DNA from: Prasinococcaceae sp. CCMP 1430
Taxonomy: Eukaryota > Plantae > Prasinodermophyta
Reading direction: 5' to 3'
NCBI GenBank assembly: GCA_013416795.1
Contig: RQSC01000854.1
Coordinates: forward strand, 27,597 to 91,294
Length of the DNA stretch: 63,698 bases
Part shown: piece by piece, positions 1-63,698 of the stretch
Layout: each line of letters starts with the position of its first letter
Numbering within the stretch: the first letter of the stretch is position 1
The notes under the pieces: generated by a model
The model's database searches: none
The model's input: only the letters and a program-made list of their open reading frames with translations
Told to the model about the DNA's origin: nothing
Translations under genes and position numbers: made by a program

Positions 1-92
1 CCCCCCCCCCCCCCCCCCTGTCCTGTGCTTACACGCGTGCGCGCGCGCACATGCGCGCTCGCGTCCGCCTCGCCGGCGCCCCCGCGCCGCAG

Positions 93-3000
93 GTCGGTGG
101 AGAGTGTCGGGAACACTGGGGACCTCTTCGACTTCGACAGCTTCTCGGAGGATTCGGGCACCGTGTCGCCCGGCGAGCAGACGATCGTGACGCTCCAGCT
201 AAGCGCGGCTGGCGTGGCCGCCGAGGACACGCACGCCTACGTGGAGCTCAAATTGGACACCGGCGAATTCGACTACTACACCTACCTGTACGTCGACGCG
301 CTCGTGCAGTCCTCGCCGGACGCCACGAACTGCGTCACGCGCGCGGGCTGGTACGCGGGCCACTCGGAGATCTACACGGCGGGCGAGCGCGTGCCGCTGC
401 AGGTGGATGCGTACGACTCGGAAGGCTTCAACTCCACCGACTCGGACGTCACCTTCGACTGCGTGCTCACGGACGCAGACGGCACGGAGCTCGACGACAG
501 GCATGTCCTGCGGTACCAGGGCGGTAACACGTTCGGAGTGGACGTGACCCTGGGGACGGCCGGCGTCTTCAACGTCGAGTGCTTTTTCTTCGAGGATGCC
601 CTCGGTGCGAGCACCAACATCACCATCTTGCCGATGTACACCCCCAACGCCGGCTTCGCGGATCTCGTTCGCTATTCGAACGAGGCCGACGAGAATGGCG
701 AGTACAACTTCACACAATGCGCTTGGCACACGTCGTGCGGGGGCGAGTTGACGGCCGGCGCGACGGGAGAGGTTTTCCGCACCAACATGCTCGACGACTA
801 CGAAAATGTGATCAAGCCCATGGAGGGCTACGAAGATGAGTACTTTGAGACCTATGTGCACCTCAAGGCAGAGCACCAGGACGGCAATGAGGAAGAATTC
901 ATTGAGATGAAGGACACCCGCAAGGGCTACTCCGAGGGTGCCGTCACTCTCACAACCTCGGGGACGTGGTCCCTCACAGCCGATCTGCATGGAGTCGTGG
1001 GCATCACAACAGAGATCGTGGTAGTCGCCGCGGAGCTGACTTCTGTTGAGCTCTACCTGCAGCACATCCATGCAGGCGATTATGCGAACCTGACGTACGG
1101 TCCTGGCGATTTGGAGAGCTGCTCGTGGGTGGGCTGTGTGGATGTTCTGGCGGGGGACAGGATATTCGGCTACGTCTACGGTCGCGATGACTATTGGAAC
1201 GCGGTGGTGCCCCACGCCACGCAGGTGGCCTACTATCGCTTGGTGGACTGGTACAAGGAGGACTCTCCGTTCGAACCCTTCGATGGCATGTCCAGCGCGT
1301 TCTCTGAGGACGGCGCGCGGTTGGACGTCGAGGTTGTCACCCCGCCCGAAAATAGCGGCAGGTGGGAGGCGGAGCCCACGTTCGTCTTCCAGTACAACGT
1401 CACCAAGTTTCCGCAGTCGGAGGAATCCGACGACCCCATGGTGCACGTGCAGCTCTATGTCGGCGATCGGACGGACGCGAACATCTCGGACGCTTTCCTC
1501 ACGGATCCAAACAGCATCGGTGGCCCCACGCTCATTCCGGGCGAGCTTGACCTGAGCACCAGCACGGTGTTCGTTCGAAGGAAAGGCGGCGATGAGTCGA
1601 TCGTGAAATGCAACGCGAGCGACCTCGGCGCGTGCGCCCAGGTGCCTACAACTTCATCCTTCGACGTGGCCCTGGTCGCTCGCGACAGCTACGGCAACCG
1701 CTTCTACAGCGAATATGGGAGGAACGACTGGCGCGAACCCAGAGCTGCAGTTCTGCGCCCCGACTACGACAATGACGCGCGGGATGATTGGCGCCTTTCT
1801 TTCGACACCGACGAGCGACTCTTCCATACGCAAACTATTGATGAGGACTATCTCGTGGACTACAATGGCGGGGTGGCCTCGTTCGCGTACTTCACAGTGT
1901 ACTCGGACAGGCTGAATAGCACGGGCAATTATGACTTGGATGTGATCATCGACCTCGTTGCGGGCGACGCGAGCGCCGTCAACACCAAGGTCTATGCCTC
2001 CACTGCCGCGGGCACGCGCGGCAGCGAATGCTCGAGCGACGCCGAATGTGGAACGGCCATCGAGGCGGGCGAGAGAGCGTACTTCGTCGCTGCGCTGCAT
2101 GACAGTCTAGGCAATCCCCTGGGGTCGAACGATGCGGGTGTGAAGCTCTCCGCGGCCGCCGGCTTGGATACCGGTCGAAGGACCGCCACCGTGACCGACC
2201 TCGGCGACGGGACTTTCTCCTTCGACCTGAAGCTGACCACCGCTGGCACTTGGGAGGTAGAGGTGAAGGTGTCCTTCGAAGAGATCGCGGTGAATCCCAT
2301 TCTGGTTACGGTCAACCCCGGCGCGCCGGACGCGGATGAGAGCGCCGTTTTCTTCGTCGGATGTGCCGCCGACCCAGTCAGCACGGCTCCCTCGGACTCG
2401 TGCGTCCTCGAGCCGCCCAGCGATGATAGCGGTGCCTGTCGCGCGGGGGACACGTGCGGGAATGTCCACGCTGGTGACGACGCCGTGTGGATCGTCCTGC
2501 CGCGCGACCGGTACGGAAACACCATCACGAGCTCCGCCACTGTGACTGCATCGATGTCGGCGCTGTCCGCAACCGAGCGCGAGGCGGGCGACGACGCGAC
2601 AGGGGACATGGCGCTCAACCAGACAACTGGCGAGGTCGACGACGAGGCGTCCTACTATCTGGTACGGTACCAGTTCTCCGACGCGTTCGCCTTCAACGAG
2701 GCCGGTGAAGAATTGACTTTCATCCGCACGGACTTCGTCGTGGACGGCGTGGCGCTCTCCACGCATGTGTTCCTGGAGCTCGAGGCCGGTGACACAGACG
2801 TCAAATTCTCTCCCTTACGGCACGTCAACTCCTCGGGCGTGTACACCGAGTGTCTCTCTGGCGCGGTCTGCGCTACCGCCACGGCGGGAGACCGCGTTAC
2901 CTTCGCCATTGAGACGCGAGATGCGTTCAATAATACGCGCTACGACAAGAGCGCTTTGGATATCGCGTACGAGTTCGATGGATCGGTGGCGCAAAGCGCG

Positions 3001-6000
3001 CGCTACGACGGCGATGGCGAGTATTCGTTCTCGCTGTCCGACATCAAAAACAACGAGGCGGGCGAGTACTGGGTCAGCGTGACTCTTCAGAGCGCTCTCG
3101 AGGAAACGGAGAGCCCGGTTCACTTCCTCGCCAGCCCGATCTACTTCAACGTTGTCCCCGGGCCAGCCACAGCTACACAAATGCTCGCGTCGCGCTCAGG
3201 CGAGGACTGCGAGCGCTCGCAGGTCTGCGCACCCAACGCGGTGGCCGGCACAGCCTTCGAGGTCGACCTCGTGGCGCGTGACAAGTACGGAAACGATCTG
3301 ACGGAGTCGCCGCCGGGAGGCGGCCGCGCCCGCTATGAGACTTCCGAGAGGAGTGGCTACTTTGAGGACCTGGGCGATGGCACCTTCGTGGCGAAGGTGA
3401 CTCTGTTCAAGGCCGAGGTGCAGACAATGGATGTGCTTTTCTCCGGATCCGACGTGCAGAATTCGGGTTTCAAGATACAAGTCGGGCCAGCGCCGCTGGA
3501 CGTCTCCGCGTCGCAAGTATGGGCGTCTCTTGCGACGGGGACCCCCCCATCACCCATCAGGTGCGAGGTCAATTCGCCGTGCCTGACCGCCAAAGCTGGC
3601 GAGACAGTGGACTTCGATGTCCGCTTGCGCGACTCCTATTCGAACGAAGCGGAGGCCTCCACCACCGACAGGTGCTTGTATCGCGTCGGTGGCGAAGGCA
3701 GGGTCGCTTCGGCCGCATTCAACTCCAGTACAGGCAGTTTCACGTTTTCGGCATCGGTCGAGCAGGTGCCCGGTGGTGACGGAATTGACGATGTAGTTGC
3801 CGTGGATGTCTGGCACGACCGGATAGTGGGTTCCCACGGCACCGTCGGTGGCGGCAGCTTTGGATTCCAGGTGGTGCCCGCCGCGGCCAGCACCACTTCG
3901 TCGTATGTGGCTCTCGCGGGGGAAATGTCTACCTGCCCCCGCGCGATGACAGGCCCATGCCAGAGCATCGCAGCCGGCGAGGGAGTTGACCTCGAGGTGC
4001 ATCTGTTGGACGAGTTCGACAACCCGTTGGTCTCGCCTGCGCAGCGGGCGGTTTCGTACACGCTCGATGGCCGCACCTCGGCGGCGCTTTCGACACGCCC
4101 AGGCATCTACTCTATCAAAATCGCCGGGGCGGAGATGCAGGTGGCCGGCGGGAAAGAGATCGACGTTCGACTGGGAGAAGACGCCCTCGAGAAGAGTCCC
4201 GTGCGGATAGACGTGGTCGCCGCCACCGCCGACGCCGAGACATCGGAGGTCAGGCGCGACGGCACGCCCTGCGAGTTGCTTGAAAAGTGCGGTGACGCTG
4301 TTGTCGCAGGCGAACAGGTACCCTTTACCGTCGTGGCGCGCGACCAGTACGGCAACGCGCGCGACAGCAGCTCGGGGCCGATGGAATTGCGCGTGTCCGG
4401 CCGGGAACCGCTCGAATTCGAAGACCTGGGTGACGGCACCTATCTTGGGATGCTCAACGTATCTACAGCGTCAACACTGGATATCCAGGCGACGCTCGGA
4501 GGCGTGCTAGTCACGCGATTCAACTTGGTGGTCGTAGCGGCGGCCCTGAATGCCTCTATGTCGAGTATGCAGGTGAAGGTGGGGGATGGGGACGCCAGCG
4601 ACTGCTCCAGTACCCAAAGTGCCCAGGCGCTGGCGCTGGAATCGTGTGCCATCGCATCGGCAGGTGATGAGCTACTCGTGACAGTGGTGCCGCGTGATAG
4701 CTTCGGCAACGACGCGAGCGTGAGTGGAATCAATTGCGGCGTCGCCCACGGCGTCGAGTACACGATGGAAGGATCCCTCGGCGACGAGCCAGCATTCGAG
4801 AGCACGCAGTGCGAGCTGGATGAGAGTTCTGCGCTAAGCTACACCATCAATACGAAAGCCGCAGCTCGCCTCGAGTTCAACACGACCCTGGATGGCCAGC
4901 TGGTGGCGGGCGAGGCGATGGCCGTCGTGGTGCAACCAGGCGCGCTCGATGCAGAAAATGTCGAGGTCACGCGACTCGGCGCACGTGAGGGTGACATAGT
5001 GTGTTCCGGTGAATCCAAGGCAGCGTGCGGACCCGAGGTGCCACCGGGCAACCCTGTCGACTTACATGTGCGGCTGCGTGATGAGTTCGGAAACCAGCTC
5101 TCGCTGGCCGCTGTCAACGAGTACTCTGTGAGAGCACGAGGCACCAACGCGTCGGAGACCTCCTTCAGCGCGGAGCTCACAGACGTTTCGCAGGGCAAGT
5201 TCGAGCTGAAGGTCGAGAGCGATCAAGTGGGAGCCTATGAGGTGCAGTTGGAAGTTAACGGCGAACATGCTACTTCCTTTGTCCTCAATTGGCAAAACAA
5301 GCCCGTTGCCACGTACGGCGAGCTCACGCTCTCTGCCCCCGGTGACGCTGATCCCAGTTCCGATGAGGTCAAGCAGGCACTCCGCGAGTCCATCGCCGCC
5401 TCCCTCGGCGTGCCAGTCGAGTGGATTGTGATCGACGACGTCAGCCTCGCTTCTGAAGGGGACGAGGCGACCGGGGAGGACTTGGCAACAAGCGCACGTC
5501 GCGCGCTTCTCGAGGCGGTGCCCAGCGCGTACACGGTGCAGTACACCATTGCCTCGCCGGACAGAAGCGACACGGAGCTCGTTCTAGAAACTGCGGCCAA
5601 AATTGCAGAGCTCACTCCTGCAGACTTCACCGCTCACCTCGCGTCTGACCTGGGTTTCGAGATCGAGACCGTCGGAGATCTCGAACAAGACGAGTTCGAA
5701 GAGCCTGAGCTCAGCCCCGCGTACAGCGTGCTGGCTGCCACCGACGGGGGCGCGGCGAGCAGGTGCAATGACACGGTGGCGTGTCCCGCCACGGCCACGT
5801 CGATCTCGGCCGGCGAGGCGCGCAACTACACCGTCACCTTTTACGACGAGTTCGAGAACCGCATGGGCTACGCGCCCAAAGGAGTGGGCTGCGTCTTTCA
5901 AGTGCGCGACAAAGCCGAGAACGTGCTTGGACAAGCCATCATTAGCTCCTTCGAACCGCTGGTGCGACGGACGGGCACATGCCTGATCAATGCGCGCCCC

Positions 6001-9000
6001 GTGCTGAGCGGCGAATACTACATGCGCGTCTTCCTTGGCTCGATTGCCGAGGAGAACGCAGTGGCTGGCATGACAGATGGCGTCCTCTTCAGCGTGTCGG
6101 CGGGAGACACCACGTCGCTCAAGGAAACGAATTTCGTCTTCGACTTCGACAGCCTGCCTGGCGCAGTGATCGCCGGCGAGCCACTCAATGTGACTGTGCG
6201 CAGCCGTGACGAATACGGCAACCTGCGGCCGACTAATGAAGACGAGTACCTCGTGGTGGCAACGCCGGTGGAGGGCACAGAGGATACGGGGGCGTCTCCC
6301 CCAAAGCAGCTCTCTACTACCGCGACCCATGCTGGTGGAGGCGTGCACGCGGCAACCGTTACGGGCACTTCGCAGGCGGCCTGGTACTGCGTTGACGTGA
6401 CCTTGCGCGGCCAGAGCATAGAGTACGCGGGGACTGTATATTCACCACCGTCGAGGGCAGGCGACGAAGCGTTGGCCACAGAGAGGCGCGCGTGCTTCCA
6501 TGTGCAGCCCGCCGCGCTATCGCCAAGCAACACACGCGTGTGGCACGTCGTGGATCCGGAGAGTGCTGCTCCAGACAAAGTGCTCGGCCTACCGGGCGAG
6601 GTGATTGCCGACAAGGATTACTTAATCGAAGTGGACGCGCGCGACCGATTCGGCAACATGCGCCAAACGGCTCAGGACCTGTTCAAGGTTCGCGCGAAGG
6701 ACGTGTCGGGAGAGCCAATCACGGGCTTCGTGTACGAGAGAAACACCGACAATGGAATCACCAGTCATCGCATCTCGATGGAGGTGGAGAGCGACCAGGC
6801 GTCTCTCATTGAGGTGAATATAACCGCGGAGAACATGGGTGCAGACGGTAGCAGCGAGTTCATCGCTGGCTACCCTGCCAGCCTGCACGTCCACTGCCCG
6901 GAGGGGTTCCTCCCCAACAGCGTGGTAGGTAACGCCACTGGCTGCGTCCCGTGCGACGCCGACCTTGTCACGTGCTTCGGCGGCTCTGGGGCACCCTTCA
7001 GCGTGCCGCAGGGGTTCTTCTTGCCGCCCTCGGCGAGCGAGTGCGACGATGGCACCTGTTTGATGGCCAGCATTTATGCGTGCGCGGACGAGCCCGCTTG
7101 CACCACGGCCAACGAGTCTGACCGCGATTTTGATGCGTGGCTGGATATCGACGTCGACTATGCGCGCCTCTGCGCCACGGGCTACGACCCCGCGGTGGTG
7201 CTGTGCGATCGCTGCTTGGATGGATGGACCCAGAACGACGCCGGCACCGAATGCGAGAAGTGCCCCGACAGCGATGCGATTACCTACTTGCGGTTCTTCG
7301 GGCTTTGTGGTGTGATCCTGCTGTTCATATTCATGCTATTCGCTCTGTTGTACCGCTCGCTCCAGAAATCCGGCATGAGCGTACGCGAAGCGGCGGGCCG
7401 TGGCCTTGCCTTCTTGCACGAGAACCTTGAGTTCCTGCGCGACGACATGCAGGACACGATGGAGAACGTCGGTGCTGTTTGGCAGATCATCATCCAGAAT
7501 TGCCAGGTGCTGGGCCAGCTGTGGAAGCAGATGGCAGGGCGCTTTCCCAACTTCCTCGAACACATCTACGGTCCGCTGCTCGTGCTCGACATCAACCCGT
7601 TCTCCGTCATGAAGCTGGGCTGCCTCGCCCAAGGTTTCTCGCAGGGCTACTGGGATAGCGTCATGTTCAAGGGATCCATTCCCTTCGTCGTGTTCGCGCT
7701 GGCCTGCATAGTGACATACCGCAAGCTCAATCAGATCGTCGACGGCGCCGCGCGCGGGGTGCCCAAGGATGAGATCGAGAGCATCCGCACCACTATGGCC
7801 ACTGTTTTGGTCTTCGCAATCTTCCTCCTGAACTTGCTGCATCCCTCCATATCCAGCACCATGTTCGAGACATTCAACTGCAAGCAATACAATCTGCAGA
7901 CGGACGGCGACGAGTATTGGCTGCAGTCGGACCACGGCGTACGGTGTTACAGAGACGAATGGGTGCCCTACGCCACGTTCTCGGGAGTTGTGATAGTCGT
8001 GTATGTCTTCGGCTACCCGATACTCCTCCTTGCAGCGCTGCGCTACCTGCACCACAGGAGCAAGGTCGTGCCGTGCGATGCCGGGGGTGTCCCCATCCCT
8101 GGTGCGCAGCCATTCTACACCGCTGAGCTGCAGAAGCGGCCTGTGGGCGCGGCGGTGGCTAGTGAAGGAGATGGCGATGGACGCAAAGCCACTGAGGGCG
8201 ATGGCGCGGATGTGCCGCTCGCCGGCGGCGATGGAGTCAGCCATGCTTTCAGCGGGGCGCCGACGATGGAGGCGCACCCGCTGGACACGGCTACCACGGA
8301 GACTACTGATGGCGATGCTGGCGACGAGGGCGAGCTGGAGGTCCTTGGAAAACGAGCGAAGGCGACCTCAGATGCGCCGGGCGTGCACAATGGCGAGAGT
8401 GACGAAGAAAGTGTGCAGAGCGAGGACGAGTCGAGCGCTGGGTCCTCGGATGAGGAGGACGAGAAGTTCGAGTACTGGGCTCCGGATCCGCACTCTTCGC
8501 TCAACCGCAAGGTGTCCTCGGCGGAGACCTTAATGCGCCACGTGCGCAACGCGCTCGAGGACGACGAGGCCAAGGCGAAGGCCCAGCGCCGCCGCAAGCG
8601 CGCCACGCGGCGCGTGCTGTCGCAGGCTGTCGTCGAAGACGGGAACGGGTACATCCGCGTGCATTGCCTGACTCATTCGATTACGGGCAATTTCGGCAGC
8701 CAGATTGAGGTGCCCGTCACGCAGCTCAACTCAGACGCCGTCTTCAGTAGGTTCGTGCACCCTTTCACGGTGCAGTACCAGGAGGTACGCCACCGCGGCC
8801 TTGCGCACCCATGTTGTTGACGCCAGTGGGTGCGCGCTACTAGGATCTGCCTCAACAATGCCGCCCTCCCGCGCGCACGCGCGTAGGAGCACGGCAGCCG
8901 CGGCCGCGGGCTCGCGCGTGCCCACTTTCTGACACTTCGGAATCTCTCCCCGTCGCTGCCGCCGAATGCAGGACTACTACTACTGGCAGGTGTACGAGAT

Positions 9001-9538
9001 TTGCCGCCGACTGGTGCAGACGTCGTTCGTCGTCCTGGTGGAGATCGCGGCGCCGGAGTACGTCTCCATGTACGCGCTCTTCGTTTCCATCGCCGGCCTA
9101 TGCATCCAGCTGTACTTCCTGCCATACGCCGAGGACGACGACGACACACTCGAGGTGGCCTTTCAGCTCAACCTCTTCGTCTCCCTCTTCGGCGTGGTCA
9201 TGCAGGAGAACCTGGGGTACGACTGGGAGGGCTCGTGGCAGGAGAAGCTCCTCATGGCATGCTCCACCGCCCTGGGGTGCTACGTCGTCTATCGCCTCTA
9301 CAAGATTATGCGCGAGTGGTCGGGCATCGTGTTCTCCATGTCGGGGAAGCTGTGCGGCATGATGTGCAGGACTTGCTGGAGCTGCTGCCTCCCGCAGAAG
9401 AACAAGCTCACGGATGCCGCGCCCTCGGGCGAGGCTGACGGCGATGCAGCCGAGCGCGAGGGCATGCCAGCGGGCGACGCCACGGGCGAGGAGGGCACCA
9501 TGCGGCCCAAAGGGAACGGGACCTCGGCGCCGCAGTAA
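93..9538 (+). CDS. Giant cell-surface protein, 5' partial: ~16 filamin/invasin-like Ig repeats, SEA-like module, Cys-rich region, ~8-9 TM C-terminal domain. Exons 93-8784 and 8972-9538
   Basis: Recurring xxD-x-[YF]-G-N and DLGDGT[FY] motifs. Intron 8785-8971 (GAG|GTACGC...GCAG|GAC) joins FTVQYQE to DYYYWQVYEICRRL, a motif typical of protist multi-TM receptor-like proteins. Bases 1-92 look like an intron 3' end (polypyrimidine, CCGCAG). Confidence 0.85.
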
Positions 9539-9932
9539 TTGTACGACATTGATTATTACGAGGAGGCACTAGTGGGAGCGCGCGGACGGGCGTGGCGACG
9601 GGCGGGCGGGCAGGCGAGCGGGCGGGCGGCGTGCGGCCCCCTCCTACCCCCACCCCCCCACCCCTCCTCACCCCTCCTCACCCCCAACACACACCGTCAG
9701 GCTGGCGCCACGCACGGTGAGGAGACGATGTATGTGCGTGTGTGTGTCTACTGTATTGCATATCTCGGAGTGTTTGAGGTACTGTAGTGAGGAGAGCGTT
9801 GTCTCTAGCTAGCTAGGACGCTGTGGGGGCAGCGCTGAGCAGTGCGTGGCCATCGCGGTCGCGAGCGCCGGCGGCGCGACCGCAAAGGACCTCGCGGGCG
9901 CGGCCAGCGGTGGGCCGCGCGGGCGGCTCTCG

Positions 9933-10103
9933 CTAGTCGAGGTCGCCAGCGAATCTTTGTATGCTCTCCAGGCCGAGCTGCGCGGCCTCGTCCACCTGGC
10001 GCGCGAGCTTCTCGCGCTCCTCAACGGCGAGCAGCTGCGCGCGCCGGCGCTCGTTGCGCTCAGCGACCCTGCGCGCCGCAACCTCCTGCTCCTTGGCGGT
10101 CAT
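9933..10103 (-). CDS. Possible short coiled-coil protein or exon (MTAKEQEVAARRVAERNERRRAQ...)
   Basis: Charged helical sequence with plausible codon usage. No recognisable family; boundaries uncertain. Confidence 0.3.
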   Translation of the reverse strand: MTAKEQEVAARRVAERNERRRAQLLAVEEREKLARQVDEAAQLGLESIQRFAGDLD

Positions 10104-10329
10104 CTGCTGCCAGTTGGCAATGCGGCTCACGCTTCGCGCGCGCGCTCCGCCCCTGCTGCGGTGTGGCGGCCGCCGGCGCGCGGCAGCCACACGCCGCCGG
10201 TCCGGACCTTCCCGACAATGCCTCCAATCGACGCCGTGAGGCGCGCAGAAAAAATGATCGGGGCGACAGCGCGGCATCAGCATGCGGTTTGATGACGAGC
10301 GTCGCAAGAGACGGTGCGTTTGTCATCGG

Positions 10330-10400
10330 CTTTGCTTTGCTTTGCTACGATTTGCTTTGCTATGATTTGCTTTGCTTTCTTTGCTTTGCTTTGCTTTGCT
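10330..10400. repeat. Imperfect (TTTGC)n microsatellite
   Basis: Directly visible tandem pentamers. Confidence 0.9.
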
Positions 10401-10800
10401 CCTGGCCAAAGTCGGCGTTTGCGTTGGCTGCTGTTGCCAAACTTGGTGGCGTCGGCGGTGTTTTGCCGCCCCGTTCGAATTCGCGCGCGCGCTCCCTGCT
10501 GCGGATGGGGTTCCGGCGGGACGCGGGCGGGTCGCGCCGCAGACCGGACCGCACGCAATAGGAATATTTATCCATCCGCCCTTGCTTGCTGCAATCTACA
10601 GTGTACCATGATGATGGTACTGCTCCATGGTGAAGGTCTATCTAGCGACTGATGGTATGCTTGGTGGGCGGGGTTCGGATTCGGGCGGGAGCGGAAAATC
10701 TGCAGGCGGGGGAGGGAGCAAGGAAGAAAAATCTGGGGACGACGGGTGCGCGCGCGCGCGCGCTGGCGCTGGCGGCGCGGCGCGGCGCGGCGAGGGGGGA

Positions 10801-11100
10801 NNNNNNNNNNNNNNNNNNNNNNNNNNNNNNNNNNNNNNNNNNNNNNNNNNNNNNNNNNNNNNNNNNNNNNNNNNNNNNNNNNNNNNNNNNNNNNNNNNNN
10901 NNNNNNNNNNNNNNNNNNNNNNNNNNNNNNNNNNNNNNNNNNNNNNNNNNNNNNNNNNNNNNNNNNNNNNNNNNNNNNNNNNNNNNNNNNNNNNNNNNNN
11001 NNNNNNNNNNNNNNNNNNNNNNNNNNNNNNNNNNNNNNNNNNNNNNNNNNNNNNNNNNNNNNNNNNNNNNNNNNNNNNNNNNNNNNNNNNNNNNNNNNNN
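10801..11100. other. Assembly gap (N run)
   Basis: 300 N. Confidence 1.
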
Positions 11101-12389
11101 GCGCGCGCGCGCCGGTGCGCCAGCGGTGCCGCGCGAGCGCCCACGGCGGACCCGGGCAGGCCGAGGACGCGGACGCGCTGTGCATGGCCATGTCGCCAGT
11201 GTGGGTGTCGCGCCTGTCGCGGTCGCCGTTCTACGCGACGGTGACGTCGGTGGGCGGCAGCGAGCTGCGCGTGCTGAAGGAGGCCTCGGTGGAGCTGCCA
11301 CTGCGGACGGGCTCGGAGGACGACACGTACGCCGGCTTCCTGCTCCCGGTGACGGAGGGTGAGCACGCAGGCGAGGCAGCGATCGCCGTCCACGCGCACT
11401 CGATCGGGCCGGGCGCGCTGGCGGGCGGCGGCGCGCGAGACGCGCTGCGCAAGCGCCTCTACCTCGAGGAGATCAGCTGCGAGGCCGTCATGCTCGTCGC
11501 GCGCCTCAAGGACGTGCGCGTGAGCCGCGTCGGCGGGCGCGCGTTCGTCACCGGCAGCACGCGCGATCGCGCCGAAGCAAACCAGGTGCTCAAGCTGCGC
11601 ATGCCTCGTCCGGACCGTCCGGAAGGCGGCTCCGAGTCCGCGGGATCGCGAGAGGGCCCGGGTGGCGCGGCAGAGGCCGCCGGCAGCGCTGGACACGCCG
11701 GCGCCGGCACCGACGGGCGCGGCGCCAGCGCCGGCGCTGGAAGCGACCGGCACGGCGCCGGCGCCGGTGACTTCTGGCGTAGCCTGCCGAAGCTGCCTTA
11801 CCTACAGCTGCGCCTGGCCGAATGCGAGAGCGAGAGGGTGTGGAAGGCCGTCGCGAAGCTCAAGGAGATTCAAGCCCACGTCGTCGGCCCCGGCTCGGCG
11901 CTGGAGAGGCTGGAGCGCGTCCGTCAGGGCGTGCAGGCCAAGGTCGGCGAGTGGGGATGGGGCGTCGGGGTGGGCGGAAGCTCGCCGCGAGCGACCGAAG
12001 GAGCACCCCGCGAGGCCGCCGGCGGACAGGCAGCGGGCGCTGGAGGCCAGGCCAACTTCAGGGCTCGGCCGGGCGACGCTGGCGCGGACGCGCAAGCCCC
12101 CGCCGACCCCTTCGCCCGCGCGCTCGCTGCACGCGTGAGCGAGCTCAAGCAGCAAGCCGAGCGCGAGCGCGCCGCGACCGTGGACGCGTGCGAGGACAGA
12201 TTCGACATGAACGAGCCCCCGGAGAAGCGCATGGAGGCGAGCTACATGATCATGGTCCAGTCCAGGGCGACCGGCAATGTGTTCCACTTCCTGGTCGTCA
12301 GACGCGCGCTCCCCACAGGCATCATCGGGGTGTCCATTGAGCGCGCGCTCGTGGACGAAAAGTTGGCGGATGCTATGCGGCTGCTGTAG
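11101..12389 (+). CDS. Hypothetical protein, 5' part lost in the gap (possible first exon MVKVYLATDG... at 10627-~10746)
   Basis: Long GC3-rich open frame with globular-looking segments; stop at 12387-12389. No family recognised. Confidence 0.6.
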
Positions 12390-13135
12390 CGGCGCCCGCG
12401 TGCACGCACTCTACAACTACTCGCGCACTCGCTGGCGGGGGCTCGCTCGCCAGCGCCTCCCTTGTATGAAAGTACTGTAGGTGTCATCGACATCGACGTG
12501 CTGTGACACACACATTTTTGACACCGCGGTGGACCTCAGCACATGACACCCGCGCCGCGTGGCGCGCGCTGCCATCGCCTCGAGCACCGGCCTTGCACTG
12601 TGCGGCAGTCGATGCCACAGCCAGGTGCGGCGGGCGCCATCATCATTGCTCACACTGAATGAATGCTCTTTGACAACGCCCACGGCGCCCGCCCGGGAGC
12701 TTCACATTGTGCCTCCTGAGCACCCGCGACCGCAGGATGTCGGATTTTTTTTTTTTTTCGGATTTCCGAAATCCCGGCGACGCTGGGCGGGCCCAGGCAG
12801 GCTGGCTGGCGCGCGATCCGGCGCGCGCGCAGGCCGCGCGAGGCGGCGGGGCGGGGCGCCTCGCCGCGCCCGAGCGGCACCCGCTTCCGCACCCAAACCC
12901 AACCCGACCCAGCCCCCAAAAGCAACTCTCACCCCACGCACACCCACCCGCGCCACCTTGGCCGCGCTGTCTCGCGTGGCCGCGCGTCCGCCGGCTCAGA
13001 GGGCGGCGGCCAGCCAGCCGGGCGCCGCCGGGGGCGCGTCCGTGCGGCCCCTGAGGAAGGGGGGCGGGAGGGGCTCCAGGCGCCTGCGCGACGCGACTCC
13101 CCCTTCCTCCCTTCCTGGCCGAAGTCACGCGCGCG

Positions 13136-14422
13136 ATGGCGGCGTCCGCGCTGAATCTGCTGCCGGGCAAGTCGCTTGGGCCGTTCCGGCTGGGACAGCC
13201 CGTGGCAGACGCGCTCGCGGCCGTCGAGGACGCCGCGCACGGCAGCAGCGCAGGCGGCGAGGGGGGCGAGGGCGAGAGCGAGGACGCGGCGCTTGCCGCG
13301 CTGGCGTCTAGCCTACAGGTGCGCTACGACGCCGAGGCGCCGCTCGCGGCGGACCTCGTGCTGAGTTTTCCGGCGGGTGGCTTCCACTTGCGCTTCGACC
13401 CGCGCTCGCAGCGGCTGAGGCTCATCGAGGTCTACGACGTCGCGCGCTGCAAGCTCAGGTACTCGCGCCGGCCAGTCGGCGGGGCGCCCGCGCACGCGAC
13501 GTTCCAGCACTTGGCGGCGACGCTCGGGCCGACGTTCCCGGGCGCATTCGACGCGCGCCGGTGCGCGTACGTGCTGCGCTACCCGGGCCTGGCACTGCAC
13601 TTCCCCATACCGAAGCAGCACGCCGCGGCGGTTGCGGCCGAGGCCGCGAGGCCCGGCGCGGCACACCCGCTGGAGCTGCCCGACGGCACGACGCCGGTGT
13701 GTGCGCGGATGCTGCTGCACGCGGGCGGGGCGGAGGACGACCCGGCAGAGGCTGCGCCGCCCGCGCTGCCGCACGCCGTGCTGCCGCTGCACTACATGGA
13801 GACCGTGACGTGCGTGCTCGGAAAGGGGCTGCGCTTCGAGGCGAGCGGGCACGAGCTGGCGTTCGGCGCAGGCGCGCAGGACGTGTGGGCCGCGCTCGGC
13901 CCGCCTGATGCCGAGTGCAGCCGCGCGGACGATGCGATGGGCATCCACGCTGCGGCAGCAGGCCCCGAGGGGGACGCGGCGGGCTCCTCTGAGCAAGGCG
14001 GCGTGCGCGCTGAGGACCGCTTCTGGAACTACTTCTCGCGCGGCGTGGACCTCCTCCTAGACGGCGAGACGCACACCCTCAAGAAGGTCGTGGTGCACGC
14101 CAACTGGCCCGGCCACCCGGACTTCAACGCGTACGCCAAGTGCAACTTCGTGCTCGCCGAGGGGCCGTCAAGCGGCGCCAACGGCACGCAGTGCGGAGCC
14201 GATGGTGGCGATAAGGACCAGCAGCCGCGACGCGTGCTCGCCACCGTCGACAGCAACTGGCGCGAGGCAGCGGCGGCGTTGGGGCCCGCGGGGCCTCCGG
14301 CAGTCCACATGGGCGCGGATGGCAACCCCTTCGGACATACGTGGGTGTACGGGTGCAGGCACGCGGCTGTCGAGGTCATGAGCAACGGCGCCCTCGCGAG
14401 CGTGACGCTGTCCGCAGGGTAG
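13136..14422 (+). CDS. PHAF1/UPF0183 (C16orf70-like) family protein
   Basis: LLPGKSLGPFRLG, FHLRFDPRSQRLRLIEVYD, LGPTFPG, FWNYFSRGVDLLLDG, KKVVVHANWPGHPDFNAYAKCNF, NPFG..VYG, EVMSNGALASVTL match the family pattern. Confidence 0.9.
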   Translation: MAASALNLLPGKSLGPFRLGQPVADALAAVEDAAHGSSAGGEGGEGESEDAALAALASSLQVRYDAEAPLAADLVLSFPAGGFHLRFDPRSQRLRLIEVYDVARCKLRYSRRPVGGAPAHATFQHLAATLGPTFPGAFDARRCAYVLRYPGLALHFPIPKQHAAAVAAEAARPGAAHPLELPDGTTPVCARMLLHAGGAEDDPAEAAPPALPHAVLPLHYMETVTCVLGKGLRFEASGHELAFGAGAQDVWAALGPPDAECSRADDAMGIHAAAAGPEGDAAGSSEQGGVRAEDRFWNYFSRGVDLLLDGETHTLKKVVVHANWPGHPDFNAYAKCNFVLAEGPSSGANGTQCGADGGDKDQQPRRVLATVDSNWREAAAALGPAGPPAVHMGADGNPFGHTWVYGCRHAAVEVMSNGALASVTLSAG

Positions 14423-14945
14423 GCGTCGGCGCCGCGGCGGCAGCGGCGCGGCGGCGCGCACCTGTATTTGTGGTGTAGATATGTACAGGCACGAGGCCCC
14501 ATGACGCGCAGCTCGCGCCGTGCGGGGGCGGTGGCCGACCCCCACAGCGCCCTCCTGCCCCTTGCGTCATCTGCCGTAGGACCAATCGGCTGTCAGCGCC
14601 ACCGGCGGCGCGAACGAGCTCCTGCGCTCGCGCCAACGCCAGCTTGAGCGACACGAGCGCTGAGGTGATTCTACAGGCTGCCGACGCTGTCCTCGGCGTA
14701 GCGAAGGGCAGGCACACCAGCACGCGCAGACGCCCGCCCGCCGCGCAGCGGCCGTGGACCACACCGCGCACACCAACGCGCGCTCAGCGTCGTTGGCGGA
14801 GGGTGGCTGGGAGGACGGGGCAATCGATTCGCGGCCTGGAGCGACGGGGTCGCGTTTCGTGAAGGCTCTCGGTGGCCACGAGCACCGCCGCGCGGGCCTG
14901 TGCGCGTCCCCGAGGTGTGGGTGCGTGCCATCGTCGCGGGCAGCG

Positions 14946-16534
14946 ATGGCGCAGGCGTCCGCGTGGCCGCTGTTGACCGTAGAGCAGGCGGTCGGGCTGG
15001 CCCTGCACGCGGCGTCGCCGCCGCTACCAATGGAGCGCCGCGCGCCCGCCGCCGCGGCGCGCGCACGCGCGGAGCGCCCGCGCACGCGCGGCGCTCGCCG
15101 CCCCCTTGCACGCGCCCCGCGCTGTGCCTCCGTTCGCGGCGTCGATTAAGGACGGCTACGCGGTGCGCGCTGCGGATTGCGCTGCCCCAGGCGCGGATGG
15201 CGCCGTGACGCTCGCCGTCGCCGGGGCGTCGCGCGCGGGCGACAGCGACAGCGAATCGATCGGCCGCCTCCCCGCCCTCGCGGCGTCGTACATCACGACG
15301 GGAGCGCCGCTGCCGGACGGAGCGGATGCCGTCGTGCAGGTCGAGAACGTGACACTCGCTGATGATGGCCAGAGCGTGCGCGTGCCCGCTGGCATCGCTG
15401 CCGGGCAAGACGTGCGGCAGGAGGGTTCGGACGTAGCAGTGGGCTCAGAGGTCATCGCATCGGGCACGGTGCTCACGCCAGCGGACGTAGGCCTGGCGGC
15501 GATGTGCGGCGCGGCCGAGGTCGAGGTGTACGGCACGCCGCTCGTTGGTGTCGCCTCCACCGGCAATGAGCTCTTCGACTCGGCGGCCGGTGCGAAAGGC
15601 GGTGCGGATGGCGCGGCCGCGCCCGGCGCGTCGCAGATATACGATGCCAACCGACCGATGCTGCTCGCCGCGGTTGAGGCGGCTGTCGGCGATGCGCGCG
15701 ACTACGGCATCATCTGCGACACGCGCGATGCCGTCGAGCGCGTCGTGGACGCGGCGGCGGCGGATGGCGCTGACATGCTCATCCTCAGCGGCGGCGTATC
15801 CATGGGCGACCGCGACTACGTCAAAGGCGTGCTATCCGCTCGCGGTCAGGTGCTATGTGGCCGTGTCCTGATGAAACCGGGCAAACCGCTGACCGTCGCG
15901 ACGGTGCCCTCGGAGGCCTCGAGGAATGGCTCCATGCTCGTGCTGGGACTGCCAGGCAATCCGGTACGTGCACCTGCGCGCCGCGTTGAGCTGCACCTTG
16001 CCTGGCGGGCGCGCCACGCGCGTGCGGTCTTGCCGCCCGCGCCTGCCTCGCGCCTGCAGCTAGCTGCTGACGCCGCCGCGGGCGTCGCCGCCGGCACGTC
16101 ACTCGGGGCGCCCGGGGATGCAGGTGAGCGCCCTCGCCACGTTTGCGCTCGTCGGCGCGCCTGCTCTGCGCGCGCTTGCGGGCCACCCGGTGGGCACCCA
16201 GCGCATGCCGCGCGTACGCTGCGTGCTCGAGACCGCAATCAAGCTGGACCGCGAGCGGCCCGAGTACCACCGCGCGGTTCTCACGTGGCGCGCTCGCGAG
16301 AATCGCTACTCAGCAGCGAGCACCGGGCGACAGATCTCCTCGCGGCTGGGCTCTTTCCGGGGCGCCAACGCGCTCCTCGAGCTGCCGCGCGGCGCCGGCG
16401 AGCTCGCCGCGGGCACCGAAGTGTCGGCGCTACTGCTCGGTGATCTCGGCGCCGCGCCTGCCTCCGACGCCGCGATGCCTACGCTGCCCGCCAGGGCCCC
16501 GCTCGTCCCGTCCGGCGGTGGGGGCGCCTCCTAA
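14946..16534 (+). CDS. CNX1E: Molybdopterin molybdenumtransferase, E-domain only (MoeA/CNX1E). Intron 15964-16123; apparent frameshift near 15060-15091
   Basis: PPFAASIKDGYAV, YITTGAPLPDGADAVVQVE, STGNEL, IYDANRPML, SGGVSMGDRDYVK, MKPGKP. The intron splits GLPGNP|VSAL exactly; then LDRERPEYHR and STGRQISSRL. Confidence 0.93.
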
Positions 16535-16833
16535 TGAGACGAAAGCGATGGAACAGTACTACGTACATGATTGTGCAGCGCTTCGCTGGCCGCGCCACGC
16601 GCAGCCGCGGCGGCGCATGGGGGCGCGCAGTGGTGGCGGTGGGTGGTTGTGGGTAGAGCTGATGTGGCACTGGTCGCGCGCATCGAGCGCGGCAATGGCG
16701 CACGGGCGCGGACGAGGTGGGGAGGGAGTTGAGACGGCGCGCGAGCGCGCATGATCCTCGTCGTCGCACAAGTAGCGTTTGTCGCGTTTTAATTGTACAG
16801 GGCCGCGCGCGGAATGCGAATGCACGGCGAGGT

Positions 16834-17802
16834 TCACAAAGACAGGAGCGTGAACGACACACGCCTGTTGGGCGCAAGGAGGTTGTAGTTCTCCTGCGCT
16901 TGCGCGCTCCAGTTTTCGTGGACGGGACACGTGTTTCCAGCCGCGTAAGCCTCGATGCGCGCAAGCGCCTCGTCGACGGCGTCGAGGTGCAGCTGATTGA
17001 ACTCCTCAACGACTTCCGCCTCGTCCTCCTCCATAGCCTGCGCGTCGAGCTGGTCGAACGCCATCGGCGCCCCGTCCGCGCCGTCCGCGCCCAAGTCCCC
17101 GCCGCCGTCGTTCCCCAGTAGCATGGCGTCCGCGAACGCGTTGGCAGCGCCCGTCCCGTGGCTGCTGCCGTTCTCACGCCCTGCACTGCCGCGCGCCACC
17201 TCTTCGGAGGCGTTGCCCCCGCTCGCCGCGCCGCTGCCCCCACTGCTCGTGCCCCTGAGCGCCTCCTGCTCCTGCGCGTCGTTGTCGAACCCACCCGCGG
17301 TGCGCGCAACCAGGTACAGCTGCACGTTCCGCGCGCGCTGCATGCTCAGCGCCCTCGCGATTTCTTCCGGGCAGTCCGGCTGCACGTGGCCGGTGACACG
17401 CAGCCGCAGCGTCGGGTGCCTGCGCAGCAGCGCGGCGGCCGAGTCGAGCGCCGGCTGCGCGCACAGCGCGAGGTCGCCGCTGCCGAACTGGAAGTGCACG
17501 TCCCCGAAGCGGGGCGGATTCTCCGCCAGGTGGAGCCTCTCCAGCGTCCACTCGGCGTCCGCCTCAACCTGCAGCGGCAGATCGCCCGCGCAGTGCGCCG
17601 CGTGGATGGCCGCCCAGTCCCGGCTGGCCGCCACGTGCCTGACGACCGCAGAGCCGCTCAGCGCTACGCGCGAGGCACGGCACACGCACGCGAGCCGCGC
17701 GAGGTCCGCCGCGCTGAGGTGCGAGAACAGCGCTACCAAGCACGCCCCGTCCAGCACGTCGAATGGATATGCGGTCGACGTGCTCGCCCCGCCGGCGGAC
17801 AT
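16834..17802 (-). CDS. F-box plus OmpA/MotB C-terminal-like domain protein
   Basis: N-terminal PFDVLDGACLVALFSHLSAADLARLACVCR (F-box). Then VHFQFGSGDL...LDSAAALLRRHPTLRLRVTGH...LSMQRARNVQLYL...NRRVSF (OmpA_C-like). Confidence 0.8.
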   Translation of the reverse strand: MSAGGASTSTAYPFDVLDGACLVALFSHLSAADLARLACVCRASRVALSGSAVVRHVAASRDWAAIHAAHCAGDLPLQVEADAEWTLERLHLAENPPRFGDVHFQFGSGDLALCAQPALDSAAALLRRHPTLRLRVTGHVQPDCPEEIARALSMQRARNVQLYLVARTAGGFDNDAQEQEALRGTSSGGSGAASGGNASEEVARGSAGRENGSSHGTGAANAFADAMLLGNDGGGDLGADGADGAPMAFDQLDAQAMEEDEAEVVEEFNQLHLDAVDEALARIEAYAAGNTCPVHENWSAQAQENYNLLAPNRRVSFTLLSL

Positions 17803-18725
17803 GGCGCCGCCGCCCCCCGCCCCACTCACCGACCCCGTGCCCGACCCAATCACGCCCGCTCACGACAACACCCACTCCGCCCGCCCGCGCCTCGCTCGCC
17901 GCCCTTGCTTCGCCCCCGACCGCGCGCCGGCGCCGCCGCCTCGCGTGCGCCGGCCGCCGCAACCTGAGGGTGCACCATGGATCCACCCGCCGCCAGCGAG
18001 TAGGCGGTCGACCCCGCCGCGCCCGCACCGCCGCGCGCGCGCGCGCTGTGGCAATCCGCAGCGCCCTCCGCGCGGAGCGCGCCGCAAAAACAAAAAAAAA
18101 GCATTTTCCCGCGGAATTCGATCGAAATCCCCTGCGGATGCCTCGGCAGACGATGCAATTTTCGTCGGGCGGGCTGCCTCGCTGGATCCATCGTCCGATC
18201 CGATACCACACACAGACGACGCTTCATCAATCAATCAACGACATGCACCGCGTCCTTTTGGTGGTGGAAAAAAAAAAAAACGGGGAAACATTCGGGGGAA
18301 ACGCGACGAGTGGGACGTAGATGGATGACGGTGATGATGTGATTGTTGAAGCTTTTTTTGCGCATGCTCAGCCAGACCGACGAAACCAACCAGCGACCGT
18401 CCATCCGTCCGTCCATGCAGTGTCGATCCGATCCAGGGCGTTTGACCGAGGGAAAGATGGGTATGCGAGCGGCGCGCCCCCACGTCGTGGGGTTGTTCGC
18501 ACCCTGCGCTCGGATCGTTTCCGTGGGGCCCCGCCGGTCGGATCTGGCCTGGCTGGTACCCTCGCGGGTGGTGCGCTCGCGCGCCGTGGCTGCCCCCGTG
18601 CTGGGTGTCGATCCGCGACCCGTCGGGCGCGCCGCGGCTGGCCCGCTCGCGCGCGCGGCGCGGCGGGATCGCAACGCGCTTTACAACTGGATGCTCAAGG
18701 CGCACGGCGTGAGTCACGNGCGGCG

Positions 18726-19631
18726 ATGGCGCCCGAGCGGCCCGCCCAGGCGCCGCAGTGGGCGCGCGGCCTGCGCGAGCGGCCGGAGAAGGTGGTGCTG
18801 CCCGCGGGCATGACGCCGGCGGAGCACCTCGCCGCGCCCAAGCTCAGCCGCGAGCAGATCGTCGAGATGGAGAAGGAGCTCGACAACGGCCAGTCCATCT
18901 ACTGGCTCAGGCGCTTCAACGACGCCCTGGCCGCGCTGCCCGACGACGAGGAGAAGGTGCACGCCATCATGCGCCCGGTGTGGAACGAGCTCGCGTACAA
19001 CCTCGAGTCGTTCAACCCGCTGTTCACCGCGTGCCTCCTCAAGGTGCAGAACACTCTGGGCAGCTCCGACTACGAGGCGCGCGACGCCGCGCTCGCGCAC
19101 CTCATCCAGCCGCTCGCCGGCGAGTACGGCCTGCACCACTCCATCCCGATGGGCCGCACGCACCGCCAGCTCTTCGCCGAGTTCTACGAGAGCGTCACCG
19201 GCGAGCCGCTCGCCAAGCTCATGGCGGACGAGGAGCAGCCGCCGCGCGCGGCCAAGGAGCTCTACGAGTCCATGCTCACCGACGTCACCACCGGTGGCGG
19301 CCGCGAGGACCCCATCGAGCAGGCGTCGTACGCGCTCGGCTACAACCTCGCCGTGGAGTACCTCGCGCAGTACGAGAAGGGGTGGATGCTCGACAGCTTC
19401 CGCGAGCTCGATCGCCGCGTGCTCGCGCCCGCGGGCAAGTCCGTCGAGTGGCTGTTCCTGGAGGTGCACGCCGATGGCGAGCCGGAGCACGCCGACCTCG
19501 GCCACGCCGCCGTCGCCGCGTTCGCCCCCCAGGAGTTTGAGGACGCTGTGCGCCAGGGCATCCGCGACCATGACACCGACTTCAGCGCGTTCTACGAGAC
19601 GATCACGTATGCGCTCGAGTCGGCGGCCTAA
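18726..19631 (+). CDS. Heme-oxygenase-like diiron oxidase superfamily protein (CADD/UndA/PqqC-like fold)
   Basis: Helical protein with AGEYG...RTH, AVE and HADGEPEH (H-x3-E-x2-H) metal-ligand pattern; near-exclusive G/C third positions. The single N at 18719 makes the start uncertain. Confidence 0.75.
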   Translation: MAPERPAQAPQWARGLRERPEKVVLPAGMTPAEHLAAPKLSREQIVEMEKELDNGQSIYWLRRFNDALAALPDDEEKVHAIMRPVWNELAYNLESFNPLFTACLLKVQNTLGSSDYEARDAALAHLIQPLAGEYGLHHSIPMGRTHRQLFAEFYESVTGEPLAKLMADEEQPPRAAKELYESMLTDVTTGGGREDPIEQASYALGYNLAVEYLAQYEKGWMLDSFRELDRRVLAPAGKSVEWLFLEVHADGEPEHADLGHAAVAAFAPQEFEDAVRQGIRDHDTDFSAFYETITYALESAA

Positions 19632-19756
19632 GAGGATGGCGCGCTCACCGCCTCGGGTGCTGGGCTCCTCTTCCTAGTTCAAAATGCGTAAACCACAAAC
19701 ATGCACACTTTGCTACAGTACGTAGTAGTTGAGATGGTCCTCGCGCGCTGAGCTGC

Positions 19757-21073
19757 CTAGCTCGGCGCGTCAGCCGCGGGCCTCCGCAGCCTCTGTGCGA
19801 GCGTGTCATTGCCATCGACGGCGCCCGCGGTGCGCGGCCTCCGGGGGGGCGAGCGTGGGCGCAGCGTGCCGGCGGTGTCTGGCCTCGCCCCCCCAGCAGT
19901 GCTCGGCCTGGACTTCGCCGCGGTGCTCGGTCTCGAACCGGTTACGCTGCCTGGCTGGGCGGACAGAAGGACGTCTTCAGTCTTCTGTCTGAGCTCCTTC
20001 ACGGCAGCGTCCCCCACCGCTGCAAGCTCGCGCACCTCCTGACGGCGCGCAGTGCCCTCCCGCAGCACTTTATCGCGCTGTCTCCGAAGGTTGCTCGAGG
20101 CCTCGGCGACCACTGCATCGCCTGCCGTGCCCAGTTCGGCGAGCGGGTCCATGTGCAATTGCAGCGCTGCTCGAAGCTGCTCGGCGTCCCCCGCCCGTAT
20201 GACCGGGTCGACCTCATCGAAGTCGCCGTCCGTGCCGTCGCCATCGCTGTGACCCTGAACATGATCATGTCCCCCCCTTGCGTGCTGTTCGGCCTCGCCG
20301 GTGGCCGCCGGCTCCTCCTCCATTCCCGCCGTTGCACAGCTTGCTGGTGCGTGGAGAGTGGCCCCCCGCCCGTCGTCGTCGCCAACTTGCCCGGCGCTCT
20401 CGCGCTCTGCCTCATCCACGTCCCTCTTGTCCAGGACTTTCAATTTGGGCAACGCTGCGATGAGCTTTGCGCGGCTGTCAGGTGCTGCACCGAAGCCGTT
20501 GCCCGCACGAAGATCAGCGAAAGCCAGCGTGGGTGGCAACTCGGCGAGCGCGAGCGCGCGCATGGCGTTGTCCGTGACGTCGAGGAAGAGCAGATTCGGC
20601 AGGTCTGCAATTCCCTTGAGGTTCTCGAGGCGGTTGCCAGCCGCGCACACGAATCGTAGTGTCGGCAGGTCTGCCAGCGGGGCGAGAGTGGTGAGACGGT
20701 TGTGCTGCACGTACAGGTTGGTGAGCGCTTGCATTGGTCGCAGCAGCGTGCCGAGCGACGTGATGCGCTCGCGGTCGAGGTGTGCGTTGGTGACCCTTGC
20801 GAGTGCGTGTCGCATCGCATCGGCATCGGATGCCTCGTCATCGACGAAATCCTCGGGTAGGCACCGGTCGAGCAGCACCTCCTCGGAAAGCGGCCCACCC
20901 GGCAACGCGGCGGCCTCGGCCAGCACCAGCTCGAAGGCCTGCATCTCAGTGAGCGCCTCGTCCCCCCCCTCCTGCTCCTCCTCCACGCTGCTCGCGGCGA
21001 TTGGTGCGCGGCGGTCGCCTTCGATCGCGGTTCCCTCCCTTTGCGGGCTGACCGCCTCCGCGTTGGGCGCCAT
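19757..21073 (-). CDS. Leucine-rich repeat protein, LRRC46-like
   Basis: HLDRERITSL..LTNLYVQHNRL..LRFVCAAGNRL..LLFLDVTDN followed by LRRcap LPKLKVLD. Confidence 0.8.
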   Translation of the reverse strand: MAPNAEAVSPQREGTAIEGDRRAPIAASSVEEEQEGGDEALTEMQAFELVLAEAAALPGGPLSEEVLLDRCLPEDFVDDEASDADAMRHALARVTNAHLDRERITSLGTLLRPMQALTNLYVQHNRLTTLAPLADLPTLRFVCAAGNRLENLKGIADLPNLLFLDVTDNAMRALALAELPPTLAFADLRAGNGFGAAPDSRAKLIAALPKLKVLDKRDVDEAERESAGQVGDDDGRGATLHAPASCATAGMEEEPAATGEAEQHARGGHDHVQGHSDGDGTDGDFDEVDPVIRAGDAEQLRAALQLHMDPLAELGTAGDAVVAEASSNLRRQRDKVLREGTARRQEVRELAAVGDAAVKELRQKTEDVLLSAQPGSVTGSRPSTAAKSRPSTAGGARPDTAGTLRPRSPPRRPRTAGAVDGNDTLAQRLRRPAADAPS

Positions 21074-21445
21074 GGCTGCAGCCCGCAGTCCACTGGGGGC
21101 TTACCAGCCGGGCAAAGAGTGGCGGGGGGGCGGGGGCGGGCTCGCGGCGCAGGCTTGGGCTTGGGCCTGAGCTCGGCGCCCGGTGCTCGGGCGCGGCGCT
21201 CCCACCAGCAAAAGCCGCGTCATCCTCCACCCCCGCCATCAACGGCGCGACGTCGAGACCACCCGCCGCCCCGCAGCTGTCCGCGCGGCGGCGCGCACCG
21301 GGGGAACGAACGCCGCGCGGCGCGCCCGTCGAACCAAAAAGATCGATCGAAGCCAACGAAAAAAAAGGGGAAGAAAAAAGAAAAAATCGACGTCAAAAGC
21401 AAAAGGCACGCGCGAAGGCTGCGGGCGCGCGCCCGCGTCCGCGCG

Positions 21446-21481
21446 CAAACCAAACCAAACCAAACCAAACCAAACCAAACC
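21446..21481. repeat. (CCAAA)n microsatellite in a divergent intergenic region
   Basis: About 7 perfect copies visible. Confidence 0.95.
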
Positions 21482-21740
21482 GTAACCTGACTTAGGGTCA
21501 TTCCTGTGGCCCACACCATTTGCGCCGACTCCGCATCCACTCGGCGCGCATCGACACTTCGTTTCTACGTGACCTCGCCGAGTCATCGGAAGGTTGCCAA
21601 ACCCTCTTTTTTCCATGGATATTTGCGAGGGACTGCGACCATCAAACGTCTCTCTGCGGGGCCCGTGGGGGGCGCGCGGATTCTCCTGGACCCGGGACGC
21701 GCGGATCCGCACCGGTTCTCTCGTTCTGCGTTTTTTAGAG

Positions 21741-23350
21741 ATGGGGTTTGATGATGATGCGAGCGCGCACGCGTGGCGAAAGTGGCGGGCGGAAAGCGCG
21801 CGTCGCGCGGCGCTGGCGCTGGCGGCGCGGGCGCGCGCAACCGCGCGGAGGGCCGCCGCCGCGAGAGCGAGCTCCGCCGGCGCGAGCTCCCGCGCCGGCG
21901 CCGCGAGGAGCGCTACGAGGAGCGATACGACCCCTACGAGGAGCGCTACGACCCTTACGAGGAGCGATACGACTCCTACGAGCAGCGATACGAGCCCTAC
22001 GAGGAGCGCTACGAGGACCGGTACGAGCGGCGCCGCGAGGGGCGCGACGAGGCGCGGTACGTGCGCGCGGGCGTCGCGCGAAAGTGCCGCGCCATCACTC
22101 CGCATGCGTTTTTGAATAGTGACCGCCCGCGTGGCGGTCCCGCGCAAAAGCCGCGGGGCGGGGGTGGTGGGTTGGGGGGGAAGCTGCGGAGGGGAAGGGG
22201 GTGGGTGATGCGGGGTGGGCGGCGTGCGGGTGGGGTGCGGCGCGCCGCGGCGAGAGCTCGGGAAGGGGATTGGGAGGAAGATCGGGGTGGGTGCGTGGGG
22301 ACGCGCTTGCCGGGGCGGCGAAGCGCGCGGGCGCACGAGAGCGTGCCGCCAACAAATGCGCGCCCAAGAAGCGCGGGGGTTGTCGGGCGCGGCCCAAGCC
22401 TGGGGGCGGAGCTCAGGGCATGCATGCTGGTGCTCATGCACCCCGCCTTTCTTTTCGCCGCTGGCGGTGCCGCGCAGCGTTGCGCTGCGTTGCGCCGCAC
22501 AACTCATCCCACCCAGCCCTGCTCCTCACGGACCCTGCGCATGCACCGTTGTTGCGTTGCGCTTGGTGCTGACTGTCTCTGCATGCTGCCTCGACTGTTC
22601 CGTCGCGCTGGGTACCCCGCTCTACCTCCTCTGATCCTCAACTCAACCCACCCACCTACGCGCGTGTCCGAACAGCTGCCACGCGCGCCATGTGGGGCCG
22701 TGGCGAGCAAACGGAGGCTGAGCACAACTACGTTGTGCTGTGGCCGACGTCGTTCAGCGAGGTGCGCGGCGCCGCTTCGCCCTGCGCGTACTGCGCTCGA
22801 GCGAGCGCAGGCGCAAGTGAGCGAGAGGGCGCGCTGGCGCGCTCGCTTGATCGCTGTCATGCCCGCTCGTTGGCGCCTTCCTGACAACCGCTCGTCCCCT
22901 GGTCTGTCGCGCCTCGTTCGCCGCTTCGCGACCCCCGCAACCTGTGTTGTGCACGCTCGGCAGTGTGCGAGTGCCATCTCGCAGCTCAAGGAGGGCAGCA
23001 CGGTGGTGATCAACCTATCGGCTATCGGCAGCGTGGATGAGCAGCAGCGCTCCATCGACTTCGTGGCGGGGGGGTGCTACGCGATGGACGGCCACCAGGA
23101 GTGCCTCGCGGAGGGCGTCTTCCTCTTCGCGCCCAGCGACATGCCAGTCGCCACGGCCAGCTCGCGGCGAGATGCGCTCGTATCGCTTGCGAAGGTGGGT
23201 GGAGACGAACACGGGGAGATCGACCAGCAACACATGCAGCAGCACATGCAGCAGGAGCAGCAGCAGCAGGACTTCGGCGCGGAGCAACCGCCTCGGCAGC
23301 ACGGAGGGCACGACAGCGCGGGTAGCCACCCACCCGGCGCAACATACTGA
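21741..23350 (+). CDS. sepF: Nuclear-encoded cyanobacterial-type SepF (FtsZ membrane anchor). Exons ~21741-22056 (frame uncertain), 22676-22761, 22964-23350
   Basis: Spliced core YVVLWPTSFSE|CASAISQLKEGSTVVINL...QQRSIDFVAGGCYAMDGHQECLAEGVFLFAPS matches the cyanobacterial SepF consensus (EPRSFEE..ALRERKSVVLNL..AQRAVDFVAGG.YA.DGHQER.GE.IFLFTP). Canonical splice sites GAG|GTGCGC and GCAG|TGT. Confidence 0.88.
21905..22030 (+). repeat. Imperfect 21-nt tandem repeat (TACGAGGAGCGCTACGACCCC-like; YEERYDP in one frame)
   Basis: About 5 degenerate units visible. Confidence 0.85.
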
Positions 23351-23770
23351 GCCGCACGGCATCGGAGCGGAGTGATGAGGTCGCGCCACGTACGCGCCTG
23401 CTTGCGGCGGGTTCCCATTTCACGGCGCGCGCGTGCGTACAAGATTGCACCGAACCCCTGCGCTGGCCCTCAGGTCAGCCAGTGCTAAGAACACTTCGTA
23501 TACTCGGGGACCACTGCTGCGGCGCGCTCGGCGATGGAAGACAGCCACCCTGCGCGAACGTGGGCAGAACCCCACCCAGCGCACGCGCCCGTCGAGCACA
23601 CACACCCGCGTCTTGCGTGGGTGGCACATCCGAGCGCTGTGCCGCCGTGCGCCTCGTGCCGTGCCAGCGTCCCGGCGGCCTCGGCGCCCCGGCGGCCTCG
23701 GCGCCCCGGCATGCGCGGCCGCCCCTCCAGCAGGGCTTCGACCGATGTCCCCCTGCCGGGACCCGCTCTG

Positions 23771-23804
23771 TTAGGGTTGCATTTAGGGTTAAGTTTATAG
23801 GGTT
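23771..23804. promoter_or_regulatory. Cluster of telomere-like TTAGGGTT/TTTAGGG motifs (telo-box-like) upstream of a gene start
   Basis: Three copies in 34 nt in an AT-richer island. Related motifs at 21492, 48446, 51879, 51900 and 60624. Confidence 0.55.
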
Positions 23805-23829
23805 CGATTGAGTCCCAATCCCAGGGGTC

Positions 23830-24290
23830 ATGGACGCGTGCATGCGCGCGACACGCGTCGCTGGGTCCGTCGCTGTCGCCTGCGTTTTGATGGCGCCGCG
23901 TTCCCCCGGCGGTCTTTGGTTGGCCTCGCGCACTCTCGAGTCGCTCGCGCTTGGGCCGCGCTCCTCCCCTCCCCAACACCACCAACAGCAACAACACCCC
24001 GCCGAGTACTGCGCGTCGCTGTCCTCCGTGCGCGCGGCCGCCCGCCGCATCGCGCCCCACGTGCGCCGCACGCCCGTGCTGCGCTCCCCCCGGCTCGACG
24101 CCCTCACCCCCACCGAGGCGCGCCTGTACTTCAAGGCGGAGGCGCTGCAGGTGTCGGGCTCGTTCAAGTACCGTGGGGCGTGCAACGCGGTGTTCTCCCT
24201 GTCCGCGCGCGACGCCGCGCGCGGCGTGACGACGCACAGCAGCGGCAACCACGCGGCGGCGCTCGCGGCGGCGGCCGCGGCGAAAGGGGG
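23830..24290 (+). pseudogene. Serine racemase/threonine dehydratase family (PLP fold II), N-terminal part only; truncated or misassembled
   Basis: VRRTPVLRS, LYFKAEALQVSGSFKYRGACNA (PLP lysine motif), GVTTHSSGNHAAALA. Similarity ends at a poly-G tract and the remainder is not found. Confidence 0.75.
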
Positions 24291-24666
24291 GGGGAGCCGC
24301 GCGTGGGGGCGGAAGGGGAGGGGGGGGGAGCGAGAGAGGAACGCGGTGGCTGTGCTTGCGATCGCGCTTGTGCGAGCGTGCTTGTGCATGCGTGCGTGTG
24401 TCGCCGTGGGAGCAAGGGCGCGGCAGTGCGCGGCGACCGCGCGCGCGCGCGCGCGGCCCGCTGCTGCCAGATCGCGCGCACCCGGCGCTCGGCAGCGCAG
24501 ACGTTCGCGCGCGGCGGCTCAGAACGCACGCCCGGCGCGGCGGGTGCGCGGGCGGGCGCAGGCGGGTGCGCACAGAGGGCTTGGCGAGGGGGTGTGACAG
24601 CTGGCTCAGCTACACTGCGCCGACCCAACGTCACGCAGTCGCTGACCGCCACCAGCGACGCCCGCA

Positions 24667-27630
24667 ATGGGCTCGGCGGAGGCGACCGATCGCGTGCGCG
24701 TGTATGCGCGCGTGCGACCGGCCTCGCTCAGGGATGGCCCAGCGGTGGTGAGTGCGAGTGAGGACAGGCGCACGCTCATCTTCGGCAAGGGGTGCAACCC
24801 CGCGGGCGGAAACCTCGAGGCGGAAGGTCTGGAGGGCGCTGGCGCGCCCTCGCACGGGGCGACCGCCGGCGGCCGCGCCGCCGCCGGCCGCACGTTTGAA
24901 TACGACCGCGTGTTCGGCGGCGACACCACGCAGGCGGAAGTCTTCGACGAGCTCGGAGCACCGCTGCTGGCGGACGTGCTGGCAGGCTACGACGCGTGTG
25001 CGTTGGCGTACGGGCAGACCGGCGCTGGGAAGACGCACTCCCTGCTCGCGACAGGAGATAAGGACAAGGACGGCGCCGGAGCGGGCCTCCTGCCCCGGCT
25101 GGCTGCCGGCCTCTTCGTGGGCGTCGAGTGCGACCCGCGGCATGTGTACAGCGTGTCGGTGTCGATGTGCCAAATATACTGTGAGCAGATCGATGATCTG
25201 CTGAAGCCCAAGAACACGAACATGCGGCTCGTGCAGACGCACGACGCCGAGGGCGGGGGCGGCTGGGAGGTCAAGGGGCTGAGCTGGTACGAGTGCAAAA
25301 GCGCCGACTTCCTACTGAGCGTCATCCGCAACGGCCAGCGGCGGATCACCTACGCTGAAACAAGCCTCAACAAACACTCGTCTCGTGCGCACGCCGTCAT
25401 ACAGCTTCGAGTCATGCGGCGCAGGCGCATGGCCGCGAAGCAGGGCAAGAATCTGCAAGCCAGCTTGGAGAGGCAGGACAGCGCCAAGCGCGCGGTCCGC
25501 GCGACGCGCGGTCGGCTCACGGTGGTCGACCTGGCGGGCAGCGAGCGCGTCAAGCGCTCACTGGCGGAGGGAGCGCGCATGCGCGAGGCCCAGAACATCA
25601 ACACGTCGCTGTTTGCCTTCGGCAAGGTGGTGAATGCTTTGGCAACGCGCGCACCGCACGTGCCCTTCCGGGACTCGGTGCTCACGCGCCTGCTGGAGGA
25701 CCGAATGCGTGGCAACTGCAACACGCGGATGCTCGTGTGCGTGTCGCCCTCGGCCGCGTCGGCGGGCGAGAGCTTGGGCACTGCCGAGTTCGCCGCGCGC
25801 GCGATGCGCATCGCGGTGGATGCGAGCGTGAACGAGACAGAGATGCTGGTGGACGCCCGCGACCTCGTCGGCGACCTCGCTGTGGGCATGCTGCGAGACA
25901 GCATGGCCGCCGCCTCCGACGCAGAGATCTCGCAGCTGGAGGCCGCCCTCGCCGACGAGGAGGCCAAGCGCATGGGCGCCGAGGCGCGCCTGCAGATGGA
26001 GGCGCGAGCGCTTCGCGAGGCGTGCGAGGAGGTCATGGCGCACGAGCAGGAGGCTGCCATCGCCAGCGAGAGGGCGCACAAGGCAGAAGCTGCGGCCGCC
26101 GAGGCGCTGCGTCTCGCGCAAGATGCGGCGACCGACGCACAGGACGCCAAGAGGGATGCGGACGAGGCGACGCACGCGGCGGATGAGGCGCGCGCAGAGT
26201 GTGCGCAGTGGAAGCTGCGCGCGGAAGGGGCGGAACGAGAGCGCGGCGAAGCGCTGCGCTCGGCTGCATCTGCGGAGGTCGGCGCCGACACGCTGCGCGA
26301 AGAGTGCGCCGCATTGCGCGCGTCGGTATTGCGCGAGAAGGAGCGCTCGAGCGCGCTCGAGGCGGCGCTCGCACGCTCTGCGGAGACGACCTCGCGCGCG
26401 CATGAGCAGCTCGCGCGGGCGAGAGAGGTGTCTGCTGCTGGAGCGGAAGCTGCGCAGGAGGAGCTGAGCCTGGTGCACGCTGAGCTCGAGCACTCGCGCT
26501 CGGACGCAGCAGGCGCCCTCGAAAGCGCGCGTGCAGAGCGTCGCCGCGCAGACGTGGCCGAGGCCACCGCGGGCGAGCTCGCACGCGAGGCCAGGGCAGC
26601 GCATGTCGACCTCCGCCAGGCGGCCGCCGAATGTGCCGCGACCGCGAATGCGCTGCGTGCTGCGCGCCGCTCAGCGTCGGAGGCGGCCGACAAGGTTCGG
26701 CGCGCGGAAATCGCGCTCGAACAGGCATACGACGCCGCCGGCGAAGCCGAACAGGGGACCATCGACGCGCTCAAGGCAGAACTGGCAGGCACACAGCTTG
26801 AGGTGCGCCGCCTGGAACAGCGCGCCACGGAAGAAGAGGAGGCGTACGCCGTAGCGCGTGCGCGCATCACGAGCCTGGTTCATGACCTTAGCCGCGAAGG
26901 CTTCGAGTACCGCGCAAAGGTATCGGGGGATGCCGCCGCCGCCAAGCGCTCGCTGGACGCCACGCGAGGGCGCGTAGTGGACCTCGAGGAGACACTGGCG
27001 GGCGCCGAAGCAATCAGAAACGCGCTGCGCACCAGCGCGACTGGAGCAGAGGCGCAGGCGGCCATGTGGCGTTCGGCGGCGGTGGCAGCGGCGCACTCGG
27101 GCGTGCTGACCAGCAAACACTGCCGGGACGGCAAGCAGAGGCTCAGGGTGGTGCGCATCGTGCCGGGCGACGGAGCCGCAGACGGGTGTGACGGTGCGCG
27201 TGTCGAGTGGGCGTCGGTTGGGCCCTTCAAGCGCGGTGTGGGCCTTTCGGAGGCGGCAGTGTTGCCAGAGGCTGCGGAGGCGGCCGGCGCCGATCCTCAT
27301 TCGCCGCGCGCATCGAGCGCGCTCGTGCGCCTGAGCACGGCCTCCAGGCTTCTCGAGCTGGACTTTGGCGCGCCGGCGTGCGCGGCGGTGGCGCACGCGG
27401 CGCTCGAGGCGCTCGGGGTGGCGTCCCTGGTGGGCGAGCCGCAGCTCACGCCGGACTCAGCGGCGAGCGCGGGCCTCAGGAGCGCCCCGTGGGCCCCACC
27501 CGCCCACGAGCCCGGCTCTCCCGCCGGCGCTCCCCCCGCGGACGTCTCGGCGATCGGCGCCGAAGCCAAGGCAACGGCAGCAGCGATGCTCGCGCCACCT
27601 ATCCATGTGTCGCCCTGCAAGGCAGGCTAG
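24667..27630 (+). CDS. N-terminal motor kinesin with long coiled coil and C-terminal PH-like domain
   Basis: VRVYARVRP, AYGQTGAGKTH (P-loop), NKHSSRAH, VDLAGSER, HVPFRDSVLTRLL; Ala/Glu/Arg coiled coil. Confidence 0.95.
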   Translation: MGSAEATDRVRVYARVRPASLRDGPAVVSASEDRRTLIFGKGCNPAGGNLEAEGLEGAGAPSHGATAGGRAAAGRTFEYDRVFGGDTTQAEVFDELGAPLLADVLAGYDACALAYGQTGAGKTHSLLATGDKDKDGAGAGLLPRLAAGLFVGVECDPRHVYSVSVSMCQIYCEQIDDLLKPKNTNMRLVQTHDAEGGGGWEVKGLSWYECKSADFLLSVIRNGQRRITYAETSLNKHSSRAHAVIQLRVMRRRRMAAKQGKNLQASLERQDSAKRAVRATRGRLTVVDLAGSERVKRSLAEGARMREAQNINTSLFAFGKVVNALATRAPHVPFRDSVLTRLLEDRMRGNCNTRMLVCVSPSAASAGESLGTAEFAARAMRIAVDASVNETEMLVDARDLVGDLAVGMLRDSMAAASDAEISQLEAALADEEAKRMGAEARLQMEARALREACEEVMAHEQEAAIASERAHKAEAAAAEALRLAQDAATDAQDAKRDADEATHAADEARAECAQWKLRAEGAERERGEALRSAASAEVGADTLREECAALRASVLREKERSSALEAALARSAETTSRAHEQLARAREVSAAGAEAAQEELSLVHAELEHSRSDAAGALESARAERRRADVAEATAGELAREARAAHVDLRQAAAECAATANALRAARRSASEAADKVRRAEIALEQAYDAAGEAEQGTIDALKAELAGTQLEVRRLEQRATEEEEAYAVARARITSLVHDLSREGFEYRAKVSGDAAAAKRSLDATRGRVVDLEETLAGAEAIRNALRTSATGAEAQAAMWRSAAVAAAHSGVLTSKHCRDGKQRLRVVRIVPGDGAADGCDGARVEWASVGPFKRGVGLSEAAVLPEAAEAAGADPHSPRASSALVRLSTASRLLELDFGAPACAAVAHAALEALGVASLVGEPQLTPDSAASAGLRSAPWAPPAHEPGSPAGAPPADVSAIGAEAKATAAAMLAPPIHVSPCKAG

Positions 27631-28196
27631 TGAAGAACGAGCCCGCGGGCGCGCACGCCGTGGGACAAGGTGAGGCCCCGTGGGGCGGCCCGCATTCGCC
27701 GGCCCGCCCGCCCACCCAGCGCCGCAGTCATAGCGCACAAGCCGTGGCGCTGCACGCGTGGCGCCGTCGTAACACGTGTATGTATCGATACCTACCCACT
27801 CTAGGTGCATATCGCCACCCAGCAGGAGGAGCAGAGGACGAAGCAGGCCGCTGACGTGCGCTCGAAGATGGCGGAGCTGCGACACTAAGCGAAGGAGCTC
27901 GCACCCAACATCCGTCAGTTGGTTGCAGGCCAGCGCAAACAGCCCACGCGCGCGAAGAAACTGCCAATTGCAATTGCCGGCGGTTGCGGCCAATCTGATT
28001 GGAATTCGCTGCGTTCGCGCGGCGGGTGTTGGTTTTTTTTTCCCCCCCGTTTTTTTGGCGGGAGGCGATGCGATGGCGATTGATCGCAGGGGGGGTAGCG
28101 CGCCGGCCGGTGCCACACCTGTCGCGGCGGGCGTGGGGGGGGGAGGCGAGCGGGGGCCGCGCGCGGCGCGAGGGCCGCCGCCGCGCGGCAGCCGAC

Positions 28197-31100
28197 ATGC
28201 GGCCGCCTGAGCACGAGGTCATCGTCATCGACTCGTCGTCGGACGATGACGAGCCCGCCCCGAAGCGTGCGCGCGCGGCCGCGGAAGACAGCGATAGCGA
28301 CGGAGACGTCGTTATTCTCGACGAGGTGTGTGCGCGGCGAGGGCGCCGGAGTGCGCTGCTGATGCGCAGCAATGAAGGGCGGAGCTGGGGGAGAGGGATG
28401 CGCGCAGTGGTGGCACGCTGCTCTGCGTTGCTGACGCGAGCGACGTCGCCGGCACGCGGACGCTGTGGCTGCCGCGATCGCCCCGCGCCGCACTACCTCG
28501 CCTGCGATGCGACTTCAGGCGCCGCACGCGCAGGACCCGGCGCCTGAGGCGAACGCGCTCGGTGGTGATGGAGACGATGATCTGATGATGACGGGAGCGA
28601 CAGGCGTGGTCGCGACGCGCGACCTACCGCACGCGAGGTGCCACTGCGGTGTGCACGTCTTCGACCCGTCGCCACGTGCGAAGTCGCACGCAGCCGCATG
28701 CGACAATTGGTGCGCAGCGCTGCTGCGGCGCGCCACACGGCGCCAAAACGGCCCTTGGCCCGAATCGCTGACGCGCGGTGCGGCGCTTGGCTCCACCTGA
28801 TGCAGCTTCTGCTACGTGTGTGACGTGCCAGCCAGCGAGTGCGACCAGTGGGGCCGCGGCAACAATGCACTCGACCATTGTCATGCCACCCCTTCCTCGT
28901 CAACGTGGCAGGGGCGCCGCCTGCTTGCGCGCCAGCGGACGGCAGCTGCCGCAGCAGCCGATGCGGGTGCATCCGGCGCTGGACCCATTGCCGCCTCGGC
29001 ACCGAGGCACGCGACCGGAGGCGGCGGCAGTGGCCAGCACCACTGGCCTTTATCTGCACCCCAGCCGTCGAGCCCAGTGTATTCCGCATATCACCAGTCC
29101 GACTACGAGAAGGAGCTCGCCAATCCAGCGACCGATGCGTCGCTAGTACATCTCGGCACGCTCGTATTCGACGTCGAACTGGACAAATCTTCGTACGCAC
29201 GTAGGCAGGGAGCACCAGCGAGCATCTCGTCGCTCGCGACCAAGCTGGCGCCGTACGGCTTTCGATACGGACTGGGAATTCCGCACCGCCTCCGTGGCCA
29301 GCGGCCCAGACGCAAGAACGGCAAGCTCGACCTCGACGCTTTGTGCCACAAACTGGAGATTAAGAGCATCCGTGGGCAGCCGGGCTGCGACGTGCCCACC
29401 CTGCCGGTGGCCTCTTCGAAGGAGATGATGGTTGTCCTTCTTGACGCCAAAGGCAGGAACCACGTGCTTCCCGTGAGCGTGGACGTCTCGTGGACTCACA
29501 GGCGCATGCTGGAGACATGCGCAGGCGCGTGCCGGGCGCACATGCCGCCCTCGATGAGCGTCGGCATGCTCTTTCCGAGCGCGACTCTGGACACAACCAC
29601 CCACACTTTTGGGCGCGAAGTCTGCTGCTCTTCATCTCAATGGACCTCCCGTCTCGACACCAAGGTTGAGAACGCAATCGATAACTACCTGTGGGTTCGC
29701 GCGTTCGTCCTGCCAGAGGCCAACGTCACGCCTAACCACACTATCATCGATGCAATCACGGTCAATGTCTTGCGACGCGATCGACATGCTGGCACGCGAA
29801 GTGATATCGGTCGCCTTCTGTGCAAGATGCCGGAAAAGGAGCGAGAGAAGATGTGCGAGGGCACCGGTGGCGGCGACACGAACGACTCCTGCTTGGGGTA
29901 CCTGTTTGAGGACCTTGCATCCGTCGTCGTGCCCAGGCCAAAGAAGGGTACTTCTGTGGAGGCAGCGGCGAAGCTGATCAAAGCGTCCGCCGTCGCATTG
30001 CTTGGGGGGGACTCAAGCGCTCCGCACTGCCGTCTGTACCAGAATTACACGAACTATAGCACGGAGCCCTCGAGGCTGTTCTCGAAGGAGACTGTACAGG
30101 GTGGATCTCACTACTACAATTATGGATGGCCCTACGTTGACGATTACCACGACGATTACCACGACGATCACCCGCGGCGCAAGACAGTGACCGACTGGCG
30201 CACGCGTAAGTTCGCGAATCTCGTCTTCGAGGTCTGGAGCACGGGCAAGACTGTGAAGCCCGCGCCTCTGCCACCTGCAAGCATGCCACGCAAAATGAAG
30301 AGCCTCAGCGTCAAGGAGGCCACGCGGAATGCTTCTTGCATTGATCGCATTGTGTCAGCGCACCGTGCTCGGCAGGCCGAGAAGCAACGTAGAATGCAAA
30401 CTGCGACGATGGCGAGGCACGTGTACTCCAACTTGGTGAAGGCGTCGAGCCTGTCATCCCGCATCGAGGAGGACTACCCCAGCCTCGTCAACAAGACTCC
30501 TGCGTTTCGTACCGCCTTTTCCCTTTCCGCTTTGGAAGCAGCATCGGGCATCGCAGAGAAGGAGCCAGGCGAGCTAACGATCAAGGTGTATGTGGCGGCT
30601 CCGGGCAAGGCAGACCAGGTCCGTCCCGCCATGTCGGAGGTCTTCGTCGTGCCGAATCAGTCTAACACATGGGCGAGAGCGCGCCTGCCCGGGCGGCGCG
30701 CGAGCGAGCCAGACATACACAGTGAGAGGATCGACCCGGTGGTCAGGGCGGTGATGTATGCCGGGCGCGATGGCGCTGAGCTTCGCAAGCAATGTCGGCT
30801 GATTGGGCGCATCAAGACACCAGAAGAGCTCGAGGCCGCAGAGAAGGAGACGAAGGGCCGCGCGAGCTCTCAAGCAGACGGTGCCAGCGGCAGCGGCGCC
30901 GGCGCCGGCGGCGGCCAGGACATTCCACGCGCAGGAGAGGACGACGGCGATGACACGCCGTGTGATGATGACTACAGCCACGTTCCGACGTACGACAACT
31001 ACGGCGTCTACTACGATCCTTACAGAAGCCGTGTGTCTTTGAAGGACTTCCTTGACATGTCGGTCGCGGAGGAGAGGCCTCAGACAACGCAGCCGGCTGG

Positions 31101-33304
31101 CCTGAATGTGACGATGCACAATTACCAGCTCCAGACGCTCAGGTGGATGCTCGACCAGGAGAAGGTGGTGGACGGTCTTCGTTCGATCCTCTGGACCAAG
31201 GTGCGCCTGGAGGGCGGTAGGACCGCCTTCTACTCCCACAGCCTAGGCGTGATCGCGGAGCGCGTGCCGTCGTGTCCTCGGGGTGGCTTCCTGGCAGAGG
31301 CGATGGGCATGGGGAAAACCATCATCTCGCTGGCGCTCATCCTGGCGCACCCCGCCCCTCCGCTTGCTGAGGCCCCCGTCACTGCGACGACCAAACCTAC
31401 CCCGGATGATCCCATCGGCTCGCGCGCCACGCTGGTGGTGTGCGCCGTGTCCCTGGTCGGGCAGTGGATTGATGAAGCCCGCTCGAAGTTGGCGGCAGAC
31501 AACCCATTGCGAGTGTACATGTACCACGGGCAGAATCGACTGCGTGACGTGAAGGTGCGGGAGAGACTGGCGCGCTGCTCCCTCGCTTGTGTGCGCGTGC
31601 CCGCGTCGGGCGGGTTCAGTCTGAGTGCTTGTGAGCTGTGTGCGCGCGCCTCGTTGCTTGGGCTGACGCAGGCATCCTGCGGCCCAATCCGCTGTATCCG
31701 CGCGTGAACGCCACGACTAGAGGGTCGCTGATGACTTCGACCTCGTCGTGACGACCTACGCAACTCTGGGGGCGGACTTTTCCAAGGCAAATCGGGAGGC
31801 CGTGAAGAGGCCTCCGTACGATGCCAAGCACCACCCGCTGGGCTCGATCAAGTGGCATCGCGTCATCCTCGACGAGTCCCACTCGATCAAACAGCCGAAT
31901 GTCAATCAGACAAAGGCATGCATAGCGCTGCGCGGGAATTTGCGCTGGTGCGCCAGCGGGACGCCGGTGAACAACGGCATCGAGGACCTGTTTGGTCAGA
32001 TGTGCTTCCTGAGGGCCGCGCCGTTGGACTCGAAGAATGGCTTCGACCTTGGCCTCAAGCACCATTTTTTCAATGGCTTCGTCAGCGCCAGCAAGGCACG
32101 CGAGCTTGCGGCCGTGCTGAAGCGCTGCATGGTGCGGCACACGCAGTCGCAGGTGATGCAGGGCAAGAAACTGCTGACGTTGCCCGAGAAGGACGACGTC
32201 GATGTTGCCGTGACCCTGAGTGCAGGCGAACGACAGAAGTACGACGAGTTACAAAAGGAGGCGCAGCGCGCGTATGGTGCCATCAAGCAGCAGGGACCGA
32301 GCGCGATCCAGCGGAACCGATTCACGGTTCTCTCGCTGCTGCAGCCCTTGCGGCGGTTCTGCAGCGGCGGGAGTCTGGCGCAGAAGGACCTGAAGGCGCC
32401 ACCGCAGCACACGGGCGGCCGCAGGCACACAAACCAGCAGCAGCAGCAATCGAAGGACAAAAAGCCAGTCATCGCGCCCGGCGCAGGCATGCGTTCTGGC
32501 GGCGCAAGTGGGTCCGGCGGCGGCGCGCACGCGAGGACGGGCGGAGCGGGCGGCTCGCGGGGGCCGAATGCCGACGTCAAACCTGTGCTCGCAGCGAACG
32601 AGTCACAGGTGTGCAGTGACCTGCTTGATCTCCCACCGGCGAGTGCGGATGCGACCGGCGCGGATGTCGCTGGTGCCGACGACGCGGAGCCGGACGTGCC
32701 CGCTTTCGTGTCGGAAGCCAAGCTGAGCGCACTTGTGAAGGAGCTCGAAAGAATGCGGGCGAGGGATGTGTCCTCCAAGGCCCTGGTCTTCACACAATTC
32801 CACGGCACGCTGCTTTTCTTGCAAAGGAAGCTGGTCGAAGCGGGGTTTGGATACAGATCCATTACTGGTTCCATGCCTCTCAAGCAGCGTGACCGCGCGA
32901 TACAGGCGTTCCAAAAGGACCCACCCACCACGATCTTTCTTCTGTCGATGCGCAGCGGGGCTGTCGGCATAAACCTGACGAGCGCGGACCACGTTTTCCT
33001 CGTGGAGCCGTGCATGAACCCGGCGCTAGAGGCGCAGGCTGTGGGCCGCGCGTGGCGCATGGGGCAGCAGCGCAAGGTGCACGTCAAGCGGCTCTACGTG
33101 AAGGACTCCATCGAGCAGCGCGTGCGCGAGCTGGCGAAGAAGCGCGAGAAGTCCGGGCCCCAGGAGCCCGACCCATCCGGCAGGGGCAAGGGCAAGGCGA
33201 AGAAGGCAGGCGCCGACTGTAGCGATCTCGCGGGGTCGCTCAAGGCTGACAAGGCGGCCCTCAAGGAGAGCGAGTTCGACGTCCTCTTTGGCATTGACGC
33301 ATAG
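28197..33304 (+). CDS. SNF2-family (RAD5/HLTF-like) helicase with N-terminal Cys/His-rich domain. Exons 28197-28325, 28519 (or 28534)-28709, 28806-31554, 31721-33304
   Basis: GGFLAEAMGMGKT, TLVVCAVSLVGQW, DLVVTTY, WHRVILDESH, RWCASGTP, KALVFTQF, AVGINLT, QAVGRAWRMGQ. Splicing restores CDNC|FCYVCD and RDVK|RVADDFD. Confidence 0.92.
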
Positions 33305-33330
33305 GTTATAATTACTGGATGCCCCGTACG

Positions 33331-35618
33331 TTAATTTTTGTACCCGACTGTGCCCGCGTCCTGCACCTGCTCCGAATTGCTACCGGTCGCCGCAGCGTGC
33401 AAAAGCATCGCCAACTCGTCGTTTCCTGCGCGGCGCGCCTCGTCCTGCGCCGTCTGCCCCCAACGGTCGACCCTGTCAGGGTCGGCGCCAGCCTGAAGTG
33501 CAATGCGTGCGGCGTTGCGGTCAGCAAAGGGGCACGCGAGCCACCAATCGAAGGCAACCCACTGTACAGACATGCGCGAGCGAGCTGCTTGCTTACCTCG
33601 AGCAGCTCCCTGATGCAATCTTTCGCATCCTCTGCTGCGGCAATCATCAGAGCGCTGCGGCCGTCGTAGTCTGCCGCGTCGGGGTCCGCGCCATAGCGGA
33701 GAAGGTTGCCGAGCGTGTGCGCGTCCTGAGCGAGCGCAAGGAAAGGGGAGGCATGCGCACGCGTCAACACTCAGAAATTCTAACTTCGAGCCAGACAGGG
33801 CTGGGGAAGGGTGCGTGCCTACCTTTTTGAAAGCGAGCGTGCAAAGCACACTGGACTCGTCGACGAGCAAGAGCTTGCCCCCTCGAGCCAGCAATACGTC
33901 CGCCGTCGCAAAAGCCTCCGCGCCAACCGCCTCCTGTAGCGGCGTCTTGCCAAAATGGTCCACTGCGGAGGCGTCGGCTCCTGAGTCGAGCAGCAAGTTG
34001 ACGACGGCGGTGTGGCCATTGCAGCTTGCGAGGTGCAGCGCCTGTGAGGTGTGTTGAAATGTCAGTGGACGCGTTCCATGAGCGGCGATGCGATGCACAC
34101 ACTCGCCCGCCTATCAGCACTGCCTTACACACCGTGCGCCCGTCGTAGTCGGCGCTTGCCGCGTCCACCGCCCGATCCTGTAGCAGGCGGTGCACCGAAC
34201 CAACGTCGCCCTTCGCTGCCGCGTCGCAAAGCGCCGAGTTGCTCGGGCGCCACTCGCTCCCATTCGAGGCACGCGCGTCGCTGTCTGGCTGCTGGCGCTC
34301 GTAGGCGCCGATCTGTGACAGGTCGAGCAGGATCTCGCCTCGATTGGCGGCAGGCTCGAGGCGCATCGTCTTGAAGGTACACGCCACTCGGAAGTCATCA
34401 GGAAGGTAGATGCGCCTCGCATGCACCGTCTGCGCATACTTGTCCTCGATGGCGCTGATTGAGCACAGGATGGCCTCGAAATCGACCAAGTGTAGGTCGG
34501 CGCGGCTGAAAGGGTGCGACTTATCCACCAACGGAGAGTCGGGCCCGAGCACGTGAACAATGTTCCAGGTGAGTTGAAAGAGCGGATGTTTGGACTGCAG
34601 CAGAGGCAAATCCTCCACATGACGCTCAAGGCCGCCCTCGGGCGTCGGGATGAGGCGGATGACCGCCAGCGAGACGTTTGCGTCGATGAGCTTTCCGGCG
34701 TCCATTCGCGCGTTCGCGAGGCGCACCTGCAGCTCAGGATACGGCCTACGGTGAAACGGCAGCACGCACACCTGCGAGAACATGATTCGCGCGCCAGGAC
34801 GGGCCAACTTGGAAAACTGTGAAGCGTTTGCAAGTGTCAGTCGACGCGTTGAAGGAGTGGCAATGACACGCGCGCGATCGCCCGCCTACCGGCGGCGCTT
34901 CACGCACCAGCAGTCCCGTCATCATTGCGACTGACACCAGGCCGACGAACGACTCGACGACAACGACTATGTGGTGATAGGTGCACGCCGGCGCAAATCC
35001 GCCGTATCCAATCGTCGAGAATGTTTGAATGGAGAAAAAGAAAAGCTCCCCGTACGTTCCGTCCGTGTTCGTGCACTCGGCGGCGTCGCCGCCGATCATG
35101 AAAAAGCCCGCGAAGATGAGGTTGAGCACGAGGTACACGACGAACAGCGAGAGGATCATCAGGGGCAGCGGCATGCGGAACAGCTCATGGTACAAGTCGA
35201 GGCGCAGGGCGTTCTGCGCGCGCTCCAGCGGGTCGGTCGTCACCGAGCGCACTTTGAGACGAGCCTTGTTCTGCCGTCCCGCCGCGAAGAAGTTGCCGTG
35301 GATCGAGCCCGTTCTTTCGGCAGACACCTGCAGCGAGCGCACGCTCTCCGCGCGGTCCAGCGCAGGCCGCGAGGACGCCGAGGAGGGCGCCCTGGACTTG
35401 CCACGCGACAGGCGACGGTTGCCGACGTGCAAGGAGACGGTGGAAGAGATGCCGCCTTCGCCCCTCGTGCGAGGGCGGCCGCTGCTACCGCCGCGCGACG
35501 ACGTCGAGCTGCTGCCGGCGGCGTCCGCCCGCCCGCCGCCGTCGCCGTCCGCCGATGCGCCGAGCCGACGAAGCCACGCCCAGAGGCCATCCGCGCCGCG
35601 TTGCGGGGGAGACGCCAT
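33331..35618 (-). CDS. Inward-rectifier K+ channel (Kir) fused to C-terminal ankyrin repeats. Exons 35618-34908, 34816-34133, 34041-33823, 33725-33597, 33492-33331
   Basis: FFFSIQTFSTIGYG filter, TGLL|FSKLARPGARIMFS, LQVRLANAR, TWNIVHVLGPDSPL. Ankyrin motifs DYDGRT|ALHLA, DHFGKTPL, DYDGRSAL, DRWGQTA. All four introns are GT-AG and keep frame. Confidence 0.92.
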
Positions 35619-36030
35619 CGCCCAGTCCGGCGCAGTCGTCTGCGGACCCTCGCTCCCTTCCCTCAACTCCCCGGCGGGTCTCCCCCAGGCCGCCCTCGCC
35701 GTCCTTCACCCGTCCGCCTCGGGCGGCCTGGGACCACCCCCTCGCACGGCGGGAGGCGCGCGCGGTGCGGCGCGGCGCCCCCCACCCCCACCCCCACCCG
35801 GCGCGCGCTCGCGCGGTGGTGAAAGAGGAGGGGCGAGTTGGTGGCTCGGTTGCAGGTATATGCGGGCCGTGTGGGGTGGTGGAGGGAGAGGGGAGCGCGC
35901 GCGCGCGCGCGTGCTCGAGTCGCGCGCACCGGCGCACCGGTGCACCCGGCTGCCGCCGCGCCGTCACGCCCGACTAGCAGACGCTCTTGCGCTGACGCGT
36001 GGCACCGCGCGGCGGCGCGCGGACCTGCAG

Positions 36031-36811
36031 CAAGTGGAACGATCTCAAGATCGACGACAGCGGTGCGAACAACGCCGACGAGAAGCCCATGGAGCGTCTC
36101 GACGGCGGCGAAGGGGCCAGCGGCGCTGGCGGGGCGCCGGCGACCACCGTGTCGGCGGGGAAGCCTGTGCAGGCTGCGGGCAGCGCTTGGAACATGAACT
36201 CGTGGCACTATGAGGAGCGCAACTGGAGCAAGTGGGGTAAGGACCGGCTCAACGAGCTTCTGGACAAGGCCGACGTGGCGGGCACCATCGGCCACGACGG
36301 CCTCGAGCTCGAGCTCGGCCTGACCTTCGAGCTGACCAAGAGCGATGGCGACTCGACGACCAACATCCGCAAGGGCAAGAAGATCGTCATCTACGACTAC
36401 GAACTCAGGATCAAATTTAAGGGCTCGGTGCGTGGAGGCGACAACTCGCACGAGGTGAGCGGAGTTGTCGACTACGAACTCACGGTCGACGACGACGAGC
36501 CTGACTACACGTTCAAGCTGAACGAGGACTTGCCCTTCAAGAAAAAGATCGAGACGGCGGTGCTGGCGGCCATCGCCGAGAGGTGCCGGACCTTCGTCAA
36601 GGAGCTCACGGACAAAGGGGGCAGCGCGCAGGGGCAGGGCTTCGCAAGCGGGGCGGTGCAGGAGCGCGTGCAGGTAGGACAGTACAACAAATTCACGGCT
36701 GGGCCTGACGGCGTCGCCAACCTGCAGGCCTCCGCCGCCGAGGCGCGGCGACAGGGGATCATCGGCGACGAAAAGATGAAGCACCTGCACAATAACACGC
36801 CCACGCTGTGA
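36031..36811 (+). CDS. Activator of Hsp90 ATPase (Aha1) N-terminal domain protein; start uncertain (first in-frame ATG at 36089)
   Basis: GSAWNMNSWHYEERNWSKWGKDRL and IRKGKKIVIYDYEL motifs; splice acceptor at 36030 preceded by GCTGAC. Confidence 0.8.
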
Positions 36812-37025
36812 TGCCATGCATCCGGAGGCATTGTACATACGAGCGAGCGCGACGCGACGCGTCGTCTTCGCGCTGCGCGCGTCGGTGGGCGCCCAAAACA
36901 CAACGCACAACTGCATGCCCAGCACGCTCACAGGCGGAGAACACAACACAAATACTACTCACACAGCCCCACTCGCACATCGTGCCAAACTGTATATCGT
37001 AATGAGGGGTTTATTGATCGCCGTC

Positions 37026-39350
37026 TCACCGCCCCGCTTCAAAGATGTCGGGCGTCGCCGTGGCGGCGCTACCGACAGCGGCGTCGTCGGCGGCCTGCGC
37101 GAGCTGGGCTTCGGCGTCGATCCCGTCGTCGTCCTCCCCAGCGATTTCGTGGACTCCGTTGCCCTCCCCGCCACTGCTGCTGCCGTTGCTGCTGCTGCTG
37201 CTGCTGCTGCTGAAACCATCAGACCCACTGCTTTCAACGTCGTCTTCCGCATCGGCCCCCGCGATCTCCTCCGCGCCTCCCTCCGCGACCGCCGTCGCAC
37301 TTTCCTCCGCAGCGCCCCCCTCCGCACCTTCCTCCGCGGCCTCCACCGCTGCCTCCTGCGCACCTTCCTCCGCGACCGCCGTCGCCACTTCGGGAGGCAA
37401 TCGCTGCAGAGGGTACGACTCAACCACCGCGCGCTCATCATCTGCTAGCTCGCGGGCCGGGTGCTCCTCGAGAATCTCGCGCAGACGGTGGCCCTCGACC
37501 TCGTCCAACTCCAGCAGCTCCTCAGCAAGCGCGCGCAGGGCTGCGTCCCGCGATTTGAGGATGTCCATGCAGCGAGCGTACGACCTGTTGACCAGGTTGA
37601 CCACAGCCGCATCCACCTTTGCGGCGGCGTGCGGCATGCGCTCCAGCAGCGCCTCGTCAAAGGCGCCCCAGGACGTCGAACTGAGGTCGTCATCCATCAG
37701 GTACCCAGCGTTGACCATCAGGAAACGCGCGTCGCCAACTGCCGCCTCCAGAGCGCGCGCCGTGGAAGCGGTGATGCCTTCGCGCCCCCACAGCACCTCC
37801 TCCGCTGCGCGCTTGGCCAGGTCAACCACGACCACGTCCTCCAGGTGCTCTCGGCGGCGCGTATAGCGCTCAAGCGCGCTGTTCGACACGTCGGCCAGCA
37901 GCGTGCGCGACACGGACTGACCGCGCGGCACGATTGAGACCTTCAGCACCGGCTGCTGCGACGGCAGGCAGCAGGTCACCAGCGCCTTCGCCGCTTCATT
38001 GAACGCCACCTTGCGGCGCACGGTGGGCTCGGCCAGCGGCGGCAGCACCAGGCCGGACTGCACCTTTTCAATCGCCTCCTCGATCTCGCGCATGGTGATG
38101 CGCTCCAGGTTGTTGCGCACGGTGAGGATGGTCGCCTCGTTCCACACGTTGGCAAGGTCGGCGCCGCTCATTCCCGGCGTCACCTGAGCCGCCCGCTTAA
38201 TGAGCTCCTCGCGGTTTTCTTCGCTCCCAACGGGACGCTTTCGCGCGTGCACACGCAGAATTGCCTCGCGCGCGCGCCGGTCGGGCAGCTCGACGGGGAT
38301 GATGCGGTCCATGCGGCCCTTGCGCACCAGCGCATCGTCCAGGGTGTCCACCCGGTTGGTCGCGCCGAGCACCAAGATGTTGTCCTCATGTGTGTCGAAG
38401 CCGTCGATCTCCACCAAAAGCTGGATGAGGCCTTGCTCCCGCTCATCCACATCCCCCGCTGAGGAGCCGCGCGCGCGCCCGATGGCGTCGATTTCGTCGA
38501 TGAAGACGATGCACGGCGCCTGCGCGCGCGCGCGCGCGAACAGGTCGCGCACGCGCGCCGCAGCCACGCCCACGAACATCTCCACGAACTCCGAGCCACT
38601 CGCCGAGAAGAACGGCACGCCCGCCTCCTTCGCAATCGCTTTGGCAAGGTACGTCTTGCCAGTGCCTGGCGGCCCGACAAGCAGCACGCCCTTGGGGAGG
38701 TGCACGCCCGCCTTCTTGAAGCGCTCGTCGCCCCGCAGCGCGCTCACCAGGTCGTTCATCTCCGACACGACCTTGTCGAGGCCGGCCACGTCGCTGAAGC
38801 TCACGCCTGTGTCGGCATCAGCGAGGAAGCGCGCCTTGGTCTTGCCAGCCTCGCGCGCGACCTGGCTGTTGGACTTGGCACCTTTCTTGTTGCGCTGCCA
38901 ATCCGCCCACCGGTCGAGCACCTTCTGCGCCAGGAAGAGGCCGGTCAGCGGCAGCATCATCGCCGCGAAGTTGGTGGCGAGCGGCGACACCTTCGGGCCC
39001 GTGTGCACCACCACGGTCGCCCCGCTGCTCTTGACGATGTCCATGAGGTCGTACGCGTTGGCGGGTATCTCTACGCTCAGAATCTGGTAGTCCTTGGCCG
39101 CTTCCTCGACGTCCTCGTCGTAGTCCTCCATGGGAATCTTCGCCAGCGTCGTCTTCCCCCCGTCGTAAAAGTCCAGCCGCTCCACCTGCTTCGCCTGCAG
39201 GAACTCCAGCAGGCGCGAGTACGTAATGGGTGCTTCCACGTACGGTCGCGTGTCGAAGTTGCGCTCTGACCACGACAGCACATCCCTCGTGAGCTGCTGC
39301 GTGAGCGACAGCTCTTCCTTGCCGCCGTCGCTGGCCGCGCTCGCCGCGCA
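37026..39350 (-). CDS. Plastid FtsH-like AAA ATPase lacking the HExxH zinc motif (FtsHi type, FtsHi2/4-like); 5' end uncertain
   Basis: FSDVAGL, GVLLVGPPGTGKT, IVFIDEIDAIG, EREQGLIQLLVEIDGF, ATNR..LDDALVRKGRMDR. Protease site reads AFNEAAK instead of AYHExGH. Confidence 0.9.
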   Translation of the reverse strand, partial: CAASAASDGGKEELSLTQQLTRDVLSWSERNFDTRPYVEAPITYSRLLEFLQAKQVERLDFYDGGKTTLAKIPMEDYDEDVEEAAKDYQILSVEIPANAYDLMDIVKSSGATVVVHTGPKVSPLATNFAAMMLPLTGLFLAQKVLDRWADWQRNKKGAKSNSQVAREAGKTKARFLADADTGVSFSDVAGLDKVVSEMNDLVSALRGDERFKKAGVHLPKGVLLVGPPGTGKTYLAKAIAKEAGVPFFSASGSEFVEMFVGVAAARVRDLFARARAQAPCIVFIDEIDAIGRARGSSAGDVDEREQGLIQLLVEIDGFDTHEDNILVLGATNRVDTLDDALVRKGRMDRIIPVELPDRRAREAILRVHARKRPVGSEENREELIKRAAQVTPGMSGADLANVWNEATILTVRNNLERITMREIEEAIEKVQSGLVLPPLAEPTVRRKVAFNEAAKALVTCCLPSQQPVLKVSIVPRGQSVSRTLLADVSNSALERYTRRREHLEDVVVVDLAKRAAEEVLWGREGITASTARALEAAVGDARFLMVNAGYLMDDDLSSTSWGAFDEALLERMPHAAAKVDAAVVNLVNRSYARCMDILKSRDAALRALAEELLELDEVEGHRLREILEEHPARELADDERAVVESYPLQRLPPEVATAVAEEGAQEAAVEAAEEGAEGGAAEESATAVAEGGAEEIAGADAEDDVESSGSDGFSSSSSSSSNGSSSGGEGNGVHEIAGEDDDGIDAEAQLAQAADDAAVGSAATATPDIFEAGR

Positions 39351-39351
39351 C

Positions 39352-39361
39352 GCGCGCCTGC

Positions 39362-39399
<38 letters not shown>

Positions 39400-39468
39400 G
39401 CGCGGGGGCGCCGCACCTTCCGCCTCGGGAACGGGCTTAGCAGCCATAGAACGCACCGCTGACGTCAT
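39352..39468 (-). pseudogene. N-terminal fragment of a cis-prenyltransferase (UppS-type)
   Basis: PPRHVAIIMDGNGRWAQAR signature; runs out of frame into the FtsHi sequence and no further exons are found. Confidence 0.75.
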
Positions 39469-40135
39469 TCCGGCAAGAAACAGGCNGTGGGCCGTCGCAC
39501 GGCCGCCCGGGCGACCACCCACGCCCCTCCCCTCGCTCATCGCTTTGGCACCGCATCACAAGAGGACTCCTTCTTAGACCTGCGCTAGCAGCGGGGCGCT
39601 GTCAAAAGCCGCGCACCAAATCTGCCAAAATCTCCGGCCGGCTGTGCCAAAACGGCTCGCCGGGCGCTGGCGGCAACAGCGCGGTGTGGCTCCCTGCGGA
39701 GTTGCCGCGCACGCCGCTCGCCGGGCGCGGGTCGTAACGGGCCGGGTGATCATCAACCTCGAACGCCGCGCTCCCGCCTGCGGCGTGCGTCAACGCCCAC
39801 GCGCAAACTGCAGACAGCAGACGCACACCACGCGCGGCGCCACGACGCGTCTGCTGAGCTGGATGGCACGGACACACGCGCGACCACGTGGGCCCGCGGC
39901 CTGCCTCGGGCCGGTGCTCGTGGGCTTCGGGCCGGTCACCGGCGGGCCGCTCCGTGCGATCCGGATCGCGGCCAGATCGGCGAGAGGCGCGGCGCCAGGT
40001 CCAGGTACGACGAGGACAGACGGCGTAAGGACGGCACAGGAGGTCGCGCTGTGCGCTTGCCAGAAGCGGGCATCCCGTCTGACGTACAAGCTTCGGTAGT
40101 TCAGTGTTTACAGTGCACGAGCGCGCTCAGGGTGG

Positions 40136-40705
40136 GTGCGTGGGTGGGCGAGGCGGTCGGCGACGGCGCTCGCCGCGCTGCTGTGCGCGCTCGCACTGCT
40201 CGCGGCAGCGGCGCCTGCGCGCGCCGCACGTGCGGGCGGGCGCACGTGGCGGGGGCGCAATGGCAGCAGCGAGGGCAGCAGCGAGGGCGGGAGGGTCGCG
40301 CGCGCCGGCGCGATGCTGCGTGACGTGCGCGGGGCTCTGCGGCGGATGCAGCAGGAAGCAAGCGGCGGCGACGAGGGGCGCTTCGCGCCCGCGGACCTCT
40401 ACGACTGCTATGCGAACGGCGCGTGTGTGGCGTGCACGAACGAGGAGATGCGCGCGCAGAAGACGTGCCGCGCGACTGGCCACCGCCAGGCGATGCACTG
40501 CCGTGTTCGCGGCGGAGGCAGCGCGACGAATGACGACGCGCCGTGGCTGGAGCGGCTGCCCGAAAGCGTCGAGACGCACCAGGCCTGCTCGCCCTTCAGC
40601 AGGCGCGCGAGCTGGGTCGAGGTGGTCGTCTTTGAGTCGCTGTGCTTCGTGGTGCTCGTCGTGGCCTTCCCAGTGATCATTTTTAAGAGGCGGCGCCGAG
40701 GGTGA
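40136..40705 (+). CDS. Small type-I membrane protein, JTB-like Cys-rich ectodomain; start uncertain
   Basis: Hydrophobic signal-like segment, C..G.C..C...C..TG.....C...C pattern, FE followed by a TM helix and a basic tail (KRRRR). Confidence 0.65.
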   Translation: MRGWARRSATALAALLCALALLAAAAPARAARAGGRTWRGRNGSSEGSSEGGRVARAGAMLRDVRGALRRMQQEASGGDEGRFAPADLYDCYANGACVACTNEEMRAQKTCRATGHRQAMHCRVRGGGSATNDDAPWLERLPESVETHQACSPFSRRASWVEVVVFESLCFVVLVVAFPVIIFKRRRRG

Positions 40706-40971
40706 AGGCCGGTTGGGCGGAGCACCAGTGCTGCGCGCGCGGGGCGCGCGCACCTGGGCCATCCGAGGCGCGAATGCTGCCGCGGCCTCCGAGGCCGCGG
40801 AGCTGCTCCGAGGTCCATCTGTAATGCACCTGTAGATTACATCTTCGAGCAGTGGCAAGCACGAGCCGAGACGCGCTCACCCAATGGAAGTGAAGCCAGC
40901 CCTTCGTGGCTCTAGATGGCGCCGGCAAGGACGGCCGCGAGGGCCGGGCCGCCACGGGGGAAAGTCATCCA

Positions 40972-41729
40972 CTACTTCTTTTGGTGCTTCTTCTTCTTCG
41001 CGCCGCGGCCCTTCTTCCGCTCGAGCAGAATTTTGCTGCGAGTCTTCTTCTGCTTTTTCTTCTTGAGGCGAAGTGCCTCCTCCGCCTTGTCCTTGTTCAC
41101 CTTCAGCGCCGCCTCCCGCGCCCGCTTGCGTGCGAGCTGCTCGGCGGCGCGCACCTCCGCCTCGGTGCCGCTCGGCTCGAGCGTCGTCGTCGTCACGGTC
41201 ACGCATGCCCCGCTGAGCTCGTACGCGGTGTTGACCTCGCTCGGCCCCGCATCGACCCCGCCGCCGGCTCCGCCAACCTCGTCGGCCTCGTCTTCACTGT
41301 CAGCTCCCGCGGCAAGCTCCATCAACTTGGATGCGAGCCAGCGCCAGGCGCTCTCACGTCAGCTGGCGGTAGCAGGCGAAGCCGCGCAGGCCGTACGGCG
41401 GACAAGCGCCCGCTGCGCACCTTCGCTTCACGAGCCTCGCGCTTTCGCTCCTGAATCTCCTTTTTCTCTGCGTCCTCGAGCTGTTTCATGCCCTCCTTGC
41501 GCCTCGCTTGCTTGCGCTTGTGGAAGCCAGTCACGTACTCTTTGCGCGCCTTGGCGTCGAAGACGACCGCTGCACCGGGCCGGCGCTTGCGCTTGGCGAC
41601 GTGCGCCGCATCCGCGCCATGCCGCCCGGAGCCGGCGGTCACGATGGGCTGGCCGCCCGCAGACCACCCGCCGATGGGAGTAGAATAGCGCGAATTTTGC
41701 AGCGACGCGGGGCGCGTCCCCGCCACCAT
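40972..41729 (-). CDS. RRP17: Rrp17/NOL12 (Nop25) nucleolar protein. Exons 41729-41421 and 41325-40972
   Basis: VVFDAKARKEYVTGFHKRKQARRK signature; Lys-rich tail; in-frame GT-AG intron. Confidence 0.88.
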
Positions 41730-41856
41730 GGTGGCGAGCAGCGGCAGCGCTGGCCAGCGAGACACGACCCGCCTTGCAGCGCGAGCAGCGGCCGCACGCA
41801 CTCGCCGCCGCCGCTCCTGGCGCGCCGAGGGGGCCGCGCGAAGGGAAGAAAGTGGG

Positions 41857-41858
<2 letters not shown>

Positions 41859-41890
<32 letters not shown>
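41859..41890. repeat. Poly-G tract
   Basis: About 30 consecutive G. Confidence 0.95.
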
Positions 41891-41891
<1 letters not shown>

Positions 41892-42273
41892 GATCAGGGA
41901 GAGCAAGAGGAGCGCGGACCGAAGGGGTGTGAGAGCCTGGCACCCGCGGCGCGCGTGCTGTGGCGCCCGTAGCCAGCGGGGGTACGTGTGGCGCCGGCGC
42001 AGCCTCGCCGCCCCGCGACAAGCGGCTGTACATAAGATAAACCCTATCTAATGGCGGCGGCTCGTATGAATGAATACAATGCTCGCTAGCCATGGAAATA
42101 ACCTAAAATGCCTTCGACCGAAACCGCCAGGACGCCGAAAATTCATGGCGGACTTATCGTAGGTGTACACTAGCTACTGTAGCTACCGGGCGACATGGAG
42201 ACGCGCGTCGGTGGCGATGCTATACACGCGCGAGTCGTGGTCGCTGCGAGGGGCGGGGCGGGCTCGCCCTCCC

Positions 42274-43761
42274 TCACTCGACGAGGATGGGGCTGTCGAG
42301 CACCGCGAACCCGGCGGCGACGCCGCCCTCGTCCGAGCTGGCCTGCTTGGTCCGCAGCAGCGACCCGCCCTCGGCGTTCAGCACCACGTTGTCGCCGTCG
42401 CGGAGGAACGTAGAGAAGATGCCAAGCTCAGACAGGACCTCCTGGTCGGGCAGCACAAGCCCCTCGCGCAGTAGCGTGGCACGCAGCACAGGTGGGCGGA
42501 TGCGCTGCATGAGCACGTACGCGCCGCGCTCGGCGTCCGTTGCCTCATCGCCGAGCAGCTTGGTCAATTCGGCGGCCATCTCGGCGCCGTAGAGGTTGTT
42601 GCCGCCACCCTCTCGCTGCGGCTTGAGGACGAATGCGGAGGGGTCAGCAATGGCCGCGTGGGCCGCCTCAAGGCCCTCAGCGTCCAGCAACGACCACAGC
42701 CCCGCAAACGTCTCGCGCACGCGCGCGGACGCCGCCGCGTCAAGGAAGCGCTCCACCTGCCCGTCGCCAGCAAGGTACTGCTGCACACGCTTGGTGCCCG
42801 CAAGGTGGTACGCCGCCGAAGGGCACTTGACGCAGTCGGAAAGCTCTACGATGCGGCGGGCATCCCATTCGGCTTCCGTCGGGTAGTCCGTGGGCGCGTA
42901 GCCAGCGCGGAAGTACGCCACCGCCACGCGCTCGCCGTTGTAGCTGAGCGCCCCGCTCTCGTCGTCGACCACGCCTTTCGCCTTGACGTCGGCGAGCGTC
43001 GCGCGCACGGCCGGCACGCGGTGCCTCTCCCACAGCATGTCGGCGATCCAGCGCTGGTCGTAGGCGTTGCGCTCCCCGGGCTGCACGATAAAGAGCACCA
43101 CGGCCCCCGGATCTGCGTACGCCGACCATGCCGCAGCGAGCGCGTCCGCCGGCGCCTCGAGGCTCGAAGACTCAGGCATGCGTTGCAGCGAGTAGCCGCC
43201 GTCGACAACGGCGGCCGCGGTGGCGAAGCGCTCCACTAAGTGGCGGTGTGCTCTGGACACCAGCGCCCCGAGCGAGGCGAAGCTCACAGAGATTGTGTTC
43301 ATCTCTACCTGGAGTAGCGCGCCCGACTCGCCATCGAGCATGTAGTCCGAGCGGTGGATACCGAGCTCGAGCCGCCGCCGCGGCTTTTCGCGCGCCGTGT
43401 CGGCCGCGCGCGCCTCCTCGTAGATCTGCCATATGCGTGCGGTGAAGGGGTCACCTGCGAGCGTACCCGTGTCCACCAGCGCCTCAGTGAGAAAGTCGTG
43501 GTCCGCTGCGACGGCGTCCACCAGCTCGTTGAAGTCGGTGGCAACAGCCTTGGCGCGGCGAAATGCCGCTGCGGGGAAGGGCGTCGGCAGCAGGCTGACG
43601 GGTGCATGGCACGTCGCCGTGCCAGCTGCTGGGGGCTCAGACGCGCCGTCAGTGCCGCCCAATCCGACCAGCAACCCATGCAGCGCGGCCCAGCACACCA
43701 TGTCTTCGGCCATCGCCGCCGCTGACGCGCCGCCCACCGCCGCGTCCACCGCCGCCCCCAT
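42274..43761 (-). CDS. GSH2: Eukaryotic glutathione synthetase
   Basis: HAPVSLLPTPFP, LGIHRSDYM, QVEMNTIS, ERNAYDQ, YFRAGYAPTDYP, VLKPQREGGGNNLYG, SELGIF, EGGVAAGFAVLDS. Confidence 0.95.
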   Translation of the reverse strand: MGAAVDAAVGGASAAAMAEDMVCWAALHGLLVGLGGTDGASEPPAAGTATCHAPVSLLPTPFPAAAFRRAKAVATDFNELVDAVAADHDFLTEALVDTGTLAGDPFTARIWQIYEEARAADTAREKPRRRLELGIHRSDYMLDGESGALLQVEMNTISVSFASLGALVSRAHRHLVERFATAAAVVDGGYSLQRMPESSSLEAPADALAAAWSAYADPGAVVLFIVQPGERNAYDQRWIADMLWERHRVPAVRATLADVKAKGVVDDESGALSYNGERVAVAYFRAGYAPTDYPTEAEWDARRIVELSDCVKCPSAAYHLAGTKRVQQYLAGDGQVERFLDAAASARVRETFAGLWSLLDAEGLEAAHAAIADPSAFVLKPQREGGGNNLYGAEMAAELTKLLGDEATDAERGAYVLMQRIRPPVLRATLLREGLVLPDQEVLSELGIFSTFLRDGDNVVLNAEGGSLLRTKQASSDEGGVAAGFAVLDSPILVE

Positions 43762-43955
43762 CTCCGCGCTCCGCCTTCCGCATTCCCCCTGCGCCAGCTC
43801 CTGTTCGCTCGCGCATCCGCCACGGGAAACGCACCTCCGCCTGTCCACGCGCGCTGTCGACCGCGTCGCGCATATGCACCAAGTCGTCGCCGTCGTCTGC
43901 GCCCTGCTCGAATGCCGCCGCCCCTATCGTTTTGCGCGCCATTGCCCACAGCTCN

Positions 43956-45088
43956 GCGCCCGCCGAGGACCAGCCGGCGCCGCCAATGTCGGCGTCGGCG
44001 TCGCGGGAGTCGGCTGCTGCTGCCGCGGCTTCACGCGCACCGGCGGCCTCACCACGGCGGTCGCGGGCCTGGCGGAACTGGCGCGTGCCCTGGATGTCGG
44101 GGTCGCCCATGCCGCGGCGAGCGCGCTCGCCCCTCTGTATCCGGCGCTCCACCTCCCAAGGCGACCACATCTTGGCCTTGGTCGGCGCCGCCCTGCCCCC
44201 CATGCGCCTGAGCTCCTCCACCTTCAGCACGCGGAATGCCCCGAGACCGAGGCCCGACGGCATGCTGAGATTGCCGATGGAGATGCGCTTGAGGCGCTTG
44301 ACGTAGACCCCTGCGGCCTCGCAAAGGACGCGCACCTCACGGTTGCGCCCCTCGGCGACCTGCACGACGACCTGATTGTCGTCCTCCTGGCGCACGGCCA
44401 CTGGCACCACGAACGCGCCGTCGACGGTGGTGCCCGCGGCGATGGCCTCCAACTGCCGCCGCGTGAGCTTGCTGGAGGACAACACCGAGTACTCCTTGAG
44501 CACGCCATTGCTGGGGTGACTCACCGCATTGGCGAACGCGCCATCGTTGGTCATCAGGAGCATGCCCGTGGTGTTCACGTCCAGCCTTCCGACGTTGAAA
44601 AGGCGAAGCTTGGCAGCACCGGCTGGTGCGGCCGCCTCCCAGCTCGCCACGAAGTCCTTCAGAAGGCTCGTTACGGGCTGGGCCGAGTTCTCCGACACAG
44701 CCGAGCAAACGTAGCCCTTGGGCTTGTTCACAAGGATGTAGATCTTGCGGTCCGCGTTGGGGTCGCTCTTTAGGTCCCCGCCCACCTTCTTGCCGTCGAC
44801 AGTGATCTCGTCGGCCAGCGTGACCATGTGTTGCGGGAGGTGCACGGGCTCACCGTTGACCTTCACGCGCCCATCGAACACCATCTGTTCCGACGCGCGG
44901 CGCGAAGCGACACCGCGCTGCGCCATGGCCTTGGCCAGCCGCTGCGGCGCATCTTCGACGTCGTTCTTGCCCCCCCTTCCACCCCTGCCACCGCGGCCAC
45001 CACCACGACCGCCACGACCGCGACCACCGCCGCGGCCCTGCCCGCCGCGGCCGCCCGCCGCGACCACCGAGAGCGTCCGCGAGGGCTG
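43956..45088 (-). CDS. S4-domain rRNA pseudouridine synthase, RsuA/RluB family (plastid SVR1-like); 5' end in the gap, 3' end unresolved
   Basis: QRLAKAMAQRGVASRRASE (S4), NKPKGYVCS, RLFNVGRLDVNTTG (catalytic Asp), EGRNREVR; RGG-rich N-terminal part. Confidence 0.92.
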
Positions 45089-45471
45089 NNNNNNNNNNNN
45101 NNNNNNNNNNNNNNNNNNNNNNNNNNNNNNNNNNNNNNNNNNNNNNNNNNNNNNNNNNNNNNNNNNNNNNNNNNNNNNNNNNNNNNNNNNNNNNNNNNNN
45201 NNNNNNNNNNNNNNNNNNNNNNNNNNNNNNNNNNNNNNNNNNNNNNNNNNNNNNNNNNNNNNNNNNNNNNNNNNNNNNNNNNNNNNNNNNNNNNNNNNNN
45301 NNNNNNNNNNNNNNNNNNNNNNNNNNNNNNNNNNNNNNNNNNNNNNNNNNNNNNNNNNNNNNNNNNNNNNNNNNNNNNNNNNNNNNNNNNNNNNNNNNNN
45401 NNNNNNNNNNNNNNNNNNNNNNNNNNNNNNNNNNNNNNNNNNNNNNNNNNNNNNNNNNNNNNNNNNNNNNN
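45089..45471. other. Assembly gap (N run)
   Basis: Continuous Ns. Confidence 1.
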
Positions 45472-45713
45472 CGGCGGGCCGCAGGCGTGCCACAGCTGCC
45501 GCAGCCGCGGCGCCCTGCCGGGGCGGGCGCGCTGGGCGAGGGCGTCGGCGCGACTCAGTGTGTGTTAGGGGGGGTGGGGGTGAGGGGAGGAAGGAGGTGC
45601 CCCGGGGGAAGGAGGGGTGGCGACGCCTTGTGGCTGCGGCCGGCGTGACCTCGTCGCGCGGCGCGAGCCCAGCACCCCCCACAAGAAGGCCAGACGGCCA
45701 GAACGCCCGTGCG

Positions 45714-47384
45714 ATGGCGCCGAAGCTGCTCACGCCTGCGTGGGTCTCCGGCGAGAATCCAGACACGCCCCTAGAAGACATCACGCGTCTGAGTGCTGCC
45801 GGCCAGGGCTTCACCGGCATTGCGAACCTCGACGCGCTGCCCAAGCTGCGCGGGGCCGACTTGTCGAACAACGCGCTTGACTCCCTCGCGGGGCTGCAGT
45901 ACAGCGAGCACCTGAGCTGGCTCAAGGTGGCCGGCAACGGCCTGCAATCACTGGCCGACCTGCGGCCGCTGTCCAAGCTGACCACGCTCAACGCGGGCAA
46001 CAACAAGCTGCGCTCGCTGGAGGGCGTAGGTGCGCTCACGTCGCTTCGTGCGCTCGTTCTCAACGACAACGAGCTCAGCGACTACCGCGGGCTGGGCGAC
46101 CTCGAGCAGCTTGACGCGCTCGTGCTCAGCCGCAACCGTATCACCGAGCTCGGCCCGGGTGCCTTCAAGCACTATGCAAACCTCACGAAGCTGAGCCTTA
46201 GCAACAACAAGCTGCGCACAATTGGTGGCTGCCTGCGGCGCTGCCTCAACCTTCAGGAGCTGCGCGTGACGCACAATCTGCTCACCGAATTGCCCGAGGA
46301 CCTCGCGCTGCTGCAGTCGCTGCGCATTATCGAGGCGGGTCACAACGAGCTCCGCAGCACGCAACTGCCTCTCCTACGCCAGCTTCGCGGGCTCAAGCAC
46401 CTCACGCTGCAGGGCAACCCCTGCGCGAACGCGAAGTCCTACAGTCGCGAGGTTGTCGACGAGCTGCCCGACCTCACCCATTTCGACAACAAGCCCATCG
46501 AGGGGCGCGCACGCGTTCACAAACGCGTGCACAAGGGCGACCGTCTCACCTTCAAGGTAAACCAGGAGGCTCTCAAGGGGACGATCTACGCGGCGCCCAA
46601 GAAGGACGGCGTGGAGTCTAAGAAGGAGTTGGAGGCGAAGCGCGCTGCCGAACGCAAGGAGGCAAAGGCCGAGCGGCGGCGGCTGCGCCACGAGGCGCGC
46701 GAGCGCCGCGCTGCCGCCCGCAAGGCGAGTGACGCCTACGCCGAAGGGCGTGCCTTCGGCCGCGCCAGGCTGGCGGAGATGCAAGGCAAGAGCAGTGGCG
46801 ACGCTAAAGAGGACGGCGGCAAGGAGGACAAGCTCGGCAAGGGGCGCCACAGCAAGGAGGAAAAGGCGGTAAGGAAGGCGGCCAAGGAGGCCAAGGCGCG
46901 TGCGCGCGCGGACGAGCGAGCGAGCGCTCTTGCGAGCAAACGCGATGGCGCCTCGGCCGGCGCCGATACCGACGCGGCACGCTCGGGTCTGTTGGCAGTG
47001 GAGGAGGGACAACGGACGGGCAGCGGCCGTGCGCGTGGGGGAGCAGGCAGCAGGAGCGGCGCGGGCGCCGCAGCTCTGGCCGCCATGGGCCTCGTGGGCG
47101 CTGCCACACTCGCTGGCGGCACGAGTGCGGGCGCAGCGTTGGGGCTGGGCGCCGGTGTCGGGCGCGGTGGTGCGAGCGCGTGGGACGACGAGCCCGCTCC
47201 TGCCGCGCCTGCTGCCGCGGTCCCTGCCGCCGTCGCCGCTACAGCGGCGGTTTCTGACAAACGCAAACGCAAGAAGTCCGAGATGAGCGCGGGTGTTGCA
47301 TCCGACGAGGCCGCCAATCAGCACGAGCGCAAGTCTCAGTCCAGGGCGCTCAAGAGCTCGCGCTGGGCGCTCAAGAAGTCGTAA
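45714..47384 (+). CDS. SDS22-like leucine-rich repeat protein with basic low-complexity C-terminal tail
   Basis: About 9 LxxLxLxxNxL repeats plus LRRcap (GNP...Y...LPDLTHFD). Confidence 0.88.
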   Translation: MAPKLLTPAWVSGENPDTPLEDITRLSAAGQGFTGIANLDALPKLRGADLSNNALDSLAGLQYSEHLSWLKVAGNGLQSLADLRPLSKLTTLNAGNNKLRSLEGVGALTSLRALVLNDNELSDYRGLGDLEQLDALVLSRNRITELGPGAFKHYANLTKLSLSNNKLRTIGGCLRRCLNLQELRVTHNLLTELPEDLALLQSLRIIEAGHNELRSTQLPLLRQLRGLKHLTLQGNPCANAKSYSREVVDELPDLTHFDNKPIEGRARVHKRVHKGDRLTFKVNQEALKGTIYAAPKKDGVESKKELEAKRAAERKEAKAERRRLRHEARERRAAARKASDAYAEGRAFGRARLAEMQGKSSGDAKEDGGKEDKLGKGRHSKEEKAVRKAAKEAKARARADERASALASKRDGASAGADTDAARSGLLAVEEGQRTGSGRARGGAGSRSGAGAAALAAMGLVGAATLAGGTSAGAALGLGAGVGRGGASAWDDEPAPAAPAAAVPAAVAATAAVSDKRKRKKSEMSAGVASDEAANQHERKSQSRALKSSRWALKKS

Positions 47385-47548
47385 TGGCCCTTTGTATTTG
47401 TACAACCGTCGTTGTGCACTCTTGCACGTTGGCGCCGCGCGCCACACGGATTGCTGCGGCGTGCTGTCGCGCGCATGCCGTGAACGTGTGCCACTGTGCG
47501 CGGGCGCCCCTCAGTGTGTACCAATAGTCTAAAATACAAATCGCCCCC

Positions 47549-47992
47549 TCAGACCGCGCCGTTGTCTACATCGATGCGCGTGCCCAATGGCGTTATCCTA
47601 TTCTGACCGTAGAGCGCGTTGCCATTGGGTTGCAGCCGCTGGGTGGCAACGCGCACGTGGCCCAAGCCGTGGCATTGCAGGCACGTCGCCGACTGGGAGC
47701 CGCGGCGGCGCGAGCCACGCGACGTCTTGACGACGCCAGAGCCATTGCACGCGTAGCACTGCTGCACCCATTGGTCGACCGGCTGGTTGCAATCTTGCAC
47801 TTCAGCGTCGCAGCTGTCCGCCGCGGGGTCGTGCGTGTATCCGTCGGGCACGTCACTGCCGTCGAACGGGTATGCGAGCGACATCGGAAGCGGCCGTTCG
47901 GCGGGGTGCCTGTTGACGCTGTCGGGCCGTGACGCCGCGCGGGGCCGCGCGCGCCGCGGGCACATCCCCGCGGCGCCGCCTCGCGCCGCCAT
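47549..47992 (-). CDS. Small DnaJ-type zinc-finger protein, probably organelle-targeted
   Basis: Two CxxCxGxG motifs (CYACNGSG, CLQCHGLG); Ala/Arg-rich N-terminus. Confidence 0.75.
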   Translation of the reverse strand: MAARGGAAGMCPRRARPRAASRPDSVNRHPAERPLPMSLAYPFDGSDVPDGYTHDPAADSCDAEVQDCNQPVDQWVQQCYACNGSGVVKTSRGSRRRGSQSATCLQCHGLGHVRVATQRLQPNGNALYGQNRITPLGTRIDVDNGAV

Positions 47993-48568
47993 CGCGTCCG
48001 CCGCCGCCGCAGGACAGCTGCCTCCCGCGCGCGGTGTGCCCCCCACCGCACCACACACACCCTCCACCGCCTCACGCGGAAGCCGCCCGGCCCCGCTGCG
48101 CCCGCCGCCGACTAAATATCTCAGCCCGAATCGAGTGACTGCGAATTCGGAGGGGTCGAAGGAAACATCGAAAATCTCCCACAAGGGCCCCGAAACGGTC
48201 CCACTCTCCCAAACCCCAGAGCCCCCCGAAAGACCCAAAAAACGAGGGTCCCAGCGTCACGAGACCCGTCAACGCCAGCGCAGCGGAGCCACTCACACTG
48301 AGCCAAAAAAGCAGCGGAAGCACTGTCGAGCACAGCCGAACGCCCGTGTGCAATGGAAGTTGACGTATGAAAGCTCTCCCGTGGGTACTCACATCGCTGC
48401 ATTGGACGGATGGTGACTTCGCGATCCCATCCGCAGACCAAATTCAAACCCTAAATTGTCATCCAACCCGAAGTCCGGAGCCCGTGGTTTGGGCGGGCGG
48501 AAGCGCGCGCGCGCGCGCGCCACTCGCCGCGCGCGCCGAGGGGCGCGCGCAGTGGCGGGGGCGCAGGG

Positions 48569-50419
48569 GTGAGCGGCGGCGGGAGCGGCGGCGCCCCGTT
48601 GCGCGTGCACGCGTCCGCGGGCCTGCTCTCACGCGCCTTCGCCGAGCTCGGCGTGCCGCGGCGCTCGCGGCGTGCGTTGCTGCTGCTCGCCGAGGGCGTG
48701 AGAGCGCCCGAGGACGCCGACAGCGCAGCGGCAGCCTACGTTGAGGCGCTTCTGTCGCAAGGGGCGCCCGCGGTCAGTCCAGATGAGGCGGCGAGGGGAA
48801 CGGCGGTGGACGCGCGCGCGAGTCCGAGCCAGAGCGCAGAGGGCGGTGGGGAAGGCGAGACGGACGCTCTGGCATCCGCGAATGCAGCCGCCCCTGCGAG
48901 CGCAGGTGAATCCACGAGCACGCGCGAGGCCGCTGTGGCCGCGCGTCAGCGCGTGGCGCTTGCTGCTATTTGGGAGCTGCTCTCCGTCCTCGTCGGTGGC
49001 CTTGCGGGGGACGTGACCCACGCCGTGCGCTGGTACGACGCGCGCTCGCGCGTCGCGCTGAAGCAGATATGTATGTGGACCGGCCTCCCGTGGCCCCGTG
49101 TGGGCGCGCTGGAGACCCTGGCGTGCGACGGACTCGCTCAGCTTCGCACGCCCACGCGCATCCAAGACAACACGGATGGGAGTGACACACCGACCGGCGA
49201 TGACGTGCGCGCTCAGTTGCGCGCAGAGGTGGTCCAAAGCTCGGAGGGCGGGGCGTTGGGCGTGCGGCTCGCGAAGGTGACTGCCGCCGCAGCTCTGGGC
49301 GGAGCGGCACTCGCGCTCACCGGTGGCCTCGCCGCGCCCGCGATCGCCGTGGGGATCAGCACCGCGGCCAGCAGCGGTGTCGCGGCGTCTGTGGGCGCGG
49401 GCGCGGCGCTCAGCGCCGTCGCAGGAGGGCTTGGAACGTCGGCGGGCGCCGCGGGAATCACAGCTGGGCTTGGTGGATGGGGCGCCACCAAGATGGCGAA
49501 CAAAATGCTGCGACGAACACAGCCAGTGCGTGAATATGGACTCCTCGCGCTGGGCCCGGCCTCACAGCTCGAAGCGGCGCGCGTCAGGGAGGTCGAGCGC
49601 GCGCTTGCGTGTCGCACCGACGACGGCGTGCGTCTCGAAGTTCCACCGTTGCCGCTAGCCGCCGCTGGCAGCAATTTGGCCGTGCTGGTGTGCGTCTCGG
49701 GGTGGGTGGCCTCCCGAGCCGGGTATGTAGAGCCGTGGCACAAGGGACTGCCCTCGGCGCAAGACGGGGCTGCAGACAGGGACGCCTATGCCCTCGTGTG
49801 GGAGGCAGACGAGCTCGTTTCATTGGGCACCGCCTTGGCGAGCTTCCTCGCGAGTCAGACCGTTCAGGAGGCCATCAAGCAGTTCGCCGCGCACACGGTG
49901 GCGGGCGCGCTCGTGGCCTCCTTCGCGTGGCCCTTCGCGGCGCTGAGCGCCATGGCACCCGTTGACAATGCGTGGAGCATTGCGCTCGTTCGCTCTGAGG
50001 TGTGCGGCGCGCTGATCGCGCGACAAATCCTCGAGAATCGCTTCGCAGACAGGCCGGTGAGCCTGGTCGGTTACTCAATGGGCGCGCGCGCAATCTTCCA
50101 CTGCCTGCTGCACCTGGAGGAGGCCGGCTTCACGGGCGCTGTGGAGGATGTATTCCTGCTAGGCTCGCCCATGAGTGCATCAGACACCGAGGCGTGGCAG
50201 AGGGCGCGCTCGGTAGTTGCGGGGAGGCTCGTGAACGGTTTCAGCACCAAAGATGGCCTGCTGGCCCTCGTGTATCGGGGCACTCACCTGGACACGCCAG
50301 CAGGCCTGAGTCCGGTGGGTGTGCCTGGAGTCGAGGACGTCAATCTGACGCGTGTAGTCAGTAGTCACAGCGACTACGCGGAAAACACGGACGCTTGTGT
50401 GGAGGCATGTCGCGTGTGA
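48569..50419 (+). CDS. TMCO4/DUF726 alpha/beta-hydrolase-like membrane protein; start uncertain
   Basis: YDARSRVAL, ALTGGLAAPAI, DNAWSIALVRS, RPVSLVGYSMGARAIF, RSVVAGRLVNGFS. Confidence 0.88.
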   Translation: MSGGGSGGAPLRVHASAGLLSRAFAELGVPRRSRRALLLLAEGVRAPEDADSAAAAYVEALLSQGAPAVSPDEAARGTAVDARASPSQSAEGGGEGETDALASANAAAPASAGESTSTREAAVAARQRVALAAIWELLSVLVGGLAGDVTHAVRWYDARSRVALKQICMWTGLPWPRVGALETLACDGLAQLRTPTRIQDNTDGSDTPTGDDVRAQLRAEVVQSSEGGALGVRLAKVTAAAALGGAALALTGGLAAPAIAVGISTAASSGVAASVGAGAALSAVAGGLGTSAGAAGITAGLGGWGATKMANKMLRRTQPVREYGLLALGPASQLEAARVREVERALACRTDDGVRLEVPPLPLAAAGSNLAVLVCVSGWVASRAGYVEPWHKGLPSAQDGAADRDAYALVWEADELVSLGTALASFLASQTVQEAIKQFAAHTVAGALVASFAWPFAALSAMAPVDNAWSIALVRSEVCGALIARQILENRFADRPVSLVGYSMGARAIFHCLLHLEEAGFTGAVEDVFLLGSPMSASDTEAWQRARSVVAGRLVNGFSTKDGLLALVYRGTHLDTPAGLSPVGVPGVEDVNLTRVVSSHSDYAENTDACVEACRV

Positions 50420-50572
50420 TGCGTCTCTGCACGGGCGTGCGCGTCGTGGGCTAGCGCACACTGAAGCTGTAGACTACTAGGGCCAATCTCCCTCACTGTA
50501 CAACCACGTAATGTATCATATACATGTATACATCTGGCCACGCTGCGGTTACAGCGGCGCGACCCGAACAAA

Positions 50573-51577
50573 TCAGAGCATGCCCATCGCTCGCAACTTC
50601 TCCTGCAGCTTCGAGGTGGGCCTGCGGGCACACTCGGTGTCTTCCTTGGGCGCCTGTGTCCTGTCAGGCCGCGTGAGCTCGCGTGGTGGGCTCGGCTCGC
50701 CCTTCGACGCTGGCAACAAGCCCACCGCGCGCGACCCAGATCCTAAGTCGTCCGGTGCGGCACTGCGCTGCGCCGGCGACTGCTTGCTGAGCGCCCCCAA
50801 GTTCCTCTCAAGCCTATCATCCATGTCACTGAAGAGATCAGCGAAGGGGTTGTATTGGTCGCCCTCGTCAGCCCCAGCCCCGTCTGAGGAGGTCCCTGCG
50901 CCAACAGCGCCGAGCTGTCCTGTCGAGCGCACTTCTTGTGTCGACGCAGGTGGGCTCAGCTGTAGCGGGGCGCGCGTGCACGCGCTCGACGGTGTCGAGA
51001 GGGCGGCGTTCGGCCGATGAGGCCGTTGCTCGGAGCGACAGCCTGCAGGTGGCGACGGTTGCGTGCTAAGATCCACCACCGATGGCTGAGTGCTCAGATC
51101 TACCACCGCACCTGCGCGCTCGGCGACGCGCAGTTTCTCCTGTTCGATCTCGCCGACGGTGCGCACCACCTGCAGCTCGAGATCGGACTCGCTCGCGTTT
51201 GCGCACCCATCAGCAGAGCCAGGCTGGGGCGTGCTCGGTTTGGTGCGCTTCGCGCGCCGCGGCCGCGCGCTCGTGCGCTGCGCGCGGGGACTACGCAGCG
51301 CATCTCGCTCCCCGTCGTCTGCCCCGTCCGTGCGCCAGTCGCTCTCGTCGCTGCCGTCGCCGTCTCCGCTCGGTCCTTTCTTGTGCTCTGGCGCTCTCTT
51401 CTTCTTCGCACCAGCAGCGCGCTTCGCAGGCTGCTTCTTCGGCGCAGGAGCTGCGGGGGCTGCGGCCGCGCCGTCCCGAAGGCACAAAGGGACGTACCCA
51501 CCGTAACGCGATACCTGCGTGGGCCTGTCCGCGTCTCGCCCCGGCTGCTGCTCTGTGCCAGCGCCGGCGCCTCCCAT
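50573..51577 (-). CDS. Hypothetical low-complexity protein with basic NLS-like segments
   Basis: Open frame filling the space between neighbours; duplicated VVDLSTQPS; no recognised domain. Confidence 0.5.
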   Translation of the reverse strand: MGGAGAGTEQQPGRDADRPTQVSRYGGYVPLCLRDGAAAAPAAPAPKKQPAKRAAGAKKKRAPEHKKGPSGDGDGSDESDWRTDGADDGERDALRSPRAQRTSARPRRAKRTKPSTPQPGSADGCANASESDLELQVVRTVGEIEQEKLRVAERAGAVVDLSTQPSVVDLSTQPSPPAGCRSEQRPHRPNAALSTPSSACTRAPLQLSPPASTQEVRSTGQLGAVGAGTSSDGAGADEGDQYNPFADLFSDMDDRLERNLGALSKQSPAQRSAAPDDLGSGSRAVGLLPASKGEPSPPRELTRPDRTQAPKEDTECARRPTSKLQEKLRAMGML

Positions 51578-52397
51578 AGCCACGCCGCACACACACGCCG
51601 AGGCAACGCTCTCGCGCCCCCCTCCCGCGCGGGGCGCGCCGCGCTCGGAGCGCGTCGCGTACGGCGCGCGAGCGCGGCGCCGTCGAAGTTGGAATGGAGC
51701 GGGTGTGTTTGCGGGGCAGGGGCCGACCTCAGCCGCCGCAGGTGCGGCACGCCGCGCGCCGGGCGCGGCGCGTGTGGCGCCAGCCCCTCAGGCGCCCACA
51801 CCGTCCGGCGCCGTGCCTGCGCACACGCACGCACGCACGGCACCCGCGCACGCGCATCGCTTTTTAAGGTTTTATACCTTAGGGTTTATCAAATATTTCA
51901 AACCCTTTCATAGTGCCATAAATACCCAAACATTGGTTTGGGTTATGTGTGGTTCCGCGCGGACGGGCTCATCGGCGGGAGCGCGATCCGCCGGCGCCCG
52001 CAGCCGGCCGCACGCGCGCACCACGAAATATTCTACCGCGTTTTAAGTACCTCGTTATGCATCTTACGGCCGAAGAGTTTGCGGAGTTCGTGTCGAAATG
52101 GGCGTAATTCCACGGGCGGTTACGCCCCGTGCGGAGCGATGGCGGGGAACCGCGCAGATCCTGCTCGTTTGGCGCGTGGCGTACGGCGCGAGCCTCCCTC
52201 CCCCCCTTCCCCCTCTCCTCTGCGTGCGTTGGCGTGCACCTGCGCCCGCGCAACCAGCACCGCCCGCGCCCGCGCGTGCGTGCTCGCGCGCGCGCGACAC
52301 ACGCCGTGCCGCGCACGCGCTGTGCACGGGGCTTGACGGAGACGCGCAGGGTCGCGGGGGCGCTGGGCGGCCGGCGAATTTTTGAAAGGCGAGCAGG

Positions 52398-53753
52398 ATG
52401 GCCGCTGTGCGGGCGAGTGCGCATGCGGGCCCCAGCGCAGGCATCGGCGCCAAGCGTGGGCGGCGTGCGACTGGAGCTAGGCGCGTGGCACGCACAGCTT
52501 GGCCGCCTGGCTCAGCGCCGGAGTCCGAGGAGGCATCTTCGTCGGCGCAGTTGAAGATGCCGGAGTTTGAGAAGCTGGAGACTCTGCGCGGCACTCCGCT
52601 GGGCTTCATCGAGCGCATCGTGGTGGACGAGGCGCCGCATTCGCGCGAGGAGCTGCTCCAGGTCGCCCGGGAGGGGCGTGCTACTGTGCTTGCCTCGTGC
52701 GTAGCTTACGAGGCGCTTACCGCCGCGGGGCTTGTCAAGCACTACGCGAGGGGAAATGGCGGTCAGGGGGCGGTCTCAACCGCCAGTGACCCGCAGGCAC
52801 CACCGCCTCAACGCGAAGACACTGCCGACGAATCCAAGGCCCGCGCGCCGCGCCGCACGGACACGACGCCAAACGAGCGCTTTGTGCCGGACACAGCGCG
52901 CGTACCGCCGGTGGAAGCCAAGCCGCGTCGCCGCAAGATGAAGTTATCCGTGCCAAATGGGGACGCGGGCAAGACAGTTCTCTTCCCTACCCAGGATCGC
53001 GCCGAGCCTGTCGAAGAACAGGTGGAGGAGGAGACTAAAGCTGCAGATGTCGATGAACCAGCAGTGGAGGCAGAGAGTACGGAAGCTTTGGCAGAGGCGC
53101 CCGAGTCCTCGCCGGATGACGCCGACACCATTGTCCTCGAGCCCGAGCTTTTCGAAGCTGCGACTGCGACTGCGCCGAAGGCAGAGCCTGAGCAGCGCAC
53201 CAAGTCCGAAGCAGAGGCTGCGCAAGAGGTGGCGCAAGAGGCGGCACCCGTGACAAAACAACCCGAGGAAAAGCCAGAGGAGGCTCAGCTAGCGGCGCCG
53301 CTCGTTGCTTCCGGCAGCGAAGGGAAATCCGATCGAGTTGCCGTCAAGACCGTTGGTAGCGTCGCAGCAAAGTCTCTCGGGGTCAAGGCGCTCCTCGCGG
53401 CGGCCGCCCTTGGCGGCACGTATGCCCTTGGGCTCAGGGCAGGCCCGCTCCTCGGCGGGACACCAAAGCGCGAGCTGCTTGCCGCTCGCGCTGCTGCTGC
53501 TGCGCCTTCCAAGGCGGGCAAGGTCACCAAGAAGTCCAGCAAGGCTTCAAAGAAAACTCAGGCAAGAGAGAAGAGAGGGGCTGCCGCACCGACCGCGACG
53601 ACAGGTTGGTGGGGCTGGGGCGGGAGCGAGGAAATCGCCACCCCAGCCAAGGCCGAAAAGACAAGCAGGAAATCGAGGAAGGCCAGGAACGACAAGACTG
53701 CCGCAGATGAGACCACCAGCAGGGGATGGTGGTCGTGGGGCAAACGTGAGTGA
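52398..53753 (+). CDS. Hypothetical protein, possibly plastid-targeted, with acidic linker and one hydrophobic helix
   Basis: Transit-peptide-like Ala/Arg N-terminus; ALLAAAALGGTYALGL; two GWWxWG motifs near the C-terminus. Confidence 0.6.
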   Translation: MAAVRASAHAGPSAGIGAKRGRRATGARRVARTAWPPGSAPESEEASSSAQLKMPEFEKLETLRGTPLGFIERIVVDEAPHSREELLQVAREGRATVLASCVAYEALTAAGLVKHYARGNGGQGAVSTASDPQAPPPQREDTADESKARAPRRTDTTPNERFVPDTARVPPVEAKPRRRKMKLSVPNGDAGKTVLFPTQDRAEPVEEQVEEETKAADVDEPAVEAESTEALAEAPESSPDDADTIVLEPELFEAATATAPKAEPEQRTKSEAEAAQEVAQEAAPVTKQPEEKPEEAQLAAPLVASGSEGKSDRVAVKTVGSVAAKSLGVKALLAAAALGGTYALGLRAGPLLGGTPKRELLAARAAAAAPSKAGKVTKKSSKASKKTQAREKRGAAAPTATTGWWGWGGSEEIATPAKAEKTSRKSRKARNDKTAADETTSRGWWSWGKRE

Positions 53754-54008
53754 GTAGGCACACTCGACCGTGGCGAGGGCACCGAACAACGATCGGCATG
53801 AATCGAATTAGTGTTTTCTTACGCGATCCTACTTCACGCGTGTGAGCCCTCACCCCCTGGGCAATTGCCCGAGTGTGCCCGAGTGTGAGCGCGGGCGCAT
53901 GCGCTGCGCCCGTACCACGAAATGCCATCGTCCCAGCGAGCCCCCCCCCCCCCCCCTCTCTCTCGCGCACGCGCACGTGTGCCAGAGGATTGGGGAGGGC
54001 TTGCGCGC

Positions 54009-54856
54009 CTAGTACTTGAGCCCTTCCCAAACGGGCTCTGGCAAACCGAGGAAATGCTGAGCAAACTCAACGAGCTCAGGCACGACCCGCGCGCTCAGTC
54101 GTGGGAACGCGTACGTCGCCAACACGAGGCGCGCGGGTTCGCACGATCGGCTTGCCACACGGCAGACTGCGAAGCCAACCGAGTCCTCCGATCGCTCCGT
54201 CGTCGTGCGACCGTACACACATGGCGGATGCCAGCGATGGACCTCGTAGCGCTGACCTTCGAGCACCACACCGCTCGACATGGCCGCGTCGCGGTCCTCA
54301 AATACTGCCGCTGTCGCGCGCAGCTCGTCGCGCGTCACGCTGCCCGTGCCTTGCCCGCCCGTACCAAGCACCTCGCCGCTCGCGTCGAAGACGATCACGC
54401 GCTCGCAGCCGTCGAACAGCGCATTAAGCGCGTCGCCCACGGCCTCTGGCAGAGGGGGAGAGAGCGAAGGAAGCGTGCGTGCGAGCGTGCGTACGTGCGA
54501 GCGAGCGAGCGAGTGCGCGCGTGCGGGCCATTCAGCCCAAGGTCAGTGTATGCGCACAGGCCATTCAAACCTGCCGACAGCCTTACCACACAAATCCGCG
54601 CGCGCGCGCGCGCGCAAGCAAGCAAGCAAGAGAGAGAGAGGATCGCCGCTGTTTGCGCACGCGCCCTTCATCGTCGCGACTAGCCCGAGAGAAGCGCACG
54701 CTAGCACGTACCCTGCTCTCTCGCATTGTCATCCGCCGTGACGTCGGTGCCGCCCGGCGCTGCATCGGCGCTGCTGCTCGCGCTTGCTGAGAGCAGCGCC
54801 CCAACCAGTTTCGCCGACACGTCCACTGAGTGCGGGCCGCCCGGCCACCCTGCCAT
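54009..54856 (-). CDS. Divergent profilin-like protein. Exons 54856-54712 and 54445-54009
   Basis: VIVFDASG, DEL.....F.D......GVVLEGQRYEV, VYGR, GFAV, LVLATY follow the profilin topology; in-frame GT-AG intron. Confidence 0.65.
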
Positions 54857-55871
54857 CGCCGCCACGCACTCCCACCTCCCACTGTGCTGCCTCGCCTCTC
54901 CCCTCTTCCGCAGCGCACGCGTGCGAGCGCACAGCTGGCTCGCCACGCTGGTCCGGCTCGCCAGGTGCCCTGCGCGCCAGCGCGCAGCAGGCACTCCCTC
55001 CCCCCCCTCCCCCGCCCCCCCTTCCACCCTCTCCCTCCTTCCCCCATTCCCACTCAAACGGGCCGTGAAGAAAGAACATACTTGCACTCCTGAGCGCCAA
55101 GCACTTCTAGCGATGGTGAATAGTATCAACTCCTACTCATTCTGAGCCCGCCGCCCGACGGCGACGCGCGCTTCGACGCGCGGCCGCTCCGCCACTGACC
55201 CGATCGCCCCCTCCCCGCCTCTCATCCCCCCTTGCGCGCGCGCCTCCGCGCGCGGCCGACGCGTGCTGCGGATGCCGCAGGCGCCGATGGCGGGCGCGGC
55301 GGAAGTCCGCGCGGCCGGACGGCCTCGGCCTCGGCGGGGCTGCTGCGCCGCCGCCGGGGTGCCCTTGAGCGCTCCCGCGCCCGCGCGCGCTCGGGGAACA
55401 CGATGGATTCCACCCTTATTTCGGAATCCAAAATGGATGAAAGGGTATTCAACCATCAAACTCTGTTTATATTGGATTCCATATTTCGCGAAAGTCTCAC
55501 AACCCCGGGAGCGCTCCAAAAACGCGCGGCGCGAATTTTTGGTGGTTCGGGCGATGTATGCGTATCCCGGATGCAATAGCGTGGAAATCACGGGATATTC
55601 ACGTGAAAAGTGCAGCTAAATTTGCCTCCGTTTTTTGGGCGCTCTGAGCTGGCGGCGGCGGCTGGCGTCGCGGCGGCTGGGTGCGGCGCGCCACACAACG
55701 CGAAGCGCGCTTGCCGGCGCAGCACGGCGCCCCGCGGCCGGCGGCCCAGACCTCGCGCGCTTGGTCCCCCCCCGAGACGACTGGCTCAGCTTGTCCTCGC
55801 CCTCGCCCCTCGCCGCGTGCGCGCCAAGAGCGCCAGCGCGCAGACGCCGCGGCCGAGCGTTGAGCGCCGCG

Positions 55872-56880
55872 ATGGCGTCCAACCCGAACAAGCGCAGCCG
55901 CGCGGCAATGGCCGCCGGCGATGCGCCTGTGGCCGCAGGGCCGATCCTCGACGAGGCTGAGTTCACCCAGATGAACGAGGAAATGAAGGTGAGCACCCGC
56001 GACCGAGCCTGCCAGCTCATCTGCCGCAGGAAGGGGGGATGCGAGCGACGGAGGGAACACGCGACGATGGGTTGAGCGCATGCGCTCGTGGCAACGGTGA
56101 CATGCCGCATGCTGACAGACTGGCGCTCGCCTCGGTATTGTGGCTATCGTGTAGGCGTACGACCTGAAGCGTGAACACATCATCAAATCGACGCGTGATG
56201 TGCTTAAGAATTCCAAACAAGCGATCTTCGCGCTGCACCGAGGCGACCGCACCAAGGCAGCCACTCTGCTAGACGACGCAAAGGCGAAGGCGCTCGCGCT
56301 GCTGCCCACCGTCTCTGAAGAGCGCTCGCTGCGGCACGGCAGCTTTGCCGGCGCCGCCGAGGAGTACGCCGAGGCGCGCGCGTACCAGTACTACCTCGAG
56401 CACGGCAAGCTCATCACAATGCGCGAGCTCGAATTCGTCGACAGGGACGAGTATCTGGTACGGGCACCGTTGGCACGCTGAGTCGCATGCGGACGCGTGG
56501 GCGCGCTGCAGTGCGCAATACGCGCTGATATGTCCCTCAAGCGACCTCCTGCTGCTGACACAAGCGCTTGCGCGTGAGTGCAGGGCGGCGTGATCGACCT
56601 CACGGGTGAGCTGATGCGTTATGCGGTGTCGCGCGCGACGGAGCGCGACGTGGAGGGTGTCAGGCGCTGCGCTGAGCTGGTGGACTCGCTGCAGGGGCAG
56701 CTCATCCAGTTCGAGTTCCGCAACGGTGCGCTGCGCAAGAAGTACGACTCCATCAAATACAACATGAAGAAGCTGGAGACGGTGCTCTACGAGCTCTCCC
56801 TCGTGAACGCAGGCAAGATCACTGCACCCAGCGGCGAGCTCGACAAGGAGCCGCCCGCCGCCGCCGCGGACGACCAGTGA
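55872..56880 (+). CDS. Translin/TRAX (C3PO) family protein. Exons 55872-55988, 56155-56457, 56584-56880
   Basis: D.KRE.IIK.TRD...SKQAIF.LHR, EEYAEA, EYL|GGVIDLTGELMRYAV, LRKKYDSIKY..KKLE..LYELSL. Confidence 0.92.
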
Positions 56881-57029
56881 TCCGGGGTCGACAGCTGGTC
56901 AGCAGCGCCGCAAAATAATGAAGATGACGCGGCATTCGATGGAATCACTACTGCTGCGTGCTGCAAGCCTCCGAGATTGATAGTATTGGAATGGCGGCGA
57001 TGTTTGTGTGAGTGAGCGTGTAGGACGCC

Positions 57030-59439
57030 TCAGGCGACCCTAGCCGCCTGCACGTCAAAGAAAACACGCGTTGGTGTGTGGCCAGCCACGAGTGTGAGCG
57101 CCTGCCCCGCGCACACGCGCACGGGTTCGTCGAGAAATTGCAGAGCCTCACTCCACTGCGCAATGGGTGCGCAAATGTGTCAGCAGGGTGTAAGGCGCGC
57201 AATGAGCGACGGCTCTTCGCGAGCTCGTTGAGAAGGGTGTGCTTCGGATGGGCGCGCCCACACCACTCCGCCAAAATCCTCGCGCACGCACCGTGCACTC
57301 GCCGTCCGCGGGCGCGCTCGTGAACGCGTGATCCCCCTTGCTCAGTCCAGCCGCAGCAACTGCGACGCCCTTGGGCAGCATGTCCAGCGTGAAGTGGAAC
57401 ACAACCGCGTTTGCAACGCCATCACGGCTCGCCACGAGCGGCACGGACACCCGTCTGGAATACTCGGCGCTCGAGGGATCGTCCTTCCCTCCGCCAGCGC
57501 CGTCGAGTGGCGCGTTGAAGTCGAAGTCAAGACATGATTTGGGCGCGCTCAGCGAGATGAACTCAATCCGCGGCGTGCGGATGGACACGTACCCGGCGGC
57601 CGTCTTCGGGCGCAGGGCGTCATACGCGTTCACGTCGAGGGAAGACTCGACGCGGCCCTCAATGGCGAACGCGGCGCTCGGTGCCGGCAGAGGGGCTGCC
57701 TGCTGCGGGATGTGGACCAGCCTGGCCACCACGCTGGCCCTAGCCGGGATGACCATTGCGTCAGGAGCGCAAAGCGTGCGGCGAGCATGTGCGACGGTTG
57801 GGATCACGTGCTCTCCGAGCAGGCCATCGTCAAGCACTTCAGACACAAGAATGTCGCAGCCTCCACCCCCCCTGAAGCCGAGAGCATCACTCGACGTGAG
57901 CTTCGTCGAGTGAGACTCGACAACGTCGATTCTATCGGTGAGCGCGTTGGCGTTGATGACCTCCCTTGCTGCTGCAGCGATGGCAGAGACGACCTCCACG
58001 CAACACACCTCTGAGGCGCCGTGACGAGCGGCCATCATGCCGAGCAGGCCTGAGCCAGCGCCTATGTCCAGCACCCGACACTGAGCAGCGGCGCCTCCCT
58101 CGACGCCGGCGCGAGCCTGGCGGCGCGCGTGCATCGCGGCGATTGCGGCCGCGAGCGCGCGCTCGTAGACATCATTTCTGACGCCATCATTGACCATCCC
58201 GAAGTGCCAGCGCGACACGCTCGCAGACGGCGCAGAGTTGCCGCCCTTGTCATCGCCGCCGCCTTCGGCGCCGTTGCCCAGGGTCAGTGCTGCCATCGCA
58301 GCACCATCATTGCGACGCGCATCCGCACTGCCTGTGCTCGCCGACACAGCGTATGTGTTTGCGGCGACGTCAAAACGCGCGAGCAGCTCGAAGTCCTCAC
58401 CAGCACACAAGTCGATGGCGCCTGCCAGGTGGGCGATGACACATCGGCGTGACTCGTCGAAGCTGACGAAGTCCCCCTCGGCCAACGCAACCTCCGTCCA
58501 CAGCGCCACGGCGTTGCAGCGGCCACCGGAGCTGGCGCGTACGGACGCCCTCAGAGGCGGAGCAGGCCGCCCTTCCCCTCCCTCCAGTGTCGCGTCGTCG
58601 CAGTTCTTGCACGGGATCGCAGCAGGCCCATCGCACGCGGCGCGCACTCGGACGAGCTCGATTGCATCAGCGAGCCTGGCGTGCTTCACATCGCGCAACC
58701 TCTCCCTATCGCTGCACGGTGTTGGCCGCAGCGTGTTGAACGGCGTCAAGTCGAAGCCTGAGACCGTGCCGAGCGGCGAGCGCACGGGCTGCACCTGCGA
58801 GGGGGGAAGCTCGACCGGGAGTGCCATGAGACGTGCCGCATGCGGAACGTATGCCGTAGCATCGCCCGTCGCCACGAGGTTCTTGTTGCGCAGTGCGGAG
58901 AGCTGCTCCAGCGCTGAGCGCAGACCGATCGCGTCTTCGAGCGCGGGCGCAGCCACAAGCGCTGCCCTAGGCGCCGCGCTGGTCGCATCGCCGCCCGACG
59001 GCGCAGCTCTCACTCTATCAGACGATGGCTCGGTGGCGGCAACGTGAAGCGCGGCCGCGACGCCGTTGTGTCGCGCTGCACGCTGCAGCGCGGCGGCCAC
59101 CGGACGCATCGGTTCATACGCTCGCGCTCGCCCGCCCGTTTGTTCGCTGATTGCCCTCGCCAGGAGCAACGGCACAGTTGGCAGCTCACCCGCGCCCGGC
59201 AGCGCGACAGCGAACGCGCCCCCGGCGGCGAGTGCCCGTCGCAGCGCCGCGTCCCACGCGGCGCGGCGGCGCATGTCGTGCAGCAGCGCGAATTGCCACT
59301 CGTCGGGCCGAACGAGCGAGTCGTACAGCAGGTAGCGCAGCAGCAGCCCGCGCACGCCCATCTTCCTCCGCACGGCGCGCTCGGCATCGCCACTGTCGCT
59401 GTCGCTCCCGCTCCCGCTTGAGCCCGCCGCGGCCGCCAT
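57030..59439 (-). CDS. PRMT7/PRMT9-like protein arginine methyltransferase with tandem domains. Exons 59439-57292 and 57155-57030
   Basis: RWHFGMVNDGVRNDVY, VLDIGAGSGLLGMMAA, DILVSEVLDDGLLGE (double-E loop); splice gives ECT|WSEALQFLDEP (THW-loop region). Confidence 0.88.
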
Positions 59440-59701
59440 GGCGCGCACCCCGCGCCAGCGCCCAGCGCCAGCGCGCCGCTCACGCTGTGGCGCGCCGCGC
59501 CGCGCGATCGGCCGCGCAGCAGCATTTGTGAATGTTACATGTTGCGTATTGGCATTTTCGGCGCGTGCGGACTACCAGTGTTGGGCGGCTGTTCACGGCA
59601 GCGCGGCACACTGCCAGCCCGCAACATCCGGCTCTACCCGCGCCAACACGCCCGCCCGCCCGCCCGCCCGCCCGCCCGCCTGACAGGGCGCGTCCACGAA
59701 G

Positions 59702-60375
59702 ATGTCCTCGTCGCTCGCTCGCATTTCGTCCGTCGCGCCGGCGGCCGCCGGCGGCGCGGGCGGGGGGGCCATCCCGGTCTCGCAGGAGGTGCGTCGCGCG
59801 CGGGTGGGGGATGTGGGCGGCTCGCCTGGCCTCGCCGCGCGGCACGTATCTCCGACTGGGGCAGTCCGACCTCCGTTGCATGTGTCTAGTAGGGCGGCGC
59901 GGCCTTGCGAGCGCCGCATCGCCGCGCAGGCGGCCCCTCACAGCGCGCCGTGCCGCGCTGACCGTCCACCTGTGCGTGCCGTGTGCGCAACGCACGTGTG
60001 TGCTGCTGTGTGCAGGCAATGTTGCGCGCGCAGCGTCGCTTCCAGGAGGAGAACCCCGAGGCCGCCGCGAAGCTCGAGAGAAACGCGAAATTCGCGTACG
60101 CGTGCTGCTTGTGCACGCTGTGCCTCAGCTGCATTCCGCTGTGCTGCTGCACCCCCGAGGCCGACAAACGGCGCCTCATCGAGCTTGCCCAGGAGGAGCA
60201 GCGGAAACTCAACACCCCCAGCCGCGAGGGCGGCGGCGCCGCCGCCGCACCCAGGCAGGAGGCGCAGATGTCCAAGGGGCAAAAGGAGAGAGAGCTCGAG
60301 CTGAAAGAGAAGGAGCTGCAACTGAAGGAGAAAGAGCTCGAGCTGCGAGAGAAGGAGGCCGCGCTGAACGGGTGA
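59702..60375 (+). CDS. Small protein with Cys-rich hydrophobic segment and coiled coil. Exons 59702-59788 and 60016-60375
   Basis: ACCLCTLCLSCIPLCCC and ELELKEKEL repeats; in-frame GT-AG intron with GCTGAC. Confidence 0.7.
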
Positions 60376-60415
60376 AAGAAGAACGCCAGCCGAGGTGGTG
60401 GTATCGGCCGACAGT

Positions 60416-60500
60416 GTTCTCACGCGCATCAGTGCTGCCACGGTGCCACCGACAGCGCGAGCGTTCTCACGCGCATCAGTGCTGCCACGGTGCCACCGAC
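60416..60500. repeat. Perfect 38-bp direct repeat (60416-60453, 60463-60500)
   Basis: GTTCTCACGCGCATCAGTGCTGCCACGGTGCCACCGAC occurs twice, separated by 9 bp. Confidence 0.9.
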
Positions 60501-60728
60501 GGCGTGAGTGTCTGCACTCGCTGCAGTGGTTGCCGCAGCGATGGCCCGGCGGCCTGCGCGGCGCCCATGTGATGATGTGACCCATCACGCGGAACCTAGA
60601 CTATACCTAAAATCAAGGTTTCGAACCTAACCCTAACCCATGTTTTCAAATGTGCAGTTGGGACGCGCGCGCTCCCCACAGCGCGCGCGCGGCCCGTGCG
60701 CGGCGTGGGGCGGTGGTGGGAGGGGGCG

Positions 60729-63022
60729 ATGGCGTCGGCGTCGCCGATGCTGCAGCCGCGCGAGCACGCGGCGCTGGGCGCCGACTCGCCGCCGTGGCGG
60801 CGGCCGCCGCCCCAGCATGGGCGGGGGCCCAGGCCGCCGCCGTGCTGGGCGTCTCCCGCGCGGCGCTGCTCGTGATCGCCGCGCTCATCGGTGCCATCAT
60901 GGCTGCCTCCATGCGCGCGGGGGGTAGCAAACACGTCGTGGGCGCCGCCGGCCTCGAGAAGCTCACGGACAAGCAGCGCAAGCTGGTAGGGCTCGCCGCA
61001 CACAAGGGCACAGCAACAGCTGCCCGAGGCGCGGGCGCCGCCGGTGACGCCAAGCATCGGCGACGACGGGACAGCAAGGTGTGCTTTCCGACGCGCGTGT
61101 GTGAGCGTGTCTGCTGTGTGGTGTGAGGCTGCTTCAGTGGATGTGGGAGGTCGCGCTCGCGCTGACCGCTCTGCTTCTCTTCGCCATGCCCTCGCCGCGT
61201 GTGGGCGTCTGCGCAGGCTGCCGCGGCAGGGCCGGCGTCGCCGCCGCTCAGCCCGCCGCTTTCCCCGCGCTCGCCGCGCGAGCGCCATGGGGCGCGCACT
61301 CCGACGCCCGCGCGTGGTAGCTCGCAGACCCCCGTCATCCTCAAGTCGACGGTGAGTCCGTACGGCGCTCTTGATGCCGCGAGCCCGAGTCTGCTGCGCG
61401 GCAGCAGCGTCGAGGCAATGTTCTCCCCAGGGTCGCCCGCGGGCGCGGGTGTCGCGCTGAGCGGTGCTGCCGGCGGCAGTCCCTCGGCAGATGCCATCGT
61501 CAACGCAATGCAGCGCGACGCGCGCGGGATGCGCCTCGCGCAGAGCTTTGGCTGGCCAACGCAACACGGCTCGGGCGCGGGCGCGTCCGTCGGAACGCCT
61601 TACGTCGCAGGCATGACCGCGGGTGCTGCAGTCGCCGGCGGCGCGGACATGTACCCTCAGTACCAGCCAAGCCCACCACCCTCGACGCCGCCGCCAGCAC
61701 GAACCGAGGGCAAGGCCCCAACGCCGGAGTCGACCGCGGCGGACCTTCGCAGGCTCAACATCGAGGCGCAGTCGCTCGAAATGTGGCAGAGCCGGCTGCG
61801 CGAGTGGGTGGCGGAGGAGGTCCTCGCACCCCTCGCGCAGCGGCTGCGCGTTGCGGACCTGCGCTGGCGGCTGTGCGCCGAGGAGGCCGCGAAGGTGGCG
61901 GGCGACGCGAGGCTGAGCGGCGCAGCGGCGGCGGTGAGCGGTGGCGCGCGCCCTGATCTGGCGCGCGCGTCCGAGGACAACGCGCGGGCCCGCGCGCTGT
62001 GGGACGAGCTCACGCGCGCTGGGATGGCGCTCGACGCAGCCGTGCTCAACGACGAGAAGCAGAAGGCACAGGCATCGGCTGCACCCTCGCCGCCTGGCCT
62101 GTTCGGAAACACGTTGTTCGGGGGCGGCGGCGGTGCCGCCGCGTTCGGGCCAAGCGCGGCTGCGCAGGGGCAAGTTGCGGCGCGCGCGCATGCCAAGGCC
62201 GTCGTCGCGGAGGCTCGTCGCGCGCTGCTCGAGCGGCGCGCGCTGGCTGCGTTCGTGCGTGGCGATTGGCCGCGCGGGCTCCTTCCGGCAAGTGCAACAG
62301 TCGTGTACGTTACTGCGCGCTATGAGGCCCTCGCGCGAGGCCACTGCGCGGCGGCGTTCAACGCCGATGGTGGCGCCGAGGTCGCTGGCGGCGGCGGCCT
62401 CGATAGTGCCGCTCTTCGTTGGAACGCCGAACAGCCCACCGACTCGGCGCTGGTGCTCCACGCCGTCGCTGGCTGGGCTGCGTCGCGCGGCTGGGAATTC
62501 CCGCTAGGAGATGCGTTCGAGGCCGCCCAAGGGGCTGGCAGCGCGGCCGGCAGTGCTCTGGGCGGTGCACTTGGCGGCGGCGCTCTGGGCGGCGCCGGTG
62601 GACCGCAGAGTGGGGTTGCTGGGCTGCCGCCGCAGATCATGGCGGAGCTGGCCGCTGTGGTGTGGGCGCGCTTCGCACCGCACCCTGTGGGCGGATCGGG
62701 CGCATTCTATGCGGGCACGCTGCCTAACGCTCTGCAGGCGCAGTCGAAGCCTACTGAGCGCTACACGGCGCTGCTGGCCAAGGCGCCACCGCGGGGCCAC
62801 GACGCAACTGCGCTCGTCGCGCACCGGCTGGGGGACGCGCGCAAGGCGTACTACGAGGTGCGCGCTGAGAAGGTAGGAACGGTCATCACGCTTGGTGGCC
62901 GTGGCGCTGTCTGGCACGCGCTGGCGCTGTTCGTGCGCTTCGTGGTGGCCGCCGACCCGGTCGACGGCGGTCTCGGTGCTCTCTCGCTCAAGACGACGGG
63001 CGTGGCACGCATATTCGAGTGA
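60729..63022 (+). CDS. TMEM209/PNET1-like nuclear-envelope protein. Intron 61079-61216; 5' frame uncertain
   Basis: TM segment followed by LTDKQRKLVGL, an SP/TP-rich linker, WQSRLREWVAEEVLAPL and PTDSALVLH. Confidence 0.75.
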
Positions 63023-63153
63023 TGCGGCCTAGGCTGTAATGCACCTTGGTGCCTTCGTCCGCACGTATGCGCCACCTGGCAAGCGCCGCGCTTCGCAAGC
63101 ACTCGCGCGCACAGGCTGTGTGCGGCTGTCTGCCATCGCGGCCCCCCAATCTG

Positions 63154-63670
63154 TTACTTCTTGTCGGCGTCAGCGTACGCCGTATACTTGTCGCTCTTGC
63201 CGTAGCACTTGTCCGCCGGATATTTCGCGCGATTCTTGGCCAGCTTGTCCTCGACCGCGCTCGCGAGGTCGATTCCGCAGAGGTCTGCGAGGCGAATAGT
63301 GTACCTGTGGGAGCGCGCAGCGGAGTGGGGGGCGCGCATCGCGCCCGTGAGTTTAGTCCGGGTGCAGCGACTGTGTCAGTGCACGTCCCACCACAAGGAA
63401 TGGGCATGGCCTGGCACGCACGCATGCGAGGACGCACACGAGGACGTCGGCGAGCTCCTCGCCGACGTGAACTTTTTCGCTGTCGCTGAATTGGGGCAGG
63501 CCGACCTCGGCGCCCTCATCACCCTTCCACTGGAAGCACTCCGCGAGCTCCCCGATCTCACCCACGAGCGCCAGCATGATCGAGCGCGGCCGGTGGAACT
63601 TGGCCCAGCCTCGCTCGGTCGCGAACGCGGCGATGGCCTCGCGCACGCGCTGCTGGGAGACGTCCTGCAC
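63154..63670 (-). CDS. DCTPP1: dCTP pyrophosphatase 1 (MazG-like), 5' partial. Exons 63670-63438 and 63304-63154
   Basis: FATERGWAKFHRPR..LALVGEIGELAECFQW, GEELADVLV|YTIRLAD.CGIDL...K...N..KYP. Confidence 0.92.
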
Positions 63671-63698
63671 CTGCCGGGGCCCCCCCGGCGCTGGGGTG

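What the first reader, a model, noticed from the sequence alone, without database searches (positions are those of the whole stretch)
16834..17802. F-box fused to an OmpA-like peptidoglycan-binding fold
Seen: an intronless gene with a eukaryotic F-box followed by an OmpA_C-like domain that has an ~110-aa low-complexity insert before the final NRRV strand. Known: OmpA/Pal/MotB domains bind the mDAP stem peptide through a GHTD Asp and the LSxxRA Arg; F-boxes are SCF ubiquitin-ligase adaptors. Here the Arg is kept (LSMQRA) but GHTD is GHVQ. Inference: a cytosolic SCF substrate receptor built from a bacterial cell-wall-binding fold. It could sense bacterial or plastid muropeptides, or be a repurposed peptide-binding pocket. 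I know of no characterised example.
Basis: partly seen in the sequence, partly recalled or inferred. Interest (0 to 1): 0.8.

Follow-up and report, generated by a model that had tools for sequence, protein, structure and literature searches.

The report
Algal F-box with repurposed OmpA fold
A marine green alga, and many other algae, carry a gene that joins a eukaryotic protein-degradation adaptor (an F-box) to a fold that bacteria use to grip their cell wall; the grip has been rebuilt across the whole family, so it probably recognises some other, still unknown, negatively charged target.

Summary
Confirmed. The 322-aa ORF (16834-17802, minus strand) joins a divergent F-box to a complete OmpA_C/Pal fold. 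For the F-box, 16 of 17 PDB profile hits and 17 of the top 18 structural hits are F-box proteins. The OmpA fold scores Pfam 32.5 bits and VIA Z 13.6. One correction: the 113-aa insert lies before the last two strands, not the last one.

It is not a one-off: about 70 representatives at 50% identity share it, including Tetraselmis, Yihiella and Chromera, plus Prymnesium. None was found in 185,579 prokaryote genomes or IMG/VR.

The peptidoglycan site is altered family-wide. Asp271 is kept in 2/74 (bacterial 59/63), Gly274 in 1/74 and Asn279 in 0/73, while Arg286 is kept in 70/71 and a new Ala-Pro signature is fixed. Canonical mDAP or plastid-wall sensing is therefore unlikely.

Best reading: a SKP1-binding adaptor whose pocket now binds an anionic peptide or metabolite. 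The F-box lacks the CUL1-contacting proline, so SCF assembly is uncertain. No paper describing it was found. The scan noted a similar fusion on another piece of this genome (s1-377780). Nothing functional was tested.

The parts
16834..17802 (-). Whole ORF, 322 aa plus stop, single exon. The ATG at 17802 is preferred over the GTG at 17853.
   Evidence: contig L010 has a 1-nt deletion between the GTG and the ATG
17626..17766 (-). Divergent F-box, residues 13-59 (helices 19-26, 31-40, 42-49, 51-59); Asp18 in place of the canonical Pro
17506..17625 (-). Family-specific helical linker, residues 60-99, with the GDLPL and W-T-L-E-R-L-H-L-x-E-x-P-P-R-F motifs; the most conserved non-OmpA part (E88 96%)
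17299..17505 (-). OmpA_C fold, first half (strand 1, helix 1, strand 2, helix 2), residues 100-168. Pocket: G138, Q141 (= Asp271), C144 (= Gly274), P145, A149 (= Asn279), R156 (= Arg286)
16960..17298 (-). 113-aa Gly/Ala/acid-rich insert, residues 169-281 (21% D+E); 177-250 disordered, 251-282 a predicted helix
16837..16959 (-). OmpA_C fold, second half (strand 3 at 283-289, strand 4 at 314-321 with NRRV), residues 282-322

Best explanation
The gene is the green-algal member of an old eukaryotic family of FBXO-type adaptors. SHOWN: residues 13-59 fold as an F-box; residues 100-322 fold as OmpA_C around a disordered insert; the two are joined by a conserved linker in dozens of algal and alveolate proteins. 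INFERRED: the F-box binds SKP1 (about 0.7), and the protein acts in the cytosol or nucleus, or in signal-anchored relatives on an organelle's outer face. INFERRED: the OmpA fold came once from a bacterium and its pocket was rebuilt. The Arg that holds the carboxylate of mDAP was kept. The Asp that holds its amine became Gln (54%) or Arg (22%), and the loop was fixed as P-x-A-P. The pocket therefore most likely binds an anionic group (a C-terminal carboxylate, acidic side chain or phosphate) on a eukaryotic peptide degron or a small metabolite, not mDAP. INFERRED, weakest step: the bound target is ubiquitinated by SCF.
For: Both folds are confirmed by profile and structure searches. The fusion is conserved over about 70 representatives at 50% identity, with named members in Tetraselmis, Yihiella, Chromera and Prymnesium, the last spliced and transcribed. 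Pocket counts, family vs bacterial-type hits: Asp 2/74 vs 59/63, Gly 1/74 vs 55/63, Asn 0/73 vs 53/63, Arg 70/71 vs 63/63, Pro145 72/74 vs 21/63. So the site is still constrained, but to a new pattern. 67 of 69 eukaryotic OmpA halves fall on one side of a branch against 40 bacterial ones. The C-terminal position after an F-box is the usual substrate-binding slot (established knowledge).
Against: No binding data of any kind. The F-box is under the Pfam cut-off in the window protein, and only 7 of 75 members hit Pfam F-box at E<0.05; structural Z values are only 4-6. The helix-1 Pro that contacts CUL1 is in about 4 of 48 members and not in this protein (PMC3237615). The kept Arg may be structural rather than ligand-binding, and the Asp position is variable (Q, R, G, A, N), which also fits simple relaxation.
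Confidence: 0.5

Rival explanations
1. The protein binds SKP1 but does not assemble an active SCF. It acts as a SKP1-F-box scaffold, as some non-canonical yeast F-box proteins do (Rcy1, Ctf13; own knowledge), with the OmpA fold as a protein-binding module.
For: The CUL1-contacting Pro is missing almost family-wide, and loss of this Pro markedly reduces Cul1 binding in Skp2 and Fbxo4 (PMC3237615). About a quarter of members carry an N-terminal membrane anchor.
Against: An acidic residue is kept at the start of helix 1 in most members (Asp in 28 of 48 at the column of residue 20). The same paper notes that beta-TrCP departs from the LPxE spacing. The hydrophobic F-box core is kept.
Confidence: 0.22
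2. It is a muropeptide sensor. The pocket still binds a peptidoglycan fragment from prey bacteria or the plastid wall, perhaps a variant stem peptide, and couples it to protein degradation like a hormone-sensing F-box.
For: Arg286, Gly268 and the whole fold are kept. P. coloniale has all ten core peptidoglycan enzymes (PMC7455551). Prymnesium and Yihiella are mixotrophs (own knowledge). Two members (P0016, P0050) have Asp at the key position.
Against: The Asp needed for DAP binding (PMC6572160) and the conserved Gly and Asn are gone in nearly all members, this one included. The family is present in lineages without plastid peptidoglycan. There is no transit peptide, and the plastid wall is shielded from the cytosol. 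The two Asp members nest inside the Gln/Arg clade.
Confidence: 0.13
3. The F-box is a relic or a look-alike helical bundle that only packs against the linker and OmpA domain; the protein has no SKP1 link.
For: Every single F-box match is weak (best PDB profile E 0.03; Foldseek E at least 2.5; Z 5.7 or less).
Against: Three searches of different kinds are each dominated by F-box proteins (16/17, 17/18, at least 17/19). One member passes the Pfam cut-off. The segment is conserved across the family: 42.3 bits against at most 7.5 for 500 shuffles, with a profile lacking this protein.
Confidence: 0.12
4. The fusion is an artefact: a mis-join, a bacterial contaminant or a chance ORF.
For: The window differs from environmental contigs beyond position 17960 and has an N at 18719.
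Against: That break is 160 bp upstream of the ATG. Ten independent contigs hold the intact gene beside the same MoeA and PHAF1 neighbours. Homologues occur as transcripts and spliced genes.
Confidence: 0.02

Closest known systems
OmpA_C-like peptidoglycan-binding domains (Pal, OmpA, OprF, YiaD, MotB; PF00691)
   Same: Same four-strand alpha/beta fold (Z 13.6 to Pal 5n2c), with Gly268, Leu/Ser282-283, Arg286 and the final RRV strand kept.
   Different: Eukaryotic, nuclear-encoded, no signal peptide, fused to an F-box. Asp271, Gly274 and Asn279 are replaced family-wide, a P-x-A-P loop is fixed, and long acidic inserts are present.
FBXO-class F-box proteins (FBXO31, Fbs2/FBXO2, FBXO3, FBXO22, GID2/SLY1)
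   Same: N-terminal F-box, a helical linker and a C-terminal binding domain. These are the top structural and profile matches to residues 8-99.
   Different: The C-terminal domain is an OmpA_C fold, for which no F-box protein was found described. The LP start of the F-box is missing.
Small-molecule-sensing F-box receptors (TIR1, COI1)
   Same: A ligand pocket coupled to an F-box is the model for the sensor reading (own knowledge; COI1 appears among the F-box matches).
   Different: Those use LRR domains and have demonstrated ligands; no ligand is known here.

Membership tests
OmpA_C-like fold (PF00691) | Profile match above the curated cut-off | tested here: met
   32.5 bits vs 27.2
OmpA_C-like fold (PF00691) | Complete four-strand alpha/beta fold | tested here: met
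   AF2 pLDDT above 90 in the core; Z 13.6, rmsd 2.2, 111 aligned
Canonical mDAP-binding OmpA_C | Arg286 equivalent | tested here: met
   R156; 70/71 in the family
Canonical mDAP-binding OmpA_C | Asp271 equivalent | tested here: not met
   Q141; Asp in 2/74 vs 59/63 bacterial; role from PMC6572160
Canonical mDAP-binding OmpA_C | TDxxG Gly and NxxLS Asn | tested here: not met
   C144 and A149; Gly 1/74, Asn 0/73
Canonical mDAP-binding OmpA_C | Export to the periplasm or plastid envelope | tested here: not met
   Only 12 residues precede the F-box; no hydrophobic segment
Canonical mDAP-binding OmpA_C | Measured peptidoglycan binding | not testable with these tools
   needs ITC or pull-down
F-box proteins | F-box profile above the curated cut-off | tested here: inconclusive
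   22 vs 24.3 and 17.4 vs 20.5 bits for this protein; Prymnesium member at the cut-off; family profile gives 16/17 F-box hits
F-box proteins | Three-helix F-box fold near the N-terminus | tested here: met
   pLDDT 90 model; 17 of the top 18 VIA matches are F-box proteins, Z 3.6-5.7
F-box proteins | Helix-1 proline that contacts CUL1 | tested here: not met
   Asp18 here; Pro in about 4/48 members; role from PMC3237615
F-box proteins | Binds SKP1 and assembles an SCF | not testable with these tools
   only single-chain prediction was available

The most novel reading that the evidence does not exclude
The family is a eukaryotic ligand-gated ubiquitin-ligase receptor built from a bacterial cell-wall-binding domain. 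It senses a bacterial wall fragment or another anionic small molecule and triggers protein degradation, which would be an intracellular microbe- or metabolite-sensing route shared by green algae, haptophytes, dinoflagellates and chromerids.
Probability: 0.15. Interest if true: 0.9.

Novelty: new variant of a known kind. Interest (0 to 1): 0.6.

Why it matters
It adds an undescribed substrate-binding domain to the F-box repertoire and shows a bacterial envelope fold redeployed in eukaryotic protein turnover. The pocket residues were swapped in a clean family-wide pattern that points to specific mutants (R156, Q141). The family spans major phytoplankton groups in which ubiquitin-ligase substrates and microbe sensing are little studied. 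Automated annotation sees only one domain at a time (UniRef calls the Prymnesium protein 'F-box domain-containing' and the Chromera protein 'OmpA-like domain-containing'), so the fusion is easily missed.

Tried and rejected
The word-index protein search with the window protein found only itself, and with the 75-row alignment only 3 hits. The full HMMER search and a region search from P0013 were needed. IMG/VR gave none. Both are exact-motif scans and can miss divergent copies. The synonymous-only differences in L001-L010 were rejected as evidence of selection, because those contigs were picked for an identical protein. An upstream exon with a membrane anchor was considered because of donor-like GTGAG sites 5' of the ATG; no hydrophobic frame was found in the window, but it is not excluded. 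Park et al. 2012 was not held and is cited through PMC6572160 and PMC12108004. An IQ-TREE run failed, so trees are FastTree only and no AU test was run. No SKP1 complex could be modelled.

Full report
Gene and organism. The finding is a single-exon ORF on the minus strand, 16834-17802, 322 aa, lying tail-to-tail with a MoeA/Cnx1 gene in a GC-rich eukaryotic window. Ten marine contigs, mostly Tara, hold the same gene at 98-99% DNA identity with the same MoeA and PHAF1 neighbours, so the fusion is not an assembly product. Codon-position GC is coding-like in all parts, the insert included. One contig has a one-base deletion between the upstream GTG and the ATG, which favours the ATG at 17802. Earlier scan notes call the genome Prasinoderma coloniale. 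I did not test this directly; it agrees with the published 69.8% GC (PMC7455551) and with the protein grouping beside Tetraselmis.

OmpA fold. Pfam OmpA matches residues 104-166 above the cut-off, and NCBIfam and PDB sequence searches return YiaD, Pal and OmpA. The AlphaFold2 model built on 75 family sequences has block pLDDT of 87-96 over residues 21-170 and 88-95 over 271-290 and 311-322. It matches Pal at Z 13.6, rmsd 2.2 over 111 residues from 90 to 321, and the top 33 matches are all OmpA_C-type domains (Foldseek agrees). The insert of residues 169-281 sits between helix 2 and strand 3, so strands 283-289 and 314-321 both follow it. Residues 177-250 are disordered.

F-box. On its own the protein scores just under the Pfam cut-offs. 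Three family-level tests agree that it is an F-box. A profile of 48 N-termini returns 17 PDB sequences, 16 of them F-box proteins (best E 0.028). A model of residues 8-99 (pLDDT 90) returns F-box proteins in 17 of the top 18 VIA rows (Z 3.6-5.7) and in at least 17 of 19 Foldseek rows. The Prymnesium member reaches the Pfam F-box cut-off. Each match is weak; the evidence is their consistency. The F-box is non-canonical in one important place. The proline at the start of helix 1, which contacts CUL1 and whose loss markedly reduces Cul1 binding in Skp2 and Fbxo4 (PMC3237615), is Asp18 here and is present in about 4 of 48 members.

A family. The word search saw nothing, but HMMER over 1.84 billion representatives gave about 70 eukaryote-type proteins with the same order of parts and a shared linker motif. 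Many are fragments or unspliced gene calls, and most have no taxonomic label. Named members are Tetraselmis striata, the dinoflagellate Yihiella yeosuensis, Chromera velia and the haptophyte Prymnesium parvum, AB1Y20_019082, whose gene has introns and a matching transcript-type contig. Sixteen more loci came from JGI metagenomes. The linker motif was not found in 185,579 prokaryotic genomes (one chance hit) or in IMG/VR. In a 70-column FastTree of the OmpA half, 67 of 69 eukaryotic rows lie on one side of a branch against 40 bacterial rows (support 91). This is compatible with one acquisition but is weak, query-biased and names no donor. On 166 columns the window protein groups with Tetraselmis, an MMETSP protein and two marine picoeukaryote proteins (support 88), as vertical descent in green algae would give. 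Nearly all full-length members have an acidic insert. In this green group it is long and lies between helix 2 and strand 3; in the group containing Prymnesium it mostly lies between strands 3 and 4. Fifteen of 55 rows have an N-terminal hydrophobic segment, mostly followed by basic residues, like an organelle signal anchor. The window protein has none.

The pocket. In A. baumannii OmpA, Asp271 and Arg286 bind diaminopimelate, and alanine mutants of either lose binding by ITC (PMC12108004; PMC6572160). By alignment to 3td3 these are Q141 and R156, with the same 15-residue spacing. Counting the 50%-identity representatives, the bacterial-type hits have Asp 59/63, Gly274 55/63, Asn279 53/63 and Arg 63/63. 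The eukaryotic family has Asp 2/74 (Gln 40, Arg 16), Gly 1/74 (Ala 65), Asn 0/73 (Gly 41, Ala 19), Arg 70/71, and Pro at the next position in 72/74 against 21/63. The site has therefore not simply decayed: three canonical residues were replaced while the Arg and a new P-x-A-P loop are nearly invariant. That the Arg holds the carboxylate and the Asp the amine of mDAP is my own knowledge of the structure. Keeping the first and turning the second into Gln or Arg fits an anionic ligand without a free amine. This is inference, and the Arg could be structural.

Mechanism and rivals. Best reading (0.5): a SKP1-binding adaptor that uses the rebuilt pocket to recognise an anionic eukaryotic degron or metabolite and probably delivers it to SCF. 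Rivals are a SKP1-only scaffold without CUL1 (0.22), a true muropeptide sensor (0.13), a relic F-box (0.12) and an artefact (0.02). The plastid-wall version of the sensor idea is attractive for Prasinoderma, which has the ten core peptidoglycan enzymes (PMC7455551). It cannot explain the family, which includes a core chlorophyte (a group that paper lists as having lost the pathway) and algae with secondary red plastids.

Novelty. Searches of PMC and bioRxiv found no paper describing an F-box-OmpA protein or OmpA-like domains in these algae; subscription journals are not covered. It works like an FBXO adaptor and folds like OmpA_C. It fails the residue test for a canonical mDAP binder and lacks one canonical SCF residue. 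I class it as a new variant of a known kind. The scan recorded a shorter F-box/OmpA gene on another piece of this genome with a similar conclusion (s1-377780). I could not check that locus and do not count it as support.

Noticed in passing
window 17961-18719: Five environmental contigs (L001, L002, L005, L006, L010) match the window only up to 17960 and share a different upstream sequence. The window's block beyond that point has A-tracts, lower GC and ends near an N at 18719. It may be a strain-specific insertion or a scaffold mis-join in the promoter region; no terminal repeats were found.
   Followed up: partly
window 15106-16534 (+): MoeA/Cnx1-like molybdenum-cofactor gene, tail-to-tail with the finding. 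A GT-AG intron at about 15964-16123 restores the GNPVSA motif.
   Followed up: partly
P0010, P0011, P0014, P0015, P0023, P0027, P0031, P0036, P0037, P0071, P0090: N-terminal hydrophobic helix followed by 3-5 basic residues, like an organelle outer-membrane signal anchor. Other members (P0013, P0018, P0046) have NLS-like basic clusters without it.
   Followed up: partly
P0016, P0050: The only two family members with Asp at the Asp271 position. They nest inside the Gln/Arg clade and still lack the Gly and Asn; natural comparators for a binding test.
   Followed up: no
P0076, P0094, P0095, P0100, P0106, P0122, P0131, P0133, P0138, P0149, P0153: More divergent subfamilies with a shorter linker and an uninterrupted OmpA fold, several still with an F-box-like N-terminus; the superfamily is broader than the core group.
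   Followed up: partly
P0042, P0067: Family members joined to a DEAD-box helicase-like and a methyltransferase-like segment (judged by eye), each seen once; probably chimeric gene calls.
   Followed up: no
window 13136-14422, 19757-21073, 21773-23350, 24667-27630, 28816-31707: Neighbours are PHAF1, an LRR protein, SepF, a kinesin and an SNF2-related gene; no functional link to the finding is apparent.
   Followed up: no
window 10801 onward: A run of at least 50 N (assembly gap).
   Followed up: no

What the first reader, a model, noticed from the sequence alone, without database searches (positions are those of the whole stretch)
21741..23350. Nuclear, spliced, cyanobacterial-type SepF in a green-lineage eukaryote
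Seen: a SepF core rebuilt across a canonical intron, so it is not bacterial contamination. Known: SepF anchors and bundles FtsZ in cyanobacteria, Gram-positive bacteria and archaea. It is not part of the textbook green plastid division set (FtsZ1/2, ARC6, Min, DRP5B); as I recall, it is reported mainly from glaucophyte plastid DNA. Inference: endosymbiotic gene transfer preserving an ancestral SepF-anchored plastid Z-ring. This is the best candidate for an undescribed system in the window.
Basis: partly seen in the sequence, partly recalled or inferred. Interest (0 to 1): 0.88.

Follow-up and report, generated by a model that had tools for sequence, protein, structure and literature searches.

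The report
Nuclear SepF gene in green algae
The marine green alga Prasinoderma coloniale, and several other early-branching green algae, keep in their nuclear DNA a working, spliced copy of the bacterial cell-division gene SepF, which the chloroplast-division papers checked here list only in glaucophytes or treat as lost; it most likely helps bundle the chloroplast's division ring, but it lacks the usual membrane anchor and its function is untested.

Summary
Real gene. Exon 22964-23350 hits Pfam SepF (9e-15), and the modelled fold matches B. subtilis SepF (Z 14.4). Two transcript assemblies splice intron 22762-22963, and one supports intron 22057-22675. All 8 exonic variants in wild contigs are synonymous. 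The host is Prasinoderma coloniale. Orthologs occur in Klebsormidium, Chlorokybus, Spirogloea, Nephroselmis, Pycnococcus, Pseudoscourfieldia and uncultured algae. They form one clade (99/90), and Klebsormidium shares the intron position, which points to one ancient transfer, probably from the plastid ancestor.

Two corrections. (1) 21840-22039 is most likely an assembly patch from another locus, so the 5' end is unreliable. (2) The N-terminal membrane helix of bacterial SepF is replaced by a transit-peptide-like leader, so 'SepF-anchored' is not shown. FtsZ-binding and polymerisation residues (B. subtilis F126, G109) are kept. 12 of 16 green sequences carry a new C-terminal amphipathic motif, a candidate relocated anchor.

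Databases already name these proteins SepF. I found no paper on them, and a 2025 paper calls SepF lost in plastid evolution. The scan noted a nuclear SepF before, on another piece of this genome (s1-389846).

The parts
22040..22056 (+). 3' end of the true exon 1 (part of an Ala/Arg/Gly-rich leader); the rest of this exon is missing from the window
   Evidence: X15 loose end matches 22040-22055; wild contigs L003-L005 and L010 match from 22040 on and differ upstream
22057..22675 (+). intron 1, GT..AG, 619 nt, phase 1
   Evidence: RNA loose end; retained in transcript L024; 5.5 variable sites per 100 nt in wild contigs
22676..22761 (+). exon 2: end of leader (..ATRA), Met 22690 (annotated start, probable start of the mature protein), strand beta-1 and the W-P-T-S-F-S-E motif
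   Evidence: X15 contig 22675-22759; P0126 and P0276; 2 variants, both synonymous
22762..22963 (+). intron 2, GT..AG, 202 nt, phase 0 after F-S-E; same position as in Klebsormidium
   Evidence: RNA joint; L024; Klebsormidium gag|gtcagg..cag|gtc
22964..23167 (+). exon 3, SepF core; G60 (23069-23071) = B. subtilis G109; F77 (23120-23122) = B. subtilis F126 / C. glutamicum F131; C71 (23102-23104) stands where C. glutamicum has K125
   Evidence: Pfam; PDB alignments; model and fold match; residue roles from PMC5717166 and PMC7118173
23168..23200 (+). green-lineage C-terminal amphipathic motif (RDALVSLAKVG), candidate relocated membrane anchor or extra packing helix
   Evidence: 12 of 16 green rows, 0 of 232 bacterial rows, hydrophobic moment 0.48; helix 90-102 predicted at low confidence, pLDDT about 55
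23201..23350 (+). low-complexity Q/H/G/P-rich tail and stop codon; transcript continues to about 23520
   Evidence: X15 contig continuous to 23458; L024 to 23520
21840..22039 (.). NOT part of the gene: 200-nt patch with a 21-nt tandem repeat, most likely copied from another locus during assembly
   Evidence: X1 records 2, 5 and 7; RNA and wild contigs; repeat 21913-22014
   Evidence: X1 record 2 covers 21494-21839; no RNA depth here in three runs; homolog leaders have at most 10% D+E (19% in the probably truncated P0191)

Best explanation
This is the Prasinoderma coloniale member of a green-lineage family of nuclear SepF genes that came from the plastid's cyanobacterial ancestor by one early gene transfer. 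SHOWN: spliced, transcribed, under purifying selection, SepF fold, one eukaryotic clade, intron position shared with a streptophyte. INFERRED: the protein is imported into the chloroplast stroma by an Ala/Arg-rich transit peptide that is cut just before the core. [quoted passage not shown] The bacterial N-terminal membrane helix was traded for the transit peptide, so it acts mainly as an FtsZ bundler and ring organiser. Tethering is then left to an ARC6/Ftn2-type protein or, possibly, to the new C-terminal amphipathic helix.
For: Pfam SepF 9e-15. Model pLDDT 93-98 over residues 11-80, Z 14.4 and rmsd 1.2 A over 79 residues to 3ZIH; next unrelated fold Z 9.3. Splicing in two transcript assemblies. 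8 of 8 exonic variants synonymous; exons 0.6-2.4 against introns 5.0-5.5 variable sites per 100 nt. Top homologs are Klebsormidium and Spirogloea (62-63%), then cyanobacteria (51-56%). Named hosts also include Chlorokybus, Nephroselmis, Pycnococcus and Pseudoscourfieldia. 13 eukaryotic rows form one clade, 99/90, present in 99% of bootstrap trees. Shared phase-0 intron with Klebsormidium. Leaders of the apparently full-length green homologs are 36-139 aa, rich in A/S/T/R, with 0-10% D+E, against 22% in the cyanobacterial N-terminal region. P. coloniale and the streptophyte algae encode all core peptidoglycan enzymes (PMC7455551), the setting in which Cyanophora keeps sepF (PMC4015805).
Against: No localisation or binding data. 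No transit-peptide predictor was available, and the true P. coloniale N-terminus is missing from the assembly. The bacterial sister is unresolved on 83 columns, and the bacterial rows were chosen by similarity to the green profile; Cyanophora plastid SepF was not identified in the set. The basic residue matching C. glutamicum K125 is lost in most green sequences (C, Y, T, M or A; R only in Nephroselmis), so the FtsZ contact may be weakened or changed. Moss has plastid peptidoglycan genes but no SepF in the published table, so the link to peptidoglycan is loose.
Confidence: 0.72

Rival explanations
1. Full ancestral job retained with a moved anchor: the C-terminal amphipathic helix inserts into the inner envelope, so green SepF is still a direct membrane tether for FtsZ, in circularly rearranged form.
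For: Motif in 12 of 16 green rows from distant lineages, at a variable distance (13-30 aa) from the core, like a tethered element; 0 of 232 bacterial rows; hydrophobic moment 0.23-0.56, against a mean of 0.44 for the cyanobacterial N-terminal helix. The model predicts a helix there that does not align with the C. glutamicum or B. subtilis structures, whose alignments end at residue 90-92.
Against: Absent from Klebsormidium, Spirogloea and two uncultured hosts. The pattern was written from the green sequences, which favours the 0 of 232. Helix pLDDT is only about 55. It may simply pack on the sheet like helix 3 of C. glutamicum SepF (PMC7118173), or be an oligomer or partner-binding helix.
Confidence: 0.3
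2. A plastid protein of cyanobacterial origin that no longer works with FtsZ: it has been repurposed, for example to organise septal peptidoglycan synthesis or thylakoid partitioning through other partners.
For: Loss of the N-terminal anchor and of the K125-type residue; green-specific changes (W-P-x-x-F, an inserted residue and E-Q-Q-R in helix 2); retention in lineages with plastid-wall genes.
Against: Invariant D56, F57, G60, G67, F77 and P81 include the FtsZ-pocket and polymerisation residues; the fold is unchanged; no other SepF function is described in the papers read.
Confidence: 0.15
3. The gene came by horizontal transfer from a free-living bacterium into an early green alga, not from the plastid ancestor.
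For: The tree does not resolve the sister group. Red algae and land plants lack it in the published table. Patchy distribution.
Against: The nearest bacterial sequences are cyanobacterial where named, as is the nearest Atlas cluster. Cyanophora still carries sepF in its plastid genome, so the endosymbiont brought the gene in. One clade spans all three green phyla.
Confidence: 0.1
4. Bacterial contamination, pseudogene or assembly artefact.
For: The assembly is patched right beside the gene (21840-22039 and probably 23967-24255).
Against: Spliced RNA, spliceosomal introns, synonymous-only variation in 11 wild contigs, orthologs in other algal nuclear genomes, eukaryotic neighbours (LRR gene, kinesin), and no relative found by the scan of prokaryotic genomes with the algal peptides.
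Confidence: 0.01

Closest known systems
Cyanobacterial SepF (Cdv2/YlmF; Synechocystis Slr2073, Synechococcus Synpcc7942_2059)
   Same: PF04472 core with the D-F-V-A-G-G-x-x-A-x-D-G-H-Q-E signature, 51-56% identity; likely direct source. Known to localise at mid-cell and stimulate FtsZ assembly (PMC7766704).
   Different: Nuclear and spliced; N-terminal amphipathic helix and acidic linker replaced by a basic leader; W-P instead of E-P; one extra residue before helix 2; new C-terminal motif.
Cyanophora paradoxa plastid-encoded sepF
   Same: The only eukaryotic SepF in the plastid-division papers read here (PMC4015805 text and Table S1; PMC6330054); host with plastid peptidoglycan.
   Different: Plastid-encoded, glaucophyte, restricted to Cyanophora species. 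Its sequence was not identified in my data, so it was not compared directly.
Bacillus subtilis / Corynebacterium glutamicum SepF (3ZIH, 6SCP/6SAT)
   Same: Same fold (Z 13.5-14.4); G109 and F126/F131 equivalents conserved.
   Different: 25-28% identity; K125 equivalent is Cys; no N-terminal membrane helix.
Database-annotated green-algal SepF (Klebsormidium KFL_000090060; Chlorokybus Chlat1 4981; Spirogloea SM000109S14133; Nephroselmis MMETSP0034; Pycnococcus XRB04313.1; Pseudoscourfieldia XRB17413.1)
   Same: Same clade, same domain plan (leader plus core); Klebsormidium shares the intron.
   Different: Only automatic names. No functional or evolutionary description was found in the library.
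ARC6/Ftn2(ZipN), the textbook plastid FtsZ tether
   Same: Binds the FtsZ C-terminal tail at the division site (established knowledge; not tested here).
   Different: Unrelated fold, transmembrane. Green SepF would be an additional, soluble or peripheral partner.

Membership tests
SepF (PF04472) | C-terminal SepF core above the Pfam gathering score | tested here: met
   55.1 bits against cut-off 27 from exon 3 alone
SepF (PF04472) | beta-alpha-beta-alpha-beta-beta SepF fold | tested here: met
   AlphaFold model, Z 14.4, rmsd 1.2 A, 79 residues to 3ZIH; the top 12 rows are all SepF
SepF (PF04472) | Polymerisation glycine (B. subtilis G109) | tested here: met
   G60, invariant in 17 green rows
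SepF (PF04472) | FtsZ-tail pocket residues (B. subtilis F126 / C. glutamicum F131 and K125) | tested here: inconclusive
   F77 invariant; the K125 position is Cys here and non-basic in most green rows
SepF (PF04472) | N-terminal amphipathic membrane helix plus disordered linker | tested here: not met
   Green homologs have a basic, non-acidic leader and only a short stretch (13 aa here) between the probable mature start and beta-1. This lowers 'canonical membrane-anchoring SepF', not 'SepF-domain protein'.
SepF (PF04472) | Binds and bundles FtsZ; localises to the division site | not testable with these tools
   needs biochemistry and microscopy
Nuclear plastid-division protein of endosymbiotic origin | Nuclear, spliced, expressed gene | tested here: met
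Nuclear plastid-division protein of endosymbiotic origin | N-terminal chloroplast transit peptide | tested here: inconclusive
   Composition of homolog leaders fits; about 18 residues of this gene's leader are visible; the full N-terminus is lost in the assembly patch; no predictor was run
Nuclear plastid-division protein of endosymbiotic origin | Phylogeny nests within cyanobacteria / with Cyanophora | tested here: inconclusive
   Green clade 99/90, but in an open polytomy with cyanobacterial and other bacterial SepF; nearest by similarity are cyanobacterial

The most novel reading that the evidence does not exclude
The last common ancestor of all green plants divided its walled chloroplast with a SepF-organised FtsZ ring. 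On transfer to the nucleus, SepF lost its N-terminal membrane helix to the transit peptide and gained a new C-terminal amphipathic anchor. This rearranged tether still works in Prasinoderma and several prasinophytes, and it has been missed in plastid-division inventories.
Probability: 0.25. Interest if true: 0.8.

Novelty: new variant of a known kind. Interest (0 to 1): 0.6.

Why it matters
[quoted passage not shown] A conserved nuclear SepF in Prasinodermophyta, prasinophyte Chlorophyta and streptophyte algae up to Zygnematophyceae (the sister group of land plants, from established knowledge) would move that loss to several late, separate events. It would add a component to the ancestral green plastid divisome. 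It makes a long-standing question testable: how the cyanobacterial FtsZ tethers (SepF, Ftn2) were handed over to the ARC6/PARC6/PDV system, and whether that was tied to the plastid wall. The protein is small and soluble, so binding and complementation tests are easy.

Tried and rejected
NCBIfam gave no hit for either exon, and exon 2 alone is too short for Pfam. The 525-aa ORF 21773-23350 is rejected as the product: it reads through both introns, and RNA shows splicing. The ERYEERYDPY repeat was first considered a counterpart of the acidic cyanobacterial linker; it is rejected because it is in another frame and belongs to another locus.

Two exact DNA scans of JGI metagenome contigs, run to recover the true exon 1, found nothing. 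Wild contigs end within about 30 nt upstream of 22040, apart from L003, whose further upstream sequence disagrees with L004/L005 and looks chimeric. The scan of prokaryotic genomes with the algal protein found no relative; it uses exact peptide seeds, so this is weak evidence.

The single-sequence fold was poor (pLDDT 57) and was replaced by the alignment-based one. A homolog search with a neighbouring helicase showed only that the L013 host is a green-lineage eukaryote. Ten paper searches, eight of them on SepF and one on ycf50, found no description of nuclear green SepF. One review could not be fetched, the Klebsormidium genome supplement is not held, and the Prasinoderma genome paper and its supplements do not mention SepF. 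Subscription journals are not searched.

The spliced proteins used for the tree and fold (P0126, P0276) are database records. The true exon 1 has no reference and was left out.

Full report
OBSERVATION. The region holds a three-exon gene on the + strand. Exon 22964-23350 matches Pfam SepF at 55.1 bits (cut-off 27; E 9e-15). The exon 22676-22761 encodes the missing first strand and the P-x-x-F-x-E motif. A contig from RNA-type run X15 joins 22761 to 22964 across a 202-nt GT..AG intron, and a JGI transcript contig (L024) does the same at 100% identity and runs to 23520. The X15 contig's loose 5' end ends in the genomic letters 22040-22055, which supports a 619-nt first intron 22057-22675; L024 retains that intron. 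The spliced product from Met 22690 is in EukProt as Prasinoderma coloniale PRCOL_00000513-RA (P0126), which identifies the organism. That annotation lacks a leader and ends differently (..AKVSQC), whereas both transcripts read straight on to the stop at 23348-23350. In 11 wild metagenome contigs all 8 exonic variants are synonymous, and introns vary 2-9 times more than exons. The gene is real, nuclear, expressed and under purifying selection.

CORRECTION OF THE 5' END. In run X1, one contig matches 21494-21839 and then goes on for 59 other letters. Another matches from 22040 on and has 141 other letters before it. The stretch 21834-22061 sits inside a third contig with foreign flanks on both sides. 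The RNA loose end and wild contigs L003-L005 and L010 agree with each other, and not with the window, just upstream of 22040. So 21840-22039, a 21-nt tandem repeat that reads as ERYEERYDPY in a different frame, is most likely a gap-filling patch from another locus; a strain-specific insertion is not formally excluded. The assembly has N gaps, and a second such patch probably lies at 23967-24255. Wild contigs extend the leader to about 18 Ala/Arg/Gly-rich residues ending in ..ATRA before Met 22690. That matches ..AVARA before the same point in a close MMETSP homolog that has a 37-residue leader (P0282). ATG 21741 stays in frame either way, but its acidic start is unlike the homologs' leaders and no RNA covers it. 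Two DNA scans to recover the true exon 1 found nothing.

FAMILY. The best homologs of exon 3 are eukaryotic: Klebsormidium nitens KFL_000090060 (62%) and two Spirogloea muscicola models (63%), followed by cyanobacterial-type SepF at 51-56%. Further searches added Chlorokybus atmophyticus, Nephroselmis pyriformis, Pycnococcus provasolii and Pseudoscourfieldia marina, and several uncultured algae on contigs with eukaryotic neighbours. In a quick tree of 153 rows, 14 rows formed a clade at SH-aLRT 99. The four I had not labelled as eukaryotic turned out to carry the green-type motifs, and one cluster is named as Pycnococcus/Pseudoscourfieldia. In a careful tree, 13 green rows form one clade at 99/90, but the bacterial sister is unresolved on 83 columns, and the bacterial rows were chosen by similarity. 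Klebsormidium has a phase-0 intron after F-S-E, exactly where this gene has it. An uncultured alga (L026) has one a single base away, and the mis-spliced Spirogloea models break at the same motif (inference). One origin before the split of Prasinodermophyta, Chlorophyta and Streptophyta follows. The cyanobacterial nearest neighbours, and Cyanophora's plastid-encoded sepF, make endosymbiotic transfer the likeliest source, though the tree does not prove it. No land-plant or core-chlorophyte name appeared among the hits I could name. I did not name all 150 hits, but the published table also has blanks for Chlamydomonas, moss, Selaginella, Arabidopsis and Cyanidioschyzon.

ANATOMY AND MECHANISM. 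The model of residues 1-112 (118-row alignment) has pLDDT 93-98 over the core and matches B. subtilis SepF at Z 14.4, rmsd 1.2 A; all top 12 rows are SepF. G60 corresponds to B. subtilis G109, needed for polymerisation. F77 corresponds to F126 / C. glutamicum F131, needed for FtsZ binding. Both are invariant in the green rows. The position of C. glutamicum K125 is Cys here and non-basic in most green sequences. Bacterial SepF is anchored by an N-terminal amphipathic helix and a long linker (PMC7118173, PMC5717166). The apparently full-length green proteins have instead a 36-139-residue leader rich in A/S/T/R with 0-10% acidic residues (cyanobacterial N-terminal region: 22%), which looks like a chloroplast transit peptide (no predictor run). 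After cleavage, about 13 residues would precede the core, so the ancestral anchor is gone. Twelve of 16 green sequences carry a new motif after the core (RDALVSLAKVG here), amphipathic (moment 0.48) and not found in 232 bacterial rows. It is predicted as a helix at low confidence, and Klebsormidium, Spirogloea and two uncultured hosts lack it. The best-supported model, inferred and not shown, is a stromal SepF dimer or polymer that grips plastid FtsZ tails and bundles the Z-ring. Membrane tethering would be supplied by an ARC6/Ftn2-type protein, or possibly by the new C-terminal helix. P. coloniale and streptophyte algae encode all ten core peptidoglycan enzymes (PMC7455551), so a role in shaping a walled septum, as for B. 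subtilis SepF, is plausible. Moss keeps the wall genes without SepF, so the link is not strict.

WHAT IS KNOWN. GenBank and UniRef already give several of these proteins automatic SepF names, so their existence is on record. I found no paper that describes them. The DipM paper and the monoplastidy review mention SepF only for Cyanophora or algal plastid genomes, and a 2025 paper calls SepF lost in plastid evolution. A 2026 preprint includes SepF among the plastid-division proteins it screened for in a centrohelid, with no result given in the passage read. Most subscription journals are outside the library, so a prior mention cannot be excluded. This scan already noted a nuclear SepF on another piece indexed under the same genome (s1-389846) and reached a similar reading. 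That is not independent support, and I could not tell whether it is a paralog or a second copy of this locus.

VERDICT. A real and apparently undescribed variant of a known family: nuclear, probably plastid-targeted SepF of early green algae, with the ancestral membrane anchor lost and a candidate new one gained. Interest 0.6. Per the operators' note, exons were searched by reference and not joined by me; the spliced proteins used are database records, and the unreferenced true exon 1 was left out.

Noticed in passing
window 21840-22039: 200-nt patch holding a 21-nt tandem repeat that reads as an E/R/Y/D/P-rich peptide in another frame; run X1 places it in a different contig. It probably belongs to an unrelated gene elsewhere in the genome, and it has no Pfam hit.
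   Followed up: yes
window 23967-24255: An orphan exon with the start of a PALP (serine racemase / threonine dehydratase-like) domain (Pfam 1.5e-17). Five wild contigs have a different stretch of about 190 nt at this place, and I saw no continuation downstream. Probably a second assembly patch; other findings on this assembly may be affected by such patches at GC-rich gaps.
   Followed up: partly
window 23195-23350: The published model PRCOL_00000513 ends ..AKVSQC and has no leader, while two transcript assemblies read through to the stop at 23350. The reference annotation is probably incomplete at the 5' end and different at the 3' end.
   Followed up: partly
window 19757-21073 (-): Intron-less leucine-rich-repeat gene (LRR_4/LRR_9), divergent from SepF. 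The shared upstream region has an A-rich run, a (CAAAC)7 repeat at 21446-21481 and telo-box-like TTAGGG/AAACCCT words.
   Followed up: no
window 24646-27627 (+): Long open frame encoding a kinesin motor domain followed by probable coiled coil (identified by eye from the motifs, no profile search).
   Followed up: no
P0133/P0287, P0134/P0291, P0148, P0149; L013-L016: A fast-evolving, intron-less (in L013) SepF sub-clade from uncultured green picoalgae, with a conserved ERDPSxG-G motif before the core. It groups with Prasinoderma at 93/97 on a long branch; it could be a second paralog class or a long-branch artefact.
   Followed up: partly
L026:1500-2602: SepF gene of another 75%-GC alga whose intron lies one base upstream of the position shared by Prasinoderma and Klebsormidium (possible intron sliding).
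   Followed up: partly
P0130, P0186, P0192, P0254, P0261, P0265: Bacterial-type proteins in which a cyanobacterial-like SepF core is fused to other domains (a Ser/Thr kinase with two SepF repeats; CopG/RHH-like N-terminal stretches, judged by eye).
   Followed up: no
window 10801-11100 and 45089-45471: Unfilled N gaps of 300 and 383 nt, which suggest a scaffolded short-read assembly rather than the published PacBio one.
   Followed up: no
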